Virus record (IMG/VR): IMGVR_UViG_3300033273_000550
Span: 1-64,000 of that record
DNA length: 64,000 nt
From: a virus
Reading direction: 5' to 3' (one strand)
Positions within the stretch are counted from its first letter, which is position 1, and each line of letters opens with the position of its first letter. Shown one piece after another: positions 1-64,000 of the stretch. Under the pieces are notes generated by a model. It had not been told where the DNA came from, did no database searches, and saw nothing but the letters and a program-made list of their open reading frames with translations. The translations under genes were made by a program, and so were the position numbers.

Positions 1-2
1 AA

Positions 3-161
3 CCACTAGAAGCTTCAGTGATTATTGATGGTAGACATTTACAGATTGACGGATATGATTTATCTCCGAAAGGAATTATAGATTACTTAGAACTTAAACA
101 ACCTATCTTCAGTAAATCAGCTGAATGGGGGCATATGGGTAATGGTTTTAGTTGGAAATAA
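3..161 (+). CDS. metK: S-adenosylmethionine synthetase, C-terminal fragment (starts before window)
   Basis: Own translation: ...YDLSPKGIIDYLELKQPIFSKSAEWGHMGNGFSWK*, matching the MetK C-terminal DL.P..II..L.L..PI....A..GH.G...F.W pattern. Confidence 0.85.
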   Translation, partial: PLEASVIIDGRHLQIDGYDLSPKGIIDYLELKQPIFSKSAEWGHMGNGFSWK

Positions 162-189
162 AAGTAAAAAGAGCTATATTTATAATAAA

Positions 190-713
190 GAAAATCGACC
201 CCAGAGCGATTTTATTTTATATTAACCGACGATCTTAGGACGTCACAAATTTTAAATGATATGAGTACATTATTTTATGAACGTACACCGTTCGACATTT
301 TAGTTAGAAATTTTTTTCAAGACGCCGGCAATTATCTTCCGCTGGCAGAAACCAAAGTTCCTCACCCAGTAGATATTTACACAAACGAAAAAGGTCTCTT
401 TTTCGAAGTAGCTTGTACAGGGATCTCAAAAGAGGATCTTAAAATCGAAACCCAAGATAATACTTTACGAATTAATTACGATAAGTCTAAAGACGCAGCT
501 TGCTGTGAAGTAGGCGATTGTGATTATATCCACAAGGGTATTGCTAGAAGATCTTTTAATTTAGGTTGGAAGATTGATACTAAATTTGATCTTAATAAGG
601 CTAAAGCAGACTTTGCTAACGGACTTTTAAAGATTGAAATTCCTTTTGCTAAAGGATCAGAGTTAAAAACTTTGAAAATTAGCTAAATTTTTACTGCTCT
701 GGGTTTGATTTTC
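190..713. repeat. 18-bp imperfect inverted repeat flanking hsp20 (arms 190-207 and 696-713)
   Basis: GAAAATCGACCCCAGAGC versus reverse complement of GCTCTGGGTTTGATTTTC (GAAAATCAAACCCAGAGC), 16/18 match. Confidence 0.75.
261..686 (+). CDS. Small heat-shock protein (Hsp20/alpha-crystallin)
   Basis: HPVDIY, YIHKGIARRSF, A.F.NGLL.I.IP motifs. Confidence 0.95.
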   Translation: MSTLFYERTPFDILVRNFFQDAGNYLPLAETKVPHPVDIYTNEKGLFFEVACTGISKEDLKIETQDNTLRINYDKSKDAACCEVGDCDYIHKGIARRSFNLGWKIDTKFDLNKAKADFANGLLKIEIPFAKGSELKTLKIS

Positions 714-734
714 GATCATAAAGTATTATATTAT
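705..734 (+). promoter_or_regulatory. Host-type (Bacteroidota -33/-7) promoter upstream of groES
   Basis: TTG-N19-TATATTAT. Confidence 0.5.
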
Positions 735-753
735 AGTTAAATAAAGTTATCAC

Positions 754-1062
754 ATGAAACAGTTATTGCCTTCAAATGACAGACTCCTTCTTAAACCGAT
801 TGATGAGGGAGAACAAACTTACGGAAACATAGTTATTCCTGATATGGGAAAAGAAAAACCTGAAATGGGTGAAGTAATCGCTATCGGTAAAGGTAGAATG
901 TCAGAATATGGACATTTTATTACTGTTAATCACAAAGTAGGCGATATAGTTCTAGTACCCAAGATCGGTACTTTAAGAATCGATTTTGAAGGAGAAGAGT
1001 ACTATATTGCTCAAGATAGAGAGATACTAGCAACCGTAAAAGAAAGTGAAGAAAATGAGTAA
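754..1062 (+). CDS. groES: Co-chaperonin GroES
   Basis: P..DR.L, G.IVIPD..KEKP..GEV.A.G.G, VGD.VL motifs. Confidence 0.97.
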   Translation: MKQLLPSNDRLLLKPIDEGEQTYGNIVIPDMGKEKPEMGEVIAIGKGRMSEYGHFITVNHKVGDIVLVPKIGTLRIDFEGEEYYIAQDREILATVKESEENE

Positions 1063-2695
1063 AAAAATTGTATTTTCCAAAGAAGCTAGAGAAGCTCTAG
1101 CAGTTGGAGTAGATAAATTAGCAAACGCAGTAACAAGTACCTTAGGACCTTCAGGTAGAAATGTTATCATCGAACAAGGTATGGGTAATCCGGTATCAAC
1201 TAAAGATGGTGTAACTGTAGCTAAGTCTATAGAATTAAAAAATAAAGTAGAAAATATTGGTGCACAGATAGTTAAGCAAGCTTCTATTAAAACTGCTGAA
1301 CAAGCAGGTGATGGGACTACTACTTCGACTCTACTGGCACAAAATATTTTATCAGAAGGTATAGATCGATTAAATAATCAAAAAGATCTAAATGCAGTAG
1401 GTATTAAGAAAGGTATTGATAAAGCAGTCAACGATGTAGTTGATTACTTAGAAGGTATCTCAGCTGATATTACTGATGAAGAACAACTTAAACAGATTGC
1501 TTCAATCTCAGCTAATAATGATAGCGAGGTTGGAGAGTTGATTTCAACAGCCATGGACAAGGTAGGGAGAGACGGTGTAGTTACGATTGAAGAATCGAAG
1601 ACTGGCGATACCTATTTAGAAACTGTGGAAGGTATGCAATTCGATAGAGGTTATAAATCCCCTTATTTTGTTACCGACAATAACTCTATGACATCCATTT
1701 TGAAAGAGCCTTACATTCTTATTATCGACAAGAGGCTTAATCAAGTAAAAGAGTTACTTCCTATCTTGGAGGCTGTTTCTCAACAAAATAAATCTTTACT
1801 TATTATTGCTGACGATATTGATGGAGAAGCTTTATCTACGTTAGTTGTAAATAAAATGAGAGGTATTTTAGCTTGTGCTGCAGTTAAAGCACCAGACTTT
1901 GGTGATAGGAAAAAAGCTATAATGGAAGATATCGCTACATTGACTGGAGGAGTAGTTGTATCAACTGAGAAAGGTATGAGATTAGATAAATTTGATTCTT
2001 CTTGGTTAGGTAAAGCTAATAAAGCTACTATTTCAAAAGAAACTACTACGATTATTGATGCTAAAGGTAACGAAGAATTAATCACTCAGAGAGTTGAACA
2101 AATTAAAACTCAGATCGAGGAATCCAATTCACCGTTTGAAAAAGAAAATTTACAAAATAGATTAGCTAAGTTTATCGGTGGAGTAGCAATAGTACATGTA
2201 GGAGGACATACTGAAATCGAAATGAAAGAGAGAAAAGATAGAGTAGAAGATGCTTTACATGCTACTAAAGCTGCATTAGAAGAAGGTATCTTACCGGGTG
2301 GTGGTATTGCTCTATTGAATGCTTCTAAAGAACTAGTCGGTAAAGTAGGAACCCTAGAAAAAGAAGACCAAGTAGGTTACGATATTATAATTAATGCTAT
2401 AGAACAGCCTTTCTACAAAATTCTTAGAAATGCAGGTTATGAAGAGCAAGAGATTTATGATACTGAAGAGCATATTATAGAAGAAGGAGATATCTGGTTC
2501 GGGTATAATCCTAGATCAGGTGAGTACGTAAATATGTTCAAACAAGGTATTATCGACCCTACTAAAGTAACCAGATTAGCATTAGAAAATGCTGCTTCTG
2601 TAGCCGGTACACTACTTATTACAGAGGCTGTTGTTGCTACTGGGAAAGAAAAGAAACAGCAAGGAAATATTGACCCTAGTATGTTACTAGGATAA
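1055..2695 (+). CDS. groEL: Chaperonin GroEL
   Basis: TLGP.GRNV, TKDGVTVAK, AGDGTTT, EGMQFDRGY motifs; ATG at 1055 preferred over GTG at 1046. Confidence 0.99.
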   Translation: MSKKIVFSKEAREALAVGVDKLANAVTSTLGPSGRNVIIEQGMGNPVSTKDGVTVAKSIELKNKVENIGAQIVKQASIKTAEQAGDGTTTSTLLAQNILSEGIDRLNNQKDLNAVGIKKGIDKAVNDVVDYLEGISADITDEEQLKQIASISANNDSEVGELISTAMDKVGRDGVVTIEESKTGDTYLETVEGMQFDRGYKSPYFVTDNNSMTSILKEPYILIIDKRLNQVKELLPILEAVSQQNKSLLIIADDIDGEALSTLVVNKMRGILACAAVKAPDFGDRKKAIMEDIATLTGGVVVSTEKGMRLDKFDSSWLGKANKATISKETTTIIDAKGNEELITQRVEQIKTQIEESNSPFEKENLQNRLAKFIGGVAIVHVGGHTEIEMKERKDRVEDALHATKAALEEGILPGGGIALLNASKELVGKVGTLEKEDQVGYDIIINAIEQPFYKILRNAGYEEQEIYDTEEHIIEEGDIWFGYNPRSGEYVNMFKQGIIDPTKVTRLALENAASVAGTLLITEAVVATGKEKKQQGNIDPSMLLG

Positions 2696-2710
2696 TTTAA
2701 ATTTGTAAAT

Positions 2711-2881
2711 ATGAATAAACAAGAACTATTTGAGCAGATTGCAGAGCAGTTTGCCATTCTACAGGAAAACAATTCCGGAACTACTAAAGCATCTCAAGCT
2801 AGAGCTAGAAAGGCTGCCGGAGAAATTAAAAAGCTGATTACTCCATACAAGAAAGCTAATATGGACGAAGTTAAAGGGTAA
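2711..2881 (+). CDS. Small basic histone H1-like (Hc1-type) protein, 56 aa, not in ORF track
   Basis: MNKQELFEQIAEQFAILQENNSGTTKASQARARKAAGEIKKLITPYKKANMDEVKG; KA...RARKA..E.KKL..Y.K resembles the Bacteroidota Hc1-like family. Confidence 0.7.
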   Translation: MNKQELFEQIAEQFAILQENNSGTTKASQARARKAAGEIKKLITPYKKANMDEVKG

Positions 2882-2904
2882 CTATTTATTAGTAACCCGT
2901 AATA

Positions 2905-2928
2905 AAGAGGGGCTCCGGCCCCTTTTTT
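2905..2928 (+). terminator. Intrinsic terminator after chaperone operon
   Basis: AGGGGC-TCCG-GCCCCT stem-loop followed by T run. Confidence 0.85.
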
Positions 2929-2933
2929 AGTTT

Positions 2934-2972
2934 GTGGGGGCTGTTTTTTACTCCGACGAAGTCGCCACGCGC
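2934..2972. repeat. 39-nt GC-rich structured element, copy 1
   Basis: GTGGGGG-N13-CGAC-GAA-GTCG-CCACGCGC; same length and architecture as 49634-49672. Confidence 0.7.
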
Positions 2973-2987
2973 GAATATTTATAATAT

Positions 2988-3827
2988 ATGCAGTTACAAG
3001 AGCCAAAACAGATATACTTTACCAAACCGAATTCAAGCGTTAAATGGATGTCAACCGATGGTGAATGGGAGTGGAGAAATAATTGTGCTAAATTCCCCGA
3101 TGATAAAGATCTTTTATGGTATAAAGACAATCCTATAGAGTATTCGTTTAATAACTACGGATATAGAACACCGGATGATTTTGTTGAAGGAGCAGAAGGT
3201 AATGCGTTTTTAGGATGCAGTCATACCTTTGGTATAGGACACCACTTGAAAAATGTATGGAGTTATAAAGTTAGTAAAAAAATAGGCGGGAAGTTTTTTA
3301 ATCTTGCACAACCCGGTCGTGGTATCGGAACAGCAGCACGAGTGTTGTGGGCGTTTAAGGATATGTTAAAGATAAAAAATGTTTTTCTTTTTGCGCCTCA
3401 TCCTGCTAGATATGAATTATATGATCCCTATAAAGAAGCATGGACAGTTGTTGCACCGGCATTTAATTATCCTACGTCTACAAATCCTATCTTGGATCTT
3501 CCCGACGAAATGCGATACATCCTAGCAGATGAAAATAATGTGCAATTTTACTACGCTACTAATTTTGCGTTTATAGAACAAATATGTAGAGAAATCGGCG
3601 CGAGACTCTGGAGTGTACCTATGCCGAGTTTTAGACAATGTGGTGATTCTGTGGTTCCATGTCGAGCTAGAGATTTAATGCATCTTAACGCACTAATTCA
3701 TATGAAAATTGCAAAAGATTTCTTATATTCATATAATAATAATATTGAACCGTATCGTGAGGCTAATATGGCTCGATATAATTTAGTAGTAAACAGTAAA
3801 GTTAAAGATAAAGATAGATTAATTTAA
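2988..3827 (+). CDS. SGNH/GDSL-like hydrolase-fold protein
   Basis: Y.FN.YG.R, FLGCSHTFG, FNLA.PG.G and RD..H motifs. Confidence 0.65.
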   Translation: MQLQEPKQIYFTKPNSSVKWMSTDGEWEWRNNCAKFPDDKDLLWYKDNPIEYSFNNYGYRTPDDFVEGAEGNAFLGCSHTFGIGHHLKNVWSYKVSKKIGGKFFNLAQPGRGIGTAARVLWAFKDMLKIKNVFLFAPHPARYELYDPYKEAWTVVAPAFNYPTSTNPILDLPDEMRYILADENNVQFYYATNFAFIEQICREIGARLWSVPMPSFRQCGDSVVPCRARDLMHLNALIHMKIAKDFLYSYNNNIEPYREANMARYNLVVNSKVKDKDRLI

Positions 3828-4546
3828 TGAATAAATACTTAGTAGTTATATGCGGACACCTTACAGAAGGTTTTAAATCTCAAATTAAGGAGTATATTAA
3901 TTACCTTGATCTTGATGAATCCGATATAATGGTTGTAAGTGATCAAGACAACTTTAAAGATTTCTTACCAGAGTATAAATTCTATCCTGTTGAAAAGGAT
4001 GATAGGTTTGAATTATTTCCTTTTATTTGTTTAGATGAAGCTGATTACCATAAAATTAAAACAGAAGTAGAGCATCAAAGAGTTTATGAAGAATGCTTCT
4101 TTATTAACACACATATAGAGCTGTTTAACTTTCTTCCTGGTAAATTTAAGAAGACTAACTATAGAACAGTATCATTATTTGACCACCAAGAGTATAGTGT
4201 AAGAAAAGATTACAGAACTGAATATGATAAAGTATATCATCCTCCTCATTTATACGGTAAGGATTTTAGAAATATGGAGTATAAAGATGATATAAAAGTT
4301 GTAACTCAATTTATAAATATAGTTGTACCTACTGCTGCTTTTTTTCATTGCCGTTCATTGGAATTTTCTAATATAGCTAAATATTATAAAGCAGAAGAAT
4401 GGAAAGAATTAGATACAGGTAAGTGGAGTGCTAGAGCACTTTATCCACATGGTACAAAAGAAGTAGGTCCATATTATGCTCATCCTAACGCTGTACTTTA
4501 CTGGTTAATAGAAAAATTATTTTTTGCAAGAGAATATGTCACGTAA
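3827..4546 (+). CDS. Hypothetical protein, possibly glycan-modifying
   Basis: Coupled ORF; N-terminal LVVICGHL resembles the neighbouring gene. Confidence 0.5.
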   Translation: MNKYLVVICGHLTEGFKSQIKEYINYLDLDESDIMVVSDQDNFKDFLPEYKFYPVEKDDRFELFPFICLDEADYHKIKTEVEHQRVYEECFFINTHIELFNFLPGKFKKTNYRTVSLFDHQEYSVRKDYRTEYDKVYHPPHLYGKDFRNMEYKDDIKVVTQFINIVVPTAAFFHCRSLEFSNIAKYYKAEEWKELDTGKWSARALYPHGTKEVGPYYAHPNAVLYWLIEKLFFAREYVT

Positions 4547-5288
4547 AAAGATAGCAATACAATTATCAGGTCATATACGAAACTTTGATTTAATTCAACA
4601 GTTTCATGAGTATGTAGATAAACATTACAAAGACAGCGAATACGATATTGATTGGTTTGCATCTTGTTGGATTCATGAAGAGTATACTCTATCTTCTACC
4701 GACATATGGGCAGATTATGAAGAAATAGATTTTAATTCAACTGCGACTTATCCTCGATTTGGTGAAAATAATGAAAAGTATACATATCTAATCCAGAGAG
4801 TTAATCTTTTAAGAAATAAATACGAACGAGAAAACAAGGTTAAATACGATATGGTACTTTGGACTAGAATAGATATTACCTTACATATAGATGTTCTAGA
4901 TAAAGTTTTTAAAGATAACCATTTAAATGAAAGAACATTATACGTTCCTGGTAGTATTCAAGCTAATAAAGTTGGCCCAGCTTATTACTATTCGCTAAAT
5001 GATAACGGTGCATATGCTCTTCCTTGGGTAATGGATATTTACGCCAATATGTTTTTGTATGGATACTGTGATAAAGAGTTTAACAAGTTTCCTTGTTCTC
5101 ATGCTATGAATCCATTTTTTATGATATCTAATACTTTATTAGCTCGAGGATGTCCTTTTGAATATAGCTTGGTTAGAGAAATGCATAGAGGTAAAATTAA
5201 AATGATAATAAAGAATGAAGGAATAGATAAATGGATGAGTAAGTACCATAAGTTACGTAAAGATGATGAAATAATCCCAGAAGAATGA
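4536..5288 (+). CDS. Putative glycosyltransferase-like protein
   Basis: KIAIQLSGHIR...YDMVLWTRIDI pattern seen in phage GT-like proteins. Confidence 0.55.
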   Translation: MSRKKIAIQLSGHIRNFDLIQQFHEYVDKHYKDSEYDIDWFASCWIHEEYTLSSTDIWADYEEIDFNSTATYPRFGENNEKYTYLIQRVNLLRNKYERENKVKYDMVLWTRIDITLHIDVLDKVFKDNHLNERTLYVPGSIQANKVGPAYYYSLNDNGAYALPWVMDIYANMFLYGYCDKEFNKFPCSHAMNPFFMISNTLLARGCPFEYSLVREMHRGKIKMIIKNEGIDKWMSKYHKLRKDDEIIPEE

Positions 5289-5767
5289 ATATAAATTTAA
5301 AAAATTACATTAACGAAATTCCTGACTTTCCTATTGAAGGAATACTTTACAAGGATATTCAACCTCTATTACAGAATAGTATAGCCTTTAACGCTGCTGT
5401 ATCTGAAATGTACTACTTAGTTAATAAACCGGATTACTGGGTTGGAGTAGAATCTAGAGGATTCATATTTGCATCTGCTCTTGCTATCAAATACGGTGGA
5501 GGAGTAAAACTTATAAGAAAACCTGGTAAGCTTCCAAACAAAAATATTCAGTCAGTAGAATATAAGTACGAATACTCTGAAGGTAAATTAGAAATGAGTA
5601 TGGGTTCCGGAACAGTAGTGATTGTAGATGACGTATTTGCAACTGGCGGTACTATCGAAGCTTCTGAGGAATTAGCAAACACTTGCGGTTACGATGTAAT
5701 CGATAAAGTATGTCTTGTAGATTTAGGTATTTCAAGTTACGGTATTAAATCAGTAATACAGTATTAA
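5285..5767 (+). CDS. apt: Adenine phosphoribosyltransferase
   Basis: IPDFP..GI..KDI, GVESRGF, RKPGKLP, VVIVDDVFATGGT. Confidence 0.95.
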   Translation: MNINLKNYINEIPDFPIEGILYKDIQPLLQNSIAFNAAVSEMYYLVNKPDYWVGVESRGFIFASALAIKYGGGVKLIRKPGKLPNKNIQSVEYKYEYSEGKLEMSMGSGTVVIVDDVFATGGTIEASEELANTCGYDVIDKVCLVDLGISSYGIKSVIQY

Positions 5768-6459
5768 TGCAAAAGTATTTATATGTAAATGGTTGTAGTT
5801 ATACTGCCGGAGATAATCTTAAGTTAGAAGAAACCTGGCCTTTTAAATTAGGAGAATTGTTAGGTGTAAGAAACGTAATGAACAAAGCTGTTAACGGCAA
5901 TTCAATGTTCGCTATTTCCCATACTACTTTTCATCATTTAGAGCAACTATCCCCAGAAAATATATATGTTGTGATAGGTATGACGTGGAAAGGCAGGAAA
6001 GGATTTTTATTTGATAATTCTACCATTAATATTACCCCTGCAGATTTAGCTAAAGAGAAGCCTTATTATAAAGATAAGATATCAACTAACAGAAGATCAT
6101 GTGCAGTACATGCTCTTGATAATAACCACCGTATAAAAAATAAAATGTGGGCTGACTGGATAAAAAATGATGAATTAGAAAATACTGCACAGCTCTATAC
6201 TGATCATTATAAGAAGTTAATAGAGAACGATCCTCATTTAGATAGAAATTTAGATTTAGAGTACAAGTATTACTTATCTATGCTCGAAAATTACTTAATA
6301 TCCAGAGGCTTTAATTATATGTTTGTTGATTTTCAACAATATTACCTTACTAAGAAGTTTCTTAACTTTAAAATAGAAGACAATCCAACACTACATCCTA
6401 CCGCAGAAGATTGTACTAAAATAGCAGAATTTTTATATAGAAAATTTACAGATGAGTAA
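5767..6459 (+). CDS. SGNH-like hydrolase-fold protein
   Basis: YVNGCSYTAG, N.A.NG.S and C-terminal HP motifs. Confidence 0.65.
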   Translation: MQKYLYVNGCSYTAGDNLKLEETWPFKLGELLGVRNVMNKAVNGNSMFAISHTTFHHLEQLSPENIYVVIGMTWKGRKGFLFDNSTINITPADLAKEKPYYKDKISTNRRSCAVHALDNNHRIKNKMWADWIKNDELENTAQLYTDHYKKLIENDPHLDRNLDLEYKYYLSMLENYLISRGFNYMFVDFQQYYLTKKFLNFKIEDNPTLHPTAEDCTKIAEFLYRKFTDE

Positions 6460-6991
6460 AATATTATTATTATCGGCAACTAAATATGAACACGGTTTAG
6501 ACTCGTTATTTGATATTCCAATCTATACTATCGGTATAGGAAAAATAAATGCCTCGGTCAATACTGCTAATTTAATTAAAGAAATTAATCCTGATTTTGT
6601 AATTAACTTTGGCTCCTGTGGTAATTTAAAAAACTATAAAGTAGGAGAGGTTTTAGAGGTAGGAGAAGTAGTTGACGATTTAGATACTCAAGGGTACTAT
6701 ATACCTCCTAATCTTAAACTAAATTCTGCTTCTGATATAAAATGCTTAACCACAGATCATATGTATGATAGTTCTCATACCAATTATATAGATTCATATC
6801 TCAAGCTAATAAAAGAATGTGATATAGTAGATATGGAGTTATTTGGTATTGCAAAAGCTTGTTACATTGCTAATAAACCTCTCTATTCATTTAAATGGGT
6901 GTCTGATGATGGAAGTAATGATGATTGGTTAAAAAATGCTAGAGCAGGTTTCGAAAATTTTAAAATACTTTTCGATAACATATTTTTATGA
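6452..6991 (+). CDS. MTA/SAH nucleosidase-like (PNP/UDP phosphorylase family)
   Basis: GIGKINAS, VINFGSCG, VDME, KWVSD motifs. Confidence 0.85.
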   Translation: MSKILLLSATKYEHGLDSLFDIPIYTIGIGKINASVNTANLIKEINPDFVINFGSCGNLKNYKVGEVLEVGEVVDDLDTQGYYIPPNLKLNSASDIKCLTTDHMYDSSHTNYIDSYLKLIKECDIVDMELFGIAKACYIANKPLYSFKWVSDDGSNDDWLKNARAGFENFKILFDNIFL

Positions 6992-7551
6992 AAATACTCT
7001 TAACAGCTTCTGCCCGCTCAGGTTCAACAGCTCTTGCTTCTGCTATTGGTAAGATATTAAAATACCCAGTAAGATTTGAACCTTATGATAAATGGGTTGA
7101 GACTAAACAACCTGTTAGTCTTAAAGCCGATAAACTGATAGAGAAGAATATAGTAGATCAGATACCAAAAGAAAAGTTTTCGGAATATAGTAAGAGGTTT
7201 GATAAACTTATTTTTCTTACTAGAGAAAATTTATTAGAAGCATATGAAAGCTTTTATTATAAAGTATACCATCAACCAGGCAACTGGCATAGTTACTATA
7301 CAGTAAAGGAAGGCGATATACGTATGGATCAGGAAATATACGATAGGTTAGAAGAAAATCATAAATTAGTAAAATCTCTTGCATATATGAATAATATTTC
7401 ATATATTTCTTATGAAGATATTTATTCAAGCAATTATGATACCTATCTTAATGCCTTTAGTAAACTTCAATTAGATTTGGATCCTATGGAGTTAAAAACA
7501 TACTTAGATCCTAAACATAGATATAGAAAATTTAAAAAAACGGTTATATGA
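6988..7551 (+). CDS. Sulfotransferase-family protein
   Basis: PAPS-binding ARSGSTAL, FEP, LTR.N and SYEDI motifs. Confidence 0.75.
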   Translation: MKILLTASARSGSTALASAIGKILKYPVRFEPYDKWVETKQPVSLKADKLIEKNIVDQIPKEKFSEYSKRFDKLIFLTRENLLEAYESFYYKVYHQPGNWHSYYTVKEGDIRMDQEIYDRLEENHKLVKSLAYMNNISYISYEDIYSSNYDTYLNAFSKLQLDLDPMELKTYLDPKHRYRKFKKTVI

Positions 7552-7733
7552 GCGATACAGTAAAAAAGTATTTTGAAATGGTCGAAGCAGGAGAGATCGA
7601 AGATACTCTCAATGTAACTCCTGCACCAAATTTTCCTAGTGAAGGAGCAAAAAAAGAGGCTTATACTATTCTCTGTACATATAGAGAGGAGTCTATTTTA
7701 GAAGCAGCAAGGATTTTAAAGAGTGGAAAATAA
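7548..7733 (+). CDS. Hypothetical protein
   Basis: Overlap-coupled ORF. Confidence 0.6.
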   Translation: MSDTVKKYFEMVEAGEIEDTLNVTPAPNFPSEGAKKEAYTILCTYREESILEAARILKSGK

Positions 7734-8409
7734 ATACTGGCCTAGAGAATCTAGAGCAAACCAAACATTCACCAGATCAGGATCTGATAATAGTGACTTG
7801 AATACCTATACCTATAACGAAATAGGTTTTAGAGGAGATTCAATTAAGGTACCTATTCATATGTTAGCAATTGGGTGCTCTCATACTGAAGGTATAGGAG
7901 TTAATGATAATGAAACCTGGCCTTACTATCTAGCTAAGGAATGTGGATGGAATCATATCAATATGGGCTTTACCGGTAGATCAAATGATTATATTAGTAG
8001 AATGACTTTAACCTACTTAAAAGAGTTTGATCCTGAGTTTTTATTTATAATGTACACTTATACAAATAGACGAGAATATTTTACTAAATATGGATATCAA
8101 CCCTGGCATCCTTCCCCTTGGGGTTACTTTAAAGATAATTATCAAGAATATAAAGCATTTGCTGATTTAAGCAATCCCGAAGCAGATATGGAAAACTACA
8201 GGAAAAACAAACAAATAATTGAAATAGCCTGTAAGGAAAATAACACTAAGCTTATTTGGAATGGTACCTTTACCGAGGATAAAACTCCAGAGGTTAATAG
8301 GTTTGACGGTAACTATAATATTAGTCACGGAAAGCATGCAACAGCTGAAGAAAATAAAAAATATTCTAGTGAGTTAGTTGAATTTCTGAAAAAAAATCAT
8401 TATATTTAA
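7723..8409 (+). CDS. SGNH-like hydrolase-fold protein
   Basis: YTYNEIGFRG, GCSHTEG, INMG..G.SN and late His motifs. Confidence 0.65.
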   Translation: MENKYWPRESRANQTFTRSGSDNSDLNTYTYNEIGFRGDSIKVPIHMLAIGCSHTEGIGVNDNETWPYYLAKECGWNHINMGFTGRSNDYISRMTLTYLKEFDPEFLFIMYTYTNRREYFTKYGYQPWHPSPWGYFKDNYQEYKAFADLSNPEADMENYRKNKQIIEIACKENNTKLIWNGTFTEDKTPEVNRFDGNYNISHGKHATAEENKKYSSELVEFLKKNHYI

Positions 8410-8411
8410 TT

Positions 8412-8930
8412 ATGATTAGACTTCCGCACGAACCTAAACAGTCTCGTAAATGGATCGAAAGCTATCTTAGTAAGAGATATTTCAAGAAACCTTACGATAG
8501 GTTTATGTGGTGGAGAGGATATACTCCTAAGAACAAACCTCTTCATAAGAATAAACCTTTTATCGAAAAGATAAAGAATGGTGACTATGAAGTAGGACCT
8601 TACCTATGGGAAGTAGAACTGGCAAAGCATACTATTAATGATAAGTTTCTAAAGTGTAGAACTACTAACGGAGATGTTGATTATGGAGTATTTAACTCAG
8701 AAACTTCTATTGATAAAGCTAGAATAAAAAGACTTAACCAGGATCATGAGAAGGAAGAAGTAAAGAAGCTTCAAGAGGTAAAGAAAGGTTTCTTAACTGT
8801 TTTTAAGATGACTAGTGAGCAGTATGAGGAAGAGGTACTTAATACGAATGCAGAAGAACTTATAGACTTTTATTTTGAGATGGAAGATAAGTATGGAACA
8901 TATTGGAAACCATTAAAAAAGTTAGGATAA
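8412..8930 (+). CDS. Hypothetical protein
   Basis: 172-aa ORF in operon. Confidence 0.7.
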   Translation: MIRLPHEPKQSRKWIESYLSKRYFKKPYDRFMWWRGYTPKNKPLHKNKPFIEKIKNGDYEVGPYLWEVELAKHTINDKFLKCRTTNGDVDYGVFNSETSIDKARIKRLNQDHEKEEVKKLQEVKKGFLTVFKMTSEQYEEEVLNTNAEELIDFYFEMEDKYGTYWKPLKKLG

Positions 8931-8985
8931 ACATGGGTTAAACCTATTTTTATATATATTTATTTTAAACTATAACAATTAAATT

Positions 8986-9315
8986 ATGCTTTATTTATTA
9001 CTTGCTGTTGTACTTGGAATCGGTGCAGTAGTGTACCTTACTCAAAAGGGTAAGATTAAAGATTCTGATGGAGATCTAATTCCTGATGTTGTCGAAGACA
9101 AGGTTGAGGAAGTAAAAAAGACTGCTAGAAAAGTGAAAGCAGCTGCTAAAGAAATTAAAGAAGAGGTAGACGACGTAGTTGAAGAGATTAAAGATGTAAT
9201 CGAAGAGACTAAAGACGTTGCTGATGCCATTAAAGGCACTAAAAGGAGAGGCAGAAAACCTGCTGCAAAGAAACCTGCTGCAAAGAAACCTGCTCCTAAG
9301 AATAACCAGAAATAA
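8986..9315 (+). CDS. Membrane-anchored protein with DSDGD motif and basic KPAAK tail
   Basis: N-terminal TM helix, DSDGDLIPD, C-terminal KPAAK repeats. Confidence 0.75.
   Translation: MLYLLLAVVLGIGAVVYLTQKGKIKDSDGDLIPDVVEDKVEEVKKTARKVKAAAKEIKEEVDDVVEEIKDVIEETKDVADAIKGTKRRGRKPAAKKPAAKKPAPKNNQK
9256..9300 (+). repeat. 15-bp coding tandem repeat x3
   Basis: AAACCTGCTGCAAAG x2 plus AAACCTGCTCCTAAG. Confidence 0.9.
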
Positions 9316-9320
9316 TTTTT

Positions 9321-9542
9321 ATGCAAGAAAATATAAATGTCGACATCAATCAAACAGAATCAGTTACATGTGAGGAGTGCGGAGGAATCTACTTCGATCA
9401 AGCACTCGTCATCCGAAAGGCATCTGGGTTCCTCACAGGTACAGGAAAACCATCTTACATCCCGATCCCAGTCTTCGCCTGCAAAGAATGTGGACATGTC
9501 AATTCAGAATTCCAACCTAAACAAGCTCAGCGATTGGACTAG
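9321..9542 (+). CDS. Small zinc-ribbon protein
   Basis: CEECG and CKECG pairs. Confidence 0.75.
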   Translation: MQENINVDINQTESVTCEECGGIYFDQALVIRKASGFLTGTGKPSYIPIPVFACKECGHVNSEFQPKQAQRLD

Positions 9543-9544
9543 GT

Positions 9545-9640
9545 TTACTTATTCCGGAATTCAGGATGAAATTTATTAGGTGGCCTTAGAAATAAGGCAA
9601 GTTGGAGAGCTAGTTCGAGGGTAGGAGCTCGGCTAGCAAA
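9545..9640 (+). ncRNA. Candidate structured RNA (two hairpins before a terminator)
   Basis: GCCTTA-GAAA-TAAGGC (9583-9598) and GCTAG-T-TCGAG...CTCGG-CTAGC (9609-9637) in a GC-enriched intergenic stretch. Confidence 0.4.
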
Positions 9641-9643
9641 ATT

Positions 9644-9670
9644 ATGGGACTTTCGGGTCCCATTTTTTTT
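9644..9670 (+). terminator. Intrinsic terminator
   Basis: ATGGGACT-TTCG-GGTCCCAT followed by T run. Confidence 0.9.
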
Positions 9671-9796
9671 ACCGATGAAATCGTGCGTTAATCGAGGAAA
9701 TCAACGATTTCTGGGAAAATCAATATATTTATATTAAAGCGTTTTATACCACTGTTCTAGAGAATTAGTTGTACTAATCCTTAAAAAAGAGCAGGT

Positions 9797-10270
9797 ATGA
9801 AATTTATTTTATGTGCCCTCTTGGCACTTGGTTCTTTGAACATATCAGCACAGGAATACTACACCATAGCAGATGTTCAAAATAATATAGTTCTAGGACC
9901 ACTAGCTGGTAATAGAAACATTACTTTCGGAGTAAAGAATATTCTGGAAGAAGTTCTACAAGATAAAGGATTTGACCTTGGACCTAACTCATCTAAGCAA
10001 ATCGAAGTTTCATTATTATATTTTGACGTTAAGAAAACAAATATGCAGTTTGCTGTATATGGAAAAAATCTTGACGTTACTGAGATTATAGCTCAAGCTA
10101 AATTGGTTGTAGATGGAAAATCTAAAAAGCCGGTTATAGCAAAAGGCACAGCCAAGTCTATATCAACAGCAACGTTAATCATAGATCAAGGTGGTAAATT
10201 CTCTCAGGCTAATGTTTCTACAGCCTTGAAGAAGGTATGTGAACAGTTAATTGATAAATTAAAATTATGA
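9797..10270 (+). CDS. Secreted protein, CsgG/TolB-N-like fold candidate
   Basis: Signal peptide ending SA-Q; C-terminal FSQANVSTALKK parallels FNQSSIGVATKK of 12954-13670. Confidence 0.55.
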   Translation: MKFILCALLALGSLNISAQEYYTIADVQNNIVLGPLAGNRNITFGVKNILEEVLQDKGFDLGPNSSKQIEVSLLYFDVKKTNMQFAVYGKNLDVTEIIAQAKLVVDGKSKKPVIAKGTAKSISTATLIIDQGGKFSQANVSTALKKVCEQLIDKLKL

Positions 10271-10365
10271 AAAAAATTATAAACTTACTTATTAAGTTTG
10301 ATAAATGGTTATCAAAGTTAGGATATGAAATGTATCCAGAATTAACTAAACATATGAAAAAATGA
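10267..10365 (+). CDS. Small hypothetical protein (32 aa)
   Basis: ATGA-coupled at both ends. Confidence 0.45.
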   Translation: MKKIINLLIKFDKWLSKLGYEMYPELTKHMKK

Positions 10366-12071
10366 TTAAAAAATTTTTATTTTTACTTTTACTTCCTTTC
10401 ACAGCTTTAGCACAACAGGGGTACTTAAGTCATAGCTATATTGACGCTGTACCAACTGGAGGGTTTTCGGTAGGAGATACAATTACTGTGAAATTTGAAA
10501 TGATTGATGGAACAGGTATGACTCCTGATTTTGCTCATTTCGACTTTGAATGGAATAATAAACTTGTACAGTATATTTCTCATCAATTCGACCCTTTATC
10601 TAAACTTCCAGCGAATACTCAAAAATCATGGACTAAATGGACTGGCTATCAATTTAAACCGTTGACTACTTATGCTGGTGTTCAATATGCTGAACATGAT
10701 TTAGATTTTCAATACGAATATGGATGGAAAAATAGAACTAATGTTACCGGGGATACAAATTCTTATCCTAATGCTACTGATTGGAGTGTAGCTAGAGTAA
10801 TACTACAAGCCGGTAGTTCTCTTCCTTTATCTGATCCTTTAATTTATGTTAAATTTAAAATTAAAGATAGAGGGGTAACTAATTATGAAAACTATAATAA
10901 CGTTACAGAATTAAACTATATAAGAGCAGAAGATATTGGAGATAGCTCAGGTCTATATGATGTTAAATCTGGGACCGAAAGAATTAATTTAAGCAGTGTT
11001 AACGGTGTTAATGCAGGTACATTTACTATCAACTTAAAAACATCTAGTACTGCCGATGCTTATTCTACTGACTATACTTATAAAATTTATCAAACATCGA
11101 CTGACGGTGACGGTAATACTACAAACACAACAATTGAAGAAGGTAATTTTGATGCAAATGGCCAAGTTTTGACGACTAATTTAATTATTGACGAAACTTA
11201 TAAAATTGATATTGAAGTAGACGACACTGCAACTTGGTTAGATGATGTATTAACAGTAACTGATGTGTATCTTATTTTTCAAGAAGCAATAGGTGCAGGA
11301 AATACCCCAGGTGGAACCGCAGGAGCATTCGAATATAAAGTTCAATATGAAATAGGTGAAATAACTAATTCAGGAAATGTAGATTTCGATGATTCTTACG
11401 AAGGTCTAGCTTTCTTAGCAGGTAACAGTACTGGAACATATTTTACTTCTAAAGATAATGGAGGTATAGACAATGAAGGAGATATAAGTACTTTTGGAGT
11501 TCCTTCAAATGATTGGTATTACGGGTTTAAAAATGAATTTACTGCTACCGAAGGCGGTACAATAAATATGGGACATGCATTTAAAGGAGATCCTGATTTC
11601 TCACATTCATATACTCCTACAGCTGAAGGATCAACTACAGGTAATGCTCAAACAGCTCAAGCAAGAGTATCTATGACTCGTAATGCTATGGAAGCTCCTA
11701 TAGAAGCTAACCTTGATATAGTATCAGAACTAATTGAAGGAAAAGTACATGTAAGCATTCAGTTATCTGAAGAAGATATAGTAGGTAATCAATTCGACTT
11801 AACTTATGACGATACAAGACTAAAATTAGATGAAGTGATATTTGATAGTGGAAACGAAATGACAAACTTTAGTAAGCATGATGAAGCATTATCTAAGGTG
11901 TTTATCGGATCATTAGATCAAACAGGAGCTAATATTGTAAAAACCGGTACTCCATATAAGTTAATTTTTACTCCTACTGAAACTATAACTAATACAGCAG
12001 GGTTGGTAGCCTTTAGATTTACAGAAGGTGTTAAAAAAGATGGAACAAAAGTTAAATACATAATTGAATAA
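10362..12071 (+). CDS. Secreted protein with cohesin-like and dockerin/EF-hand-like segments
   Basis: Signal peptide (ALA-Q); VGDTITV...FDFEWN and GNQFDLTYD cohesin-like strands; LTVTDVYL and GEITNSGNVDFDD dockerin-like segments. Confidence 0.55.
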   Translation: MIKKFLFLLLLPFTALAQQGYLSHSYIDAVPTGGFSVGDTITVKFEMIDGTGMTPDFAHFDFEWNNKLVQYISHQFDPLSKLPANTQKSWTKWTGYQFKPLTTYAGVQYAEHDLDFQYEYGWKNRTNVTGDTNSYPNATDWSVARVILQAGSSLPLSDPLIYVKFKIKDRGVTNYENYNNVTELNYIRAEDIGDSSGLYDVKSGTERINLSSVNGVNAGTFTINLKTSSTADAYSTDYTYKIYQTSTDGDGNTTNTTIEEGNFDANGQVLTTNLIIDETYKIDIEVDDTATWLDDVLTVTDVYLIFQEAIGAGNTPGGTAGAFEYKVQYEIGEITNSGNVDFDDSYEGLAFLAGNSTGTYFTSKDNGGIDNEGDISTFGVPSNDWYYGFKNEFTATEGGTINMGHAFKGDPDFSHSYTPTAEGSTTGNAQTAQARVSMTRNAMEAPIEANLDIVSELIEGKVHVSIQLSEEDIVGNQFDLTYDDTRLKLDEVIFDSGNEMTNFSKHDEALSKVFIGSLDQTGANIVKTGTPYKLIFTPTETITNTAGLVAFRFTEGVKKDGTKVKYIIE

Positions 12072-12072
12072 T

Positions 12073-12450
12073 ATGAAGAAATTTATTTTAATAGGCCTAC
12101 TTTTAATTCTTTCAGGATGCATCAAAGATGATCCTTTTTATATAGAGGAGGTTCCAAGAGAAGTTCCTGCAAGTTTAATGATTACTGAATTAACAGGTGT
12201 CAAGCTAGCTTCTTATGTAATAGTTGAAGAAGTTGACATTAATATTAAACTACCAGAGACTGGTGTTTATAGAGTCAAAATTAGACACGGATTAAATAAT
12301 GAAATTATCTCTCAAGAAAAAATTAACGGCAAAAAAGGAGATAATTTACTAAAAGTATACGTTAGAGCTTTACCAAAAGACGCGTATAAATTAGAAGTAA
12401 CCAAAGAGAATCACGACCCAGTTGGATTCTCATCTTTTGCTAAATTATAG
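12073..12450 (+). CDS. Lipoprotein with T9SS C-terminal-domain-like Ig fold
   Basis: Lipobox LSG-C; C-terminal GDN.LKV.VRALP.DAY.L.V. Confidence 0.55.
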   Translation: MKKFILIGLLLILSGCIKDDPFYIEEVPREVPASLMITELTGVKLASYVIVEEVDINIKLPETGVYRVKIRHGLNNEIISQEKINGKKGDNLLKVYVRALPKDAYKLEVTKENHDPVGFSSFAKL

Positions 12451-12452
12451 GT

Positions 12453-12740
12453 ATGAGTGAAGAAAAAGAAGGCTTTTTTGGTCAAATTAAAAATCAAATA
12501 GTTGCTACTATCGGAATAGTAATTACAGCTGCCGGTGGATTACTAGTAACTAATATGGAGGCTATTTTCTCTCCAGAGGAGAAAGTAGAAGAAGTTCAAC
12601 CAATGTTAGAACAGAGTATCTCAATTCCTGAGACTGCTAAAGACACAGTTGTTATCTCTAAGACGATTGTTGTTCCTCCAAAAAAGGTAGAGAAGAAAAC
12701 AGAAACTGAAATCCGTAAGGAAGAAGGTTACGATTGGTAA
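12453..12740 (+). CDS. Single-TM hypothetical protein
   Basis: Hydrophobic IVATIGIVITAAGGLLV. Confidence 0.7.
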   Translation: MSEEKEGFFGQIKNQIVATIGIVITAAGGLLVTNMEAIFSPEEKVEEVQPMLEQSISIPETAKDTVVISKTIVVPPKKVEKKTETEIRKEEGYDW

Positions 12741-12759
12741 AATAGTTAATATAAAGATT

Positions 12760-12957
12760 ATGAAAAATTTGTTACTAGACATTTGGAAAGACAAACTTAG
12801 CGATTACGTTATATTAGATTACATATTTAAACTATGGATCTATGGACTAATGGGCTTGTTTGTATTAGGATTTACTGCTATTGTTTACGGAATAATTTCC
12901 GGTGAAGCAGATATCGCTAATGCTACTTTTGGAATATTTGATACACTAGGATCATGA
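12760..12957 (+). CDS. Small membrane protein
   Basis: Hydrophobic core; ATGA-coupled to next gene. Confidence 0.65.
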   Translation: MKNLLLDIWKDKLSDYVILDYIFKLWIYGLMGLFVLGFTAIVYGIISGEADIANATFGIFDTLGS

Positions 12958-13670
12958 GAATACTTTTATTTTTACTTTCGTGCTTATTCACTTCATCAAT
13001 CATAGGTCAAACTATAGGTAAGACTACTACCGAAAGCTATACTGCTGGATTTGAATCACAGGCTTCTGTCTATGAAATACCAGAATACTTTGGAGAGCCG
13101 GTCCCTGTCGCTATCCTCTCAATCGGAGTTAATCAAGAAGTACTTGATCAATATCCGGAACTAGGAGATTACCGCGTAGGTTTAGGACTTTCCAATATTA
13201 CTGTAGCTTTTATGGATGAGACTTTTAGATTCGAATTTGTTGAAACTAGAGACGAAATAAAAGATAGAATGATCAAACAATATAAAGCATCTAAAAACGG
13301 ATTATCTGCAAATGTAATAAACCCTGTAGGTAAAATCGTACTAGCTAAATATTTCGGATATATTGAAGTATACGACTTCTCCATTTCAGAAGACGAAACT
13401 ATAAACCTTAAAGACGGAGTAAAAAATACGTTAGTTACTCGTTTAGGTCTTCAAGTTAGATTAGTAGATTCAGAAACTGGACTTTATATGACAGGTTCAG
13501 GATTGGGCACTGCTACTACAACAAGAGAAATGACTTTACTTAATGATGAAAATTTAGAAGAAGTTGCTTTTAACCAATCTTCTATAGGTGTTGCAACTAA
13601 AAAAGCTCTTAATACGGCTGTTTATAAAATAGTTCGTAGAATGAGACAGAAGAAAATTTTTGATCATTAA
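12954..13670 (+). CDS. CsgG/HfaB-family secreted protein
   Basis: Signal peptide; GLGLSN...RFEFVE, LQVRLVDSETG and C-terminal KKA...AV..IV motifs. Confidence 0.7.
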   Translation: MRILLFLLSCLFTSSIIGQTIGKTTTESYTAGFESQASVYEIPEYFGEPVPVAILSIGVNQEVLDQYPELGDYRVGLGLSNITVAFMDETFRFEFVETRDEIKDRMIKQYKASKNGLSANVINPVGKIVLAKYFGYIEVYDFSISEDETINLKDGVKNTLVTRLGLQVRLVDSETGLYMTGSGLGTATTTREMTLLNDENLEEVAFNQSSIGVATKKALNTAVYKIVRRMRQKKIFDH

Positions 13671-13672
13671 AA

Positions 13673-15457
13673 ATGAAAAAACTGCTGTTCATACTATTGC
13701 TAGTATGTTCCAGTCAAGCCTTCTCTCAGCAAATTATACAAACGTATACTGATAGATGTACTGGGGCTACATATACTTTTTCTGTAGCATATAATAGCTC
13801 TACAGTTGTTACATTCTATAATAAATCTAGAGTTTTTACTTCAACAGAGTTTACAAATGGTACACTACAAGCATGGTTAGAAGAAACTTATCAATGGTGG
13901 AAGAATTTAAGTCCATGTTCTGCTAATCAAGCAAATACTTCTAACACACAAACTACTACTCAAAATACTACCTCGAACGCTACTAATGCAGCTAACAATG
14001 CTACAAATAATACTAGTAGCTCAGGTACTACTAATAATACTTCCTCATCTAATACAGGCAGTACTGGTACAAACAGTTCAGGCAACACAGATTCTGGAAG
14101 TACTACTAATAATTCTAATACTAATAATAATGACACATCTAATGGAAATAGTTCTTCCGGTTCTGGCTCATCGGATTCAGGAAGTTCTTCAGATAACTCG
14201 TCATCGGGTTCATCTTCTGACTCTTCGGGGTCATCGGACAATTCTTCAGATTCATCTAGTGGGGACTCATCTTCGGGAGACTCTGGTGGGGATGGAGATG
14301 GCTCGTCTAGTGACTCGTCAGGCGGATCGGAAGGAGATAATGGCGAAGAAGGAGGATCTTCGGATAACAGCGATTCAGGTGAAGGAGATAGCGGAGAAAC
14401 TGACGAAGGTGGATCAGGAGATTCTGACGACAAGAGCGACGATTCGAAGGATAAAGAATCCTCCGAAGAAGATAGTAAGTCTGAATCAGAAGAAAGTGAA
14501 AGTGAAGAGACTGAAGAAGAAGTAAAAGAAGAAGAATCCGAAGAAGAAAAACAAGATGAAGAAAAAGACGAATCTGACGAGGAGTCAGAGGAGGAACAAG
14601 AAAAAGAGGATGATGAAGAAGAGTCTGATGAAAGTGAAGATGATGAGGAAGAAGACTCAGAAGAGGAAAGCAGCAACGAAGATGAAGAGGAAGAAGATGA
14701 GGATGAAAAGAAAAAAAGAAATCTTGCTCCTCCAATCATATCAGCTAACTTAATGACTATGCAGATGATTGACGGTACTATTAGTACTGCTGCATCGTTT
14801 GGTATATCTCAATCATCATTAACAGGAATAGATACCTATTCTTTAAACGGAATGGTATGGTCTAATCTACAGCAGTTTATGTTAGGAGGTTCTAAAAGTA
14901 CTGTATACTTTAAATATGATAGAGAGGTTCCTAGAATAGTAGTAGACCCTTCCACAGGTAAATCTTACCAGTTTGGTAGTACAATGGAAAAAGGATCGAT
15001 ATGGTCTATAGATTCACATGCTGTAAACTTTATGTATATGTTCGGTACGACTATGGGGTCTTACACATACAGTCAAGTTTATATGGGGCAGAAAGATAAT
15101 TTCTGGAAAGGTTTCGTAGGTGGTTACGCAGCTACTGTAAGTGTTGTTAATGCTTTCGGCAAAATAAGTAACTCTACCTCTATTACTGGTTTTGGTACTA
15201 AACCTTTTAACTTTAAGAAATTACCTAGATGGTCTTTTAGTCCTATGTTTGCAATATCTTTACCGGTTAAATTATACCCTATTGACTTAAGAGTAGATCC
15301 TTTTAATAATTTTACCTATATTGTTGGTAATTCAACTAATTTTCAAATTACTCAAAGGTTTGTAGCTAATTTAGGTATAAACTTTATAGGTAATACAGAT
15401 CCTATCATACCAGTTACATTTGCTGCTACGATAGGTGCTAGATTTGCATTTCAATAG
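13673..15457 (+). CDS. Secreted protein: small N-domain, long N/T-S/G-D/E linker, beta-barrel-like C-terminus
   Basis: Signal peptide (AFS-Q); about 260-aa low-complexity linker; amphipathic strands ending TIGARFAFQ. Confidence 0.7.
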   Translation: MKKLLFILLLVCSSQAFSQQIIQTYTDRCTGATYTFSVAYNSSTVVTFYNKSRVFTSTEFTNGTLQAWLEETYQWWKNLSPCSANQANTSNTQTTTQNTTSNATNAANNATNNTSSSGTTNNTSSSNTGSTGTNSSGNTDSGSTTNNSNTNNNDTSNGNSSSGSGSSDSGSSSDNSSSGSSSDSSGSSDNSSDSSSGDSSSGDSGGDGDGSSSDSSGGSEGDNGEEGGSSDNSDSGEGDSGETDEGGSGDSDDKSDDSKDKESSEEDSKSESEESESEETEEEVKEEESEEEKQDEEKDESDEESEEEQEKEDDEEESDESEDDEEEDSEEESSNEDEEEEDEDEKKKRNLAPPIISANLMTMQMIDGTISTAASFGISQSSLTGIDTYSLNGMVWSNLQQFMLGGSKSTVYFKYDREVPRIVVDPSTGKSYQFGSTMEKGSIWSIDSHAVNFMYMFGTTMGSYTYSQVYMGQKDNFWKGFVGGYAATVSVVNAFGKISNSTSITGFGTKPFNFKKLPRWSFSPMFAISLPVKLYPIDLRVDPFNNFTYIVGNSTNFQITQRFVANLGINFIGNTDPIIPVTFAATIGARFAFQ

Positions 15458-15504
15458 TTTAAAGCTATTTATATTAAAGTAAGTTTCATTTAAATTGTTA
15501 TAAT

Positions 15505-15756
15505 ATGTTTAATTATTTAAAACGTAAATGGATGGCATTTAGAGATATTTTTAAAGATGAGAACGATATCAACGAAAAGTCTGTAGTTGGATTCGCTTCT
15601 TTTGTAGTTATGGTCTTGTTTGCAGTAATCGACTTAGCAACAGGATATTTCGGCAAAGACTTAGTTATTAACGAATTTATTTATAATTCATTTGTATACA
15701 TCGTTCTTGGTTCATTCGGAATTGCTGAAGCAGGAAAGATATTCGGTAAAAAATAA
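15505..15756 (+). CDS. Putative holin
   Basis: Two TM segments, basic C-terminus, immediately upstream of amidase. Confidence 0.6.
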   Translation: MFNYLKRKWMAFRDIFKDENDINEKSVVGFASFVVMVLFAVIDLATGYFGKDLVINEFIYNSFVYIVLGSFGIAEAGKIFGKK

Positions 15757-15759
15757 ATA

Positions 15760-16254
15760 ATGGCAGTAATAGAACCAAAAGGAATTATTGTTCACTCGAT
15801 GGGAGAGTATCTTAAGATGCCAAAAGGACCAATGGGTGCACATGACTTTTTAAAGTCGATGAAGTTATCAGTACATGGGTTTATTCATCCAGACGGTACA
15901 TATGAAAAGATGATTGAATCTCCTGGCAAAGCAGCTCATGCTGGTAAATCAGAATGGGCTGGTTTACAGCATCTTAATAACCACTTCTTAGGATTTGAAT
16001 TATTAGTACCTGGTGAGCATGATTTTGCAACATTTTCTAAAGCAATAGAAACTCCAGGAACATATACTCAAGAGCAGTTTGATACTGCTGTAGCTACATG
16101 TAAATGGTGGATCGATCAATATAATATACCAGTAGAGAATGTTGTTCGTCATTCAGACTGTTCTGGAGACCATGTAAGAGGTGAAGGAAAAGGTAAGACC
16201 GATCCAGGTTCAGCATTCGATTGGGACGCATTTAAAGCAGCATTAGTTGCTTAG
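15760..16254 (+). CDS. N-acetylmuramoyl-L-alanine amidase (Amidase_2), likely endolysin
   Basis: IIVHS, S.H, A.HAG.S.W, N..FLGFEL, HSD...K.DPG..FDW motifs. Confidence 0.92.
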   Translation: MAVIEPKGIIVHSMGEYLKMPKGPMGAHDFLKSMKLSVHGFIHPDGTYEKMIESPGKAAHAGKSEWAGLQHLNNHFLGFELLVPGEHDFATFSKAIETPGTYTQEQFDTAVATCKWWIDQYNIPVENVVRHSDCSGDHVRGEGKGKTDPGSAFDWDAFKAALVA

Positions 16255-16275
16255 ACGATAAAAAAACGTTATATT

Positions 16276-16635
16276 ATGAATAGAGTAAGTGTTTTACTTC
16301 TTTGTATTACAACTTTGGCTATATATTTTATTATAGCTAAGAAGCCAGAATTGGACATAAAAAGATACGAAGATAAAATTGCTGAACTAGAGCAAGAGGT
16401 TATTAATATGGAGAAAGAAAATGATAGTCTCCAATCTCAATCCCTAGAATTAGAAAAGGCAATAGCAGCTTACGACGTAATTATAGAAAATTTTAGAAAT
16501 CAAATCTATGATATACAAAGAGACGCACAAGAAAAAGTTGATGCTGTTGATAATTTCGGTGATGATCAGCTGGAACAGTTTTTCGCAGAACGTTACAAAA
16601 GACTCATTGCAGCAAAAAACGATTCAATTAACTAG
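16276..16635 (+). CDS. Putative i-spanin-like protein
   Basis: N-terminal TM plus coiled coil, after the endolysin. Confidence 0.55.
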   Translation: MNRVSVLLLCITTLAIYFIIAKKPELDIKRYEDKIAELEQEVINMEKENDSLQSQSLELEKAIAAYDVIIENFRNQIYDIQRDAQEKVDAVDNFGDDQLEQFFAERYKRLIAAKNDSIN

Positions 16636-16951
16636 TCCGATTGCTAGATTAGTTGTAAAAGACCTCATTAAATTTGACTCTCAGACAGATGAGATGAAGT
16701 TAATGCAAAGTATACTTACATCTACTAATGATAAGTTACTTACACAGACAGATTTAGTTAGCAACCTTAAAATCCAAAATGCTAATTTAGAATCGATTAT
16801 AGTTCAAAAAACTCAACAAATGGATGCTCAAAAGAAAATAAGCGATGAGTTTAAAAAAGCTTATGAGAAGGAGAGAAGAACTAAAAAGTTATATAAACTA
16901 GGCACTACTATAGGTGCAGCTGCTGTAGGATTATTACTAATTCAAAAGTAG
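16508..16951 (+). CDS. Putative spanin-partner coiled-coil protein
   Basis: Overlaps previous gene out of frame; signal-like N-terminus and C-terminal hydrophobic helix; start uncertain. Confidence 0.5.
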   Translation: MIYKETHKKKLMLLIISVMISWNSFSQNVTKDSLQQKTIQLTSPIARLVVKDLIKFDSQTDEMKLMQSILTSTNDKLLTQTDLVSNLKIQNANLESIIVQKTQQMDAQKKISDEFKKAYEKERRTKKLYKLGTTIGAAAVGLLLIQK

Positions 16952-16976
16952 ATTCCTATTTATAATAAATTTTACT

Positions 16977-18110
16977 ATGTGGAAAAGTATTAAAAAAGGT
17001 TTTTTTCCTTTTATTATTGCATTCTCTGCACTATCAGTATCTGGTTCAGCTGCATTTTATTCCGTTAGCGGATTATCTAAATTATTTGCTGGAGCACAAT
17101 TAGAGGTGATTATTATGGCTGCTTCTTTAGAAATAGCTAAGTTAGTAATTGCATCACTTCTATACCAATATTGGGATACTATTAATAAAATCCTTAGAAC
17201 GTATCTAACCGTTGCTGCTATCATACTTGTACTTATTACCAGTATGGGAATTTATGGATTTCTATCTGCAGCTTATCAAGAAACATACCAAAAGTTAACA
17301 GTTAATCAAAATCAGATAGAATTTCTAGAAAATAAAGCTAAATTTTATGAAGACGATATTATCAGGTTTGATAAAGAGCTTGAACAAATACTATCAAATA
17401 TTTCTAATCTTAGTAATGCCAAGTCGCAGTCTATTCAAGTCAAGGACACCAGTGTGGTTGGAGGCGTTCGAAACACCATCAGCACGGCTGAGTTACGCTT
17501 GGCTCAATCTCGTATCGAAGTTGAAGAAGAAAATAGGAAAGCAGTGAATTTAAAAAGAACCGTCGCTGCCGATAGTTTACAGAGATATAAGTTACAGATA
17601 CTTGAGCTACAGAACAATGCAGATACAGTAGGAGAATTAGGTCCTCTGCAGTACTTATCTGGTCTTACAGGTACTCCTATGGATAGAATAATTAACATAT
17701 TGTTACTTGTAATTATTTTTGTATTTGACCCTCTAGCTATTTCTTTAGTAGTAGCTGCTAACTTTGCTTTTGATAAAGCATATCAAAAAAATCTCTACGG
17801 TGAATTAGAAGATGAGGAAGATATTTTTGATATACTAGACGAAGAAGAAATTAAACCTGACCCAGATGACCTTCCAATCATTTCTCAAGAAGAGATAGAT
17901 GAAGAGCTATACAGTAGGCCTGAAATTACTGAAGCAGATGAAAGACGAATGGATATTATAGGTCAAAATGGTAATGACGGTTTACATTATGATGAGGACT
18001 GGAAAGTATTAGATGAACAAAATAAACCAATTGAGGTTAAAAAGGATCGTAAAGGTAATTTATTAGTACCTAAAAAAAGAAATGACGATCTTCGTAAAGA
18101 ATATTTGTAA
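16977..18110 (+). CDS. Multi-TM coiled-coil membrane protein
   Basis: Three N-terminal TMs, coiled coil, IFVFDPLAI TM, acidic tail. Confidence 0.75.
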   Translation: MWKSIKKGFFPFIIAFSALSVSGSAAFYSVSGLSKLFAGAQLEVIIMAASLEIAKLVIASLLYQYWDTINKILRTYLTVAAIILVLITSMGIYGFLSAAYQETYQKLTVNQNQIEFLENKAKFYEDDIIRFDKELEQILSNISNLSNAKSQSIQVKDTSVVGGVRNTISTAELRLAQSRIEVEEENRKAVNLKRTVAADSLQRYKLQILELQNNADTVGELGPLQYLSGLTGTPMDRIINILLLVIIFVFDPLAISLVVAANFAFDKAYQKNLYGELEDEEDIFDILDEEEIKPDPDDLPIISQEEIDEELYSRPEITEADERRMDIIGQNGNDGLHYDEDWKVLDEQNKPIEVKKDRKGNLLVPKKRNDDLRKEYL

Positions 18111-18135
18111 TTCAGAAATATTCTTCTTATATTGA
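18105..18135 (+). promoter_or_regulatory. Host-type promoter
   Basis: TTG-N20-TATATTGA. Confidence 0.6.
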
Positions 18136-18162
18136 ATAATAGTTTTAAGTTAAATTTTAGTT

Positions 18163-18378
18163 ATGCAATACAGAGTTATTAAGATGCTCAAAAAGACCTT
18201 TGAGGCTCAACAAGAAAAGGCGTTAATGACATTAGAGTTACTTACCGAACATCCTGCTGGGATTGGAGATCACTCTACTACCGATTTTTATAACAATGCT
18301 GAAGAAGCTATTAGAGCTCTAGCAGAGGCTGATGATGTATTGGAAACTATTCAAAGACATTTTGGAAATAATGAGTGA
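18163..18378 (+). CDS. Hypothetical phage protein
   Basis: PAGIGDHS motif; follows a promoter. Confidence 0.7.
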   Translation: MQYRVIKMLKKTFEAQQEKALMTLELLTEHPAGIGDHSTTDFYNNAEEAIRALAEADDVLETIQRHFGNNE

Positions 18379-18748
18379 TAGAGAGATTATGAATGCTAAG
18401 AGACAGATCCCTCTTAGCGCTAGAGAAATTCTAAAGAGTGAATACCCAACCATTTACGAAGGATACCAGACAATAATTGACGAGCAATTCGAATTATTTG
18501 CCAAGAAGCATTTAGATTATGGTATGCATAATGTTAGTGCTGGTACTAATTTAGATAATCAAGACGAAGTAGAGTTTGCTATGACTGGTTTATGGTATAG
18601 ACTTTCTGATAAAATTAATAGATGGAAGAATATGATTATATCTGGTAGAAAAGCTCAAAATGAATCATTAATAGATACCTTTCAGGATATAACTAACTAT
18701 GGAATTATTTCTCAGTTGGTTGAAAGAGGTCTCTGGAAAAACGATTAG
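18371..18748 (+). CDS. Nucleotide-modification-associated domain 1 (DUF1599-like)
   Basis: F.KK..DYG, RL.DK..R, ES..DT..DI.NY.II motifs. Confidence 0.75.
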   Translation: MSDREIMNAKRQIPLSAREILKSEYPTIYEGYQTIIDEQFELFAKKHLDYGMHNVSAGTNLDNQDEVEFAMTGLWYRLSDKINRWKNMIISGRKAQNESLIDTFQDITNYGIISQLVERGLWKND

Positions 18749-19666
18749 ATGCCGAAAAAGTTAAAAGCTCCTGTTAAACAAATATGGGAGTCTAAGATTA
18801 AACAATCACCTTCTAAGTATACTCATATATCTTACAGTTCCTTTAGCACGTATGATAAATGCCCTAAGTTATGGGAACTACAGTACTTAAGGAAGAAAGT
18901 TCCATTTAAGCAAAATATCTATACTTGCTTTGGTACTGCCATGCATGAGACTATTCAGGAATGGTTAACAGTTATGTACCACGATAAAGTAAAAGCTGCT
19001 AACGATATTAATCTTCATAAGCTTCTATATGCCAATATGGTTAAAGCATATAAGATAGGTAAAGCTCAAATGGACCAGGAACATTTTTCTACTGCTGAAG
19101 AGCTGCAACAGTTCTGGGTAGAGGGTAAACATATATTAGACTTCTTAGTTAAAAAGAGAGCTGCTTACTTCTCTACTAAAACTATGATGTTAGCAGGAGT
19201 AGAAACTTTACTATATCAAGAAATTAAACCTGGAGTAATGTTCAAAGGATTAATAGATCTAGTGTTCTATCATCCAGTAAACGATACTTGGACGATTATG
19301 GATATCAAAACCTCAACCTCAGGTTGGAGAGATAACCAAAAGAAGAATCCTAATCTTACTGCTCAAGTTGTACTGTATAAAGAGTTCTTTGCTAAACAGT
19401 TTGGTATTGATAAAGATAAGATTAGTGTTGAGTATTTTATTGTAAAAAGAAGAGTTCCAAAAGATGCTGATTATGCTTCGATGCAGAGAAGAGTTCAAGA
19501 GTTTAGACCTAATGATGGTCCTAGAAAGACTAAACAGGTAATAGATAAGTTAAATAAATTTATAAGTGAGGTAGTAGATACCGAAGGTAAATTTATTGAT
19601 AAAGAATATTCTTGCAGTAATCCTTTTGGTAAATGTGAAAATTGTAGTCCATTTTTAGATTTATAG
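18749..19666 (+). CDS. PD-(D/E)XK nuclease, Cas4/RecB-like
   Basis: SYS...CP, FGTAMHE, G.IDL, DIKT and C-terminal C..C..C motifs. Confidence 0.88.
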   Translation: MPKKLKAPVKQIWESKIKQSPSKYTHISYSSFSTYDKCPKLWELQYLRKKVPFKQNIYTCFGTAMHETIQEWLTVMYHDKVKAANDINLHKLLYANMVKAYKIGKAQMDQEHFSTAEELQQFWVEGKHILDFLVKKRAAYFSTKTMMLAGVETLLYQEIKPGVMFKGLIDLVFYHPVNDTWTIMDIKTSTSGWRDNQKKNPNLTAQVVLYKEFFAKQFGIDKDKISVEYFIVKRRVPKDADYASMQRRVQEFRPNDGPRKTKQVIDKLNKFISEVVDTEGKFIDKEYSCSNPFGKCENCSPFLDL

Positions 19667-19701
19667 ACTATTTATATATAAATATATAAGTATATATAGT
19701 T

Positions 19702-19896
19702 ATGGTAAAAGACGAAAAACTCACCTCCGTTAAAATTACGCAACCTTTATTTGATAAATTTAAGATGGCTTGCTTGCAAGATAAGTTTTCTTTTAAAAAA
19801 CTTGCAGATCGGGCGATTTATCTTTATATTACTGATAAAGAGTTTAAAGAAAAAGTTCATAAAATTAAATCCATTAAGTTAGAGAATGAGAAGTAA
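19702..19896 (+). CDS. Ribbon-helix-helix-like DNA-binding protein
   Basis: LTSVKI strand followed by two helices. Confidence 0.55.
   Translation: MVKDEKLTSVKITQPLFDKFKMACLQDKFSFKKLADRAIYLYITDKEFKEKVHKIKSIKLENEK
19802..19832 (+). promoter_or_regulatory. Host-type promoter upstream of the glycosylation cluster
   Basis: TTG-N20-TATATTAC inside the preceding ORF. Confidence 0.5.
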
Positions 19897-21316
19897 TCAT
19901 ATTCCAAAAGCAGAAAGAAAGAAGATACTTTTATTATGCGATGATTTACGAATGAATTCTGGAATTGCTACTATGGCAAGAGAGTTCGTAACAAACCTTG
20001 CTCACAGATATAATTGGTTTCAGTTAGGTGCAGCATTAAAACATCCAGAAGTAGGTAAAGTATTTGATTTATCTAAAGCTGTAAATGATAGAATAGGGAT
20101 AGATGATGCTGATGTTAAAGTAATGCCTAATAATGGATACGGTAACTCCACCCAGATTAGACAGATAATGAGAGAGCAAAAACCAGATGCTATCTACATC
20201 TTTACTGATCCTAGATACTGGGTATGGTTATTTGAAATCGAAAGAGAAATCAGAACAGAGATTCCTATCTTCTGGTTAAATATATGGGACGACTATCCTG
20301 CTCCTATGTACAACAAAAACTTTTATGATTCAGTAGACCTATTGATGGGTATTTCTAAACAGACTGTTAATATCAATAAGCTGGTTTTAGGTGATAAAGC
20401 TAAGGATAAAGTAATTGAATACGTACCTCACGGTATTGATGAGAAAACTTTCTTTCCTATAACTGCTGATAGTCCTTTATACCCTCAGTTACAGGAATTT
20501 AAAAGCAAAACCATCCCTGTTGCTACAGATTTTATTGTTTATTTTAATTCTAGAAATATTCATAGAAAAAGACCTGGTGATGTTATGTTAGCATATAAAT
20601 TGTTCTGTGATAAGATAGGAGCTGAGTCAAAAAGAACTGCGTTAGTAATGCATACAGAAGCTTCTAATCCGCACGGTACAGATTTAAGAGCATGTAAAGC
20701 AGCACTCTGTCCAGATGAAAATGTTTTCTTCTCTGAGGCGAAAATCACTCCTGAGCAAATGAACTTTATGTATAATATGGCTGACGTTACTATGTTAATT
20801 TCTTCTAATGAAGGATGGGGACTATCACTTACAGAGTCAATGATGTGCGGTACGATGATTATAGGAGCAGTAACTGGGGGTATGCAAGATCAAATGAGAT
20901 TTACAGATAAAAAAGGTAACTGGATTGATTTTACTGCTGATTTTCCTTCTAACCATAGAGGTACCTATAAGAATTGCGGAGAGTGGGCAGTACCTGTTTT
21001 CCCATCTAATATTTCATTAGCTGGTTCACCTCAAACACCTTACATATTTGACGATAGAGTATCCCCCGAAGATGCTGCTGATGCTCTCTATAGAGTATAT
21101 AAAATGTTACCTTCAGAAAGAGTTAGCAAAGGTCTAAAAGGACATGAATGGGTTACTTCTGATGAATCTAATATGTCTTCTCTAAATATGTGTAACAGAA
21201 TAGATGAATGTATGCAAAAAGCATTTGAGGAATTTGTACCAAGAGAAAGATTCGAAGTTATTAAAGTAGAAGATAGCGATGATAAAGTTGTTAAACATAA
21301 ATTAATAGGTTATTAA
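19886..21316 (+). CDS. Glycosyltransferase, GT4/GT-B
   Basis: VPHGID, RN..RK and EGWGLSLTESMMCG motifs. Confidence 0.9.
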   Translation: MRSNHIPKAERKKILLLCDDLRMNSGIATMAREFVTNLAHRYNWFQLGAALKHPEVGKVFDLSKAVNDRIGIDDADVKVMPNNGYGNSTQIRQIMREQKPDAIYIFTDPRYWVWLFEIEREIRTEIPIFWLNIWDDYPAPMYNKNFYDSVDLLMGISKQTVNINKLVLGDKAKDKVIEYVPHGIDEKTFFPITADSPLYPQLQEFKSKTIPVATDFIVYFNSRNIHRKRPGDVMLAYKLFCDKIGAESKRTALVMHTEASNPHGTDLRACKAALCPDENVFFSEAKITPEQMNFMYNMADVTMLISSNEGWGLSLTESMMCGTMIIGAVTGGMQDQMRFTDKKGNWIDFTADFPSNHRGTYKNCGEWAVPVFPSNISLAGSPQTPYIFDDRVSPEDAADALYRVYKMLPSERVSKGLKGHEWVTSDESNMSSLNMCNRIDECMQKAFEEFVPRERFEVIKVEDSDDKVVKHKLIGY

Positions 21317-21317
21317 G

Positions 21318-22586
21318 ATGAGTAAATTAAAAGCAGTAGTAAGCTGTCCAGCAGATACTTATTCAGGTTATGGAGCAAGAGCTAGAGATTTTGTGAAAGC
21401 TCTTATAGCATTAGACAAATACGATGTTAAAATTCTTAGCCAACGATGGGGTAATACTAGATTTGGATATCTGAAAGATCATGGAGAGGATGAGCTAAGC
21501 TCTTTAATCATACCTCAGTTAACATCTAAACCAGATATTTGGATTCAGATAACTGTTCCTAATGAATTTCAAGCTGTTGGTAAGTATAATATTGGAGTTA
21601 CAGCAGGAATAGAAACTACTATTTGTGATGCTACATGGATCGAAGGATGTAACAGAATGGATCTTATTCTTACTTCTTCTGAACATAGTAAGAAAGTATT
21701 TCAAGAAACATCTTTTGAAGTAACTGACAACAATACTAAGAAGGTTATTAATAATATTAAACTTACTAAACCAGTTGAAGTATTATTAGAAGGAGCTGAT
21801 ATAGATAAGTATAAAGTAGATAACGATGTAAAGTTTGATTTATCTTTAATTCCTGAATCGTTCTGTTACTTATTTGTTGGTCATTGGCTAAAAGGAGATA
21901 TAAGAGAAGATAGAAAGAATGTAGGGTTTATGATCAAAGCTTTCTTAGAAACGTTTAAGAATATTAGAGGAGATAGACCTGCATTAATACTAAAGACTTC
22001 TTCTGCTACTACCTCAATTATGGATAGAGAAGCTATCTTAGATAAGATTAGAACTATAAGAAATACAGTTAAAGGCAATCTACCAAATATCTACCTAGTG
22101 CACGGTGACTTAACTGATCAAGAAATGAACGCTTTATATAATAATAACAAAGTTAAAGCAATGATCTCATTTACTAAAGGAGAAGGATTCGGTAGACCTT
22201 TATTAGAATTCTCTTTAGTGAAGAAACCTATTATAGCATCAGCATGGAGTGGTCATATAGATTTCTTAAACCCTGAACAAGCTATGTTAGTAGGAGGAGA
22301 CTTAAATAATGTTCATCCATCTGCTGTACAAGATAAAGTTATACTTAAAGAGTCTAAATGGTTTCAGGTAGATGATGGAGCAGCTGGAAGAGCATTGAAA
22401 GAAATGTATAAGCACTATAAAGAGTGGATTCCTAAAGCTAAAAAATTAGGATATAAAAATTCAAAGGAATTTAGCTTCAGTAAGATGACTAACGTATTAA
22501 AAAGTTATACAGAGAAATATATTCCAGAAATGGCAGCAGAGGTCCAGCTTCAAATGCCTACTATGGAACTACCTAAATTAAGTTAA
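21318..22586 (+). CDS. Glycosyltransferase, GT4/GT-B
   Basis: SGYG, RKN and GEGFGRPLLE motifs. Confidence 0.9.
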   Translation: MSKLKAVVSCPADTYSGYGARARDFVKALIALDKYDVKILSQRWGNTRFGYLKDHGEDELSSLIIPQLTSKPDIWIQITVPNEFQAVGKYNIGVTAGIETTICDATWIEGCNRMDLILTSSEHSKKVFQETSFEVTDNNTKKVINNIKLTKPVEVLLEGADIDKYKVDNDVKFDLSLIPESFCYLFVGHWLKGDIREDRKNVGFMIKAFLETFKNIRGDRPALILKTSSATTSIMDREAILDKIRTIRNTVKGNLPNIYLVHGDLTDQEMNALYNNNKVKAMISFTKGEGFGRPLLEFSLVKKPIIASAWSGHIDFLNPEQAMLVGGDLNNVHPSAVQDKVILKESKWFQVDDGAAGRALKEMYKHYKEWIPKAKKLGYKNSKEFSFSKMTNVLKSYTEKYIPEMAAEVQLQMPTMELPKLS

Positions 22587-22587
22587 T

Positions 22588-23049
22588 ATGGCAGATCAAT
22601 TAACAGAATGTAAAAGATGTGGGGGTAATGCATGCTACGAGCAGGTTATTACACCAGCAGAAGTAAATGAAACTATAACTACATGGTTATGTATGGGATG
22701 TGGGTTTACTTCTTCAACAGTTATGAATAAAGATGGAGTAGCACATAAGAATATATTAGAGACTTCTCCTGAGCTTTATAAAGACTTACTGTACGAAGAC
22801 GATAAAGGACTAATATGGGCTCCTGCTACAATTACTTTACCAGAGAAAGGTATGGTATTTTTGGATGGTGTAAGCCATAAAGAGTGGAAATGGGCTGCAG
22901 TAAAATCTATTCCTATTACTGAAGAAGATAGAAAGCTAAAAGCTTTTCCAAAAGACCAAACTAGCAAAATGGATATGAAAAATATGAAACACTTTGGTCA
23001 GAGGGAATTTATGGATGCGTTAGAAGTTATAGGTTTTTATGAAAATTAG
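22588..23049 (+). CDS. Zinc-binding hypothetical protein
   Basis: CKRC and CMGC pairs. Confidence 0.7.
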   Translation: MADQLTECKRCGGNACYEQVITPAEVNETITTWLCMGCGFTSSTVMNKDGVAHKNILETSPELYKDLLYEDDKGLIWAPATITLPEKGMVFLDGVSHKEWKWAAVKSIPITEEDRKLKAFPKDQTSKMDMKNMKHFGQREFMDALEVIGFYEN

Positions 23050-23665
23050 TTACGCAATAACAGTTTGTAACGAAAAGAAAGAAGTTAAACGTTTAGTTGA
23101 TTTCCTTTTGTCTAAAAAGAGACAACAAGACGAGATAGTTGTTCTATATGATCAAAAAAATGGAGATGAGGATGTAGCAACAATGCTTACTAAATTAAAT
23201 AAGTTACCTAACTTTCAAATGTGGAGAGGTTTTTTTGACGGACACTTCGCTGATTGGAAGAATAAACTTACTGAATACTGCGATGGTGATTACATCTTTC
23301 AAATTGATGCTGATGAAATGCCTAATGAAAATCTGTTAAAATATCTACCAGAGATTATTGAAACTAATAAGCATAATGAAGTTTTTTTAGTTCCTAGAGT
23401 TAATACAGTAGAAGGATTAACTGATAAGTATATTAACGAATGGAGATGGAATGTGAATGAAAACGGATGGGTCAATTGGCCTGATCATCAGTGGAGAATA
23501 TGGAAGAATAAACCTGAAATTAAATGGATAAATAAAGTACACGAAAGGTTAGATGGGTTTAAAACTTATGCTCCTCTACCAGCACAAGAAGATTATGCTC
23601 TTTATCATCCAAAAGATATCAATAGACAAATTAAACAGAACGAATATTATAAAAAGTTAATATGA
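23039..23665 (+). CDS. Glycosyltransferase family 2
   Basis: ISYAITVCNE, IDADE and VHE motifs. Confidence 0.9.
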   Translation: MKISYAITVCNEKKEVKRLVDFLLSKKRQQDEIVVLYDQKNGDEDVATMLTKLNKLPNFQMWRGFFDGHFADWKNKLTEYCDGDYIFQIDADEMPNENLLKYLPEIIETNKHNEVFLVPRVNTVEGLTDKYINEWRWNVNENGWVNWPDHQWRIWKNKPEIKWINKVHERLDGFKTYAPLPAQEDYALYHPKDINRQIKQNEYYKKLI

Positions 23666-24477
23666 AAGTAGGAGTTATTGGAAACGGTTTTGTAGGAGAA
23701 GCTCAAGCATTTGCGTTCTCATTATCTAACGAGGTTAGAATATACGACATAGACCCTAAAAGAAGTTTTAATACCTTAGAGGAAGTACATGAATGTGATT
23801 TTGTATTTGTATGTGTTCCTACTCCTATGAGTGAATCTGGAGAGCAAGACATATCATATATTGAAGAGGTGTTCACACATGCTAAGGCAGGTCCTATCTA
23901 TATTATTAAGTCTACTATCAAACCAGGAACTACATTAGAACTACAAGAATGCTATCCAGAACTTAATATAGTATTTAGCCCAGAGTTTCTTACAGAAAGA
24001 ATTGCAAAGTTAGATATGATGATGCAAGCTAGGATAATCTTTGGAGGTAAGAAAGAGCTAACAGATAAGGTTCAGACATTATATGAAGGCAGATTTATGA
24101 ATAGACATTTCATTCATACTGATCCTACTACAGCAGAGTTTATTAAGTATATGAATAATTGTTTCTTTGCTACTAAAGTATCTTTACTTAATGAGTATAA
24201 AAGATTAGGTGATAAGGTAGGAGTTGATTGGCAAACAGCTATGCATGGTTTTGCAGCAGACGGTAGAGTAGGTGACAGTCATATGCAAGTACCTGGCCCA
24301 GATGGTAAATTAGGTTTCGGTGGAGCATGTTTTCCAAAAGATATAAATGCTTTTATAACTTTGGCTAAAGAACAAGGTGTAGGAATGAATGTACTAGAAG
24401 CAGCTTGGAAAACTAATCTAGAAGTAAGACCAGAAGCTGACTGGAAACTACTAAAAGGAAGAGCAGTAAGTGAATAA
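23662..24477 (+). CDS. ugd: UDP-glucose/GDP-mannose 6-dehydrogenase family
   Basis: G.GFVG, CVPTP, KST, PEFL and GFGGACFPKD motifs; lacks C-terminal domain. Confidence 0.9.
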   Translation: MKVGVIGNGFVGEAQAFAFSLSNEVRIYDIDPKRSFNTLEEVHECDFVFVCVPTPMSESGEQDISYIEEVFTHAKAGPIYIIKSTIKPGTTLELQECYPELNIVFSPEFLTERIAKLDMMMQARIIFGGKKELTDKVQTLYEGRFMNRHFIHTDPTTAEFIKYMNNCFFATKVSLLNEYKRLGDKVGVDWQTAMHGFAADGRVGDSHMQVPGPDGKLGFGGACFPKDINAFITLAKEQGVGMNVLEAAWKTNLEVRPEADWKLLKGRAVSE

Positions 24478-24928
24478 AAGTATAAGAGAATTAATAGAGA
24501 AAGATATACCGTTCTTTAATAGTGTAAGAAACGAATGTGCTCAGTTTCTACATACTCCTGTTACTTATACTTTACAGCAATCTTATGAGTGGTTTAGTAC
24601 AAATACTAATCCATTTTTTATTTATGAAATAGATTCCAGACCAATAGGTTACTTTCGTACTTCTAATTGGTCTAGTTTAGGCTGCTATGTAGGTTTAGAT
24701 ATTCACAAAGACTACAGAGGTAAGAAACTAGCAGTCGAGGCTTATGAGTTATTTTTTAAGTTCCTTGATAAAGAATACGGTTTAGAAATATTTCAATTAG
24801 AAGTTATGGACTTTAACACAAGAGCTATAAATCTATATGAAAAATTAGGATTTAAGAAAATAGATTCATATATTACAGATAACGGAACTAGTATAAAAAT
24901 GCAATACAATTATGGGAAAAATAAGTAA
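24470..24928 (+). CDS. GNAT acetyltransferase
   Basis: YRGKKLA and N.RA..LYEKLGF motifs. Confidence 0.9.
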   Translation: MNKSIRELIEKDIPFFNSVRNECAQFLHTPVTYTLQQSYEWFSTNTNPFFIYEIDSRPIGYFRTSNWSSLGCYVGLDIHKDYRGKKLAVEAYELFFKFLDKEYGLEIFQLEVMDFNTRAINLYEKLGFKKIDSYITDNGTSIKMQYNYGKNK

Positions 24929-25889
24929 CCAAGATTTAGAGAGTATAAAAAATAGAATAAGTCTTGATAAACTACAGGGTAAATCAGTACTACTAATAGG
25001 TTCGAGTGGCTTTTTAGGTAACTGGTTTATAGAATTATTTGATTATTTAGGAATAGATTACCTATGTTATGATCCTTCAGAGAATAAAGATCATGATATT
25101 TGCAATAGTTTATTAGATTTACCTAGATATGATTACGTTATTAACTGTGCTGGTATTGCTAGTCCTGAAAAGTATATGAAAGAGCCTGTCCTTACTTTAG
25201 ATATTTCTTACATAGGGACTAAGAATGTTTTAGATTATGCAAACAAATATAATGTAGAATCAGTTCTTATGTTTAGTTCTAGCGAGGTATACGGTACTCC
25301 TAATCCTAATGCTATTCCTACTAAAGAAGATTACATTGGTGCTATTCCTACTATGGGGAATAGAAGTTGTTATGATATTGGAAAGCAGGTACTAGAAACA
25401 TTATCATTTATCTACTATAACGAGTTTAATACTCCAGTTAAGATGTGTAGACCTTTTAACTTATATGGACCTTATATGGGCGTAAATGATAATAGAGTAC
25501 TGTCTAATTGGATGAGAAATTATCTTACTGATAAAAAGATTACAGTGTACGGTGATGGTAAACAAACTAGAACATTTTGTTATGCTGGAGATGGAATTGC
25601 AATGATGATGGAGATCTTACTCAATGGAAAAGATGGAGAAGTTTATAACGTAGGTAACCCTTCACCTGAGGTTAACATGATAGAGTTAGCTGAAAAGTTC
25701 TATGAAGCATTAGAAGCAGAACCTAATTACGAGTTTATTAAATACCCTTCAGACTATCCATCTGATGAGCCTTTAAGAAGATGTCCTAATATAGATAAAG
25801 TAGTTAAGCATACTAACATCATTCCTTCAGTAGATTTTAAGACAGGAATTAAGAATATGCTAGAATTTTTTAAAGTAGAAAATTTATGA
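24912..25889 (+). CDS. UDP-glucuronate decarboxylase-like SDR
   Basis: GSSGFLG, AGIASP, SSSEVYG, RSCYD.GK, GDG.QTR.FCY, RRCP motifs. Confidence 0.85.
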   Translation: MGKISNQDLESIKNRISLDKLQGKSVLLIGSSGFLGNWFIELFDYLGIDYLCYDPSENKDHDICNSLLDLPRYDYVINCAGIASPEKYMKEPVLTLDISYIGTKNVLDYANKYNVESVLMFSSSEVYGTPNPNAIPTKEDYIGAIPTMGNRSCYDIGKQVLETLSFIYYNEFNTPVKMCRPFNLYGPYMGVNDNRVLSNWMRNYLTDKKITVYGDGKQTRTFCYAGDGIAMMMEILLNGKDGEVYNVGNPSPEVNMIELAEKFYEALEAEPNYEFIKYPSDYPSDEPLRRCPNIDKVVKHTNIIPSVDFKTGIKNMLEFFKVENL

Positions 25890-26995
25890 TACCATTAATG
25901 AAAGTACATACTCCTCCTAATATTGGTGAGGCGTTACAAAAGGTTTTTGATTCCGGATTTGTTACAGAAGGAGAATATGCTGATAGATTTGAAGCAGAGT
26001 TTGGTAAGTATATCGGTAATGAGAATGTAAGATTAGTAAATAGTTGTACTTCTGCTCTAACATTAGCCGGGCATATGTGTGATATTAAACCTGGAGATGA
26101 AGTAATTAGTACTGCTATGACATGTATGGCAACTAACGAACCGTTCTATAATTTTGGGGCTAAATTAGTATTTGCTGATATTGATCCAATGACAGGTAAT
26201 ATAGATGTTAAGGATATAGAAAAGAAAATTACAGATAAGACTAAAGCTATCATAATGGTACATTGGGCAGGACAGCCTTGTGATTTAGATGCTATTAATG
26301 AACTAGCTAAAAAGTATGGTATCAAGACTATTGAGGATGCAGCACATGCATTAAGATCAACTTATAAGGGTGTTAGAATAGGAAATCATAGTGACTATGT
26401 ATGTTTCTCTTTTCAAGCAGTAAAACATCTTACTACCGTAGATGGAGGAGCGATAGCATGTAAAACTAAAGAAGATGCAGAGAGAATTAGAAAGTTAAGA
26501 TGGTTTGGATTAGATAGACATTTTAAAGCTCCAGCAGGTCAACCTCCAGCTTCTAGATGGGAGCAAGATATTACTGAGGTAGGTTATAAGTTCCATATGA
26601 ATAATGTAAATGCAGCGATTGGTTTAGAAAATCTTAAGCATGTTGATTTTGTAATCGATGGACACGTCAATAATGGAAAGTATTTTGATGAACACATTAA
26701 CAATCCTCATGTTATTATACCTAATAGAGTTAAAGATGGAGCTTCAAGTTATTGGTTATACTCAGTCTTAGTAGAAGATAAGCAAAAGTTTAAAGACTAC
26801 TTAGAAGCAAATGGTATCGCTTCAGACGTTGCTCATGTTAGAAACGATGAGTATTCCTGCTTTGAAGAGTTTAGATTACCTTTGCCTGGATTAGATGAAT
26901 TTTCTAGAAAGATGTTAAATATTCCTTGTGGTTGGTGGTTGAGTGAAGAGGATCGAGACAAGATAGTAAAGGTTGTAAATAAATACGAAGGCTAG
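25886..26995 (+). CDS. DegT/DnrJ/EryC1/StrS sugar aminotransferase
   Basis: NSCTSAL, EDAAHA and FSFQAVKHLTT.DGG motifs. Confidence 0.95.
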   Translation: MIPLMKVHTPPNIGEALQKVFDSGFVTEGEYADRFEAEFGKYIGNENVRLVNSCTSALTLAGHMCDIKPGDEVISTAMTCMATNEPFYNFGAKLVFADIDPMTGNIDVKDIEKKITDKTKAIIMVHWAGQPCDLDAINELAKKYGIKTIEDAAHALRSTYKGVRIGNHSDYVCFSFQAVKHLTTVDGGAIACKTKEDAERIRKLRWFGLDRHFKAPAGQPPASRWEQDITEVGYKFHMNNVNAAIGLENLKHVDFVIDGHVNNGKYFDEHINNPHVIIPNRVKDGASSYWLYSVLVEDKQKFKDYLEANGIASDVAHVRNDEYSCFEEFRLPLPGLDEFSRKMLNIPCGWWLSEEDRDKIVKVVNKYEG

Positions 26996-27846
26996 TGATT
27001 GGGGTTAAATACACTAATGAAATAGAAAAATTTATGTTTGGTAGAGATTTTTTCTTTACTAGATTTTATAGCTATAGTATAGGTGATTGGGCAAATATAA
27101 GCGGTGCATTATATAACCTTAAGTTAGATAACCCAGAGGTTAAGTTTTATATCCCTTCAGGGGAGTTTCTTAAGAAAATTGCTCCTAACTATAAAGATTG
27201 GGGTTATGGTTCAATAGATCCTTCTACTTATATAGAAGTAGTATACAAAAATAATCCGTACGTTAGTATGGTCGATTCGTACGAAGGTACAGCTTATACA
27301 GATCATTTTAGAGCTCAACTAGATCAACAGATACCTCTAGCAGAGAAGATACTTTTAAGATTTGGCTATACTCCTTCAGAAATTAGTAAGATGGATTGTA
27401 CCCCAAAACTCTTTGTTGGTGAAGATGAACGTTCTAAAATATTAAATATAACTGGAGACTTAAATTATGGCTGTCTCTTATTCGGTAGTAGAGTAAATAA
27501 CTTAAAAGGTAGATGGAGTTTTGATAATCATTTATTAGAGCAAGCTGAAAAGTATAAAGATACAAAAGTATTCTATTATAGTGAATTCGATTTAGAAGGA
27601 ACTGATTGGGGAGAACTTTTTAAGAATAAAGTTAACATAACAGATTTAGGATTAAGTATCAGGGAGCAAGTTGTTTTGAAGTATCTTGCTAAATTTAACA
27701 TAGGGTATCATGCAGGTATAAATGATGCTATATTGGGTAACGGTAAGGATAATATTATTTTAACTCCCTATGAACCTTGGACAGAGACTCATATTAGAAA
27801 TACTAAGTATGTATTTAAGGATGGTTCAACAAAATTCTTCGAATGA
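26995..27846 (+). CDS. GT9-like glycosyltransferase candidate
   Basis: IGD, NNPYV and SIREQ...IG..AG motifs. Confidence 0.5.
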   Translation: MIGVKYTNEIEKFMFGRDFFFTRFYSYSIGDWANISGALYNLKLDNPEVKFYIPSGEFLKKIAPNYKDWGYGSIDPSTYIEVVYKNNPYVSMVDSYEGTAYTDHFRAQLDQQIPLAEKILLRFGYTPSEISKMDCTPKLFVGEDERSKILNITGDLNYGCLLFGSRVNNLKGRWSFDNHLLEQAEKYKDTKVFYYSEFDLEGTDWGELFKNKVNITDLGLSIREQVVLKYLAKFNIGYHAGINDAILGNGKDNIILTPYEPWTETHIRNTKYVFKDGSTKFFE

Positions 27847-28241
27847 TTAAAGGAGTCATAGCAGGAAATTTCGATATAATGCATCCAGGTTATATTAAGA
27901 TGTTTAAAGAATGTGCATCTAAATGTGACTGTTTGATAGTATTGCTTCATTCTGATCCGTCTATAGAACGTCCTCATAAACTTAAACCTATTTTATCAGT
28001 AGATGAGAGAAAGGAAATGTTACTTGAATTAAAAAGTATTTGTGATGTTATACCTTATACTTATGAAACTCAATTATTAGATTTACTTAAGATAGGTGAG
28101 TTCGATATAAGATTTTTAGGAGATGATTACATAGGTAAACCTTTTACAGGAGATAATTTAAAAATAGATATACATTATTTAGATAGAAGCCATGGATGGT
28201 CAACAACTAAGTTTAAAAAATTAATAGCAGATACAGTATGA
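27843..28241 (+). CDS. Cytidylyltransferase-like (TagD/RfaE family)
   Basis: GNFDIMHPGY, GDDY and R.HGWSTT motifs. Confidence 0.9.
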   Translation: MIKGVIAGNFDIMHPGYIKMFKECASKCDCLIVLLHSDPSIERPHKLKPILSVDERKEMLLELKSICDVIPYTYETQLLDLLKIGEFDIRFLGDDYIGKPFTGDNLKIDIHYLDRSHGWSTTKFKKLIADTV

Positions 28242-29077
28242 ATATTTTAGTAACAGGAGGAGCTGGAGGAGTTGGTACAAACCTCATAAAAAAGCTCTTA
28301 GAGTTAGGTCACGAAGTAACTAGCTGGGATAATTACTCAGCAGGTACAGAAGAGAATCACGTTAAAGGATGTAAGTATCTTGATAGAGATACTAGATATG
28401 GATCTTTCGAAGGTATTCAATATGATTTAGTTTACCACTTAGGAGAATACTCCAAGGTAGTTCCTTCTTATGATGAAATTAAAACTGCGTTTCAATATAA
28501 TATAGAAGGTAGTTTTAGATTACTTAATTTATGTAAGAACACAAATACTCCTATAGTTTATGCTGCTTCATCTACTAAATTAGCAGAACCTGGAGAACTT
28601 CATTCTCCTTATTCATTTTTTAAATCTACGATTGCTAAGTTAATTCAAGGTTATGGTGATTGGTATGGGTTAAGGTACAACATATGTTACTTTTATAATG
28701 TGTACGGTCCTCACACCGACACTTGGGACAATGAATGGCAATCTGTTATTAATATTTTTATCGATCAGAAAAAGAAAGAAGTTCCTTTAACTATATGCGG
28801 TACCGGTCAACAGAAAAGAGACTTTACTCACGTAGATGATATTGTGCAAGGGTTAGTACTAGCTGGGGTAAATATACAGAATGATGAATATCAATTAGGA
28901 ACTGGAGTAGAGTATTCAATATTAGAAGTTGCTGAAATGTTTGATCATCCTGTTGAGTTTATAGAAGCAAGACCAGGAGATAGACCTAGAGGTTTAGCTG
29001 ATATAAGACACACCCAAGAAGAGTTAGGTTATGAACCTACTGTTAAATTAAAAGAATATATTGACTCAGTAATATGA
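28238..29077 (+). CDS. NAD-dependent epimerase/dehydratase
   Basis: TGGAG..G, Y...K, NVYGP and RDFTHVDD motifs. Confidence 0.92.
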   Translation: MNILVTGGAGGVGTNLIKKLLELGHEVTSWDNYSAGTEENHVKGCKYLDRDTRYGSFEGIQYDLVYHLGEYSKVVPSYDEIKTAFQYNIEGSFRLLNLCKNTNTPIVYAASSTKLAEPGELHSPYSFFKSTIAKLIQGYGDWYGLRYNICYFYNVYGPHTDTWDNEWQSVINIFIDQKKKEVPLTICGTGQQKRDFTHVDDIVQGLVLAGVNIQNDEYQLGTGVEYSILEVAEMFDHPVEFIEARPGDRPRGLADIRHTQEELGYEPTVKLKEYIDSVI

Positions 29078-30009
29078 AAGTTTGTTATGTAACTGAAATG
29101 GGTTTTATAGGAAAGTATCCTAGAAACTATGATATGATGAGAACTGAACAGGCTTGGCCTTGTACACTCGAGGCAGATTGTTTTCCATATAATTATATTC
29201 CTAACGAAAAGTATGATGTAGCCTTATGTGTTATTCCTAAAAAGAATGTAAGTAACTGGATGGCTAATAATACATTCGATAAGATGAAAACCTATGCTGA
29301 CAAAATAGCAATCATGCAAGAAGGTCCACATTGGTGTTTTCAAGATTATACTTTAGTTGAACAAATATGGTACTACAACACACTGAGGAAAGCAGATATT
29401 TTATTTGTGCACAATGAAGTAGATTTAACATACTATAAAGGTATTACAGGCCATAAAGATGTTAGAATACTTCCTACATTGATGATAGAAGATTCGATAA
29501 AAGACCTTCCGGAAGTAGAAAGAAAAGGAGTAATGATAGGAGGTAATTTTGTTAGTTGGTATGGAGGGTTTGATTCTTTTGTTACAGCATCTGAAATAGA
29601 CGAGCCTATATTTTCTCCTATGATGGGTAGAAGACAAGAAGGAGAATCACAATTAGGTATTACTCAACTTCCTTATATGAATTGGGTTGATTGGATTAAA
29701 AAATTAAATGAGTTTAAATACGGAGTACATTTAATGAGAACTCATGCCGCTGGAACATTTGCTCTTAATTGTGCTTACTTAGGTATTCCTTGTATAGGTT
29801 ATGAAGGACTAGATACTCAGCAAAAATGTCATCCTAGTTTAACAATAAAGGTTGGTGATATCTTGTCAGCCCGAAAAAATATTCGTAAATTAAAAGACGA
29901 TAAAGACTTCTACAACCAGTGTAGTAAGGAAGCAAAAGAGAACTATAAAAAGTATTATAATGAGGATAAGTTTAATTCAACCTGGAAGAAACAATTTAAA
30001 GTATCTTAA
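29074..30009 (+). CDS. Putative GT-B glycosyltransferase
   Basis: GTFALNCAYLGIPCIG resembles the GT-B C-terminal motif. Confidence 0.6.
   Translation: MKVCYVTEMGFIGKYPRNYDMMRTEQAWPCTLEADCFPYNYIPNEKYDVALCVIPKKNVSNWMANNTFDKMKTYADKIAIMQEGPHWCFQDYTLVEQIWYYNTLRKADILFVHNEVDLTYYKGITGHKDVRILPTLMIEDSIKDLPEVERKGVMIGGNFVSWYGGFDSFVTASEIDEPIFSPMMGRRQEGESQLGITQLPYMNWVDWIKKLNEFKYGVHLMRTHAAGTFALNCAYLGIPCIGYEGLDTQQKCHPSLTIKVGDILSARKNIRKLKDDKDFYNQCSKEAKENYKKYYNEDKFNSTWKKQFKVS
29863..29893 (+). promoter_or_regulatory. Host-type promoter (internal)
   Basis: TTG-N20-TAAATTAA upstream of the GT2 gene. Confidence 0.45.
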
Positions 30010-31132
30010 GTGGTCTTATGAAGCTACTAGAAAACATCAAGGAGACCATGAGGTAGAAATCTGTGTAGCAGATGATGCTTCTTCTGATGGTACATGGGAT
30101 TGGTGTTTAGAGATGATGGATAAAGATCCTCTATTTAAAGCTATCAAGAACGAAGGACCTGATAGATTAGGACATACTATTTTATATGATAGATTGATTA
30201 ATGAAGTAGCTACGAGCGATGTAGCAATGATTTATCATGCTGATATGTATCTTTGTCCTGGAGCATTAGATGCTATAGAAAGAGAGATAGAAGAAAAGGT
30301 GATTGTATCTCTAACTAGAATAGAACCTCCTCTTCATCCTGATGGTCCTGAAAAGATATTATGGAACGGAGGTGTAGAACCTGAAGAGTTTTTAGAAGAA
30401 GAGTTACTCAAGCAGTTACCTTCTATGAAAGTCGTTGATAAGATCACTGAAGGTATATTTGCTCCTTGGGCATTTTATAGAAAAGACTTTCAAGAAATAG
30501 GAGGACACGATCCATTATATGCTCCTCAGTCAAAAGAAGACTCAGACATCTTCAATAGATTCCTACTTAATGGTGTTAAGTTCAAACAAGTTTGGGATGG
30601 TTTTGTTTACCATATGACTTGTAGAGGTAGTAGAAGAAATACTAATGATAAAGCTGTAAGTATATACGAAGATAGTCCTGAATGGTTAGCTCAGAATATG
30701 AGATCAACTAGAAACTTTATTCGTAAATGGGGGCACTTTGTAATGCACGATAGGTTAATGAAGCCAGTTGTTCCCAATAAGTACAATGTTGGTATAAGAA
30801 TTACTAATGCAACTCCGGAATTACTTAAAACTTTAGAACCCTGGTGTGATGATATATTTGTAGATATAGATATAGAAGCATATATTGAAGCTGAACAGGT
30901 AAATACCGTAATAGACTTGAGAGAAAGAGTTCATACTACCAAACAGCTAGTCTTAAATGATATAGTTGTAGAGACGGATGGTTCTAAATTTAACAATAAC
31001 GACTTTAATATAATTCAAAAGTTTAGTCAAATTTTAGACGATAGTGGAAAGGTTGGAGAATTTGAATTAGGCAATCTATTTATAAGAATAAATAAGTTAG
31101 AAACTTATACAAAAGAGTTAATAAATTTATGA
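29960..31132 (+). CDS. Glycosyltransferase family 2
   Basis: DDASSDGT, HADM, GGHD and EDSD motifs. Confidence 0.9.
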   Translation: MRISLIQPGRNNLKYLKWSYEATRKHQGDHEVEICVADDASSDGTWDWCLEMMDKDPLFKAIKNEGPDRLGHTILYDRLINEVATSDVAMIYHADMYLCPGALDAIEREIEEKVIVSLTRIEPPLHPDGPEKILWNGGVEPEEFLEEELLKQLPSMKVVDKITEGIFAPWAFYRKDFQEIGGHDPLYAPQSKEDSDIFNRFLLNGVKFKQVWDGFVYHMTCRGSRRNTNDKAVSIYEDSPEWLAQNMRSTRNFIRKWGHFVMHDRLMKPVVPNKYNVGIRITNATPELLKTLEPWCDDIFVDIDIEAYIEAEQVNTVIDLRERVHTTKQLVLNDIVVETDGSKFNNNDFNIIQKFSQILDDSGKVGEFELGNLFIRINKLETYTKELINL

Positions 31133-31305
31133 AAAAATTAATTATAGAGTTTACACACGTTAACGGAGAAAAAGAGAGAGTAGAATTCGATACTGATAAG
31201 TCATACGAATGGACAGTTGAACAATGGTCTAGAAACAGACACGTAGTAGATGCCAAACTAATCTCAGAATCTTCTATTTCTAACAAAGGTATGCTTTTAG
31301 GTTAA
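31129..31305 (+). CDS. Hypothetical protein (58 aa), not in ORF track
   Basis: ATGA-coupled; MKKLIIEFTHVNGEKERV...GMLLG. Confidence 0.65.
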   Translation: MKKLIIEFTHVNGEKERVEFDTDKSYEWTVEQWSRNRHVVDAKLISESSISNKGMLLG

Positions 31306-31317
31306 CTATTTATTAAT

Positions 31318-31683
31318 ATGAAAACAGAACTAGAATTAAAAGAGTATATCGAGCAGATAGTAGAAGCAGCTAAAGTTAATTTTGCTGGTCATAGTTTTAT
31401 ACTAAAGATTGATACTAACGAAGATCCAAATAAAAAAGGAGTTAAGGTTCAATTTATTCCTACTGAGTTCGGTTCGATTAGCAGTACAGAACAGAACGAT
31501 ATCGCAATAGAGTTAGAGCAGAGATTAGAAAAAGGTCTTGCTGAGTATGATTTAAGAGTGGAAAGAGACAGAAACCTTAAAGACAAGACTATTATTGGAT
31601 TCTTTATTTATATTGAATACTTTGATAGAATTATCAGAAAAGCATTATCTAATCAAAACCCTAACGATGTCGGAGAAGAATAA
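31318..31683 (+). CDS. Hypothetical protein
   Basis: ORF right after TATTTAT motif. Confidence 0.75.
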   Translation: MKTELELKEYIEQIVEAAKVNFAGHSFILKIDTNEDPNKKGVKVQFIPTEFGSISSTEQNDIAIELEQRLEKGLAEYDLRVERDRNLKDKTIIGFFIYIEYFDRIIRKALSNQNPNDVGEE

Positions 31684-32086
31684 ATTTAATTACGAAGCAG
31701 TATTAAGAAAAGGTTGTACTAGAGCTGGATTAAGAAAAGCCAGAATTAAAAAGAAGGAAGCTCCTAATGTTCCATATTCGGAGAAAGTCTTTACTGAAAT
31801 CATTACAGGCCTTCAACAGATAGAAGTAAGAAGAGATCATCTTGCAAATGAGATTGGGATAGATACTACCACTTATGAGGATATGTTTTTTATAGTTATC
31901 GAGAAATTGCTTCATTACTCATTTAACAAAAAACAACTTAAACTTATTCAGTCTTATCTTTATGAACTTCCATACGATGAGAATTGGAATGGAACTATTA
32001 CTCTTAAGTTAAGCAACAAAGAGGAAAGAGTCTTTAATTTTAGAACTCCAAAAGATGTTTGGAAAGTTTTGCAAAATATTAAGTAA
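31667..32086 (+). CDS. Hypothetical protein
   Basis: ATG at 31667 preferred. Confidence 0.65.
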   Translation: MSEKNKFNYEAVLRKGCTRAGLRKARIKKKEAPNVPYSEKVFTEIITGLQQIEVRRDHLANEIGIDTTTYEDMFFIVIEKLLHYSFNKKQLKLIQSYLYELPYDENWNGTITLKLSNKEERVFNFRTPKDVWKVLQNIK

Positions 32087-32091
32087 AATAG

Positions 32092-32122
32092 TTGCTCGTC
32101 TGAACTAAAAGTACTATATTTA
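32092..32122 (+). promoter_or_regulatory. Early promoter (host sigma type)
   Basis: TTG-N20-TATATTTA; nearly identical to 44082-44112. Confidence 0.8.
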
Positions 32123-32145
32123 AGGATATTTTTAACGGTTATACT

Positions 32146-32541
32146 ATGATAGAAAATTTAGAATTAATCCCTTGTCCAAAATGTGGTAATGACTTTCCTA
32201 AAAAAAGGAAAGAGTTAGGGTACCACGTATGTGTGAATTGTTCAACAGTAGATAGAGTAGTAGGTATTACTACTGTAGAAGGTACTGGTGATCATACTTA
32301 TAATGATTTGATCATTATGGATAGAAAGAAAGCTTTTGAAATAGCAAAAAGAGAAGCTGAAATCAAAGGATCTAAAACTCCTGTATTTTTAGAAACTCAA
32401 GACTATGAGAAAGACGAAGAAGCTATATCTCAGTCTATTGATGAAGCTGTTAGTCAATCACTCTCAGATGAAGTAGTTGAAGAATATGATTCTTTCGATC
32501 CTAATAAAGAACCAGAAGGTATAGAGGGAATAGATTATTAA
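32146..32541 (+). CDS. Zinc-finger protein with acidic tail
   Basis: CPKC...R.ELG..VCVNC. Confidence 0.7.
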   Translation: MIENLELIPCPKCGNDFPKKRKELGYHVCVNCSTVDRVVGITTVEGTGDHTYNDLIIMDRKKAFEIAKREAEIKGSKTPVFLETQDYEKDEEAISQSIDEAVSQSLSDEVVEEYDSFDPNKEPEGIEGIDY

Positions 32542-33170
32542 TGGCTAGACCATCTAAAATATTAACTAAAGAGGATATTATTCGAGCACAAAAGATGACT
32601 CGTTCTAATATGGCTGCTGCTAGATATCTTCATGTATCTTATAATCATTTTAAGAAGTACGCTAAGATGTATAAGAATGATGAAGGAGTATCTCTCCTTG
32701 AGGTACATAAGAATCAAGCAGGTAAAGGTATACCTAAGTTTCTTACTAACAAAGGAAAGCAGCCTCCTCTTATGGATCTTTTAGAAGGTAGAGTTCCTAT
32801 AGAACACTTCGACGCTCAGAAGGTAAAGGCTAGAATTATTCAAGAATGTTTACTAGAAGAGAAATGTGCTAAGTGTAATTTTATGGAACGTAGAGTTCAT
32901 GATACTAAAGTACCATTGATACTTACTCATAAAGATAAGAATAGAAAGAACTGGCATTTAGATAATTTAGAGTTTCTATGTTATAATTGTGCATTCTTAT
33001 ATTATGCTGATCCGATTACTGAACAGCAAGTAAACGCAATGGAAGATTATATAGATAAAACCAAGGAAGAACATACTTGGGACTTAGATGAACATCATAT
33101 TGAACATTTAAGAGAGTTAGGTTTATACGAAGACGAAAAACCTGGAGAAGAATATATTGAAAGATTATAA
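32541..33170 (+). CDS. HTH plus HNH-like protein
   Basis: AAARYL.VSY HTH; CAKC...HKD.N..N..LDNL..LC.NC. Confidence 0.75.
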   Translation: MARPSKILTKEDIIRAQKMTRSNMAAARYLHVSYNHFKKYAKMYKNDEGVSLLEVHKNQAGKGIPKFLTNKGKQPPLMDLLEGRVPIEHFDAQKVKARIIQECLLEEKCAKCNFMERRVHDTKVPLILTHKDKNRKNWHLDNLEFLCYNCAFLYYADPITEQQVNAMEDYIDKTKEEHTWDLDEHHIEHLRELGLYEDEKPGEEYIERL

Positions 33171-33181
33171 CTATTTATACC

Positions 33182-33319
33182 ATGAACAAACAGAACAATG
33201 GCAACGAGCAGCTAAACTCTATTCGCAATGAGTTTAATGACAGAGTAAAGTCAAAGAAAATGCTCGGTAAAGCTCCAAGAGTAAAATGGAGTGAAAACAG
33301 AAGATTTAGAACAATCTAA
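33182..33319 (+). CDS. Small basic hypothetical protein (45 aa)
   Basis: ATG 3 nt after TATTTAT. Confidence 0.5.
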   Translation: MNKQNNGNEQLNSIRNEFNDRVKSKKMLGKAPRVKWSENRRFRTI

Positions 33320-33320
33320 T

Positions 33321-33467
33321 ATGAAAAAGAAACTTAATAAGTTCTCTACTTTTAAGAAAAAAAAACCTCTTGAAAGAAAGATTGCCGATAAGTTAGTTGA
33401 TACTCATGAAAGAAATGAGAAGCTAAGAGATAAAAATATCGGTACATCGTTTTTAGATTTATTCTAA
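33321..33467 (+). CDS. Small basic hypothetical protein (48 aa)
   Basis: Fills the gap between ORFs; MKKKLNKF...SFLDLF. Confidence 0.5.
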   Translation: MKKKLNKFSTFKKKKPLERKIADKLVDTHERNEKLRDKNIGTSFLDLF

Positions 33468-33481
33468 CCAAAACAATTATC

Positions 33482-34072
33482 ATGAAAACTTTTAACGGTA
33501 AATTTATTAGTATACTAGGTTTCCTATTGTTTACCGCGTTCACCGTATATCAACGAGCAGAAGAAAAACCAGTAGAGGTATTAATTGAACCTCAAGAGGT
33601 TATCTTTCCGGAAATAGAAATAGAAGCTGAAAATCTTAATTTTGGAGTTAAACTTTATGGACATGAAGCTTTTTTAGGAGAGTTAGGATTTATGGAAAGT
33701 TCTAACGATTACAAAGCTGTAAATCGATTAGGATATTTAGGTAGGTACCAATTCGGTAGAGCTACACTAAACAATTTAAACATTAAGGTGACCAATAGAG
33801 AGTTCTTAAGCAATCCAGAACTTCAAGAGTATGCAATGCAGAAACTTTTAGAAGCTAATTATAAATCTTTAAAGAGATACATTAATAAGTACGATGGTCA
33901 AGTAGTTCATGGAGTATTAGTTACTAAATCAGGAGTACTAGCAGCAGCTCATTTAGGAGGTGCAGGTAATGTAAAGAAATGGTTTAGAAAAGGAGAAGTA
34001 TTTAGTGATGCTAATGGTACAAAGATAACCTATTATATGGAAAGATTTAGTGGATATCGGTTGAATGTCTGA
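33482..34072 (+). CDS. Secreted lysozyme-like/transglycosylase protein
   Basis: N-terminal hydrophobic segment; ES..DY...N..GYLGRYQF and LAAAHLGG motifs. Confidence 0.75.
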   Translation: MKTFNGKFISILGFLLFTAFTVYQRAEEKPVEVLIEPQEVIFPEIEIEAENLNFGVKLYGHEAFLGELGFMESSNDYKAVNRLGYLGRYQFGRATLNNLNIKVTNREFLSNPELQEYAMQKLLEANYKSLKRYINKYDGQVVHGVLVTKSGVLAAAHLGGAGNVKKWFRKGEVFSDANGTKITYYMERFSGYRLNV

Positions 34073-34091
34073 GAAAATATTCATATATTTA
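34061..34091 (+). promoter_or_regulatory. Early promoter driving tRNA-Met
   Basis: TTG-N20-TATATTTA. Confidence 0.75.
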
Positions 34092-34100
34092 AGTAAATAT

Positions 34101-34174
34101 AGCGGGGTAGAGCAGTTGGCCAGCTCGTCGGGCTCATAACCCGAAGGTCGGAGGTTCGAATCCTCCTCCCGCAA
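34101..34174 (+). tRNA. tRNA-Met(CAT), initiator type
   Basis: Cloverleaf with TTCGAAT T-loop, CAT anticodon, GGG/CCC anticodon stem, 1:72 mismatch; CCA not encoded. Confidence 0.95.
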
Positions 34175-34188
34175 CTAAAATAAAGGTT

Positions 34189-34512
34189 ATGGCAGAAAAA
34201 AGAGGATATACAGAGAAACTATCTAATCCGTTTAATACTGCAGGATTATTAGAAGTGTTTATGCCTAAGTTAGATGGATGGTACAGAGTTACTTCTAGAG
34301 AGTTTAGGTCCTTTGATGGCAAGAGAAGAATTACTGAACCTACTGAAGTAGTAAAGGGTAAACTAGAAGTAGAAATGAGAACTTATGATTACTTCGGTCC
34401 AGTATTTTTATGGGGGACTAATATGGAGCTAGTTGATCCTACTAATGAAGGTAAGTTAGTTGAGAGTCCTTATTATGAAGAAATGATGAAAGCATCAGGT
34501 AGTAGAAGATAG
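34189..34512 (+). CDS. Hypothetical protein
   Basis: AATAAAGGTTATG start context. Confidence 0.75.
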   Translation: MAEKRGYTEKLSNPFNTAGLLEVFMPKLDGWYRVTSREFRSFDGKRRITEPTEVVKGKLEVEMRTYDYFGPVFLWGTNMELVDPTNEGKLVESPYYEEMMKASGSRR

Positions 34513-34514
34513 AT

Positions 34515-34811
34515 ATGATTAATTTACATTTTAATGATCCTTCTGAATTTGAGAATTTATTCGGAAATAAAAATTTAGAAATTACTAATGCAACGGTTAA
34601 AGGTATAGCCGATGCAATGAGAAGGAATAAGAAGTCAGCTCATTTGTTTAATGTAACATTTTCTGATCATGAGTTTGAATATGAGATTATTATGTCTAGT
34701 CTCAATTGGCCTGATGCTCTTGAAAGTTGCTTAGACTTTTATCATAAAAATGAAATGAGTGATGAAGCAATTGATACATGGAAATTATTAGAATGCGCAA
34801 AAGTTTGGTAA
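34515..34811 (+). CDS. Hypothetical protein
   Basis: Tightly packed ORF. Confidence 0.7.
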   Translation: MINLHFNDPSEFENLFGNKNLEITNATVKGIADAMRRNKKSAHLFNVTFSDHEFEYEIIMSSLNWPDALESCLDFYHKNEMSDEAIDTWKLLECAKVW

Positions 34812-34812
34812 T

Positions 34813-35208
34813 ATGGCACTTTGGAATGTAAATGGAGAAATAGTTTATTCAGAGGGTTCTTTGTCTCTTAATCCTGAAGAAGCAAAAAGTATTTTTGTTA
34901 GAAGACATTTTTATAAAGTACCTTTTACTAATGTAGGTACTGGAGGTATAGTAAAGGTTGATTCCGGAACGTTCCATACTCCGTCTTGGACTAAAGTTCA
35001 TCCTAAAACTACTATAAATGATATCATAGTAGATAAGAAACCATTTGAAGAATTATTTGTTGAACCTGAAGTTTGGGAGTTCAAGAGTGAGTCTTCAGAT
35101 AAAGTTTATAAAGTTAAGAAAAACGCTAAAGGAAATCTAAGCTGTTCATGCTGGGGTTATATAGCACATAAGAAATGCAAACATATAAAATCTGTATTGG
35201 ACCAGTAG
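34813..35208 (+). CDS. SWIM zinc-finger protein
   Basis: Y.V...SCSC.G.....CKH. Confidence 0.8.
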   Translation: MALWNVNGEIVYSEGSLSLNPEEAKSIFVRRHFYKVPFTNVGTGGIVKVDSGTFHTPSWTKVHPKTTINDIIVDKKPFEELFVEPEVWEFKSESSDKVYKVKKNAKGNLSCSCWGYIAHKKCKHIKSVLDQ

Positions 35209-35272
35209 CTCAGCTGGCTAGAGCATCTGCCTTCTAAGCAGACGGTCGCAGGTTCGAATCCTGCCTGGTTCA
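35199..35272 (+). tRNA. tRNA-Arg(TCT)
   Basis: GGACCAG/CTGGTTC acceptor stem, TCTGC-CTTCTAA-GCAGA anticodon arm, GGTTCGAATCC T-arm. Confidence 0.95.
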
Positions 35273-35293
35273 CTAAAATATTTAGTAAGTGGC

Positions 35294-35324
35294 TTGTCTA
35301 TATGAAAAATTATTCATATATTTA
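35294..35324 (+). promoter_or_regulatory. Early promoter
   Basis: TTG-N20-TATATTTA. Confidence 0.75.
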
Positions 35325-35354
35325 AGTAAGTTTAAAAGTTAAAAGGTTATAATT

Positions 35355-36200
35355 ATGTCAGACATTATGTTAAAGTTTAGTGATAACGAGAGTTATATGA
35401 CTAAAGAAGAAATTAAAGAAATTGCACCATTAGTATTTGCTGAGGCTCCTACTAATCCGGATGTTAGTGGAAAGTATTTATTTGTTAATACTGAAACTAT
35501 TATTGATGACCTACAAAAGCTAGGTTGGTTACCAGTAAAAGCTGCTCAAAGAAAAGCTAGAAAAAAAGAAGGTACTATCTTCTCTAAACATATGGTAGCT
35601 TTTCAGAATCCTGATATTAAGATTACCTCTTCTGATGGTGATGATTCTTTTCCTAGAATTTTACTTACCAATAGTCATGATGGTATGCAAGCTTTTAAGT
35701 TCTCTGTTGGTATCTTTAGACTTGTTTGCTCTAATGGATTAGTTGTTGCCGATGAGCAGTTCTCTGATTTTAAGATAAAGCATAAAGGTTATACTTTTGC
35801 AGAGCTTAGAAACGTTGTTAGACAGGCTGTAGAAGATTTACCTAATAAGGTTCAGGTAATGAACGATATGAAGAATAGAGAATTATCTCAAGAAGAAAAG
35901 AATAAGTTAGCTTTAGATGCTATGTTAATTAGAGCTGGGATTACCCCAGGATCTGAAAAAGCTAAAAAGTTCGATTATGACTCTGAGACAATAGAGGATA
36001 TTTTGGAACCTAAAAGAGATGCAGATAAAGGAAATGATCTGTGGAAAGTCTTTAATGTAGTGCAAGAAAAAATTACTCAAGGAGAGTTTCATGCTGCATT
36101 AAAAGGAGCTAAAGTAAGAAAAGTAAGAAAGATACAATCTTTTGAAAAAGACCTAAAGGTGAATAAGGAGCTGTTTAAATTAGCTACTGCGTTAGTATGA
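35355..36200 (+). CDS. DUF932/DUF945-family protein
   Basis: NSHDG...F...G.FRLVCSNG and W..FN..QE motifs. Confidence 0.85.
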   Translation: MSDIMLKFSDNESYMTKEEIKEIAPLVFAEAPTNPDVSGKYLFVNTETIIDDLQKLGWLPVKAAQRKARKKEGTIFSKHMVAFQNPDIKITSSDGDDSFPRILLTNSHDGMQAFKFSVGIFRLVCSNGLVVADEQFSDFKIKHKGYTFAELRNVVRQAVEDLPNKVQVMNDMKNRELSQEEKNKLALDAMLIRAGITPGSEKAKKFDYDSETIEDILEPKRDADKGNDLWKVFNVVQEKITQGEFHAALKGAKVRKVRKIQSFEKDLKVNKELFKLATALV

Positions 36201-36376
36201 TAGAATTTATAAAGCATATATTTGGTTTTTGTGGAGAGCATTGGCATCCTAATCTTTGGACTGCCTTTGCTTCCTCTCCAATAATAGCATCCTCAATTTA
36301 CTGGATTAAATGTAAATGTGGAGGATGGTTTAATAATCATAAAGACAGCTGTGAGAACAAGAAAAAACTTTCTTAG
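36197..36376 (+). CDS. Small Cys/His-containing membrane protein (59 aa), not in ORF track
   Basis: ATGA-coupled; MIEFIKHIFGFCGEHWHPNL... Confidence 0.55.
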   Translation: MIEFIKHIFGFCGEHWHPNLWTAFASSPIIASSIYWIKCKCGGWFNNHKDSCENKKKLS

Positions 36377-37052
36377 GTATTGTGCTGATCCTAAACCTTT
36401 AGGATGTGACTTTACCGTTTTTTATTCCCCTGATCATAACGGAGGAGGGCCTTTAATGATCCAAGAGACTTTTAGCAAGCAAGAGTTCCTAGAAGAACAT
36501 AAAGACTGTAAATCAGTATTAGAGGTTTGCTCTGGTCCAGGATTTATTGGTTGGTATCTATACAACAAACTTAACTTAGACTTTGTTAATTTTTTAGATA
36601 TTTTTCCTCCTGTAGAGGACGACATAATTAAAACTGCTGAGTATAACAAGGTTCCGGAAAGTAATTATAATTTCTACCTCAGTGATGGTTTTAGTAAATA
36701 CAAAGGTGATAAGGTAGACTTAATAGTAATGAATCCTCCTTTCTATTATAAAGAAGAACAGTTTGAAAATCATATGAGCTATTTAAATGTTCCTGAGCAT
36801 AGAAGAGAACATGATGCTAGGATTACTTTTGACCCAGATCTTAAACTACATAAAAACCTTATTGCTAACTTTGAGCAGCATTTAACTGATAATGGAAGAA
36901 TAGTATTTTTAGAGGATATTAGATTTATGCTTCCAGAAGTTATTACTTCTAGAGTTAATCCTGTTTTGAAGTATGATTTTAAGCAATACAATTATAGCGG
37001 TAAAGAACCAGATTATTATACTTTAACATATTATAAGAATGAGAAAATGTAA
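36351..37052 (+). CDS. Class I SAM-dependent N-methyltransferase (NPPF type)
   Basis: VLEVCSGPGFIG and DLIVMNPPF motifs; start uncertain (GTG 36351 or 36318). Confidence 0.85.
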   Translation: MRTRKNFLRYCADPKPLGCDFTVFYSPDHNGGGPLMIQETFSKQEFLEEHKDCKSVLEVCSGPGFIGWYLYNKLNLDFVNFLDIFPPVEDDIIKTAEYNKVPESNYNFYLSDGFSKYKGDKVDLIVMNPPFYYKEEQFENHMSYLNVPEHRREHDARITFDPDLKLHKNLIANFEQHLTDNGRIVFLEDIRFMLPEVITSRVNPVLKYDFKQYNYSGKEPDYYTLTYYKNEKM

Positions 37053-37389
37053 TGTATGTAAGCAGTATCGTCCAGATTTTTGGTTTAAGACTGCTAAGAA
37101 AAAGACTTGTAGAAGTTGTGAAAGAACTTGGTGGAATATGATGCTTAGAATGTTAGTTAAGCAACGTAAACTTTCACCAGCAGAAAGAATTGGAAATAGA
37201 TTAGGTTACATGGGTACAGCTTTTATTATGATGTCACCTTATTTACTTCCTTATGATAATTTAGGAGCTTATACTTACCTAATTGGTGCACTCTTATCAC
37301 TTCCTCAAGTTTGGCTAGCTAAACAATGGAACTTGGTAATAGTTAACTTTAATTTATTAATTGGATACGGAGCTTACTTATGGAATTAA
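37039..37389 (+). CDS. Zn-finger plus membrane protein
   Basis: CNVC/CRSC pairs then about three hydrophobic segments. Confidence 0.65.
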   Translation: MRKCNVCKQYRPDFWFKTAKKKTCRSCERTWWNMMLRMLVKQRKLSPAERIGNRLGYMGTAFIMMSPYLLPYDNLGAYTYLIGALLSLPQVWLAKQWNLVIVNFNLLIGYGAYLWN

Positions 37390-37403
37390 AAGAAAAAAAT
37401 AAT

Positions 37404-37434
37404 TTGGAGATTGTAAAAAAGATTCTTAAATTAA
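37404..37434 (+). promoter_or_regulatory. Possible host-type promoter upstream of the Hint gene
   Basis: TTG-N20-TAAATTAA; TATTTAT also at 37542. Confidence 0.4.
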
Positions 37435-37570
37435 AAGAACTACCTCCTTCTCCGGAGATAGTAAAACAGATACAAAAATTGCAACAGCAACTCTAACTAA
37501 AAAGAAATATCGTATAGGTTTTTTTTATTTAATTCCTTTGATATTTATATAAAACATTAGATCTAAAAAT

Positions 37571-39832
37571 ATGAAAGGAACGTTATTCTCAGCAGATTTT
37601 GCTAAAGATAGAAATAATAATTTGAGGTTATTAGAGCTTAATACCGATACATCTTTTACAAGCGGTGCATTAAGCAACGTTAATTATTCAGAGCTATTTA
37701 ACGTAATTTCTTCTTCTAATATTTCAGAAGTACACGTTATATACAAAGACGTATATCACGGAACTTTTGTAAATGATCTATCAGCCTCTATTGCTGCATC
37801 AGATCAAATCTCAGTTACATTTAATAAGTATAAAGAGGATATCAATACTATTTACCCAACCACAGTAGAAGATGCTTCTAATAAATTTATTTTAAGATGC
37901 GCTTATGATGAATCGGCTATCTTCGATTCTACTTATTGTAAAGAGAAAGACGAAGTTCATAAATTATTTCATGATAACAACGATACTGGATCAGTAAGTG
38001 AGATTTACTTAACAGGCTCAGATGGACTTTACGACAGTCTTTATAGAAATGTTAACAGTGCCCTAGTTCCTGATTTCGTAGTTAAAAATTTAGATGATGT
38101 TCATGAATCACTTTCTTTCTATAAAGTAAAAGGGACTGGATCAGCAGTTGAAAATATAGATGCTTTTGTGAGTGGGTTACCTTCTTCAAGTATGGTAATA
38201 AATTATTACAATGACGATACAGAAACAGTTCATAAAGGATACAGAGCTTTCAATATTATTTACGGATCAGAATTAGACCTTATTAACTTAGCAAACATCG
38301 AAGTATCAGCAGTTTTAGATAAACCAACAGCACTCGCTTATGATAATGCTACTGTTAATAATCTAATTAACAATAAGCACTACTACGAATTTACTTCTAA
38401 CCACCCTACTTTTGATGGATATGGAGGAATTTTCGAATCAGATGAAATAGTAGATGTAAACGGAGATGCAGTTGCTATTGAAGATACAGTTGTTGGAAAT
38501 TCTTACCGATCTACTTTTATTTCTGGTTCACCTGATTCGGATAACATCGAAGTATTTACTCAATGGACATACCCTGGTAGTTCACTACCTTCAGGTTCTT
38601 ATGTTACTTCATCGGTATTAGTAAATAAGATTTCTCAAGACCTTCCTAATAACCTTATCTATCATATCCAAACAGCTGATAGTTCTTCTTTTAGAGTAAG
38701 TGCTAACCAGCATATGTTAGTCTTTGATTCAGGATCAAATCAACTTCAGTATAAGGATATTCACCACATAGATATTAATAATGATAAGTTACTTTCTATT
38801 TCTGGAAGTACAGTTGATATTGCTTCTAAAGATATTGAAGTCTTGGATGGTGACTATAAAACTTATATCCTGGATATGGAATCAGAAGATACGTTTATTC
38901 TTTATAATGGAGATTTAAATGTTAAGATTATTACCCACAACTGCTTTCCAGCAGGTACTAAAATTTTATTAGAAGACGGTTCATATAAGAATATAGAAGA
39001 AATTACAACTCAAGATGTTCTTTTAACATATAATAATGATAAAAAAGAATACGGACTTGGTAAAGTAGGTAGCATCAGGGTATCTACACAATCTAAACTA
39101 ATTAAGATTAATACTGAAAAAGAAGAACTTAAATCTACTCCTCGTCACAAAATGTTTACATCAGATGGATGGAAAGCAGCTGAAGAAGTAGCCGTCGGGG
39201 ATTCTCTCTTTAATAAACAAGGTGAATTAGTAGAGGTATTAAATATAGAAGTATTAGAAGGTGAGTTTGAAGTTTATCACCTAATTGACGTAAAAGATAA
39301 TCATACTTACTTTGCAGAAGATTTATTAGTTCATAACCTTAAAGCTGTTCCTACTTGTTTCTCTGCTGGTACTCGTATTACATTATCAAACCACGATGAA
39401 AAATTTATCGAAGATATTGTTGTTGGTGATGAAGTATTAGGATGGGATGGTGAGAAATTAGTTCCTGCTAAAGTAATTGCTGTCGATAGTAGACACACAG
39501 TTGGTGACTCTGCTGAAGGCTGTAAAACATTAGGAGAAGAACCATCATTATTCACAATAAATGAAATTGGAATTGAATTTACTGCTGAACACCCTTTCTA
39601 TACCAAAGATGGATGGAAGTCTTTAGTACCAGATGTTAGACAAGAGCCATTCTTATCACAGCAAGAACCTAAGAGTTTAAATGTTGGTGATTATGTACTA
39701 AACAATGGTGAGTGGGAAGAAATCAAAGAGATTAGAGTAGTTCGTTCAAATCCTGAAGAAAAAGTTTACAATATAACAGTTGAAGGTGTTCACTCTTATG
39801 TTGCTGATGGAGTTGTTGTTCATAACAAATAA
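37571..39832 (+). CDS. Circularly permuted ATP-grasp-like domain fused to three tandem Hint domains
   Basis: N-terminal DF...LRLLELNTD; Hint1 G286..HN457 (no Cys1); Hint2 C458..TPRH..HN589; LKAVPT; Hint3 C596..TAEH..HN752-K. Confidence 0.85.
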   Translation: MKGTLFSADFAKDRNNNLRLLELNTDTSFTSGALSNVNYSELFNVISSSNISEVHVIYKDVYHGTFVNDLSASIAASDQISVTFNKYKEDINTIYPTTVEDASNKFILRCAYDESAIFDSTYCKEKDEVHKLFHDNNDTGSVSEIYLTGSDGLYDSLYRNVNSALVPDFVVKNLDDVHESLSFYKVKGTGSAVENIDAFVSGLPSSSMVINYYNDDTETVHKGYRAFNIIYGSELDLINLANIEVSAVLDKPTALAYDNATVNNLINNKHYYEFTSNHPTFDGYGGIFESDEIVDVNGDAVAIEDTVVGNSYRSTFISGSPDSDNIEVFTQWTYPGSSLPSGSYVTSSVLVNKISQDLPNNLIYHIQTADSSSFRVSANQHMLVFDSGSNQLQYKDIHHIDINNDKLLSISGSTVDIASKDIEVLDGDYKTYILDMESEDTFILYNGDLNVKIITHNCFPAGTKILLEDGSYKNIEEITTQDVLLTYNNDKKEYGLGKVGSIRVSTQSKLIKINTEKEELKSTPRHKMFTSDGWKAAEEVAVGDSLFNKQGELVEVLNIEVLEGEFEVYHLIDVKDNHTYFAEDLLVHNLKAVPTCFSAGTRITLSNHDEKFIEDIVVGDEVLGWDGEKLVPAKVIAVDSRHTVGDSAEGCKTLGEEPSLFTINEIGIEFTAEHPFYTKDGWKSLVPDVRQEPFLSQQEPKSLNVGDYVLNNGEWEEIKEIRVVRSNPEEKVYNITVEGVHSYVADGVVVHNK

Positions 39833-39847
39833 TAAAAAGGATATATT

Positions 39848-39988
39848 ATGGCAATAGTATACAAAACATTTACAAGAGAACAAATGGAGTCTAGAAGCAT
39901 TACTAACGTAAGTGCTGCACAAAAGACTTCTATGCAAAATACTATTAGTAACTTTATTACTTATTTTAAAGCTAAACATTTATCATAA
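39848..39988 (+). CDS. 46-aa peptide, not in ORF track
   Basis: MAIVYKTFTREQMESRSITNVSAAQKTSMQNTISNFITYFKAKHLS; fills the gap exactly. Confidence 0.65.
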   Translation: MAIVYKTFTREQMESRSITNVSAAQKTSMQNTISNFITYFKAKHLS

Positions 39989-39997
39989 AAAGATAAA

Positions 39998-40525
39998 ATG
40001 AGTTATGTGCTTCTTTCCGAAGAAGAATGTCAATACGTAAAGAGTTTTTTTAGCGAAGATACTGCATTAGACGGTAAAGATCCTCTAGTACTTGATATAG
40101 ATTCTGAAAATACTATTTCGATTAAGCGAAAAGCTAGTGCGAAATACTTAGATGTTAGTGACCCTGAGCTTATTAGCTTCCTTATCGATAAACTCTCTCC
40201 TTTAAAAATTAAATCTATATCTAATAACACTGCTAAACTGGTAAGATATAGTCAAGGAGATTATTTCGCAAAGCATACAGACTTCTACAAGTACGGAAAC
40301 GGAGCTAGCTATAAAACACTAGTTATTCAACTATCTAACCCAGATGACTATAAAGGAGGAAATTTGGTTGTAAAAGACGTTCCTCAAAATAGGGAGTTAG
40401 GTTCTTTCTCTCTATTTAACAGTTCGGATATACACGAAGTTACATTGATTACCGAGGGTGAAAGATATTCTCTTACTTTATTCTTGGTTCATAACGATTT
40501 TATTCATAATTTATCTTTAATATGA
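39998..40525 (+). CDS. 2OG-Fe(II) oxygenase (prolyl-hydroxylase/PKHD type)
   Basis: RY..GD.F..HTD, DYKGG.L and HEV..I..G.RYSL motifs. Confidence 0.92.
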   Translation: MSYVLLSEEECQYVKSFFSEDTALDGKDPLVLDIDSENTISIKRKASAKYLDVSDPELISFLIDKLSPLKIKSISNNTAKLVRYSQGDYFAKHTDFYKYGNGASYKTLVIQLSNPDDYKGGNLVVKDVPQNRELGSFSLFNSSDIHEVTLITEGERYSLTLFLVHNDFIHNLSLI

Positions 40526-40917
40526 CATTAATTAGCCCAGATAAGTTAGAAGTAAAACTCTCTCCAATTCACGGATATGGAGTATTCGCTACTGAAGATA
40601 TTTTAAGAGGAGAAATTATAGAAGAGTGTTACGTAATTAAAATACCTGTCAAAAGAGGAGCAATGCCTCACTTATTTGCCGACTATAAATTTAAATGGAT
40701 AAATGAAAATGACGAAATAGAAGAAGTTCTACCTTTAGGATTCGGTTGCATTTATAATCATTCTAAGAATAATAACGCTCTTTGGAGACAGATTACTGAT
40801 AAAAAAGTAATTCAATTCTATGCGTTGAAAGATATTAAGAAAGGAGAAGAGATATGTCATTTCTACGGAGGAGATAAGTATTGGGATGCTAAAGCTAAAA
40901 TTCAAGAATTATCATGA
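40522..40917 (+). CDS. SET-domain lysine methyltransferase
   Basis: HG.GVFA, YNHS..NN and DI.KGEEI...Y motifs. Confidence 0.93.
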   Translation: MTLISPDKLEVKLSPIHGYGVFATEDILRGEIIEECYVIKIPVKRGAMPHLFADYKFKWINENDEIEEVLPLGFGCIYNHSKNNNALWRQITDKKVIQFYALKDIKKGEEICHFYGGDKYWDAKAKIQELS

Positions 40918-41495
40918 ACCTTTTTGATATAGCTTATACTAAAACTAATTTTAATCTTGACTGGAATAATATAAAACCTATTGCAGAAGAGTCTGTTAGT
41001 ATAGATAAACAGCATCACTTAGAAGAGCAAGGAGTAACATCATTTGAGAATACTGATATTCCAACAGAAGATTTAACTGAATTAGATTCTTATTATAACT
41101 TTATAATGCCTGAGGTTAGTTCTTTTGTTTTCGATACTTTAGGTTATTCTAGAGAGTATGAATTAGTAAAGCAGAATGCCTGGTTTTCTAAGTACCTTGA
41201 TAAAGGATTCGTTCGTCAACATTCACATGAAGAATCTGTAGCAGTAGCTTGTCTATATATTGAACTTCCATCTAATGCAGGTAACATAGAATTTAAACAC
41301 CCATATTATAATCACAGAAAAGATTATATCGTGAGTGATGATAGTTGGTTATGGAAAGAAGTAAAAGTAAAACAGAATGACGTTATCATTTTCGACTCAG
41401 CTATTTGGCACAGGTCCCAACCTAACTTAAGTGGCAAACAAAGATGGACTCTTACCACTAATTTTGGATTAAAAACTAAAGAAAAGCTTTTTTAA
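40914..41495 (+). CDS. 2OG-Fe(II) oxygenase (HxH type)
   Basis: W...Y.......HSH, G.I.F and H...PN....R..L..N motifs. Confidence 0.88.
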   Translation: MNLFDIAYTKTNFNLDWNNIKPIAEESVSIDKQHHLEEQGVTSFENTDIPTEDLTELDSYYNFIMPEVSSFVFDTLGYSREYELVKQNAWFSKYLDKGFVRQHSHEESVAVACLYIELPSNAGNIEFKHPYYNHRKDYIVSDDSWLWKEVKVKQNDVIIFDSAIWHRSQPNLSGKQRWTLTTNFGLKTKEKLF

Positions 41496-41537
41496 TCGAA
41501 GAGTTTTTCTTATATTATATATTATAAAACAAGTGTT

Positions 41538-41726
41538 ATGGAGAAGTTATATTTTTTACCTACTTACAAATTAAACCACTCAACTATTGATACAGTTATA
41601 CCTGGATCACATATTAGAGTTGGTGATTATTATTACGAACAACTTTCTAGAAGACCTAGAAATAGGAGAGTAAAACAATCCTTACTTAGTATGGATGAAA
41701 AAACTCAAATTCTTATTTTTAACTAA
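41538..41726 (+). CDS. Hypothetical protein
   Basis: TAATG-coupled to the next gene. Confidence 0.55.
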   Translation: MEKLYFLPTYKLNHSTIDTVIPGSHIRVGDYYYEQLSRRPRNRRVKQSLLSMDEKTQILIFN

Positions 41727-42085
41727 TGAAAGAACTTAACTGGACTTATATAATTATAGGAGCCGGTTTTACTTTTCTTGCTCAATTTGGTGCTTGGGTT
41801 CAGCATAATATGCAATTCAAGTATCCGGAACTAGACTATAAATGGTGGGGCTGGTATGCTTTAGGTATTCCTCTTACCTTTCTATTTCTTTTAGCTACAA
41901 AATATAATGTAGAAGGGTATGGAGGAAGTATCTGGGCAGGAAGGTTTGTAGGTTTTGCAATAGGTATTGCCATCTATGCAGTCTGTACTTGGATTGTATT
42001 TAAAGAGCCAATATCTACTAAAATTTTAGTTCAATTAATTTTATGTACAGCAATATTAGCTGTTCAAGCATTTTGGAAATCATAA
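41726..42085 (+). CDS. Four-TM DMT/SMR-like membrane protein
   Basis: Four hydrophobic helices with FKEPIS loop. Confidence 0.7.
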   Translation: MKELNWTYIIIGAGFTFLAQFGAWVQHNMQFKYPELDYKWWGWYALGIPLTFLFLLATKYNVEGYGGSIWAGRFVGFAIGIAIYAVCTWIVFKEPISTKILVQLILCTAILAVQAFWKS

Positions 42086-42086
42086 T

Positions 42087-42797
42087 ATGAATTTAGCAGT
42101 ATTAACAGATATTAAAAAAGAATCGGAAAAGAATTGGAGATTTATATTTGAGTCTCCTATACATAATGAGTTAAATTATATCTCAGGACAATTAGTACAG
42201 CTTCATAAAGTTAGAGAGGACGGTACTACTCTTGTTCGGAACTATTCTCTTGCCTCTTGGGCTGATGGTAGTAACTTATTTGAATTGATAGTTACCAATT
42301 TGGAAGGAGGAGAAATGTGTAACTATCTTTTTAACGAAGCACAAATTGGAGATGAAATTATATTTAGAGGACCTATGGGAGTATTTACTCTTCCGGAAAT
42401 TATAGACAGGCCGATTTACTTTGTATGTACCGGATCAGGAATTAGTCCTTTTAGATCTATGGCTAACGACGTAATTAGAAATAATATTCCATTTCAGAAG
42501 ATGAAATTATTCTTTGGAACTAGGACTGAGGCAGACTTACTCTACTTAGATGAAATGAGAGAGTTGGAAAGTATGAATCCTAATTTTGAATATAAAGCTT
42601 CTCTTTCGAGAGAAAGTAAACAAGGTTACCATTCAGGTTATATTCATGATGTTTACCTTGCTGAGTTAGAAAAAGAAGAAGTTAAACCCTTGGTATACTT
42701 TTGTGGTTGGAGTGGTATGATAAATGAAGGTAGACAGCATTTAATTGATAGAGGATTTGAAATGAAAAAAGATATCAGAGTAGAAATATTTGGTTAA
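42087..42797 (+). CDS. FAD/NAD(P)-binding oxidoreductase (FNR family)
   Basis: RNYSLAS, GP.G.F, TGSGISPFRSM and YFCG motifs. Confidence 0.93.
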   Translation: MNLAVLTDIKKESEKNWRFIFESPIHNELNYISGQLVQLHKVREDGTTLVRNYSLASWADGSNLFELIVTNLEGGEMCNYLFNEAQIGDEIIFRGPMGVFTLPEIIDRPIYFVCTGSGISPFRSMANDVIRNNIPFQKMKLFFGTRTEADLLYLDEMRELESMNPNFEYKASLSRESKQGYHSGYIHDVYLAELEKEEVKPLVYFCGWSGMINEGRQHLIDRGFEMKKDIRVEIFG

Positions 42798-42801
42798 CAA
42801 T

Positions 42802-44073
42802 ATGCTTAATAAGTTATTTGATCATCTGGTTATTATCTTTTTAATTTTAATTATGATTCTAGCAGCATCTTGCTCGGTTGAACCGATTGAGATTGAAAAG
42901 GAAAAAGTAGAAGTTAAAAAGTATAAATATAAAGTACCGTCTTACGAATGGGATACTTTTACTCCTCAAATTGACTACGCTAATATACTTTCCTCTTTTG
43001 GGTACTCAGACGTAGATAAGTCTAATTCAAATACATCTCTTGCTATTGCTGACTTTAATCAGGATGGGTATTTGGATTTATATTTTCAAAGCGGACTAGA
43101 AGGAGATGAGGTTATAGTAAAGCATAACTTTCTAATCTATATTCCGGAAGTAGATACATATACTCAAGAAATAGATTTTAAGTTTGATGAAACAACAACT
43201 GCTCTTTTATCTAGAAAAACTATCGTAGGAGATTTTAATAATGATAACAAACCAGATGTAATTAGAGTAGCAGGAGCACACGATAACTTAGACTACCCGA
43301 ATATTACTCTAAGTGATGAAGAAGGCTATGTCTTAAAAAATATTAATGATGCTCCTTTAAGTCAGTTTCATACTGTCTCTTCTGGTGACATAGATAATGA
43401 TGGAGATTTAGATTTATTCTTTGCCCATAATGGTCATCAAGATACTTTTGCAATTAATAGAGGAAACGGAGAATTTGATTGGGTAGCTATATCACAAGTT
43501 ATATTAAATTTTGAACCAGAAGAGCCGACAGACCTTAATTGGAGATATGGAATATGGACCTCTGAAATGTTTGATTTTAATGAGGACGGATTTATGGATT
43601 TAGTATTAGCTGGTACTTATCCGGATCCAAACTCTCCTTGGGAGAAGGGAACTAAGCTTGATGGTATAACTATTTTATTAGGAAGCGGTAACGGTAAGTT
43701 TGATTATAACAACTCTTTAATAGCTTTATCAGATGAGAGAATAATAGTTCATCATGATGTCGGGTATGGAGATGTGGACGGAGATGGATTCAATGAATTA
43801 TTCTCTATGGGCGGTACATTAGATAATAGAGAAATATTCGATGTATATAAGAATAATAACAATGCGACATTAAATTACTATTCAGATCAATGGATAGAAG
43901 GTAATGTTGTTGGAGAGAGTATAAAAGGAATTACTTGGTTATTAATTAAAGACATTGATAAAGATGGATATTTAGATATAACTGAGAACGAATCTACAAT
44001 CTTCCAGTTTACAGGTACAGTTCGGAATGCTTTAAGATGGGAATGGAACGGGAAAAAGTTTAAAAATAACTAG
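42802..44073 (+). CDS. Lipoprotein with FG-GAP/VCBS repeats
   Basis: Lipobox LAAS-C; repeated D(F/I)N.DG..D motifs. Confidence 0.88.
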   Translation: MLNKLFDHLVIIFLILIMILAASCSVEPIEIEKEKVEVKKYKYKVPSYEWDTFTPQIDYANILSSFGYSDVDKSNSNTSLAIADFNQDGYLDLYFQSGLEGDEVIVKHNFLIYIPEVDTYTQEIDFKFDETTTALLSRKTIVGDFNNDNKPDVIRVAGAHDNLDYPNITLSDEEGYVLKNINDAPLSQFHTVSSGDIDNDGDLDLFFAHNGHQDTFAINRGNGEFDWVAISQVILNFEPEEPTDLNWRYGIWTSEMFDFNEDGFMDLVLAGTYPDPNSPWEKGTKLDGITILLGSGNGKFDYNNSLIALSDERIIVHHDVGYGDVDGDGFNELFSMGGTLDNREIFDVYKNNNNATLNYYSDQWIEGNVVGESIKGITWLLIKDIDKDGYLDITENESTIFQFTGTVRNALRWEWNGKKFKNN

Positions 44074-44145
44074 TGTAAAAGTTGCTCGTCTGATCCAAAA
44101 GTACTATATTTAAGTATAGAAATTAATAAAACAATAAAGGTTATG
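44062..44145 (+). promoter_or_regulatory. Early promoter cassette
   Basis: AAAAATAAC...TTG(44082)-N20-TATATTTA...AATAAAGGTTATG. Confidence 0.85.
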
Positions 44146-45036
44146 AACAATTCATTTATTTTTGAAGCTCTTGCAGCAAAAGAGTCTAAACTTAATGCTA
44201 AATTAGAAAAAGCTAGACAAGCTGATAACGAAGCTTCTAAAGCTAAAGACGAAGCTATCAAGCAAGTTTATGTAAAATACTTCAGTGATATCGAAACTGA
44301 TTTAGTAGATGTTCAATTTGGTAGAACTTATGGTCATTCAGTAGAAATTACTGCTAGAGGTGACGAGTATGAAAAGCAAGTTTGGGACGAAGAGAAAGAG
44401 GATTACGTTATGAAAACTCTTTGGAGAACTAATGAAGTTGCTAATATTAAAGTTAGAGAAAAAAGTAGATATGATGATGAAAAATCTGATGCTCATTTTA
44501 CTGACTTAGGTATGAGCGTTTATTCTTCTTCTGATAACTACTCAGATTTTATGATCAACAGAATGTTGTTTAACGGTCAAGTTGCTATGATTATCAAAGA
44601 TTTTAAAGATGATATCTTAGCTGAATTAAATAAAGTTTACGAAGAGCAATCTGAGATTACTAAGAAGACTTGGAAAAAAGTTGACGATATTAGAAAGCAG
44701 CTTGATGATATTAGCGAGCAAAGAAGAAACTTTAGAGAAGATAATATTATTGAGGATCTTAAAAACGGTATCAAGATCTTAGGAGATAAGACTGCTTACA
44801 TCCAAGAAAGATACGATGATGGTACCGGAGGTATCGTTGAAGCTAAAATTACTAGAATGTCTTACTCAGGTAAGTCTGCTGACTTAGAAGTTAAGATTAA
44901 AGGTAGAAGATGGAATTCTGAAACTGAAGCTTACGAAGATACTATCTACGATAGAACTTTAACTAAAGTAAGAAAGCAAAGAATTTTAGATACTTTCGTA
45001 TCAGGATATAATAACTTGACATGGGAGAGAGTTTAA
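44143..45036 (+). CDS. Hypothetical early protein, coiled-coil rich
   Basis: 297-aa ORF behind cassette. Confidence 0.8.
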   Translation: MNNSFIFEALAAKESKLNAKLEKARQADNEASKAKDEAIKQVYVKYFSDIETDLVDVQFGRTYGHSVEITARGDEYEKQVWDEEKEDYVMKTLWRTNEVANIKVREKSRYDDEKSDAHFTDLGMSVYSSSDNYSDFMINRMLFNGQVAMIIKDFKDDILAELNKVYEEQSEITKKTWKKVDDIRKQLDDISEQRRNFREDNIIEDLKNGIKILGDKTAYIQERYDDGTGGIVEAKITRMSYSGKSADLEVKIKGRRWNSETEAYEDTIYDRTLTKVRKQRILDTFVSGYNNLTWERV

Positions 45037-45245
45037 ATTTGATCATAACCAAAACCAAATCGGTGATCGGTAGCTGTCAAAATATGGAACAGCTGCTGAT
45101 TGCCATGCGGTACTCTGACCTAGCGTCAAAACGAATGAGTAATCTCATAGGTAGACTTACTGTACAAGATAATGCAGATAAGTATAATAGATTCAGAAAA
45201 AACATAAAACTCTGGATTGAGGATAAAGTAAAAGAATTTAATTAA
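45021..45245 (+). CDS. Hypothetical protein
   Basis: ORF in operon. Confidence 0.6.
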   Translation: MGESLNLIITKTKSVIGSCQNMEQLLIAMRYSDLASKRMSNLIGRLTVQDNADKYNRFRKNIKLWIEDKVKEFN

Positions 45246-45249
45246 TTAT

Positions 45250-45447
45250 ATGTTAATAATAAAAATTGGTAAAAACGAAAATATAAACTCAGCGTTAAAA
45301 AGATTCAAACGTAAAGTTAAAAATACAGGAATGATTAAAGAGCTGAGAGAAAGACAACAGTTTGTTAAACCTTCAGTCGCTAAAAGAAAGTCAAAACAAC
45401 AGGCAATAAAGACTGAGAAATACAGAAGAGAAAATGAAGAAATCTAA
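45250..45447 (+). CDS. rpsU: Ribosomal protein bS21
   Basis: ENI..ALKRFKRK....G..KELR.RQ.F.KPS..KR. Confidence 0.95.
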   Translation: MLIIKIGKNENINSALKRFKRKVKNTGMIKELRERQQFVKPSVAKRKSKQQAIKTEKYRRENEEI

Positions 45448-45586
45448 AAGACAGTATCGTTCTACGCAAGGAAGAACTCCTAAACAATATGAGGATAGTA
45501 TGAGAGTAGTTGGCTTTGCTATGTTAATTTTAGCTGGAGGAGCATTTGTCGCTGCTATTGTTGAACTTATTGAAACAATATTCTAA
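45434..45586 (+). CDS. Small membrane protein (50 aa), not in ORF track
   Basis: MKKSKRQYRSTQGRTPKQ followed by a TM helix. Confidence 0.6.
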   Translation: MKKSKRQYRSTQGRTPKQYEDSMRVVGFAMLILAGGAFVAAIVELIETIF

Positions 45587-45587
45587 A

Positions 45588-45761
45588 ATGGGAAAATCTA
45601 AACGTGATATATACAAGGATGAAGAGAGATATTCTAGAGGAGAGTTGTCACAATTAGCTAGGAGAAAGATGATACAGAAGCATCACGGAGATGCCTCTAA
45701 GTACAAACGGAAGCCTAAGCACAAAGGGAAATACCTTCCGGAAGATGATGAAAATTTTTAA
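45588..45761 (+). CDS. Small basic hypothetical protein
   Basis: ATG at 45588; H....KY.RK.KHK. Confidence 0.65.
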   Translation: MGKSKRDIYKDEERYSRGELSQLARRKMIQKHHGDASKYKRKPKHKGKYLPEDDENF

Positions 45762-45836
45762 AAAATAACTGTGGAAATAGTTGCTAGTCTGAGTTGAAAG
45801 GACTATATTAAGGTATATTTAAAAATAAAGGTTATG
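45761..45836 (+). promoter_or_regulatory. Early promoter cassette
   Basis: AAAAATAAC...TTG(45781)-N20-TATATTAAGGTA...AATAAAGGTTATG. Confidence 0.85.
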
Positions 45837-46079
45837 TCAATTACAGCACAAAAGAAAGCTAACTTCAAAAAAGCACTTCAATTATTAATTAACGATTTCA
45901 ATGCTCATAACATTGACCATTCAGAAAGTGGAAGAATGAACTTCTGGGTTCCTAATGAGGATGGAGAGCCAGTAAGCGGAGAGATCTCTAGAGACTGTGA
46001 TGTGTGTTTTTGGGATGAGCCAGAGTTAGAAGATCAGATTAATCAAGCAATCGAATCTAAAATTCTTAACTTATGCTAG
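45834..46079 (+). CDS. Hypothetical early protein
   Basis: Behind cassette. Confidence 0.75.
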   Translation: MSITAQKKANFKKALQLLINDFNAHNIDHSESGRMNFWVPNEDGEPVSGEISRDCDVCFWDEPELEDQINQAIESKILNLC

Positions 46080-46270
46080 TACAGGATATGAAATTAGGTG
46101 AGGTGTACCTAATGGAAGGCCTCACCTCTTCCGGAAATAAGATTATGGCTCCAGTCAGGCTGGTAAGGTATAATGGGATGAATAAGTACGTTGTTGAGTC
46201 TGGTAACAGGCAAAGGATTACAATGTTACTAGATGGAAATGATACTATTTATACTAAAGAAGAATTATGA
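46073..46270 (+). CDS. Hypothetical protein
   Basis: Coupled ORF. Confidence 0.65.
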   Translation: MLVQDMKLGEVYLMEGLTSSGNKIMAPVRLVRYNGMNKYVVESGNRQRITMLLDGNDTIYTKEEL

Positions 46271-46656
46271 GCAAATACGACGTTTACGTTTACGATGATA
46301 AGAGAGCAGCATCTCATGCCGCTACAGGAACTAGTCTAAAGACTAAGTTGATTGGAATCACTTATGATGATTTGGTTAGCATTTTTGGGGAACCAATTTA
46401 TGGTCCAGGAGAAGGAGATAGTAGTATCAACTTTGAATGGGTAGTAGACTTTAACGGAGATACTTTTACTATCTACGACTGGAAGTATCCTGATGCTAAT
46501 TATGTGAAGAATGAATTAGGTCATGATGGAGGTATAAGCTTTCACATTGGAGGTAAGAAGTATGCTGGAGACTTTGAAGACTTTATTGAAGATGCTAAGA
46601 GCAAGGGATTAAAGTTTGGATCCAATAAACATGATGATGACGAATTACCATTCTAA
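46267..46656 (+). CDS. Hypothetical phage protein with SSB-like acidic C-terminus; paralog of 47312-47665
   Basis: TY.DLV..FGEP, NFEWV and T.YDWK shared; ends DDDELPF. Confidence 0.8.
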   Translation: MSKYDVYVYDDKRAASHAATGTSLKTKLIGITYDDLVSIFGEPIYGPGEGDSSINFEWVVDFNGDTFTIYDWKYPDANYVKNELGHDGGISFHIGGKKYAGDFEDFIEDAKSKGLKFGSNKHDDDELPF

Positions 46657-46865
46657 TGGTAGTACAAATTCCAATAACGGTTGCATACAAGAAGAAGTCT
46701 GGGTCTAAAGTCTGGTTAAAGACATTTACAGATCAGAGATGCCCAGATAGGATTATTAGTTTACGAGGAAGTCTTCTTCCAAAGGGATGTGAGATTCTAG
46801 ACTTAGGAGTCGGATCAGCATTCGAAAACCTTTACAGAAAAAAGTACAAACTTTCCGGAAAATAA
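46656..46865 (+). CDS. Hypothetical protein
   Basis: TAATG-coupled. Confidence 0.65.
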   Translation: MVVQIPITVAYKKKSGSKVWLKTFTDQRCPDRIISLRGSLLPKGCEILDLGVGSAFENLYRKKYKLSGK

Positions 46866-46934
46866 CTTAGTAAGTAGTTGGAATCCTGATCTATTATTCA
46901 TATATTAAGGTATATTAAAACAATAAAGGTTATG
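46861..46934 (+). promoter_or_regulatory. Early promoter cassette
   Basis: TTG(46878)-N20-TATATTAAGGTA...AATAAAGGTTATG. Confidence 0.85.
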
Positions 46935-47102
46935 GATTCAGTATTAAGATTTTTCACTTGCGGACTTACAGGAGATGAGTGTGCTATTATCCTCAGAGGA
47001 GGAGAAGAGATTTGTGTAACAGCTAATGAGGCTTGGGATATAGAAGCTCAGTCTCAAGCTGCTCATGATGCATACGTTCAACGAGGAGAAAGAGGTTGGT
47101 AG
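46932..47102 (+). CDS. Hypothetical early protein (56 aa), not in ORF track
   Basis: Starts at cassette ATG: MDSVLRFFTCGLTGDECAII... Confidence 0.7.
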   Translation: MDSVLRFFTCGLTGDECAIILRGGEEICVTANEAWDIEAQSQAAHDAYVQRGERGW

Positions 47103-47103
47103 T

Positions 47104-47307
47104 ATGTATAAAGTAGGAACAAAATTCAATAGTGAGCCAAGAAACGGATACAAAGATGTTCGTGAGATCGTAGGAATAGAATTAAATTGCTACGTTATAA
47201 GAAACACAAAGTACCCTGAGTATGATACTAGAGGGGAAAAGAGAAAGATGTGGGACGAGCAGTTTCACGAGTTAGTTCAAAAAGGAGATTTTATTATTTT
47301 AAATTAA
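47104..47307 (+). CDS. Hypothetical protein
   Basis: ATG at 47104 directly after the previous stop. Confidence 0.65.
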   Translation: MYKVGTKFNSEPRNGYKDVREIVGIELNCYVIRNTKYPEYDTRGEKRKMWDEQFHELVQKGDFIILN

Positions 47308-47311
47308 GGTT

Positions 47312-47665
47312 ATGAAGACATTAGCATTAATTTCAGACAAAGAGAAAGCTTTAAAGCTTACTAACGGAACTCATCTTGTAGGAAAACTTACAGGAGTGAC
47401 GTATCGAGATTTAGTTAACACTTTTGGCGAACCAACCTTCTTTCCGGAAGACTCTGGTGATGGTAAAGTGAATTTTGAATGGGTATTCCAATTCGGAGGA
47501 AAGTACTACACAGTCTACGATTGGAAAGTATCCGAGGAATATGCAAAGCATATTATGGGCCGTATGGATGAGATTCAATTTCATGTAGGAGGTACTTCAA
47601 ATGCTTTTAGCTTTATCGAACATATCCAGAAAAAAGTCATGGAATCAGTTGGAAGTCTGAGCTAG
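47312..47665 (+). CDS. Hypothetical phage protein; paralog of 46267-46656
   Basis: Shared FGEP/FEW/YDWK/FH.GG motifs. Confidence 0.8.
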   Translation: MKTLALISDKEKALKLTNGTHLVGKLTGVTYRDLVNTFGEPTFFPEDSGDGKVNFEWVFQFGGKYYTVYDWKVSEEYAKHIMGRMDEIQFHVGGTSNAFSFIEHIQKKVMESVGSLS

Positions 47666-47704
47666 AATGACTATATTAAGGTATCTTAAAAAATAAAGGT
47701 TATG
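47649..47704 (+). promoter_or_regulatory. Early promoter cassette
   Basis: TTG-N20-TATATTAAGGTA...AATAAAGGTTATG. Confidence 0.85.
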
Positions 47705-47857
47705 GTATTTCAAGCTAAAGTAGGATGGGAAATCGCAGATGGGGAGTTCATCTGGGATATGGGTAAGAAGTTTAACTCTAAGTTCGATGCTCAGCAATGG
47801 GTAAACGCACTAGTAAAGACCGGCAACTTCGACTCTGGAGTTGTCGAAAAAAGTTGA
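47702..47857 (+). CDS. Hypothetical early protein (51 aa), not in ORF track
   Basis: Starts at cassette ATG: MVFQAKVGWEIADGEF... Confidence 0.7.
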   Translation: MVFQAKVGWEIADGEFIWDMGKKFNSKFDAQQWVNALVKTGNFDSGVVEKS

Positions 47858-47934
47858 AAAATAACTGTGGGAACGGTTGGTAGTCTGAGCTAAAAGGACT
47901 ATATTAAGGTATATTTAAAAATAAAGGTTATATG
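47857..47934 (+). promoter_or_regulatory. Early promoter cassette
   Basis: AAAAATAAC...TTG(47877)-N20-TATATTAAGGTA...AATAAAGGTTATATG. Confidence 0.85.
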
Positions 47935-48447
47935 TTAGTAAAAAATTCACGTACGGTAATTAAAGGTTTAAAGAACTCAGCTAAAGCTAAGAGCGAGAAT
48001 AACGACTGTGTTGTTAGAGCTATGGCTACTGCGTTAGATATCAATTACGATACTGCTCATGATTTAGTAGCGAATGATATGGATAGAGTTTCCGGAAAGG
48101 GTACTCAGGATCTAGCTATTAGTAATGCAATGTCAAAGTATATTAAAGACGGCTTAGAAGTCGATGGTATGAAGTTCAATGTTAGTAAATGTGCTGACTA
48201 TAAGGTTAAGAATTATTATAATTTGTATGGTGAAAGAATCGCTAGACAGAAGACTGTTAAGAGCTTCATCAAAGATAATCCTAAAGGTACTTATATGGTG
48301 CTAGTTAGTAAGCATGCGTTTACTGTTAAGGATGGAACGTTGATTGATAACGTTGGTGAAGAATGGAGACCGACTAGAAAGGTTCAAAGAGCTTTTCAAT
48401 TTACTCCATTGAATGAGAAGAAAGATGTTCAACTTAAATTATTTTAG
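47932..48447 (+). CDS. Papain/C39-like Cys-His protein with C-terminal QLKLF
   Basis: NDCVVRA and H...VKDG motifs. Confidence 0.6.
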   Translation: MLVKNSRTVIKGLKNSAKAKSENNDCVVRAMATALDINYDTAHDLVANDMDRVSGKGTQDLAISNAMSKYIKDGLEVDGMKFNVSKCADYKVKNYYNLYGERIARQKTVKSFIKDNPKGTYMVLVSKHAFTVKDGTLIDNVGEEWRPTRKVQRAFQFTPLNEKKDVQLKLF

Positions 48448-48448
48448 T

Positions 48449-48661
48449 ATGGCAACGATGTTTGAAAAGATGGTTAGATCAGAGTTATTAGATACGATAG
48501 CTCTGAATAGGCTCAATGGAGTAGATATGGACTGGACTGATGAAAAGATAGATGCTTTGGTTCAGAGTATTATGTTTGACATAAATGAAGTAGGTCCAGA
48601 CTCTTATGACCTAGATGAGATTATCAAATGGAACTTAGATCAAAACCTAACGCACGGATAA
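48449..48661 (+). CDS. Hypothetical protein
   Basis: ATG at 48449. Confidence 0.6.
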   Translation: MATMFEKMVRSELLDTIALNRLNGVDMDWTDEKIDALVQSIMFDINEVGPDSYDLDEIIKWNLDQNLTHG

Positions 48662-48810
48662 TGGCTGATATCACAATGTGCTCCGGGCGAGGATGTAGTG
48701 TTAAAGATAGTTGCTACAGATTTACAGCTCCAGTTAGTGAATGGAGACAATCGTACTTTATGGAAGTACCAGGTAAAGATAAATCTTGTGAACATTATTG
48801 GAACAGATAA
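48661..48810 (+). CDS. Small Cys-rich phage protein
   Basis: MADITMCSG.GC..K..CYRFTA...C..YW. Confidence 0.7.
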   Translation: MADITMCSGRGCSVKDSCYRFTAPVSEWRQSYFMEVPGKDKSCEHYWNR

Positions 48811-49580
48811 TGAGTACTAATAAGATCTTTTGGGATGCTTATGTCTCGGATCTTTTATCGAATAAGTACAACTATGGAGTTACTCATTCGGCTACAAAGA
48901 TAGAAAGAGAGTTCATGCAAGAGTTAAAAGGAAAGAAAATACTTCATCCTTTTTGTAACTTTGGTATGAACACCTTTGTGTTAGAAGATAAAGGAGGAGT
49001 AGTAACAGGATTAGATTATAATCCTTCAGCAATACAATATGCTAATGACTATAAGAAGAGGATAGGTTCTAATGTAGAGTTTATTTGTGATGACTTCTTT
49101 GAGTATGAGTTTAAAGATAAGTATGATGTTATCTTTTTAAGTTATGGTATATTAGATTGGGTAGAAGATATAGATGCTTTTATCGATAGGCTATATGACT
49201 TACTTGTAGATGAAGGTAGGTTGATTATGGTAGAGTTTACAACTCAATTCTTTGAGGCAAAGTTTAAACAACTTGGAGGTAAAGTGTTGAAGGATAATCA
49301 ATATGAGATTAAAACCGATCTTACCTATAGAATCGGAACACCTAATAGTAGTATAATGGGAGGTAATATCTCAGAAGAGGAAGTAATAATGAGACCTTAT
49401 CTACATAACACTAATAGGTTTATAAGTAAGTTATTGACAAAAGGGTTTAGAGAAGGGTATGTAAAGTATTATGATCATATAAACTTCAAGATGGGTAACG
49501 ATATAGAGATAGGAAAGAATAGATATAAGAATAAAGATGTCGAAGGCAATATGTGCTTTGGCATGATATACATTAAATAA
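48810..49580 (+). CDS. Class I SAM-dependent methyltransferase
   Basis: ILH..C.FG, VTGLD, YDVIF.SYG..W and L..GRL motifs. Confidence 0.88.
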   Translation: MSTNKIFWDAYVSDLLSNKYNYGVTHSATKIEREFMQELKGKKILHPFCNFGMNTFVLEDKGGVVTGLDYNPSAIQYANDYKKRIGSNVEFICDDFFEYEFKDKYDVIFLSYGILDWVEDIDAFIDRLYDLLVDEGRLIMVEFTTQFFEAKFKQLGGKVLKDNQYEIKTDLTYRIGTPNSSIMGGNISEEEVIMRPYLHNTNRFISKLLTKGFREGYVKYYDHINFKMGNDIEIGKNRYKNKDVEGNMCFGMIYIK

Positions 49581-49586
49581 TAAGTT

Positions 49587-49781
49587 ATGGATTATAAACA
49601 AAAGCTAGAGAGGTATAGAAAAGAGCTTGAGGGGTGGGGGTTTTCTCTTCCATCACCGAAGGTGCCACGCGCATTTTCGACTAACGTCTCAAATGATCTA
49701 CCTAACAAAACACTTACCAAACCTACTTATGAATGGGATAGTTACTCCGGCCTACCTGGTACTGGAGCTTATACGGAGTAG
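49587..49781 (+). CDS. Hypothetical protein (contains the 39-nt element)
   Basis: AAGTTATG start; W..YSGLP C-terminus. Confidence 0.45.
   Translation: MDYKQKLERYRKELEGWGFSLPSPKVPRAFSTNVSNDLPNKTLTKPTYEWDSYSGLPGTGAYTE
49634..49672. repeat. 39-nt GC-rich structured element, copy 2
   Basis: GTGGGGG-N13-CACC-GAA-GGTG-CCACGCGC. Confidence 0.7.
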
Positions 49782-50104
49782 TAAAAGACAGTCTGAGAGG
49801 TATGATAGACTTTGGTCAATACTAGATTGTAGTACCCTATAAGATCTAATCATAGATACCTTCTTTGATAACTTAGCATTGGGGTATCGGTAGTCTAATC
49901 ACATGAAGCCTATTAATTACATCGAGTGTATTATATATTTATATGAAGCTATATTGATATACTTATATGATTATATATCTTGTATAGAATAACGGTAGGT
50001 AGATGTGTGGAATATCATAAAGAAACATCAGGGGCGTGTGTGTCCCTCTTACGGAATTCCTCTATAGACTAAAAAATCCTTACCGGCCTACCTAAAAATA
50101 ATGG

Positions 50105-50187
50105 AAAAATAACCGGTGAAACAGTTGGTAGTCTGCCAGATTATTCATAAATTAAGGTAAGTTAAAAGATTAAAAATAAAGGTTATG
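50105..50187 (+). promoter_or_regulatory. Early promoter cassette
   Basis: AAAAATAAC...TTG(50125)-N20-TAAATTAAGGTA...AATAAAGGTTATG. Confidence 0.8.
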
Positions 50188-50532
50188 ACGTATTCAGACA
50201 AGATTAAGAAAGCAGATCAAGTATTAGCAAACATGGCCCTTCTACAGGACAATGAGCATTTTGTGGTTACCTACGGTACAGACTATAATGGGGAGCCTCA
50301 GAGGTACCGTATTAACTGTAATGTATTCAGCAACGGTAAGCCTTCATTCTCTATATATAAGGATGAGGTATTCGGCCTTAATGGTATGAATATAGATAAG
50401 GTAGGTAAGACAGTACTGAATGCCTATACTTATGATATGATGGGTCAACGTACTACCTATCGCTTTCCTCTATATGAGATGGAGGTAGTAGAGACTCCTT
50501 ACAAAGAACAATTACACTCACTTAAATTTTAA
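50185..50532 (+). CDS. Hypothetical early protein
   Basis: Behind cassette. Confidence 0.75.
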   Translation: MTYSDKIKKADQVLANMALLQDNEHFVVTYGTDYNGEPQRYRINCNVFSNGKPSFSIYKDEVFGLNGMNIDKVGKTVLNAYTYDMMGQRTTYRFPLYEMEVVETPYKEQLHSLKF

Positions 50533-50535
50533 TCT

Positions 50536-50637
50536 ATGTCTAAGAAAGAACTATACGAAACTATAGCCGGATTCATCCTATTAGGTGCAGTAGCTTATAT
50601 GGGCTATGTTGCACTGTGGATTTTCTGTCCTTGTTAG
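50536..50637 (+). CDS. Small TM peptide (33 aa)
   Basis: MSKKELYETIAGFILLGAVAYMGYVALWIFCPC. Confidence 0.5.
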   Translation: MSKKELYETIAGFILLGAVAYMGYVALWIFCPC

Positions 50638-50782
50638 TCCATCCGGACGGCACTTTGATCGCACCTTGCTATAACACTGCCGGTAATGTTCCCTAATGAG
50701 TTGGTAATGTGCGAGATTTTGCCAGACCTATCTTCCTCTCCCTAATGATATTTTGTGATATAGGTTATATATATTTATATAC

Positions 50783-50959
50783 TTATATATCATCATTAAT
50801 ATCATCCATAGAAGCCGTTACAATCGAATAAGCCATATCGTACGCATCTTGCAGGTGTATGCGTGGATTATCTTGTCTTAATGATCTTACGGTATCAAAT
50901 AACTCATCACGTTTGCCTATCTTATGTGCTGAGTATATAATATCTTCTATAGCACTCAT
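50783..50959 (-). CDS. Hypothetical protein (58 aa), not in ORF track
   Basis: MSAIEDIIYSAHKIGKRDELFDTVRSLRQDNPRIHLQDAYDMAY...; follows 50963-51157. Confidence 0.6.
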   Translation of the reverse strand: MSAIEDIIYSAHKIGKRDELFDTVRSLRQDNPRIHLQDAYDMAYSIVTASMDDINDDI

Positions 50960-50962
50960 TCT

Positions 50963-51157
50963 TTACTGCCCATTATAGATCTGTTTATTCTCTTCTCCAA
51001 ACCCTATATCTATCAAAAAGGTAATAAATCCAAGTCTTAGGTGAATACTATACCATGGGGCATCTTCATCCTCAGGTATTAAATCATACGCTAAACCGAA
51101 ACCTTCGTGTGGCCATTTAAAATTAATCGCCAGTCCAAACCAAAAATTGTTCTCCAT
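50963..51157 (-). CDS. Hypothetical protein
   Basis: Preceded on the - strand by the early promoter and AAAAGTTATG. Confidence 0.75.
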   Translation of the reverse strand: MENNFWFGLAINFKWPHEGFGLAYDLIPEDEDAPWYSIHLRLGFITFLIDIGFGEENKQIYNGQ

Positions 51158-51174
51158 AACTTTTATTTTATACT

Positions 51175-51205
51175 TTAATATAGTACTTTTCAGTCAATTA
51201 TACAA
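51175..51205 (-). promoter_or_regulatory. Early promoter on minus strand
   Basis: Reverse complement TTG-N20-TATATTAA with AAAAGTACTATATT shared with 32092 and 44082. Confidence 0.8.
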
Positions 51206-51269
51206 GAAATACAGGGGAAATTTTTTGACAAATTTTTCCATATATAGACCCTTCCTATTTATTAGTATA

Positions 51270-51701
51270 ATGAAAAAATTAGATCCACATACTATGTTTG
51301 CGCTCTTTGAACAAGGAGATGAACAGATTTACAAAGAGCATGGCCTTGAACAAGAGCTAAACAACCCTTTTGTACTATTAGGAATGGTAATAAGAGGTGT
51401 TGAGAATTGGTATCTACTTGATAAACTCTATATGAATAAGTATAGAGAGCACTATGAAGGGGTTAGAGACTCTACAAAATACAAATATTTCGTAAAAGTA
51501 TACAAATATCTTGAAAGAATAGATACAGATAAGTTCGAATCTAAGTATGCTATAGGGACAGATTATGATGCCGGTAATACAAACGTTATTTTAGATGCCT
51601 TATTAAGATATTTCGAAGATTTAGAGCAATATGAACGATGTGCTGTTATAAAAAAGTACATTGACCTGTTATATGACCGTGTTGCTGACAGACAAGCGTA
51701 G
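51270..51701 (+). CDS. Hypothetical protein with UVR-like C-terminal motif
   Basis: ATG at 51270 after TATTTAT; E..EQYE.CA.IK. Confidence 0.7.
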   Translation: MKKLDPHTMFALFEQGDEQIYKEHGLEQELNNPFVLLGMVIRGVENWYLLDKLYMNKYREHYEGVRDSTKYKYFVKVYKYLERIDTDKFESKYAIGTDYDAGNTNVILDALLRYFEDLEQYERCAVIKKYIDLLYDRVADRQA

Positions 51702-51737
51702 AAAATCTCGTATTTTCCCTAAAAATTCCTTGAAAAT

Positions 51738-52760
51738 ATGAAAGCTTGCATTAATCCGTTCCAATATTCCGAGATTACAGAGGTAAATCAAGCATTATGC
51801 TGCCCGGCTTGGTTAAAAAATGAGGTAAAAGACGTGATGATTACGTCAAATTACAAAGATAACTTCTATAGTAACAAAGCAAACATGTTAAGACAGTCTA
51901 TTTTAGATGGATCTTATAGATTTTGCAAGTCTCACATGTGTCCTCACTTATCTGCCCATAAAAAAGGGATGTTTTCCAATATGTTTGTCGATTCTAACCA
52001 TGAAGACTTCAAAAATCCTGTACTCAAAAGGGTTTCTTTCGGGTTTGACCGGTCTTGTAACTTAGGTTGCCCTTCATGTAGGAGTAATTTTATCAATTTT
52101 ACAGGTAAAAAGCGTGAGCAAATGGATAATATCCTAGATAATGTAGTAGAACAGCTTGGAGATGAGTTAAGAGCTATCAATATTTGTGGAGGAGGTGAGC
52201 CTTTTTACTCTAAAACCTTTATGAGGTTTATGAAAGAGTTCGATAGTAGTAAATTTCCTAAGCTAAAAGAGATAAGACTACATACAAACGGTATTCTATG
52301 GAGTGAAAAGTCATGGAATGCTATAAAGCCTATACATGATTATGTAAAAAGATGTGAGATCTCTATAGATGCAGGCACAAAAGAGGTGTATAGAGATGTC
52401 AGAGTAGGCGGTGATTGGGATACGTTAATGGATAATATAGATTTTATACTTACCATAGATGGTCTAAAGGAGATAACCTATTCTTTTGTAGTACAACAAA
52501 GAAACTATAAAGATATGGAAAACTTTTATAATCTTATTAATACAAAGATGTATGGAAGTACAAAAAAATATCGTATCTTGTATTATGCCGTAAGTGAATG
52601 GGGTGAATTTAAAGAGAAGAAGAGTTTTAGTCAACATGAGATTTATAACCCAAATCATATAGAGCATCAAGCTTTCTTAAAAGAGTTAAAAAAGATATAT
52701 ACACGTAAGAGAGTAGAGCATCCTTTTGATTACTTAATAGTAAAAGATTCACTAATATAG
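51738..52760 (+). CDS. Radical SAM protein with N-terminal Cys cluster
   Basis: CNLGCPSC, GGGEPF, TNG and SIDA motifs; N-terminal C..CC...C....CP. Confidence 0.92.
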   Translation: MKACINPFQYSEITEVNQALCCPAWLKNEVKDVMITSNYKDNFYSNKANMLRQSILDGSYRFCKSHMCPHLSAHKKGMFSNMFVDSNHEDFKNPVLKRVSFGFDRSCNLGCPSCRSNFINFTGKKREQMDNILDNVVEQLGDELRAINICGGGEPFYSKTFMRFMKEFDSSKFPKLKEIRLHTNGILWSEKSWNAIKPIHDYVKRCEISIDAGTKEVYRDVRVGGDWDTLMDNIDFILTIDGLKEITYSFVVQQRNYKDMENFYNLINTKMYGSTKKYRILYYAVSEWGEFKEKKSFSQHEIYNPNHIEHQAFLKELKKIYTRKRVEHPFDYLIVKDSLI

Positions 52761-52791
52761 TTGTAACTTAGAGAAAATATTCATATATTGT
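52761..52791 (+). promoter_or_regulatory. Early promoter
   Basis: TTG-N20-TATATTGT followed by AATAAAGGTTAT. Confidence 0.75.
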
Positions 52792-52813
52792 AGTATCAAT
52801 AAAGGTTATAAGT

Positions 52814-53101
52814 ATGTCAAGTAGTAATCAAAGTCTCTCAGAACATAAGATCACACTTATTTCAGAGACTATAAACAAACATTTTCCATCCATAGAGATA
52901 GATCGCTTTTCGATGGAGTCCAGTATATGGTCTCTCACTGTACCTCGTCTATGTACACTTACCCTGGTAATAAACAAAGATTATAATAAGGCCGAAGTGG
53001 TAGTATCGTCTATATGGTCGTCCGAAGATAGTAAGGCCGTTGTAATGATGGCTGAGAATCTAACTAAGATATTAAATAACGTGTTATATAATTATAGATG
53101 A
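52814..53101 (+). CDS. Hypothetical protein
   Basis: Behind promoter. Confidence 0.65.
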   Translation: MSSSNQSLSEHKITLISETINKHFPSIEIDRFSMESSIWSLTVPRLCTLTLVINKDYNKAEVVVSSIWSSEDSKAVVMMAENLTKILNNVLYNYR

Positions 53102-53613
53102 GACAGTATATACAAAAATTTTCGTGGCAACTTTGCGCGTTTTGCGCGGCGATCGCGATGCTCTCGTCTTGCTCTAAAGAAGATATAAGCACCTCCCCCT
53201 GCATCGACGGCGACTGCACTGCTCAAATGGTCTTACCCGGGGTAAAAGATACAAACGGCTATTATCATATAGACCTCAATTGGGATTATAGGTATTTTAC
53301 TATAGATGCTTATGCTTCTAAGATGTTTGAAGAGTTTGAATATAATGGAATACAAGTAGTAGAAGCTAATTTTTATTCCGACGGTAGGAGAACTACTATT
53401 CATAACAATATATCAGTTACAGAAGACATAGTTCAAAACTCTACTATATATTTTAGAGAACAAGATGGAAGATTACACACCCGTCGAGTAGTAGGACCTT
53501 TCCCAGACGGTGCTATTAACGATACTATTACTATAAGAATGGAGGTTTTTTGGGAGGCAGGTAACAGTTCTGTCTTAAAAACAAACTTTTTTGAAAAATT
53601 TATTGTAGAATAG
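53098..53613 (+). CDS. Lipoprotein
   Basis: Lipobox LSS-C-SKE. Confidence 0.75.
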   Translation: MRQYIQKFSWQLCAFCAAIAMLSSCSKEDISTSPCIDGDCTAQMVLPGVKDTNGYYHIDLNWDYRYFTIDAYASKMFEEFEYNGIQVVEANFYSDGRRTTIHNNISVTEDIVQNSTIYFREQDGRLHTRRVVGPFPDGAINDTITIRMEVFWEAGNSSVLKTNFFEKFIVE

Positions 53614-53734
53614 TTGATCTTTTGAATTTAAATCATTAACTTAATTATATATTAAGAATTATATATAAATATATAATAATATAATGAATATATAAATATA
53701 TATAAATAATATAATAAATAATAATTAATCTAAT
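53614..53734. other. Extremely AT-rich intergenic tract with TTG-N20-TAACTTAA promoter
   Basis: About 95 nt with only a few G/C bases. Confidence 0.6.
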
Positions 53735-54469
53735 ATGGCATTAACGGCGGAGAAAATCCATTCGAATTACGAGAAACATCTTAAAATTATAGATACTTAC
53801 ATTGGAGATAGAAAGGAACAGTGTAAAGAACTTATTTCTCACCTCGGAGAGGGGTATATTATGGCTCCTGCTAGTTCTAAGTCTTGGCATCACAATGCTT
53901 TTGCCGGAGGCTATATAGACCACGTTAATAGAGTAGTACAATTTGCTATTGAACAGAAGAGAATGTACGAAAGATTAGGAGGAACTATAGATTTTACAGA
54001 AGAAGAGCTAGTTTTTGCCGCTATATTCCATGATCTAGGTAAAATAGGTGACGGAGAACAGGAAAATTATATACCTCAGACCGATAAATGGAGACAGGAT
54101 AAGTTAAATGAGATATATACTTTCAATCCAGACCTTGATTTTATGTTAATTCCAGACAGAAGTCTGTTTATACTACAAAAATTTGGTATAAAAGTATCTA
54201 AAAATGAGTTTTTAGGTATCAGACTACACGATGGAGTGTTTGATAAAGCTAACGAAGCATACTTTTTCAGTAATGTTCCTTCATCTAGAATGAAAACAAA
54301 TATAGTATATATTTTACATACTGCTGATTTCTTAGCGTCTAAGCTTGAATACGATCAATGGTTAAGTCAAGGAGGTTCAACAGCACCGAAAGTTAATAAG
54401 ACACAATCTTCTACAGGAAAATCAGTAAAATCTTCACAAGGCCTAAATAATATATTAAAAAACTTATAA
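53735..54469 (+). CDS. HD-domain hydrolase (YhaM-like)
   Basis: APAS...H.AF.GG..DH, FHDLGKIG, HDG and H.AD motifs. Confidence 0.9.
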   Translation: MALTAEKIHSNYEKHLKIIDTYIGDRKEQCKELISHLGEGYIMAPASSKSWHHNAFAGGYIDHVNRVVQFAIEQKRMYERLGGTIDFTEEELVFAAIFHDLGKIGDGEQENYIPQTDKWRQDKLNEIYTFNPDLDFMLIPDRSLFILQKFGIKVSKNEFLGIRLHDGVFDKANEAYFFSNVPSSRMKTNIVYILHTADFLASKLEYDQWLSQGGSTAPKVNKTQSSTGKSVKSSQGLNNILKNL

Positions 54470-54470
54470 A

Positions 54471-54791
54471 ATGGCAGATTTAATTATATCCTCTAGTACA
54501 ATTATTGGATTTTTAGTTGTATTGTTGGTTTTTTTATGCTATCTTTTATACAATCTCATGCGAAAAGTAGAGAAGTATGAAGATGTATTGCAAGATCAAG
54601 TAACATATCTTAATAATATTTCAAAGACTATAGCAGAAAGTAAACAACACTTACAGAATCTCGATGAACGAGGGGTCTTTCAAAGCGACGACGAAGTGGG
54701 AGAATTTTTTAAACAAATGCAATATGTTCAAGATGAATTGAACAGGTATATGCTCCCAGAAAATTATGGCAAGGAAGAAATCGAAAGCTAA
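54471..54791 (+). CDS. Membrane-anchored coiled-coil protein
   Basis: N-terminal TM; F.SDDEVG.FF. Confidence 0.75.
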   Translation: MADLIISSSTIIGFLVVLLVFLCYLLYNLMRKVEKYEDVLQDQVTYLNNISKTIAESKQHLQNLDERGVFQSDDEVGEFFKQMQYVQDELNRYMLPENYGKEEIES

Positions 54792-55470
54792 TTACTTTAC
54801 TAAAGAAACAGAAGAATATATAGTCAAATTTAATAACTCAGAAGATGAAGAGTATAGAAACCAAATCTTCACAGAGCACATATACTTTCCTTTTTACAAG
54901 TTAGCAGAAAATATTATTCATACTTTTAAATTCTACTATACTGATGTAGATAAGATAGAGAATCTTAAACATGAGATTGTATCTATATTATATGAGCAGA
55001 AAATAAATAAGTTTGATCCTACTAACGGTGCCAAAGCTTATTCTTATTTCGGCACTATAGTCAAAAGATGGTTGATAAACTACAACAACAAAAACTATAA
55101 AAAGCTCAAACAAGTAGGATCTTTTACGGATATACAAGAATCATACGAACAAGATGATGCTGTAGACCATAGATTTGCTAAGAATCTAAGCGACTTTATA
55201 GATATGTGGGTTGAACAGACATATAAGGTTGTTGACGATATGTTTGTTAAAGATCAAGAAAAACAAGTAGCAGACGCTGTACTCACAATATTTCAAAAGA
55301 GACACGATTTAGATATATTTAAGAAGAAAGCATTATACATTTATATAAGAGAAATGACAGATTGTGAAACACCTCTGCTAACTAAGGTAATAAATGTATT
55401 AAAGCAGGATTTTAAGACACATTATCAAAAAGCATATGATTTAGGTTTCTTAGACAATACTTTAAAGTAG
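54766..55470 (+). CDS. Phage sigma factor, T4 gp55-like (putative late sigma)
   Basis: KLAENI, KFDP.NG.KAYSYF.TI..R.L region-2-like segment; precedes the structural module. Confidence 0.65.
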   Translation: MARKKSKANYFTKETEEYIVKFNNSEDEEYRNQIFTEHIYFPFYKLAENIIHTFKFYYTDVDKIENLKHEIVSILYEQKINKFDPTNGAKAYSYFGTIVKRWLINYNNKNYKKLKQVGSFTDIQESYEQDDAVDHRFAKNLSDFIDMWVEQTYKVVDDMFVKDQEKQVADAVLTIFQKRHDLDIFKKKALYIYIREMTDCETPLLTKVINVLKQDFKTHYQKAYDLGFLDNTLK

Positions 55471-55472
55471 TC

Positions 55473-55479
55473 TATTTAT
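55473..55479 (+). promoter_or_regulatory. Putative late promoter TATTTAT (representative copy)
   Basis: Recurs intergenically at 177, 2976, 8957, 9726, 15466, 16957, 19669, 31307, 33172, 37542, 51256, 55473 and 57832. Confidence 0.65.
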
Positions 55480-55491
55480 TTTAAAAGACTT

Positions 55492-55863
55492 ATGAACTTA
55501 GATAAAGAAATCTTTAAAGGAAAAACCCTATCAGATTTATTTAGCGAGATTTATGATAATTCAAAAGAAACTAAATCTCAAGTAAAAGGGCTTATAGGTG
55601 AACTTAAACCTCTTATAGAAAACATAGGTGATGCTACTTTACTTGTTCCTATGATTAAAGAGTATATGGAAATAGGAGTAAAAAACGACGAACACCTAAT
55701 TAAGCTAGCCACAGTAATACAGAGATTAGAGATCGCTGCTACTAAAGGTGAATCTGGAGAATTTGATTTTTCTGACCTTCAAGACTTATTAGAAGAGCAA
55801 GAAGCAATGGAAAACGAAGTAAAACAAATAGGAACCGGAGAGGAAGAGAATGCCGACGACTAA
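55492..55863 (+). CDS. Hypothetical helical protein
   Basis: First ORF of the structural block. Confidence 0.75.
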   Translation: MNLDKEIFKGKTLSDLFSEIYDNSKETKSQVKGLIGELKPLIENIGDATLLVPMIKEYMEIGVKNDEHLIKLATVIQRLEIAATKGESGEFDFSDLQDLLEEQEAMENEVKQIGTGEEENADD

Positions 55864-56983
55864 TTTTTTTGCGACTAAAACAAGAAGAGAGATTGACTCT
55901 TCTACCCCTACTTATATAGTAGCAAGGGTACGAGATGTTATTCTTGATTCTACCCATCCTAATTATGAAGACCTAGGTAAAGACCAATCGATAGGTGTAA
56001 TAAAGTACGCTGCTTTAGAACAATCACTAGCTACAGAAAACCCAGAACCTCTTCCAATAGCTTTTCCACTTAATTTAACTGTTAGAGAATATCCTCTGAT
56101 TAATGAAGTAGTTTTAATACAGAGAGCTACAAGTGAAGAGAATAGTGACAGCGTAAAAAAAGATTACTACTCAACAGTAGTATCGTTATTTCAACACCCT
56201 AATAATAATGCTTACCCATTAGATAGTAAATTAGGATTAGGTAAAGACATACCATCATTAAAGAATCTAAGTAGACTACACCCCTTTCCGGGTGATTTTA
56301 TTTTACAAGGAAGATTAGGACAGAGTATAAGATTTACCGGTTATAAACACCCTAAAAACTTATTTACAAATGATTCTAATAACGCTAATCCTATTATTAA
56401 GATCGTTAATGGACAGTTTGAAACAGAAGATAGCACACAAACTACCGTTGAAGATATAAACAAAGACGGTTCTAGTATTTACTTTCTATCAAATCATTTA
56501 AGCTCTTTAGAGCAAGTTAGGGATAAAAGCAAAGCATCAAAAGTAGAACCAGTAAAAAGTAATAATTACAAAGGCAACCAAGTATTAGTTAATTCAGGTA
56601 GAATATTCTTAAATGCAAAAGAAGAAGATGTATTAGTTGCATCTAACGAATCATTCGGTGTAACATCTAAAGATGTACATTTAGATGGAGAAGACTATAT
56701 AAGTTTAGATGCATTAAAGATATATCTAGGAGAAAGAGCAAAACTGTTTGAAGGAGAGCCTGTAATCAAAGGAGATTCCTTAGAATACTTCTTAGAAGCT
56801 TTAATTAAACAGTTAGAGAGATTAGCTAAAAAGCTAACTAAAGCAAATGCAATGGGTAAACCTATACCTTTACTTAATAAAGAAGGACCTGTGATGCAAG
56901 CTAAGATGAAAAACCTACTTAGCAGAATAAACCCAGGAGGAAAGATATCAGATCTAAAATCTAAAAAGACGTTTACTGAATAA
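55850..56983 (+). CDS. Baseplate hub/spike gp5-like protein
   Basis: A.PL.....YPL.NEVV OB-fold motif, GD..LQGR.G.SIRF, NSGRIFLNAK. Confidence 0.6.
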   Translation: MPTTNFFATKTRREIDSSTPTYIVARVRDVILDSTHPNYEDLGKDQSIGVIKYAALEQSLATENPEPLPIAFPLNLTVREYPLINEVVLIQRATSEENSDSVKKDYYSTVVSLFQHPNNNAYPLDSKLGLGKDIPSLKNLSRLHPFPGDFILQGRLGQSIRFTGYKHPKNLFTNDSNNANPIIKIVNGQFETEDSTQTTVEDINKDGSSIYFLSNHLSSLEQVRDKSKASKVEPVKSNNYKGNQVLVNSGRIFLNAKEEDVLVASNESFGVTSKDVHLDGEDYISLDALKIYLGERAKLFEGEPVIKGDSLEYFLEALIKQLERLAKKLTKANAMGKPIPLLNKEGPVMQAKMKNLLSRINPGGKISDLKSKKTFTE

Positions 56984-57825
56984 TGCCACATACTATATTC
57001 AAATTAGAGGATGGCAAATTAGCCGGTATAGCAGCAGAGTTAGTAGGACAAGCTGAAGCTTATGTTGTTTCTTATGCTCAAGAAAAAGTAGAAGAAGAAA
57101 TACAAAAGTTTATAGAACAGTGTCCACCACCACCAGTGCTTAACGCTATGTCTAGAACTATTAATCAAGTTCAGAGAATTACTGGAGCTATAACCAATAA
57201 AATAAAAAAAGTAGAAGGTATTACTAAAAAGCTAGATCCACCTATCATAGGAGCTAAGATAATTATAGATATTTTAACCCACGTACTTCAAGCTAAACTA
57301 ACCGCTATAGGTTATATCCCTCCTACCGGTGGTCCCGTCCCTGGAGTAATAGTACCAGAAAGAGTAGGTAGAATATTAGACCAATCTGCCAGATTACAAT
57401 TTGCTTTAGATACAGTCGATAAATTAGAAAAGGAAAAAGATGCTATAGAAGATATAGTCTCTGACAGCGGTAGTGTGTTCGATCCTATGAATTCTAGGTT
57501 AGATCAACTACGTCTTCTTATAGAAAGATGTATGCAAGATCAAGATTTAACTAAAGATGAAAGAGAGCAGATTCTTAACGGATTGAGAGTAGCATCTAAA
57601 GATAGTAGTGGAGATTTATCTGAAGCTTATAGAAGTGAAAACGGTAAGGTTTATACAATAGAAATACAAGATGTACTAGATAACACAATCGATGTACCAA
57701 GAAGAAGAGCAGTAGCAAAAGATTTTAGAGGTATTGTAGTTATGAAAGGGCCTGCTTCTTATTCAAAAAACTTAAAAATATTAAAAGACGAAATAAAATT
57801 TAGAATTGATAATCAACTTCCATAA
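56983..57825 (+). CDS. Hypothetical structural-module protein
   Basis: TAATG-coupled within the baseplate block. Confidence 0.7.
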   Translation: MPHTIFKLEDGKLAGIAAELVGQAEAYVVSYAQEKVEEEIQKFIEQCPPPPVLNAMSRTINQVQRITGAITNKIKKVEGITKKLDPPIIGAKIIIDILTHVLQAKLTAIGYIPPTGGPVPGVIVPERVGRILDQSARLQFALDTVDKLEKEKDAIEDIVSDSGSVFDPMNSRLDQLRLLIERCMQDQDLTKDEREQILNGLRVASKDSSGDLSEAYRSENGKVYTIEIQDVLDNTIDVPRRRAVAKDFRGIVVMKGPASYSKNLKILKDEIKFRIDNQLP

Positions 57826-57842
57826 CTTAACTATTTATTAAT

Positions 57843-58274
57843 ATGAAACTAGATCAACTACGAAAAATAATTCGTGAAGAAGTAAGAGCAGCTGTTAAGG
57901 AAGAGTTACAGGATATGCTTAACGAAGCAGTTAAACATGCAAGTACACCTGACAAGCAAACCGCAGGCTATAGGGCAGTTAAACAAAAAGATTTAGCTAG
58001 AACTTGGTCTACCGGAAGAATGAATCCTGGGACTGTACCTTTAGAAGAAATGCTTAACATGACTCAACAGTCTATGACTGGAGAGGATTATAAAAACATT
58101 ACTAACTCGCAAGGAGTACATAAGCCTAACTTTGCTTCTAATATCGCTACTGATATGGGATTAACTGAACATGCAGGACCAATGCCCGGTATTGATATTA
58201 CAAAACTAGACTTTGTAAAAAATGCAAAAGCAATTTACGATAAATCTTTAGAAAAAGATAGAAATAGACTTTAA
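57843..58274 (+). CDS. Hypothetical protein
   Basis: L.KIIREEV N-terminus; follows TATTTAT. Confidence 0.75.
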   Translation: MKLDQLRKIIREEVRAAVKEELQDMLNEAVKHASTPDKQTAGYRAVKQKDLARTWSTGRMNPGTVPLEEMLNMTQQSMTGEDYKNITNSQGVHKPNFASNIATDMGLTEHAGPMPGIDITKLDFVKNAKAIYDKSLEKDRNRL

Positions 58275-58684
58275 TGGCATTAGACGTTAAAAAGATAAAC
58301 CCTTTAGATTTACAGCCTAGAAAAGCTGTAGGTGTCGACTTACCTTTTGGCGGCTCTGCTGTATTTAATTCAACATATCAAACTAAAGATGCGATTAAAG
58401 CTAATTTAATAAATTACTTTTTAACTAATAAACAAGAAAGATATCTTAACCCCGGCTTTGGAGCTGGACTTAGAGATTTACTATTCGAAAATATAGACCC
58501 AGATACTATAGAAGAGTTGTCTGATAAAATAAAAGTTGACTTAAAAGCATTCTTTCCAAGAGTTATAGTTACGAGCTTAGAGTTAACTCCTGAATATGAT
58601 CGTAATGCTATTCTTTTTAGTATGAGATATGCTATTAGAGACACAAACATTCAGGATGAGGTTTCGATAAATTTTGAACAATAA
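58274..58684 (+). CDS. Baseplate wedge gp25-like protein
   Basis: IK.NL.N..LT...ER..NP.FG..L..LLFE. Confidence 0.9.
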   Translation: MALDVKKINPLDLQPRKAVGVDLPFGGSAVFNSTYQTKDAIKANLINYFLTNKQERYLNPGFGAGLRDLLFENIDPDTIEELSDKIKVDLKAFFPRVIVTSLELTPEYDRNAILFSMRYAIRDTNIQDEVSINFEQ

Positions 58685-60480
58685 TGGCAGAAAAAAGAAA
58701 CATACAGTACATTAATAAGAACTTTGACGATTTTCGTTCAGCGTTAATAGATTATACTAAAAACTATTTTCCTGATACTTATAATGACTTTTCAAACTCA
58801 TCACCTGGTATGTTATTTATTGAAATGGCATCCTATGTAGGTGATATATTATCTTTTTATCAAGATACTCAACTACAAGAAACCTTCCTAACTCACGCTA
58901 AAGATCCTAAAAACTTATTTAATTTAGCTTATATGATGGGATATAAGCCAAAAGTAAGTGTAGTATCAGAAGCAGAAATTACTTTGACACAAACAGTAGA
59001 TGCTGATGTAAACGATCTTCCTGATTGGTCTCAAGCAGCTATTGTAAGAGAAGGATCTACACTTGAGTCTACCGATTCATCTCAAACTAAGTTTCTACTT
59101 AAGGAGACAGTAGACTTTACCGTAAGTAGCTCTTACGATCCTACTAACGTTGTAATTGCAGCATTAGATTCTAGTAATAATCCAACTTCATTTACTTTAA
59201 CTAAAAAAGCAAAAGCAGTATCTGCAGAGGTAGCTACAACGACTTTTACTATAGGTCCGGCTGAGAGATTTAAAACTATTACATTAAGTGATGAAAATAT
59301 AATCGGAATAGATTCAATCACAGATAGTGATGGAGTAGAATGGACTGAAGTTCCTTTCTTAGGACAAGATATAGTTTACAATTCTGCCTCTAATGCGGGG
59401 TCTGATGCTAATGTAGTACCTTATGAATTTACTCTAAAAAAAGTACCTAATAGGTTCGTAACAAGATTTAGAGCTGATGGCTCGTTAACAATACAATTCG
59501 GTGCCGGAACACTAAACAGTGATGACTCAGAATTCTTACCTGACCCTACTTTAGTTGGTAACGCTACCGATAACGGTGTTTCAAAACTCGACGATGCTTT
59601 TGACCCCTCTAACTTCTTATATGGTTCATCATACGGTAATGTACCAGCCAACGTAACACTTACAGTAAATTATTTAAAAGGAGGAGGAGTGAGTGCTAAT
59701 GTACCTGCTAACTCTATTACAAAAGCAGGAACGATAGTAGGTACTAATACAACAGGAGTTTCTTATAATAATACTAAACCTGCCTCAGGAGGTAGAGATG
59801 GTGATACTGTTGAAGAATTAAGAGAAAACTCTCTTAGAGCATTTAACGAACAAAATAGAGCTGTAACATTACAAGATTATGCAGTAAGAGCAGCAGCACT
59901 ACCCGCTAAGTACGGTTCAACAGCTAAAGTATTTGCTACACAAGAATCAATTAGCGCAACTAATAAAGACTCGGTTCTTGATAATAACCCGCTAGCGATA
60001 TCGTTATACGTACTAGCATATGATAACGAAGGTAAGTTAACTACTGCTACTTCAACATTAAAAGAGAACCTGAAAAATTATATACATCATTATAAAATAC
60101 TATCTGATAGCATTAAAATTAGAGATGCCTTCATAGTAAATATTGGTGTAAGATACGAAATACTAACTAGACCTGGATACTCTGGTAGAGACGTTCTTTT
60201 ACAGTGTAATATAGCTTTACAAGACTATTTTAAAACTAGTAAGAGAAGTATAAATCAACCTATTAATTTAGCTGAGCTTTATACCCTATTAGATAAAATA
60301 CCAGGAACGCAAACAGTACAGAAAATAGAAATAACTAATAAACAAGGAGGTAATTATTCTCAATATGCTTACGATGTAAAAGGAGCAACAAGAGATGAGA
60401 TAGTTTATCCATCATACGATCCTTGTATATTTGAGGTAAAATATCCTAACACAGATATAGTAGGTAGAGTAATTAAATAA
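58684..60480 (+). CDS. Baseplate wedge gp6/J-like protein
   Basis: DF...SPG..FIE..SYVGD.LSFY, FG.G, GG.D.ET..E.R and RAVT.QDY motifs. Confidence 0.9.
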   Translation: MAEKRNIQYINKNFDDFRSALIDYTKNYFPDTYNDFSNSSPGMLFIEMASYVGDILSFYQDTQLQETFLTHAKDPKNLFNLAYMMGYKPKVSVVSEAEITLTQTVDADVNDLPDWSQAAIVREGSTLESTDSSQTKFLLKETVDFTVSSSYDPTNVVIAALDSSNNPTSFTLTKKAKAVSAEVATTTFTIGPAERFKTITLSDENIIGIDSITDSDGVEWTEVPFLGQDIVYNSASNAGSDANVVPYEFTLKKVPNRFVTRFRADGSLTIQFGAGTLNSDDSEFLPDPTLVGNATDNGVSKLDDAFDPSNFLYGSSYGNVPANVTLTVNYLKGGGVSANVPANSITKAGTIVGTNTTGVSYNNTKPASGGRDGDTVEELRENSLRAFNEQNRAVTLQDYAVRAAALPAKYGSTAKVFATQESISATNKDSVLDNNPLAISLYVLAYDNEGKLTTATSTLKENLKNYIHHYKILSDSIKIRDAFIVNIGVRYEILTRPGYSGRDVLLQCNIALQDYFKTSKRSINQPINLAELYTLLDKIPGTQTVQKIEITNKQGGNYSQYAYDVKGATRDEIVYPSYDPCIFEVKYPNTDIVGRVIK

Positions 60481-60482
60481 CT

Positions 60483-61601
60483 ATGGCAACTTATAAGCTT
60501 TTTCCTGATAAAGATACATTCATATTTACCGAAGTAGTAACCGGTAATGCAGGGTATGATGAAATATTAGAGCTAGGAGGGTACCCAATACAGGGTATAG
60601 GACAGGCTCAAAGAATACTTGTTCACTTTAAAGATAGTGAAATTACAAATGTTGTATCGAATAAAATCGGACATTCTGATTATAGTGCCAGTTTAGAGTT
60701 CAAACTAGCTTCTGCATACGAGACACCTGTATCTCATTCTGTATATGCATGGCCAGTTTACGAATCATGGCAAGGAGGAGTTGGTAAGTATGCCGACGAT
60801 ATCTTAACCGGTTCAGCAGATAAATCAGGAGTATCCTGGAGGTACAGAGAAGCAGAGTCTACTAACCCGTGGACGCTATCTTCTTTTCCTGTTAATGTTA
60901 CAGGCTCTTATGTAAGTAGATACCCTGGAGGAGGAACCTGGTATACTGCGTCTAATGCTGTTAGTCTAGAAGCAACACAGAGCTTTGAAACAAATGACGA
61001 TCTAGACTTAAGCATTAATGTAACTACAGCAGTTGATCTACACAACTCAGGTACTATTGATAATAACGGATTTTTAGTAAAATTTGACGATACATTAGAA
61101 CATTTTACTTCTGCGTCAATCAGACATAAATTTTTTAGCTCTGATACAAATACCATATACCCACCTTCATTAACATTTAGATGGGACGACAGCTCTTATA
61201 GTACAGGAAGTTTGAATGTTTTAAGTACTTCAATTGCTGAAGTAGATATTACAAATAATAAAGGTGAATACCCAGATGTAGGAAAAGTTAGGTTTAGATT
61301 ATTGGCTAGACCACAATACCCTACAAGAACGTTTACAACAAGCTCTATATATAAAACTAACTACGCATTACCATCAGGTTCAACTTATGGACTGAAAGAT
61401 GAATTTACAGAAGAAATGGAAATACCTTTTGATTCACAGTTTACTAAAATTAGCTGTGATAGTACTGGTCCTTACTTCGATATTCATATGGACGGGTTGC
61501 AACCTGAAAGGTATTATAGAGTTTTAATTAAAAGTGAATTAGACGGCACAACAGCTGTTTTTAATAACGATAATGTTTTTAAGGTAGTAAGAAATGGCTA
61601 A
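60483..61601 (+). CDS. Putative virion structural protein
   Basis: Beta-rich; NNGF..K and F.S.DT.TIYPP.L motifs; located in baseplate block. Confidence 0.7.
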   Translation: MATYKLFPDKDTFIFTEVVTGNAGYDEILELGGYPIQGIGQAQRILVHFKDSEITNVVSNKIGHSDYSASLEFKLASAYETPVSHSVYAWPVYESWQGGVGKYADDILTGSADKSGVSWRYREAESTNPWTLSSFPVNVTGSYVSRYPGGGTWYTASNAVSLEATQSFETNDDLDLSINVTTAVDLHNSGTIDNNGFLVKFDDTLEHFTSASIRHKFFSSDTNTIYPPSLTFRWDDSSYSTGSLNVLSTSIAEVDITNNKGEYPDVGKVRFRLLARPQYPTRTFTTSSIYKTNYALPSGSTYGLKDEFTEEMEIPFDSQFTKISCDSTGPYFDIHMDGLQPERYYRVLIKSELDGTTAVFNNDNVFKVVRNG

Positions 61602-61956
61602 GGTACCTATTAGAAAAACAGTATTAAATAAAACTGAATTTGATAAATCAGTCGATAGAAGTTTTAAAAGCTTTGTAACTGTACAAGATGTTGAAGAGGT
61701 ACAGACGGTAGATGAGTTTTTTAAACTCTATAATAAGCTATATTATGAAATACCTATTGACGGAGATGAAAATTCACATGAGTTTCTAGTAAAAGAAAGT
61801 TCTAAGTTAATTAAAATAGAAATTACTAACGAAGAACTAGAGCCACTTTTGCAAGAAATATCTGACCTAAGAGCTCAAATACTACAGTTAAATCAAGCTG
61901 CAGTTGAAAGAGAAGAAGAGTTTAGTAATTTAGAAAGAGATAATGGCAATAATTGA
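61594..61956 (+). CDS. Hypothetical structural-module protein
   Basis: Coupled ORF with coiled-coil end. Confidence 0.7.
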   Translation: MAKVPIRKTVLNKTEFDKSVDRSFKSFVTVQDVEEVQTVDEFFKLYNKLYYEIPIDGDENSHEFLVKESSKLIKIEITNEELEPLLQEISDLRAQILQLNQAAVEREEEFSNLERDNGNN

Positions 61957-64000
61957 TTATAGTATATTACCAGCAGATCCTCAAACGTTAGATGCTTTTA
62001 ATAGTACCGACACTGCTATTGTAGAGTCGTTTGAGATAAATTCTGCTTTTAAAGCTTTTGAACATAAGCTAGATCTACATGTATATAACGTAGATAATAT
62101 ACTTTTACAAAGTTTTCCAAACTCACAAGGATACCAGATCTTAGGTGATAGTCAAACAGACAATGACGGAAATGCTGATGCTCTTTATATAGATCCTATT
62201 AAAGATGTAAAAGATACAGGATACGCCGGACAGGATATAAAATTAGTATATAACTTCCTAGACGATCTATACTCTGAAAATAAACTAGGGGTAACATTTT
62301 TTATTGAAGAAATCTCTTCTGATGGAACAGAGCTTAGACTTCTTACCACTGGACTTTCAGACGAAAGAGTAAAAGAAATTACCGATAAATTAAAAGAAGA
62401 TTTAAACAGCTCTTCTTATTTAGATTCTTTTGTTCTTAACTTTGGAGATAATAATTTACTTATTGGTGTTAATATAGATACTCAACCTTATAGAGATTAT
62501 AACTCTGTTGTAGTTAAACTATATAACCCATTACCACAAGAGTTTGGTTTAAAATCCTTACTTACCATTCAAAGACAGGTAGCTGATTCAGTAGCATATG
62601 TAGTTAATTCAACTTTCATACCTGATAAAATAAAAGTACCTTACATTAAGGGTCCTAATTTTAATGTAGAGTTAGAAGAAGATTTAACTAATCCCACACA
62701 GTTTTTAAATTATAACGATCTTTTTAGCTTTCCAGTTTCAAATAATTATAGAGAACTAAACTCTCTTTTTGCTGAAAGTAGTATCCCAATAAGTATAGAC
62801 TACTCTAACTACTCTAATTTTATTAGATTTAGTTCAGCAGAAGAAAGATTAAAAAACTTTAAGTATAAGTTAGATTTAATTGAAACTTATCAAAAGCAGT
62901 ACGACAGTGCTAGTAATACAACTGAAGCTACATTTTATTCTTCTAGTACTAATTACCATCAAGCAAATATCAATGGTATTATAAATAACTTCGATCATTA
63001 CGAAAGATTTTTATACTACAGTACAGGATCTACTTCATGGCCTAAACAAGCACCTTATAATAAACCATACACAGTAGCAACAGGTTCAGCTACCGGCTCT
63101 TGGTATACTGCTAACCTACTATCAGCTAGTAATTACGATACAACTAACTACTCTAAGTTAACCGATAGTATTCCAGAGTTTATTAGAAACGATAGTGCTA
63201 ACAATTCATTTAGCTTGTTTACTGATATGGTAGGTCAACACTTTGATAATTTATGGATATATACCAAAGCACTATCAGATAAGTACGACGGTGACAACAG
63301 GCCTGATTTTGGTGCTGCTAAAGGATTGGTAGAAGACCTATTAAAAAACTTTGGAGTAAAAGTATACAATAGCTCTAGATCAACAGAAAACTTATTTAAA
63401 ACATTTACAGGAGAGTTATACGATTCAGGTAGTGAAAGTTTAATAGGAGGAGCTAATATAATATCAGCATCTAATTCTCCTACAAGCGAGGAAGTATATA
63501 GACAGGAAGTATATAAAAGAATGTACCATAACCTCCCTTACCTTTTAAAAACTAAAGGTACTGAAAGAGGTTTAAGAGCGTTAATAAACTCGTTCGGTAT
63601 ACCTTCATTACATACAAGTACTACAAATAATGCTCTACATATTAGAACTCTCGGAGGTGGAAATAAACTACAAACAGTAAACTTCGGATTAGAGAATTAT
63701 GTTAGCTCGTCAGAATATAAAGTAAGGTTAGATGATACCGGCAGTATTGTATCCGGTAATACCTTATCTCTTTATACTTCAATAAGAAAGGATGATATAA
63801 AAATGGCTGACGATATTCATAGAACTGATATCGGCTACTCACCATCTGATCCTGTCAATGATGAAATCTACGCTTACTATGCTTCTACTGGATTTAATAT
63901 TGATGACTATATTGGTGATCCAAGAGATGCTTATAAAAAAGAATACCCTAACTTAGTAGCAACAGGAAGCAATGTAGTCGAAGAATTAACAACAAGCGGC
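61943..64000 (+). CDS. Large baseplate/tail protein (gp7-like), runs off the window
   Basis: Reads from ATG 61943 (MAIIDYSILPADP...); DMVGQHFD..W.Y and YHNLPYLLKTKGTERGLRALI..FGIP motifs. Confidence 0.75.
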   Translation, partial: MAIIDYSILPADPQTLDAFNSTDTAIVESFEINSAFKAFEHKLDLHVYNVDNILLQSFPNSQGYQILGDSQTDNDGNADALYIDPIKDVKDTGYAGQDIKLVYNFLDDLYSENKLGVTFFIEEISSDGTELRLLTTGLSDERVKEITDKLKEDLNSSSYLDSFVLNFGDNNLLIGVNIDTQPYRDYNSVVVKLYNPLPQEFGLKSLLTIQRQVADSVAYVVNSTFIPDKIKVPYIKGPNFNVELEEDLTNPTQFLNYNDLFSFPVSNNYRELNSLFAESSIPISIDYSNYSNFIRFSSAEERLKNFKYKLDLIETYQKQYDSASNTTEATFYSSSTNYHQANINGIINNFDHYERFLYYSTGSTSWPKQAPYNKPYTVATGSATGSWYTANLLSASNYDTTNYSKLTDSIPEFIRNDSANNSFSLFTDMVGQHFDNLWIYTKALSDKYDGDNRPDFGAAKGLVEDLLKNFGVKVYNSSRSTENLFKTFTGELYDSGSESLIGGANIISASNSPTSEEVYRQEVYKRMYHNLPYLLKTKGTERGLRALINSFGIPSLHTSTTNNALHIRTLGGGNKLQTVNFGLENYVSSSEYKVRLDDTGSIVSGNTLSLYTSIRKDDIKMADDIHRTDIGYSPSDPVNDEIYAYYASTGFNIDDYIGDPRDAYKKEYPNLVATGSNVVEELTTSG

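Follow-up and report, generated by a model that had tools for sequence, protein, structure and literature searches.

The gene of interest occupies positions 37571 to 39832 on the plus strand of the window, by which we mean the whole 64,000-nucleotide stretch of viral DNA that was analyzed. It derives from an uncultured marine phage of 191 kb. The reading frame is open throughout and encodes a product of 753 amino acids. The parts of this gene and the genes that follow it are given below, together with the evidence for each.

37571..38425, plus strand: minimal circularly permuted ATP-grasp (carboxylate-amine ligase) domain, residues 1-285, with putative Mg ligands D9, E22 and N24 in an N-terminal hairpin
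38426..38941, plus strand: half-disabled Hint domain (Hint1), residues 286-457; hhalign against Hint2, AlphaFold, Foldseek
38942..39337, plus strand: intact BIL-type mini-Hint (Hint2), residues 458-589, at site 1; Pfam PT-HINT, PDB 2lwy, invariant catalytic residues, Hint tree
39338..39355, plus strand: LKAVPT, residues 590-595, the tail piece between the two Hint cassettes; census of linkers in homologues
39356..39826, plus strand: intact BIL-type mini-Hint (Hint3), residues 596-752, at site 2; Pfam Intein_splicing and Hom_end_hint, hhalign, Hint tree
39827..39832, plus strand: K753, the terminal Lys of the tail, and the stop codon; census of Lys in homologues
39848..39988, plus strand: conserved partner ORF of 46 amino acids; found in 152 of 154 related loci
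39998..41495, plus strand: 2OG-Fe(II) oxygenase (PF13640), SET domain protein and second 2OG-Fe(II) oxygenase (PF13759); Pfam

Every motif cited in an earlier, sequence-only reading of this DNA was recovered at the place described. In the N-terminal domain these are SADFAKD (residues 7-13), LLELNTDT (20-27), FVVK (169-172) and VINY (209-212), and in the Hint region they are SANQ (377-380), THN/C (455-458), LVHN/LKAVPT/CF (586-597) and VVHNK (749-753), where slashes mark the boundaries between parts. An alignment of 56 homologues reveals that H456, N457, C458, T523, H526, H588, N589, C596, H674 and N752 are invariant, and as judged from this alignment the invariance of the catalytic positions far exceeds chance expectation. 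A scan of positions 37200-41800 for promoters and terminators gave counts no higher than those in shuffled sequence.

The partner ORF begins 15 nucleotides after the stop codon of the gene, with the sequence AAGGA upstream of it. Its counterparts encode 43 to 55 residues (63 distinct sequences) and lie 1 to 66 nucleotides downstream of the core gene, including at loci whose core carries no intact Hint, and this ORF is the only near-universal partner of the core. The encoded proteins share a YK motif (..YK..), a Ser/Thr-rich middle and a C-terminal helix with the pattern F..yfk.kH., and they end in KHS, KHL or AHS, except for a subset that ends in ASI, SVE or AAL. Searches with the partner gave no Pfam or PHROG match and nothing credible in the protein atlas. 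Oxygenase and SET genes are also enriched downstream, but they are loosely linked and not universal. Within three genes of the core gene, 33 of 54 distinct loci have an oxygenase on the downstream side and 14 of 50 have one on the upstream side, and the corresponding counts for SET genes are 20 of 54 and 0 of 50. In the window itself, the oxygenase and SET genes are tightly packed or overlapping. No end-tag shared with neighboring enzymes was seen when the C-termini of the ORFs in the window were compared. The oxygenase family is present in multiple copies in these phages.

The putative ligase domain and the half-disabled Hint domain

The resemblance of the N-terminus to permuted ATP-grasp ligases, initially proposed from the letters of the sequence, proved to be real at the level of the fold as well as the motif. 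The domain has an ATP-grasp fold in which the metal-binding beta-hairpin is shifted to the N-terminus, as in permuted ligases. A local profile alignment (19 columns, E 0.017) matches D9 through S28 with D318 through A336 of E. coli GspS, and thereby pairs D9, E22 and N24 with GspS D318, E330 and N332, which we take to be the Asp, Glu and Asn metal ligands of that enzyme. The register agrees with that of the structural alignment. E22 does not vary among homologues, and conservation reaches at least 90% at both D9 and N24.

A global hhalign comparison of the N-domain profile with E. coli GspS was unsuccessful, such that the profile match is confined to the local motif. When the whole protein was searched against Pfam at E values up to 1, no family other than Hint models was reported, and neither GSP_synth nor CP_ATPgrasp was matched. 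A PHROG search likewise gave no match for the core. As no Pfam ATP-grasp model matches the N-domain, ligase activity is predicted from the fold and the 19-column motif alignment, and together these support assignment of the domain to the permuted ATP-grasp enzymes of the glutathionylspermidine/glutathione-synthetase type. Its nearest structural relatives are glutathione synthetase, GspS, the peptide-spermidine ligases YgiC/YjfC, and Cp1B, all of which link peptide or small-acid carboxylates with amines (PMC12568646).

The adjoining domain had been interpreted as a Hint unit that lacks Cys1 and TxxH and retains the terminal His-Asn, and this description is confirmed by both profile and structure comparisons. 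Although Hint1 (residues 286-457) goes undetected in a Pfam scan, profile-profile alignment with Hint2 using hhalign gives 91.8% probability (E 7e-7), and places G286 opposite Cys1 and S377 through Q380 opposite TxxH. The best Foldseek matches of the AlphaFold model (pLDDT 92) are the BIL domains 2lwy and 6y75 (E 3e-9; TM 0.85 to 2lwy), and inteins match as well. Hint1 retains the block F/G residues D435, E437, D440, H456 and N457. The terminal His-Asn is present in nearly all family members, including those without intact Hints, and each of the three exceptions retains the Asn.

In the window protein, H456-N457 of Hint1 directly adjoins Cys458, and the structures that match the fold of Hint1 in Foldseek include the class 2 KlbA intein. 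Both observations are compatible with Hint1 being a class 2 intein that uses Cys458 as its +1 nucleophile to splice the ligase domain onto the downstream part. We consider this extremely unlikely in view of the homologues, approximately half of which have Ala, Asp-Ala or a residue followed by Pro between the His-Asn and the Cys. In Hint-less homologues the +1 residue is Lys, Ala, Pro, Ile, Tyr or Asn, and the core contains Hint1 throughout the family, Hint-less members included. Class 2 intein identity was dropped on the grounds that a +1 Cys after the terminal Asn is not obligatory among homologues (A, DA, AP, SP or GP can intervene).

Intact Hint domains, linker and tail

Hint2 and Hint3 carry Cys1, TxxH and His-Asn, as had been read from the sequence, and independent matches in Pfam (PT-HINT, E 1.3e-15 for Hint2; Intein_splicing, 2.5e-13) and in the PDB agree with this. 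The BIL domain 2lwy is the best match both by sequence in the PDB (E 1e-5) and by structure, and hhalign relates Hint2 to Hint3 with 100% probability. The catalytic residues are C458, T523xxH526 and H588-N589 in Hint2, and C596, T671xxH674 and H751-N752 in Hint3. Across the 56 aligned homologues T671 and H751 are at least 90% conserved and the remaining Cys1, TxxH and His-Asn positions of the intact Hints are invariant, as expected if self-removal is under selection.

Because the +1 residues are Leu590 and Lys753 rather than Cys, Ser or Thr, both intact units are BIL-like and not true inteins, in keeping with the class first given to them. BIL domains have no +1 nucleophile and cleave more than they splice (PMC7664689, PMC7765530), and those of the A type carry His-Asn at their C-terminus (PMC7765530). 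Across the family, the +1 position behind the site-1 Hint is occupied by F, Y, R, L, K, I, W, V, A or Q, and occasionally by S. No homing endonuclease occurs in any member seen. In 24 homologues the last position holds another Hint variant, absent from the window, that lacks the His-Asn and carries an extension of ~25 amino acids.

Between ~730 and 765 amino acids, the length band that was searched, the family has over 785 members from viruses, counted as clusters at 90% identity. An exhaustive HMMER search with residues 1-457 yielded 250 cluster representatives, and the lengths of the matches listed fall into four groups that correspond to zero, one, two and three intact Hints. The question of whether Hint number varies among homologues, which the sequence-only reading had raised, can thus be answered in the affirmative. 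At least 26 changes in Hint number are required on the core tree, and one sister pair with 100% support joins a protein with three Hints (virtual tail AP+RF+K+KL) to one with none (tail PAPPPKL). Most members retain intact Hints, and these are stable within the 47-row clade that includes the window protein. On the Hint tree, site-1 Hints occupy a half of their own, such that they and the last-site Hints are mostly separate lineages. In the window protein the site-1 Hint directly follows the His-Asn of the core and the site-2 Hint directly precedes the terminal Lys.

Homologues of the core were sought elsewhere. None was found by blastn or tblastn among 50,697 records of isolated phages, where the sole matches are between Hint3 and helicase inteins of Vibrio phages. 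In Pfam, PHROGs and the protein atlas, the core matches nothing beyond viral clusters annotated as 'hypothetical protein', and a pattern-based scan of limited sensitivity found no relative in GTDB genomes. We found no paper in the literature that describes a design comprising a ligase, a half-Hint and Hint cassettes.

Only LKAVPT lies between Hint2 and Hint3, and a single Lys follows Hint3, as previously noted. In two-Hint homologues the linker spans 1 to 36 amino acids (mode 6), and the 136 linkers comprise 114 different sequences. Weak preferences exist for a hydrophobic or basic residue at +1, for Lys (60 of 134) or Ser (52 of 134) at +2, and for a small last residue. Immediately behind their last Hint, all 136 two-Hint homologues have a Lys. 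When the Hints are conceptually removed, the tail has a median length of 7-8 amino acids in the zero-, one- and two-Hint classes, and a Lys falls within its last five residues in 13 of 13, 38 of 41 and 136 of 136 members, respectively. Since a Lys-bearing tail of about 7-8 residues is found in all of these classes, the Hints look like cassettes located at two fixed sites in the tail. As judged by sequence comparison, the family is constant in its core of ligase and half-Hint, in having a Lys close to the tail's end, and in the small downstream ORF.

These data bear on a proposal made for this gene, in which the two intact Hints release the bracketed LKAVPT as a thioester that is cyclized or transferred to a target, as part of a peptide tagging or maturation system. 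Such release is chemically possible, since Cys596 could form a thioester at T595 while N589 frees L590, and Hint-flanked payloads have a precedent in the BUBL loci of ciliates (PMC8616854). Moreover, linkers in the subclade of the window protein keep a loose pattern of a hydrophobic residue, Lys, two variable residues, Pro and then Thr or Ser. Chemically, the protein could also release a free Lys and a core whose C-terminus is activated. However, many homologues have one or no intact Hint and hence bracket no peptide, Hint number flips between close relatives, and linkers vary in both length and sequence, which is the outcome that had been named beforehand as speaking against the proposal. Comparison of homologues has already largely refuted LKAVPT as a designed product, and we regard this role as very unlikely. 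The other components of that interpretation, namely the permuted ATP-grasp domain, the three Hints and their BIL-like class, hold up.

We judge it rather probable that the gene instead encodes a phage-specific core, made of a ligase and a half-Hint with a Lys-bearing tail, in which the intact Hints are self-removing cassettes and LKAVPT is a leftover linker. The core would consist of the minimal circularly permuted ATP-grasp ligase (residues 1-285) and the nucleophile-less Hint (residues 286-457), followed by the short Lys tail. In the window protein, this tail (LKAVPT plus K) would be interrupted at its two fixed sites by BIL-type mini-Hints. Each cassette may remove itself after translation by forming a Cys1 thioester at its N-junction and by Asn cyclization at its C-junction. 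Removal would mostly be by cleavage, as in BIL domains, possibly with some amine-mediated ligation, and would leave a working core identical to that of homologues that never had cassettes. By analogy with its structural relatives, the core may use ATP to activate the carboxyl group of a peptide or small acid for ligation with an amine, presumably acting together with the 46-residue downstream protein.

The chemistry in this proposal is what we infer from the observed folds, conserved residues, architectures, Hint gains and losses and small-ORF linkage; cleavage, splicing and inactivity look the same in sequence. The retention of cassettes in most members without an endonuclease, and their stability in the 47-row clade, may point to a benefit rather than to neutrality. 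Likewise, the invariant +1 Lys of the last Hint and the covariation of flanking residues hint that the flanks join in the chemistry. If the His-Asn of the core were to cut off the tail, the conservation of the tail Lys would be left unexplained.

Alternatively, the intact Hints might be functional rather than passengers. Like Hedgehog or BUBL BIL2, they would form a C-terminal thioester on the core or tail, and capture of this thioester by a Lys amine would give an isopeptide product without ATP. The candidate amines are the invariant +1 Lys, the linker +2 Lys and a Lys of another protein. Tetrahymena BIL2, which splices without a +1 nucleophile by forming an isopeptide with a Lys epsilon-amine (PMC8616854), is among the best structural neighbors of the phage Hints, and the Lys preferences at the +1 and +2 positions and the persistence of cassettes without an endonuclease are consistent with such a role. 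The residue before the site-1 Hint also covaries with the +2 residue (112 of 113 concordant), although this reflects only 4-5 independent events (sign test p 0.125). As to whether cassettes might move together with their flanks, the flank types change with similar frequency on the Hint tree (3-8 times) and on the core tree (4-5 times). Hint-less and one-Hint homologues keep the same core, tail Lys and partner ORF, which argues that the function of the family needs no cassettes. Furthermore, the conservation of the tail Lys without any Hint explains the presence of Lys at +1 without invoking catalysis. We consider functional Hints unlikely.

The constant parts of the family could serve yet another function, in which the ATP-grasp domain would attach a carboxylate, such as the C-terminus of the partner, to the Lys in the tail of its own protein, and the His-Asn of the half-Hint would then release or activate the product. 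The linkage of the small ORF, the conservation of its extreme C-terminus, the presence of the tail Lys in all architecture classes, the near-universal His-Asn and the carboxylate-activating structural relatives (PMC12568646) all fit with an ATP-dependent tagging module of this type. Nevertheless, this scheme is purely inferential, the alternative ends of some partners depart from it, and the tail is otherwise unconserved, and thus we view it as quite doubtful. In a fuller version, which seems to us just as doubtful, the constant unit would be an undescribed phage machine for tagging proteins or peptides. Its ligase would couple the partner, or some other carboxylate, to the Lys of the tail, Asn cyclization in the half-Hint would set free or activate the conjugate, and the inserted BIL cassettes would use a Lys amine to reconnect the tail, as BUBL BIL2 does. 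If true, ATP-grasp and Hint chemistries would be combined in a single polypeptide.

Significance and relation to known systems

In its predicted activities, the family brings together two well-studied chemistries, ATP-grasp amide ligation and the thioester and Asn-cyclization reactions of Hint domains, a pairing that is not known from other systems. Aquatic viromes harbor the family in abundance, on contigs of up to 326 kb, and it has been found in viruses only and carries no annotation. Its members provide a natural series of zero to three tandem mini-Hints with minimal flanks and no +1 nucleophile, which is relevant to the evolution of Hints and inteins and to the development of protein-engineering tools. 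The conserved His-Asn on a nucleophile-less Hint, the tail Lys and the near-universal 46-residue partner offer handles on the role of the enzyme in infection.

Among known systems, the GspS synthetase domain can be compared directly with the phage ligase domain, whose 285 amino acids cover GspS residues 310-609 and lack ~100 N-terminal residues. Unlike permuted ATP-grasp amide ligases, the phage domain is fused to a Hint domain and is undetected by Pfam. Graspetide-type RiPP systems pair an ATP-grasp ligase with a precursor peptide whose core motif has a conserved Thr/Ser/Lys and Asp/Glu. In the phage family a conserved small ORF is linked to the ligase gene. What its product conserves, however, is a YK motif, a helix near the C-terminus and a final KH-x, and not a Thr/Asp core, and the ligase belongs with the permuted GspS enzymes and not with RimK/MdnC.

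The intact Hints most closely resemble A-type BILs (Clostridium thermocellum BIL, 2lwy; Pfam PT-HINT), with which they share the mini-Hint fold, Cys1, the block B TxxH, the terminal His-Asn, the lack of a +1 Cys, Ser or Thr, and placement where the host protein is variable. Whereas A-type BILs reside in bacterial secreted or toxin proteins, the phage domains occupy two fixed positions, one behind the other, within a ~8-residue tail, and the last Hint is always followed by Lys. They are preceded by a third Hint, which lacks the nucleophile and belongs to the host enzyme in all members. Class 1 inteins such as the DnaB and DnaE mini-inteins share the fold, Cys1, TxxH and His-Asn, as well as site-specific lineages and presence/absence polymorphism among homologues. 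The phage Hints differ from these in having no +1 nucleophile and no homing endonuclease in the members seen, and in being inserted in an unconserved tail rather than in a conserved active-site motif. Hedgehog/Hog Hints form the thioester only, have no terminal Asn and carry a sterol-recognition extension, whereas both intact phage Hints end in His-Asn, and only six residues follow Hint2 and one follows Hint3. BIL2 of BUBL1 from Tetrahymena thermophila (PDB 6y75/6tmm) is the second-best structural and sequence neighbor of the phage Hints, and BUBL Hints also flank a payload. BUBL payloads are folded ubiquitin-like domains, in contrast to the 6 amino acids here (1-36 variable residues in homologues), and no ATP-grasp domain takes part in BUBL. 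The isopeptide chemistry of BIL2 sets an example for the part that the conserved Lys might play.

Domain composition of the 753-residue protein

Motif mapping on the ORF placed every motif quoted in the sequence-only reading at its claimed position, and located the codons of the hexapeptide LKAVPT at 39338-39355. The following features of the window and of the encoded protein are relevant to the analysis.

37571-39832, + strand: gene for a Hint-bearing putative ligase, an ORF of 753 residues
Residues 458-589 and 596-752 of its product: two Hint domains (Hint2 and Hint3), found by Pfam and PDB sequence searches
39848-39988, + strand: partner ORF of 46 codons, 15 nucleotides after the stop codon, with AAGGA upstream
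39998-41495, + strand: genes for a 2OG-Fe(II) oxygenase, a SET domain protein and a second oxygenase, packed 3′ of the small ORF
Neighbours of the gene: accessory enzymes (DUF932, a methyltransferase, two 2OG-Fe(II) oxygenases, a SET domain protein and a ferredoxin-reductase-like protein)
Elsewhere in the window, away from the gene: baseplate genes and a GroEL-like gene
1046-2695, + strand: this phage-encoded GroEL-like chaperonin (PHROG 5725, E 9e-166)

The N-terminus had been likened to circularly permuted ATP-grasp ligases. Pfam and PDB sequence searches yielded no match to the core (residues 1-457). An AlphaFold model of residues 1-285, based on an alignment of 123 family sequences (pLDDT 95.1), is matched by Foldseek to glutathione synthetases, YjfC/YgiC, E. 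coli GspS, Mfla_0391 and Cp1B, with probabilities of 0.93-1.00 and low TM-scores (0.37-0.46). Residues 1-280 of the model correspond to GspS 310-609. E. coli GspS (glutathionylspermidine synthetase) carries the sequence R316-M-D318-F ... E330-Y-N332-A-D, and a local profile alignment places D9-S28 of the phage protein on D318-A336 of GspS in the register of the structure match. Family members share E22 without exception, and D9 and N24 show conservation of at least 90%. Because the fold matches and the GspS motif alignment agree, the ATP-grasp reading holds at the level of fold and motif; no curated family model matches.

The two intact Hints match PT-HINT (E 1.3e-15), Intein_splicing (2.5e-13) and the Clostridium thermocellum BIL domain 2lwy (1e-5). 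For the unit preceding them (residues 286-457), residues 280-457 and Hint2 were compared profile to profile, with a probability of 91.8% (E 7e-7) and in a register that puts G286 at the Cys1 position and S377..Q380 at the TxxH position. An AlphaFold model of residues 281-460 (pLDDT 92) matches 2lwy (TM 0.85 on target) and Tetrahymena BIL2 (6y75/6tmm), followed by DnaB and DnaE inteins and Hedgehog. Since the model matches BIL, intein and Hedgehog structures, this unit is genuinely Hint-folded. Of the Hint chemistry it lacks the N-terminal half, though D435, E437, D440, H456 and N457 remain invariant. The earlier observation is confirmed, its fold assignments for the N-domain and the Hint units having proved right in the Pfam/PDB, profile and AlphaFold/Foldseek comparisons.

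Family census and changes in Hint number

By a word-indexed search, this architecture recurs in more than 785 clusters of 730-765 residues. Searching exhaustively by HMMER with residues 1-457 as query gave 250 representatives, of which the 150 matches listed all start at the N-terminus of the core. Full-length matches listed fall into length groups near 460-510, 600-670, 730-790 and 900-935 residues. Relatives were found neither in cellular genomes (a pattern-based scan, of limited sensitivity, over one genome per GTDB species) nor among 50,697 isolated-phage records, and look-alikes of the core in a protein atlas are exclusively viral ‘hypothetical protein’ clusters of 453-668 residues.

In an architecture census conducted with HMMs built from the family itself, the core ends in His-Asn throughout, with three exceptions that retain the Asn. 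Beyond it come either one to three intact Hints or a tail, which is short or Cys-rich. At site 1 a Hint adjoins the core HN directly or through a spacer (A, DA, AP, SP, NP or GP), and at site 2 a Hint directly precedes a Lys at or near the C-terminus; one-Hint proteins carry their Hint at either site.

The homologues also include variants. The last Hint lacks the terminal His-Asn in 24 of them (P0060, P0064, P0122-P0124, P0135, P0143, P0152, P0159, P0160, P0163, P0168 and others) and ends ..VSGLGDNxxLNxx[FY][KQ]RQ.. plus ~10 residues, which could be a Hedgehog-like form with N-cleavage only or a form like B-type BILs. Distant homologues (e.g. P0241, P0243, P0246, P0254, P0260, P0262, P0266, P0199, P0213, P0239, P0258) carry a stretch of 30-66 residues rich in Cys, in which CxxC pairs recur and which resembles a zinc ribbon or knottin; this stretch lies at the C-terminal end or between or before Hints, usually still with a Lys near its end. 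Another tail type is the non-Hint extension of 75-155 residues in P0212, P0242, P0244 and P0264, ending ..Y.K[IL]DV.[FH]K.I[KN].

Hint number changed at least 26 times on a tree of 132 cores. One three-Hint protein has a Hint-less protein as its sister with 100% support, and with the Hints removed the tails of the two are collinear (AP+RF+K+KL versus PAPPPKL). The clade of the window protein (47 rows) is two-Hint without exception. One half of the Hint tree contains 71 of 73 site-1 Hints, and the other holds 52 of 62 last-site Hints together with 18 of 22 from site-2-only proteins. Site-1 and last-site Hints are thus two old, site-specific lineages, like intein alleles.

Once the Hints are conceptually excised, the remaining tail measures 7-8 residues at the median in the 0-, 1- and 2-Hint classes, and Lys occurs among the five final tail residues of 13/13, 38/41 and 136/136 proteins, respectively. 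The linker between Hints spans 1-36 residues, most often 6; 136 linkers include 114 different sequences, and the remaining preferences are weak. The proposal that LKAVPT is itself a released thioester product is therefore not supported; variable linker length and sequence is the outcome that the sequence-only reading had itself set against it. Three fixed sets of flanks are seen at site 1: Hints without a spacer are followed by x-Lys (n=62), those behind an Ala spacer by x-Ser (n=50), and those behind x-Pro by Arg (n ~20). Spacer and +2 residue covary in 112 of 113 cases, though just 4-5 of the underlying changes are independent (sign test p 0.125); flanks and Hint may be coupled at this site.

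The partner ORF and gene neighbourhood

The 46-codon partner ORF lay outside the earlier finding. An equivalent of 43-55 codons lies 3′ of the gene in 152 of 154 fetched loci (63 distinct sequences), including behind four cores without an intact Hint. In the encoded protein a YK motif close to the N-terminus, a middle rich in Ser/Thr and a C-terminal helix are conserved, as is the ending KHS, KHL or AHS; a search for a family match to the protein found none.

The window represents the opening 64 kb of an IMG/VR virus record of 191,416 bp, complete by CheckV, in which the gene occurs once. Window genes are on the + strand throughout (G+C ~33%), and glycosyltransferase and aminotransferase genes form a block at ~19.9-31 kb. 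Start and stop codons overlap in the oxygenase/SET/oxygenase run. Across distinct loci, an oxygenase gene lies within three genes downstream in 33/54 versus 14/50 upstream, and a SET gene in 20/54 versus 0/50; both are enriched downstream, not constant. The 2OG oxygenase family has several copies in these phages, comparable to the dioxygenase arrays described in cyanophages (PMC2938197).

Proposed processing and relation to known systems

BIL domains, which are without a +1 nucleophile, mainly perform N- and C-cleavage (PMC7664689), and His-Asn is the C-terminal end of A-type BILs (PMC7765530). Each intact Hint would form a thioester at its N-junction, and its C-junction would be cut by Asn cyclisation. 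Such self-processing would free the core, with LKAVPT and Lys either as by-products or rejoined as a short tail; in Tetrahymena BIL2, splicing is possible through a Lys epsilon-amine isopeptide (PMC8616854). Because its HN is invariant, the half-disabled first Hint may cut or activate the bond after N457 in every member. Conservation of the tail Lys and of the partner ORF likewise suggests that tail and partner matter to the putative ligase.

No description of an ATP-grasp fusion to a bacterial intein-like or Hint domain was found in full-text literature searches, one amidoligase review falling outside the coverage. The system represents a virus-only variant, so far undescribed, in which a putative permuted ATP-grasp ligase is joined to a half-disabled Hint and removable BIL cassettes and is accompanied by a small partner protein. 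Its permuted ATP-grasp relatives couple the carboxylate of a peptide or small acid to an amine, YgiC/YjfC being peptide-spermidine ligases (PMC12568646).
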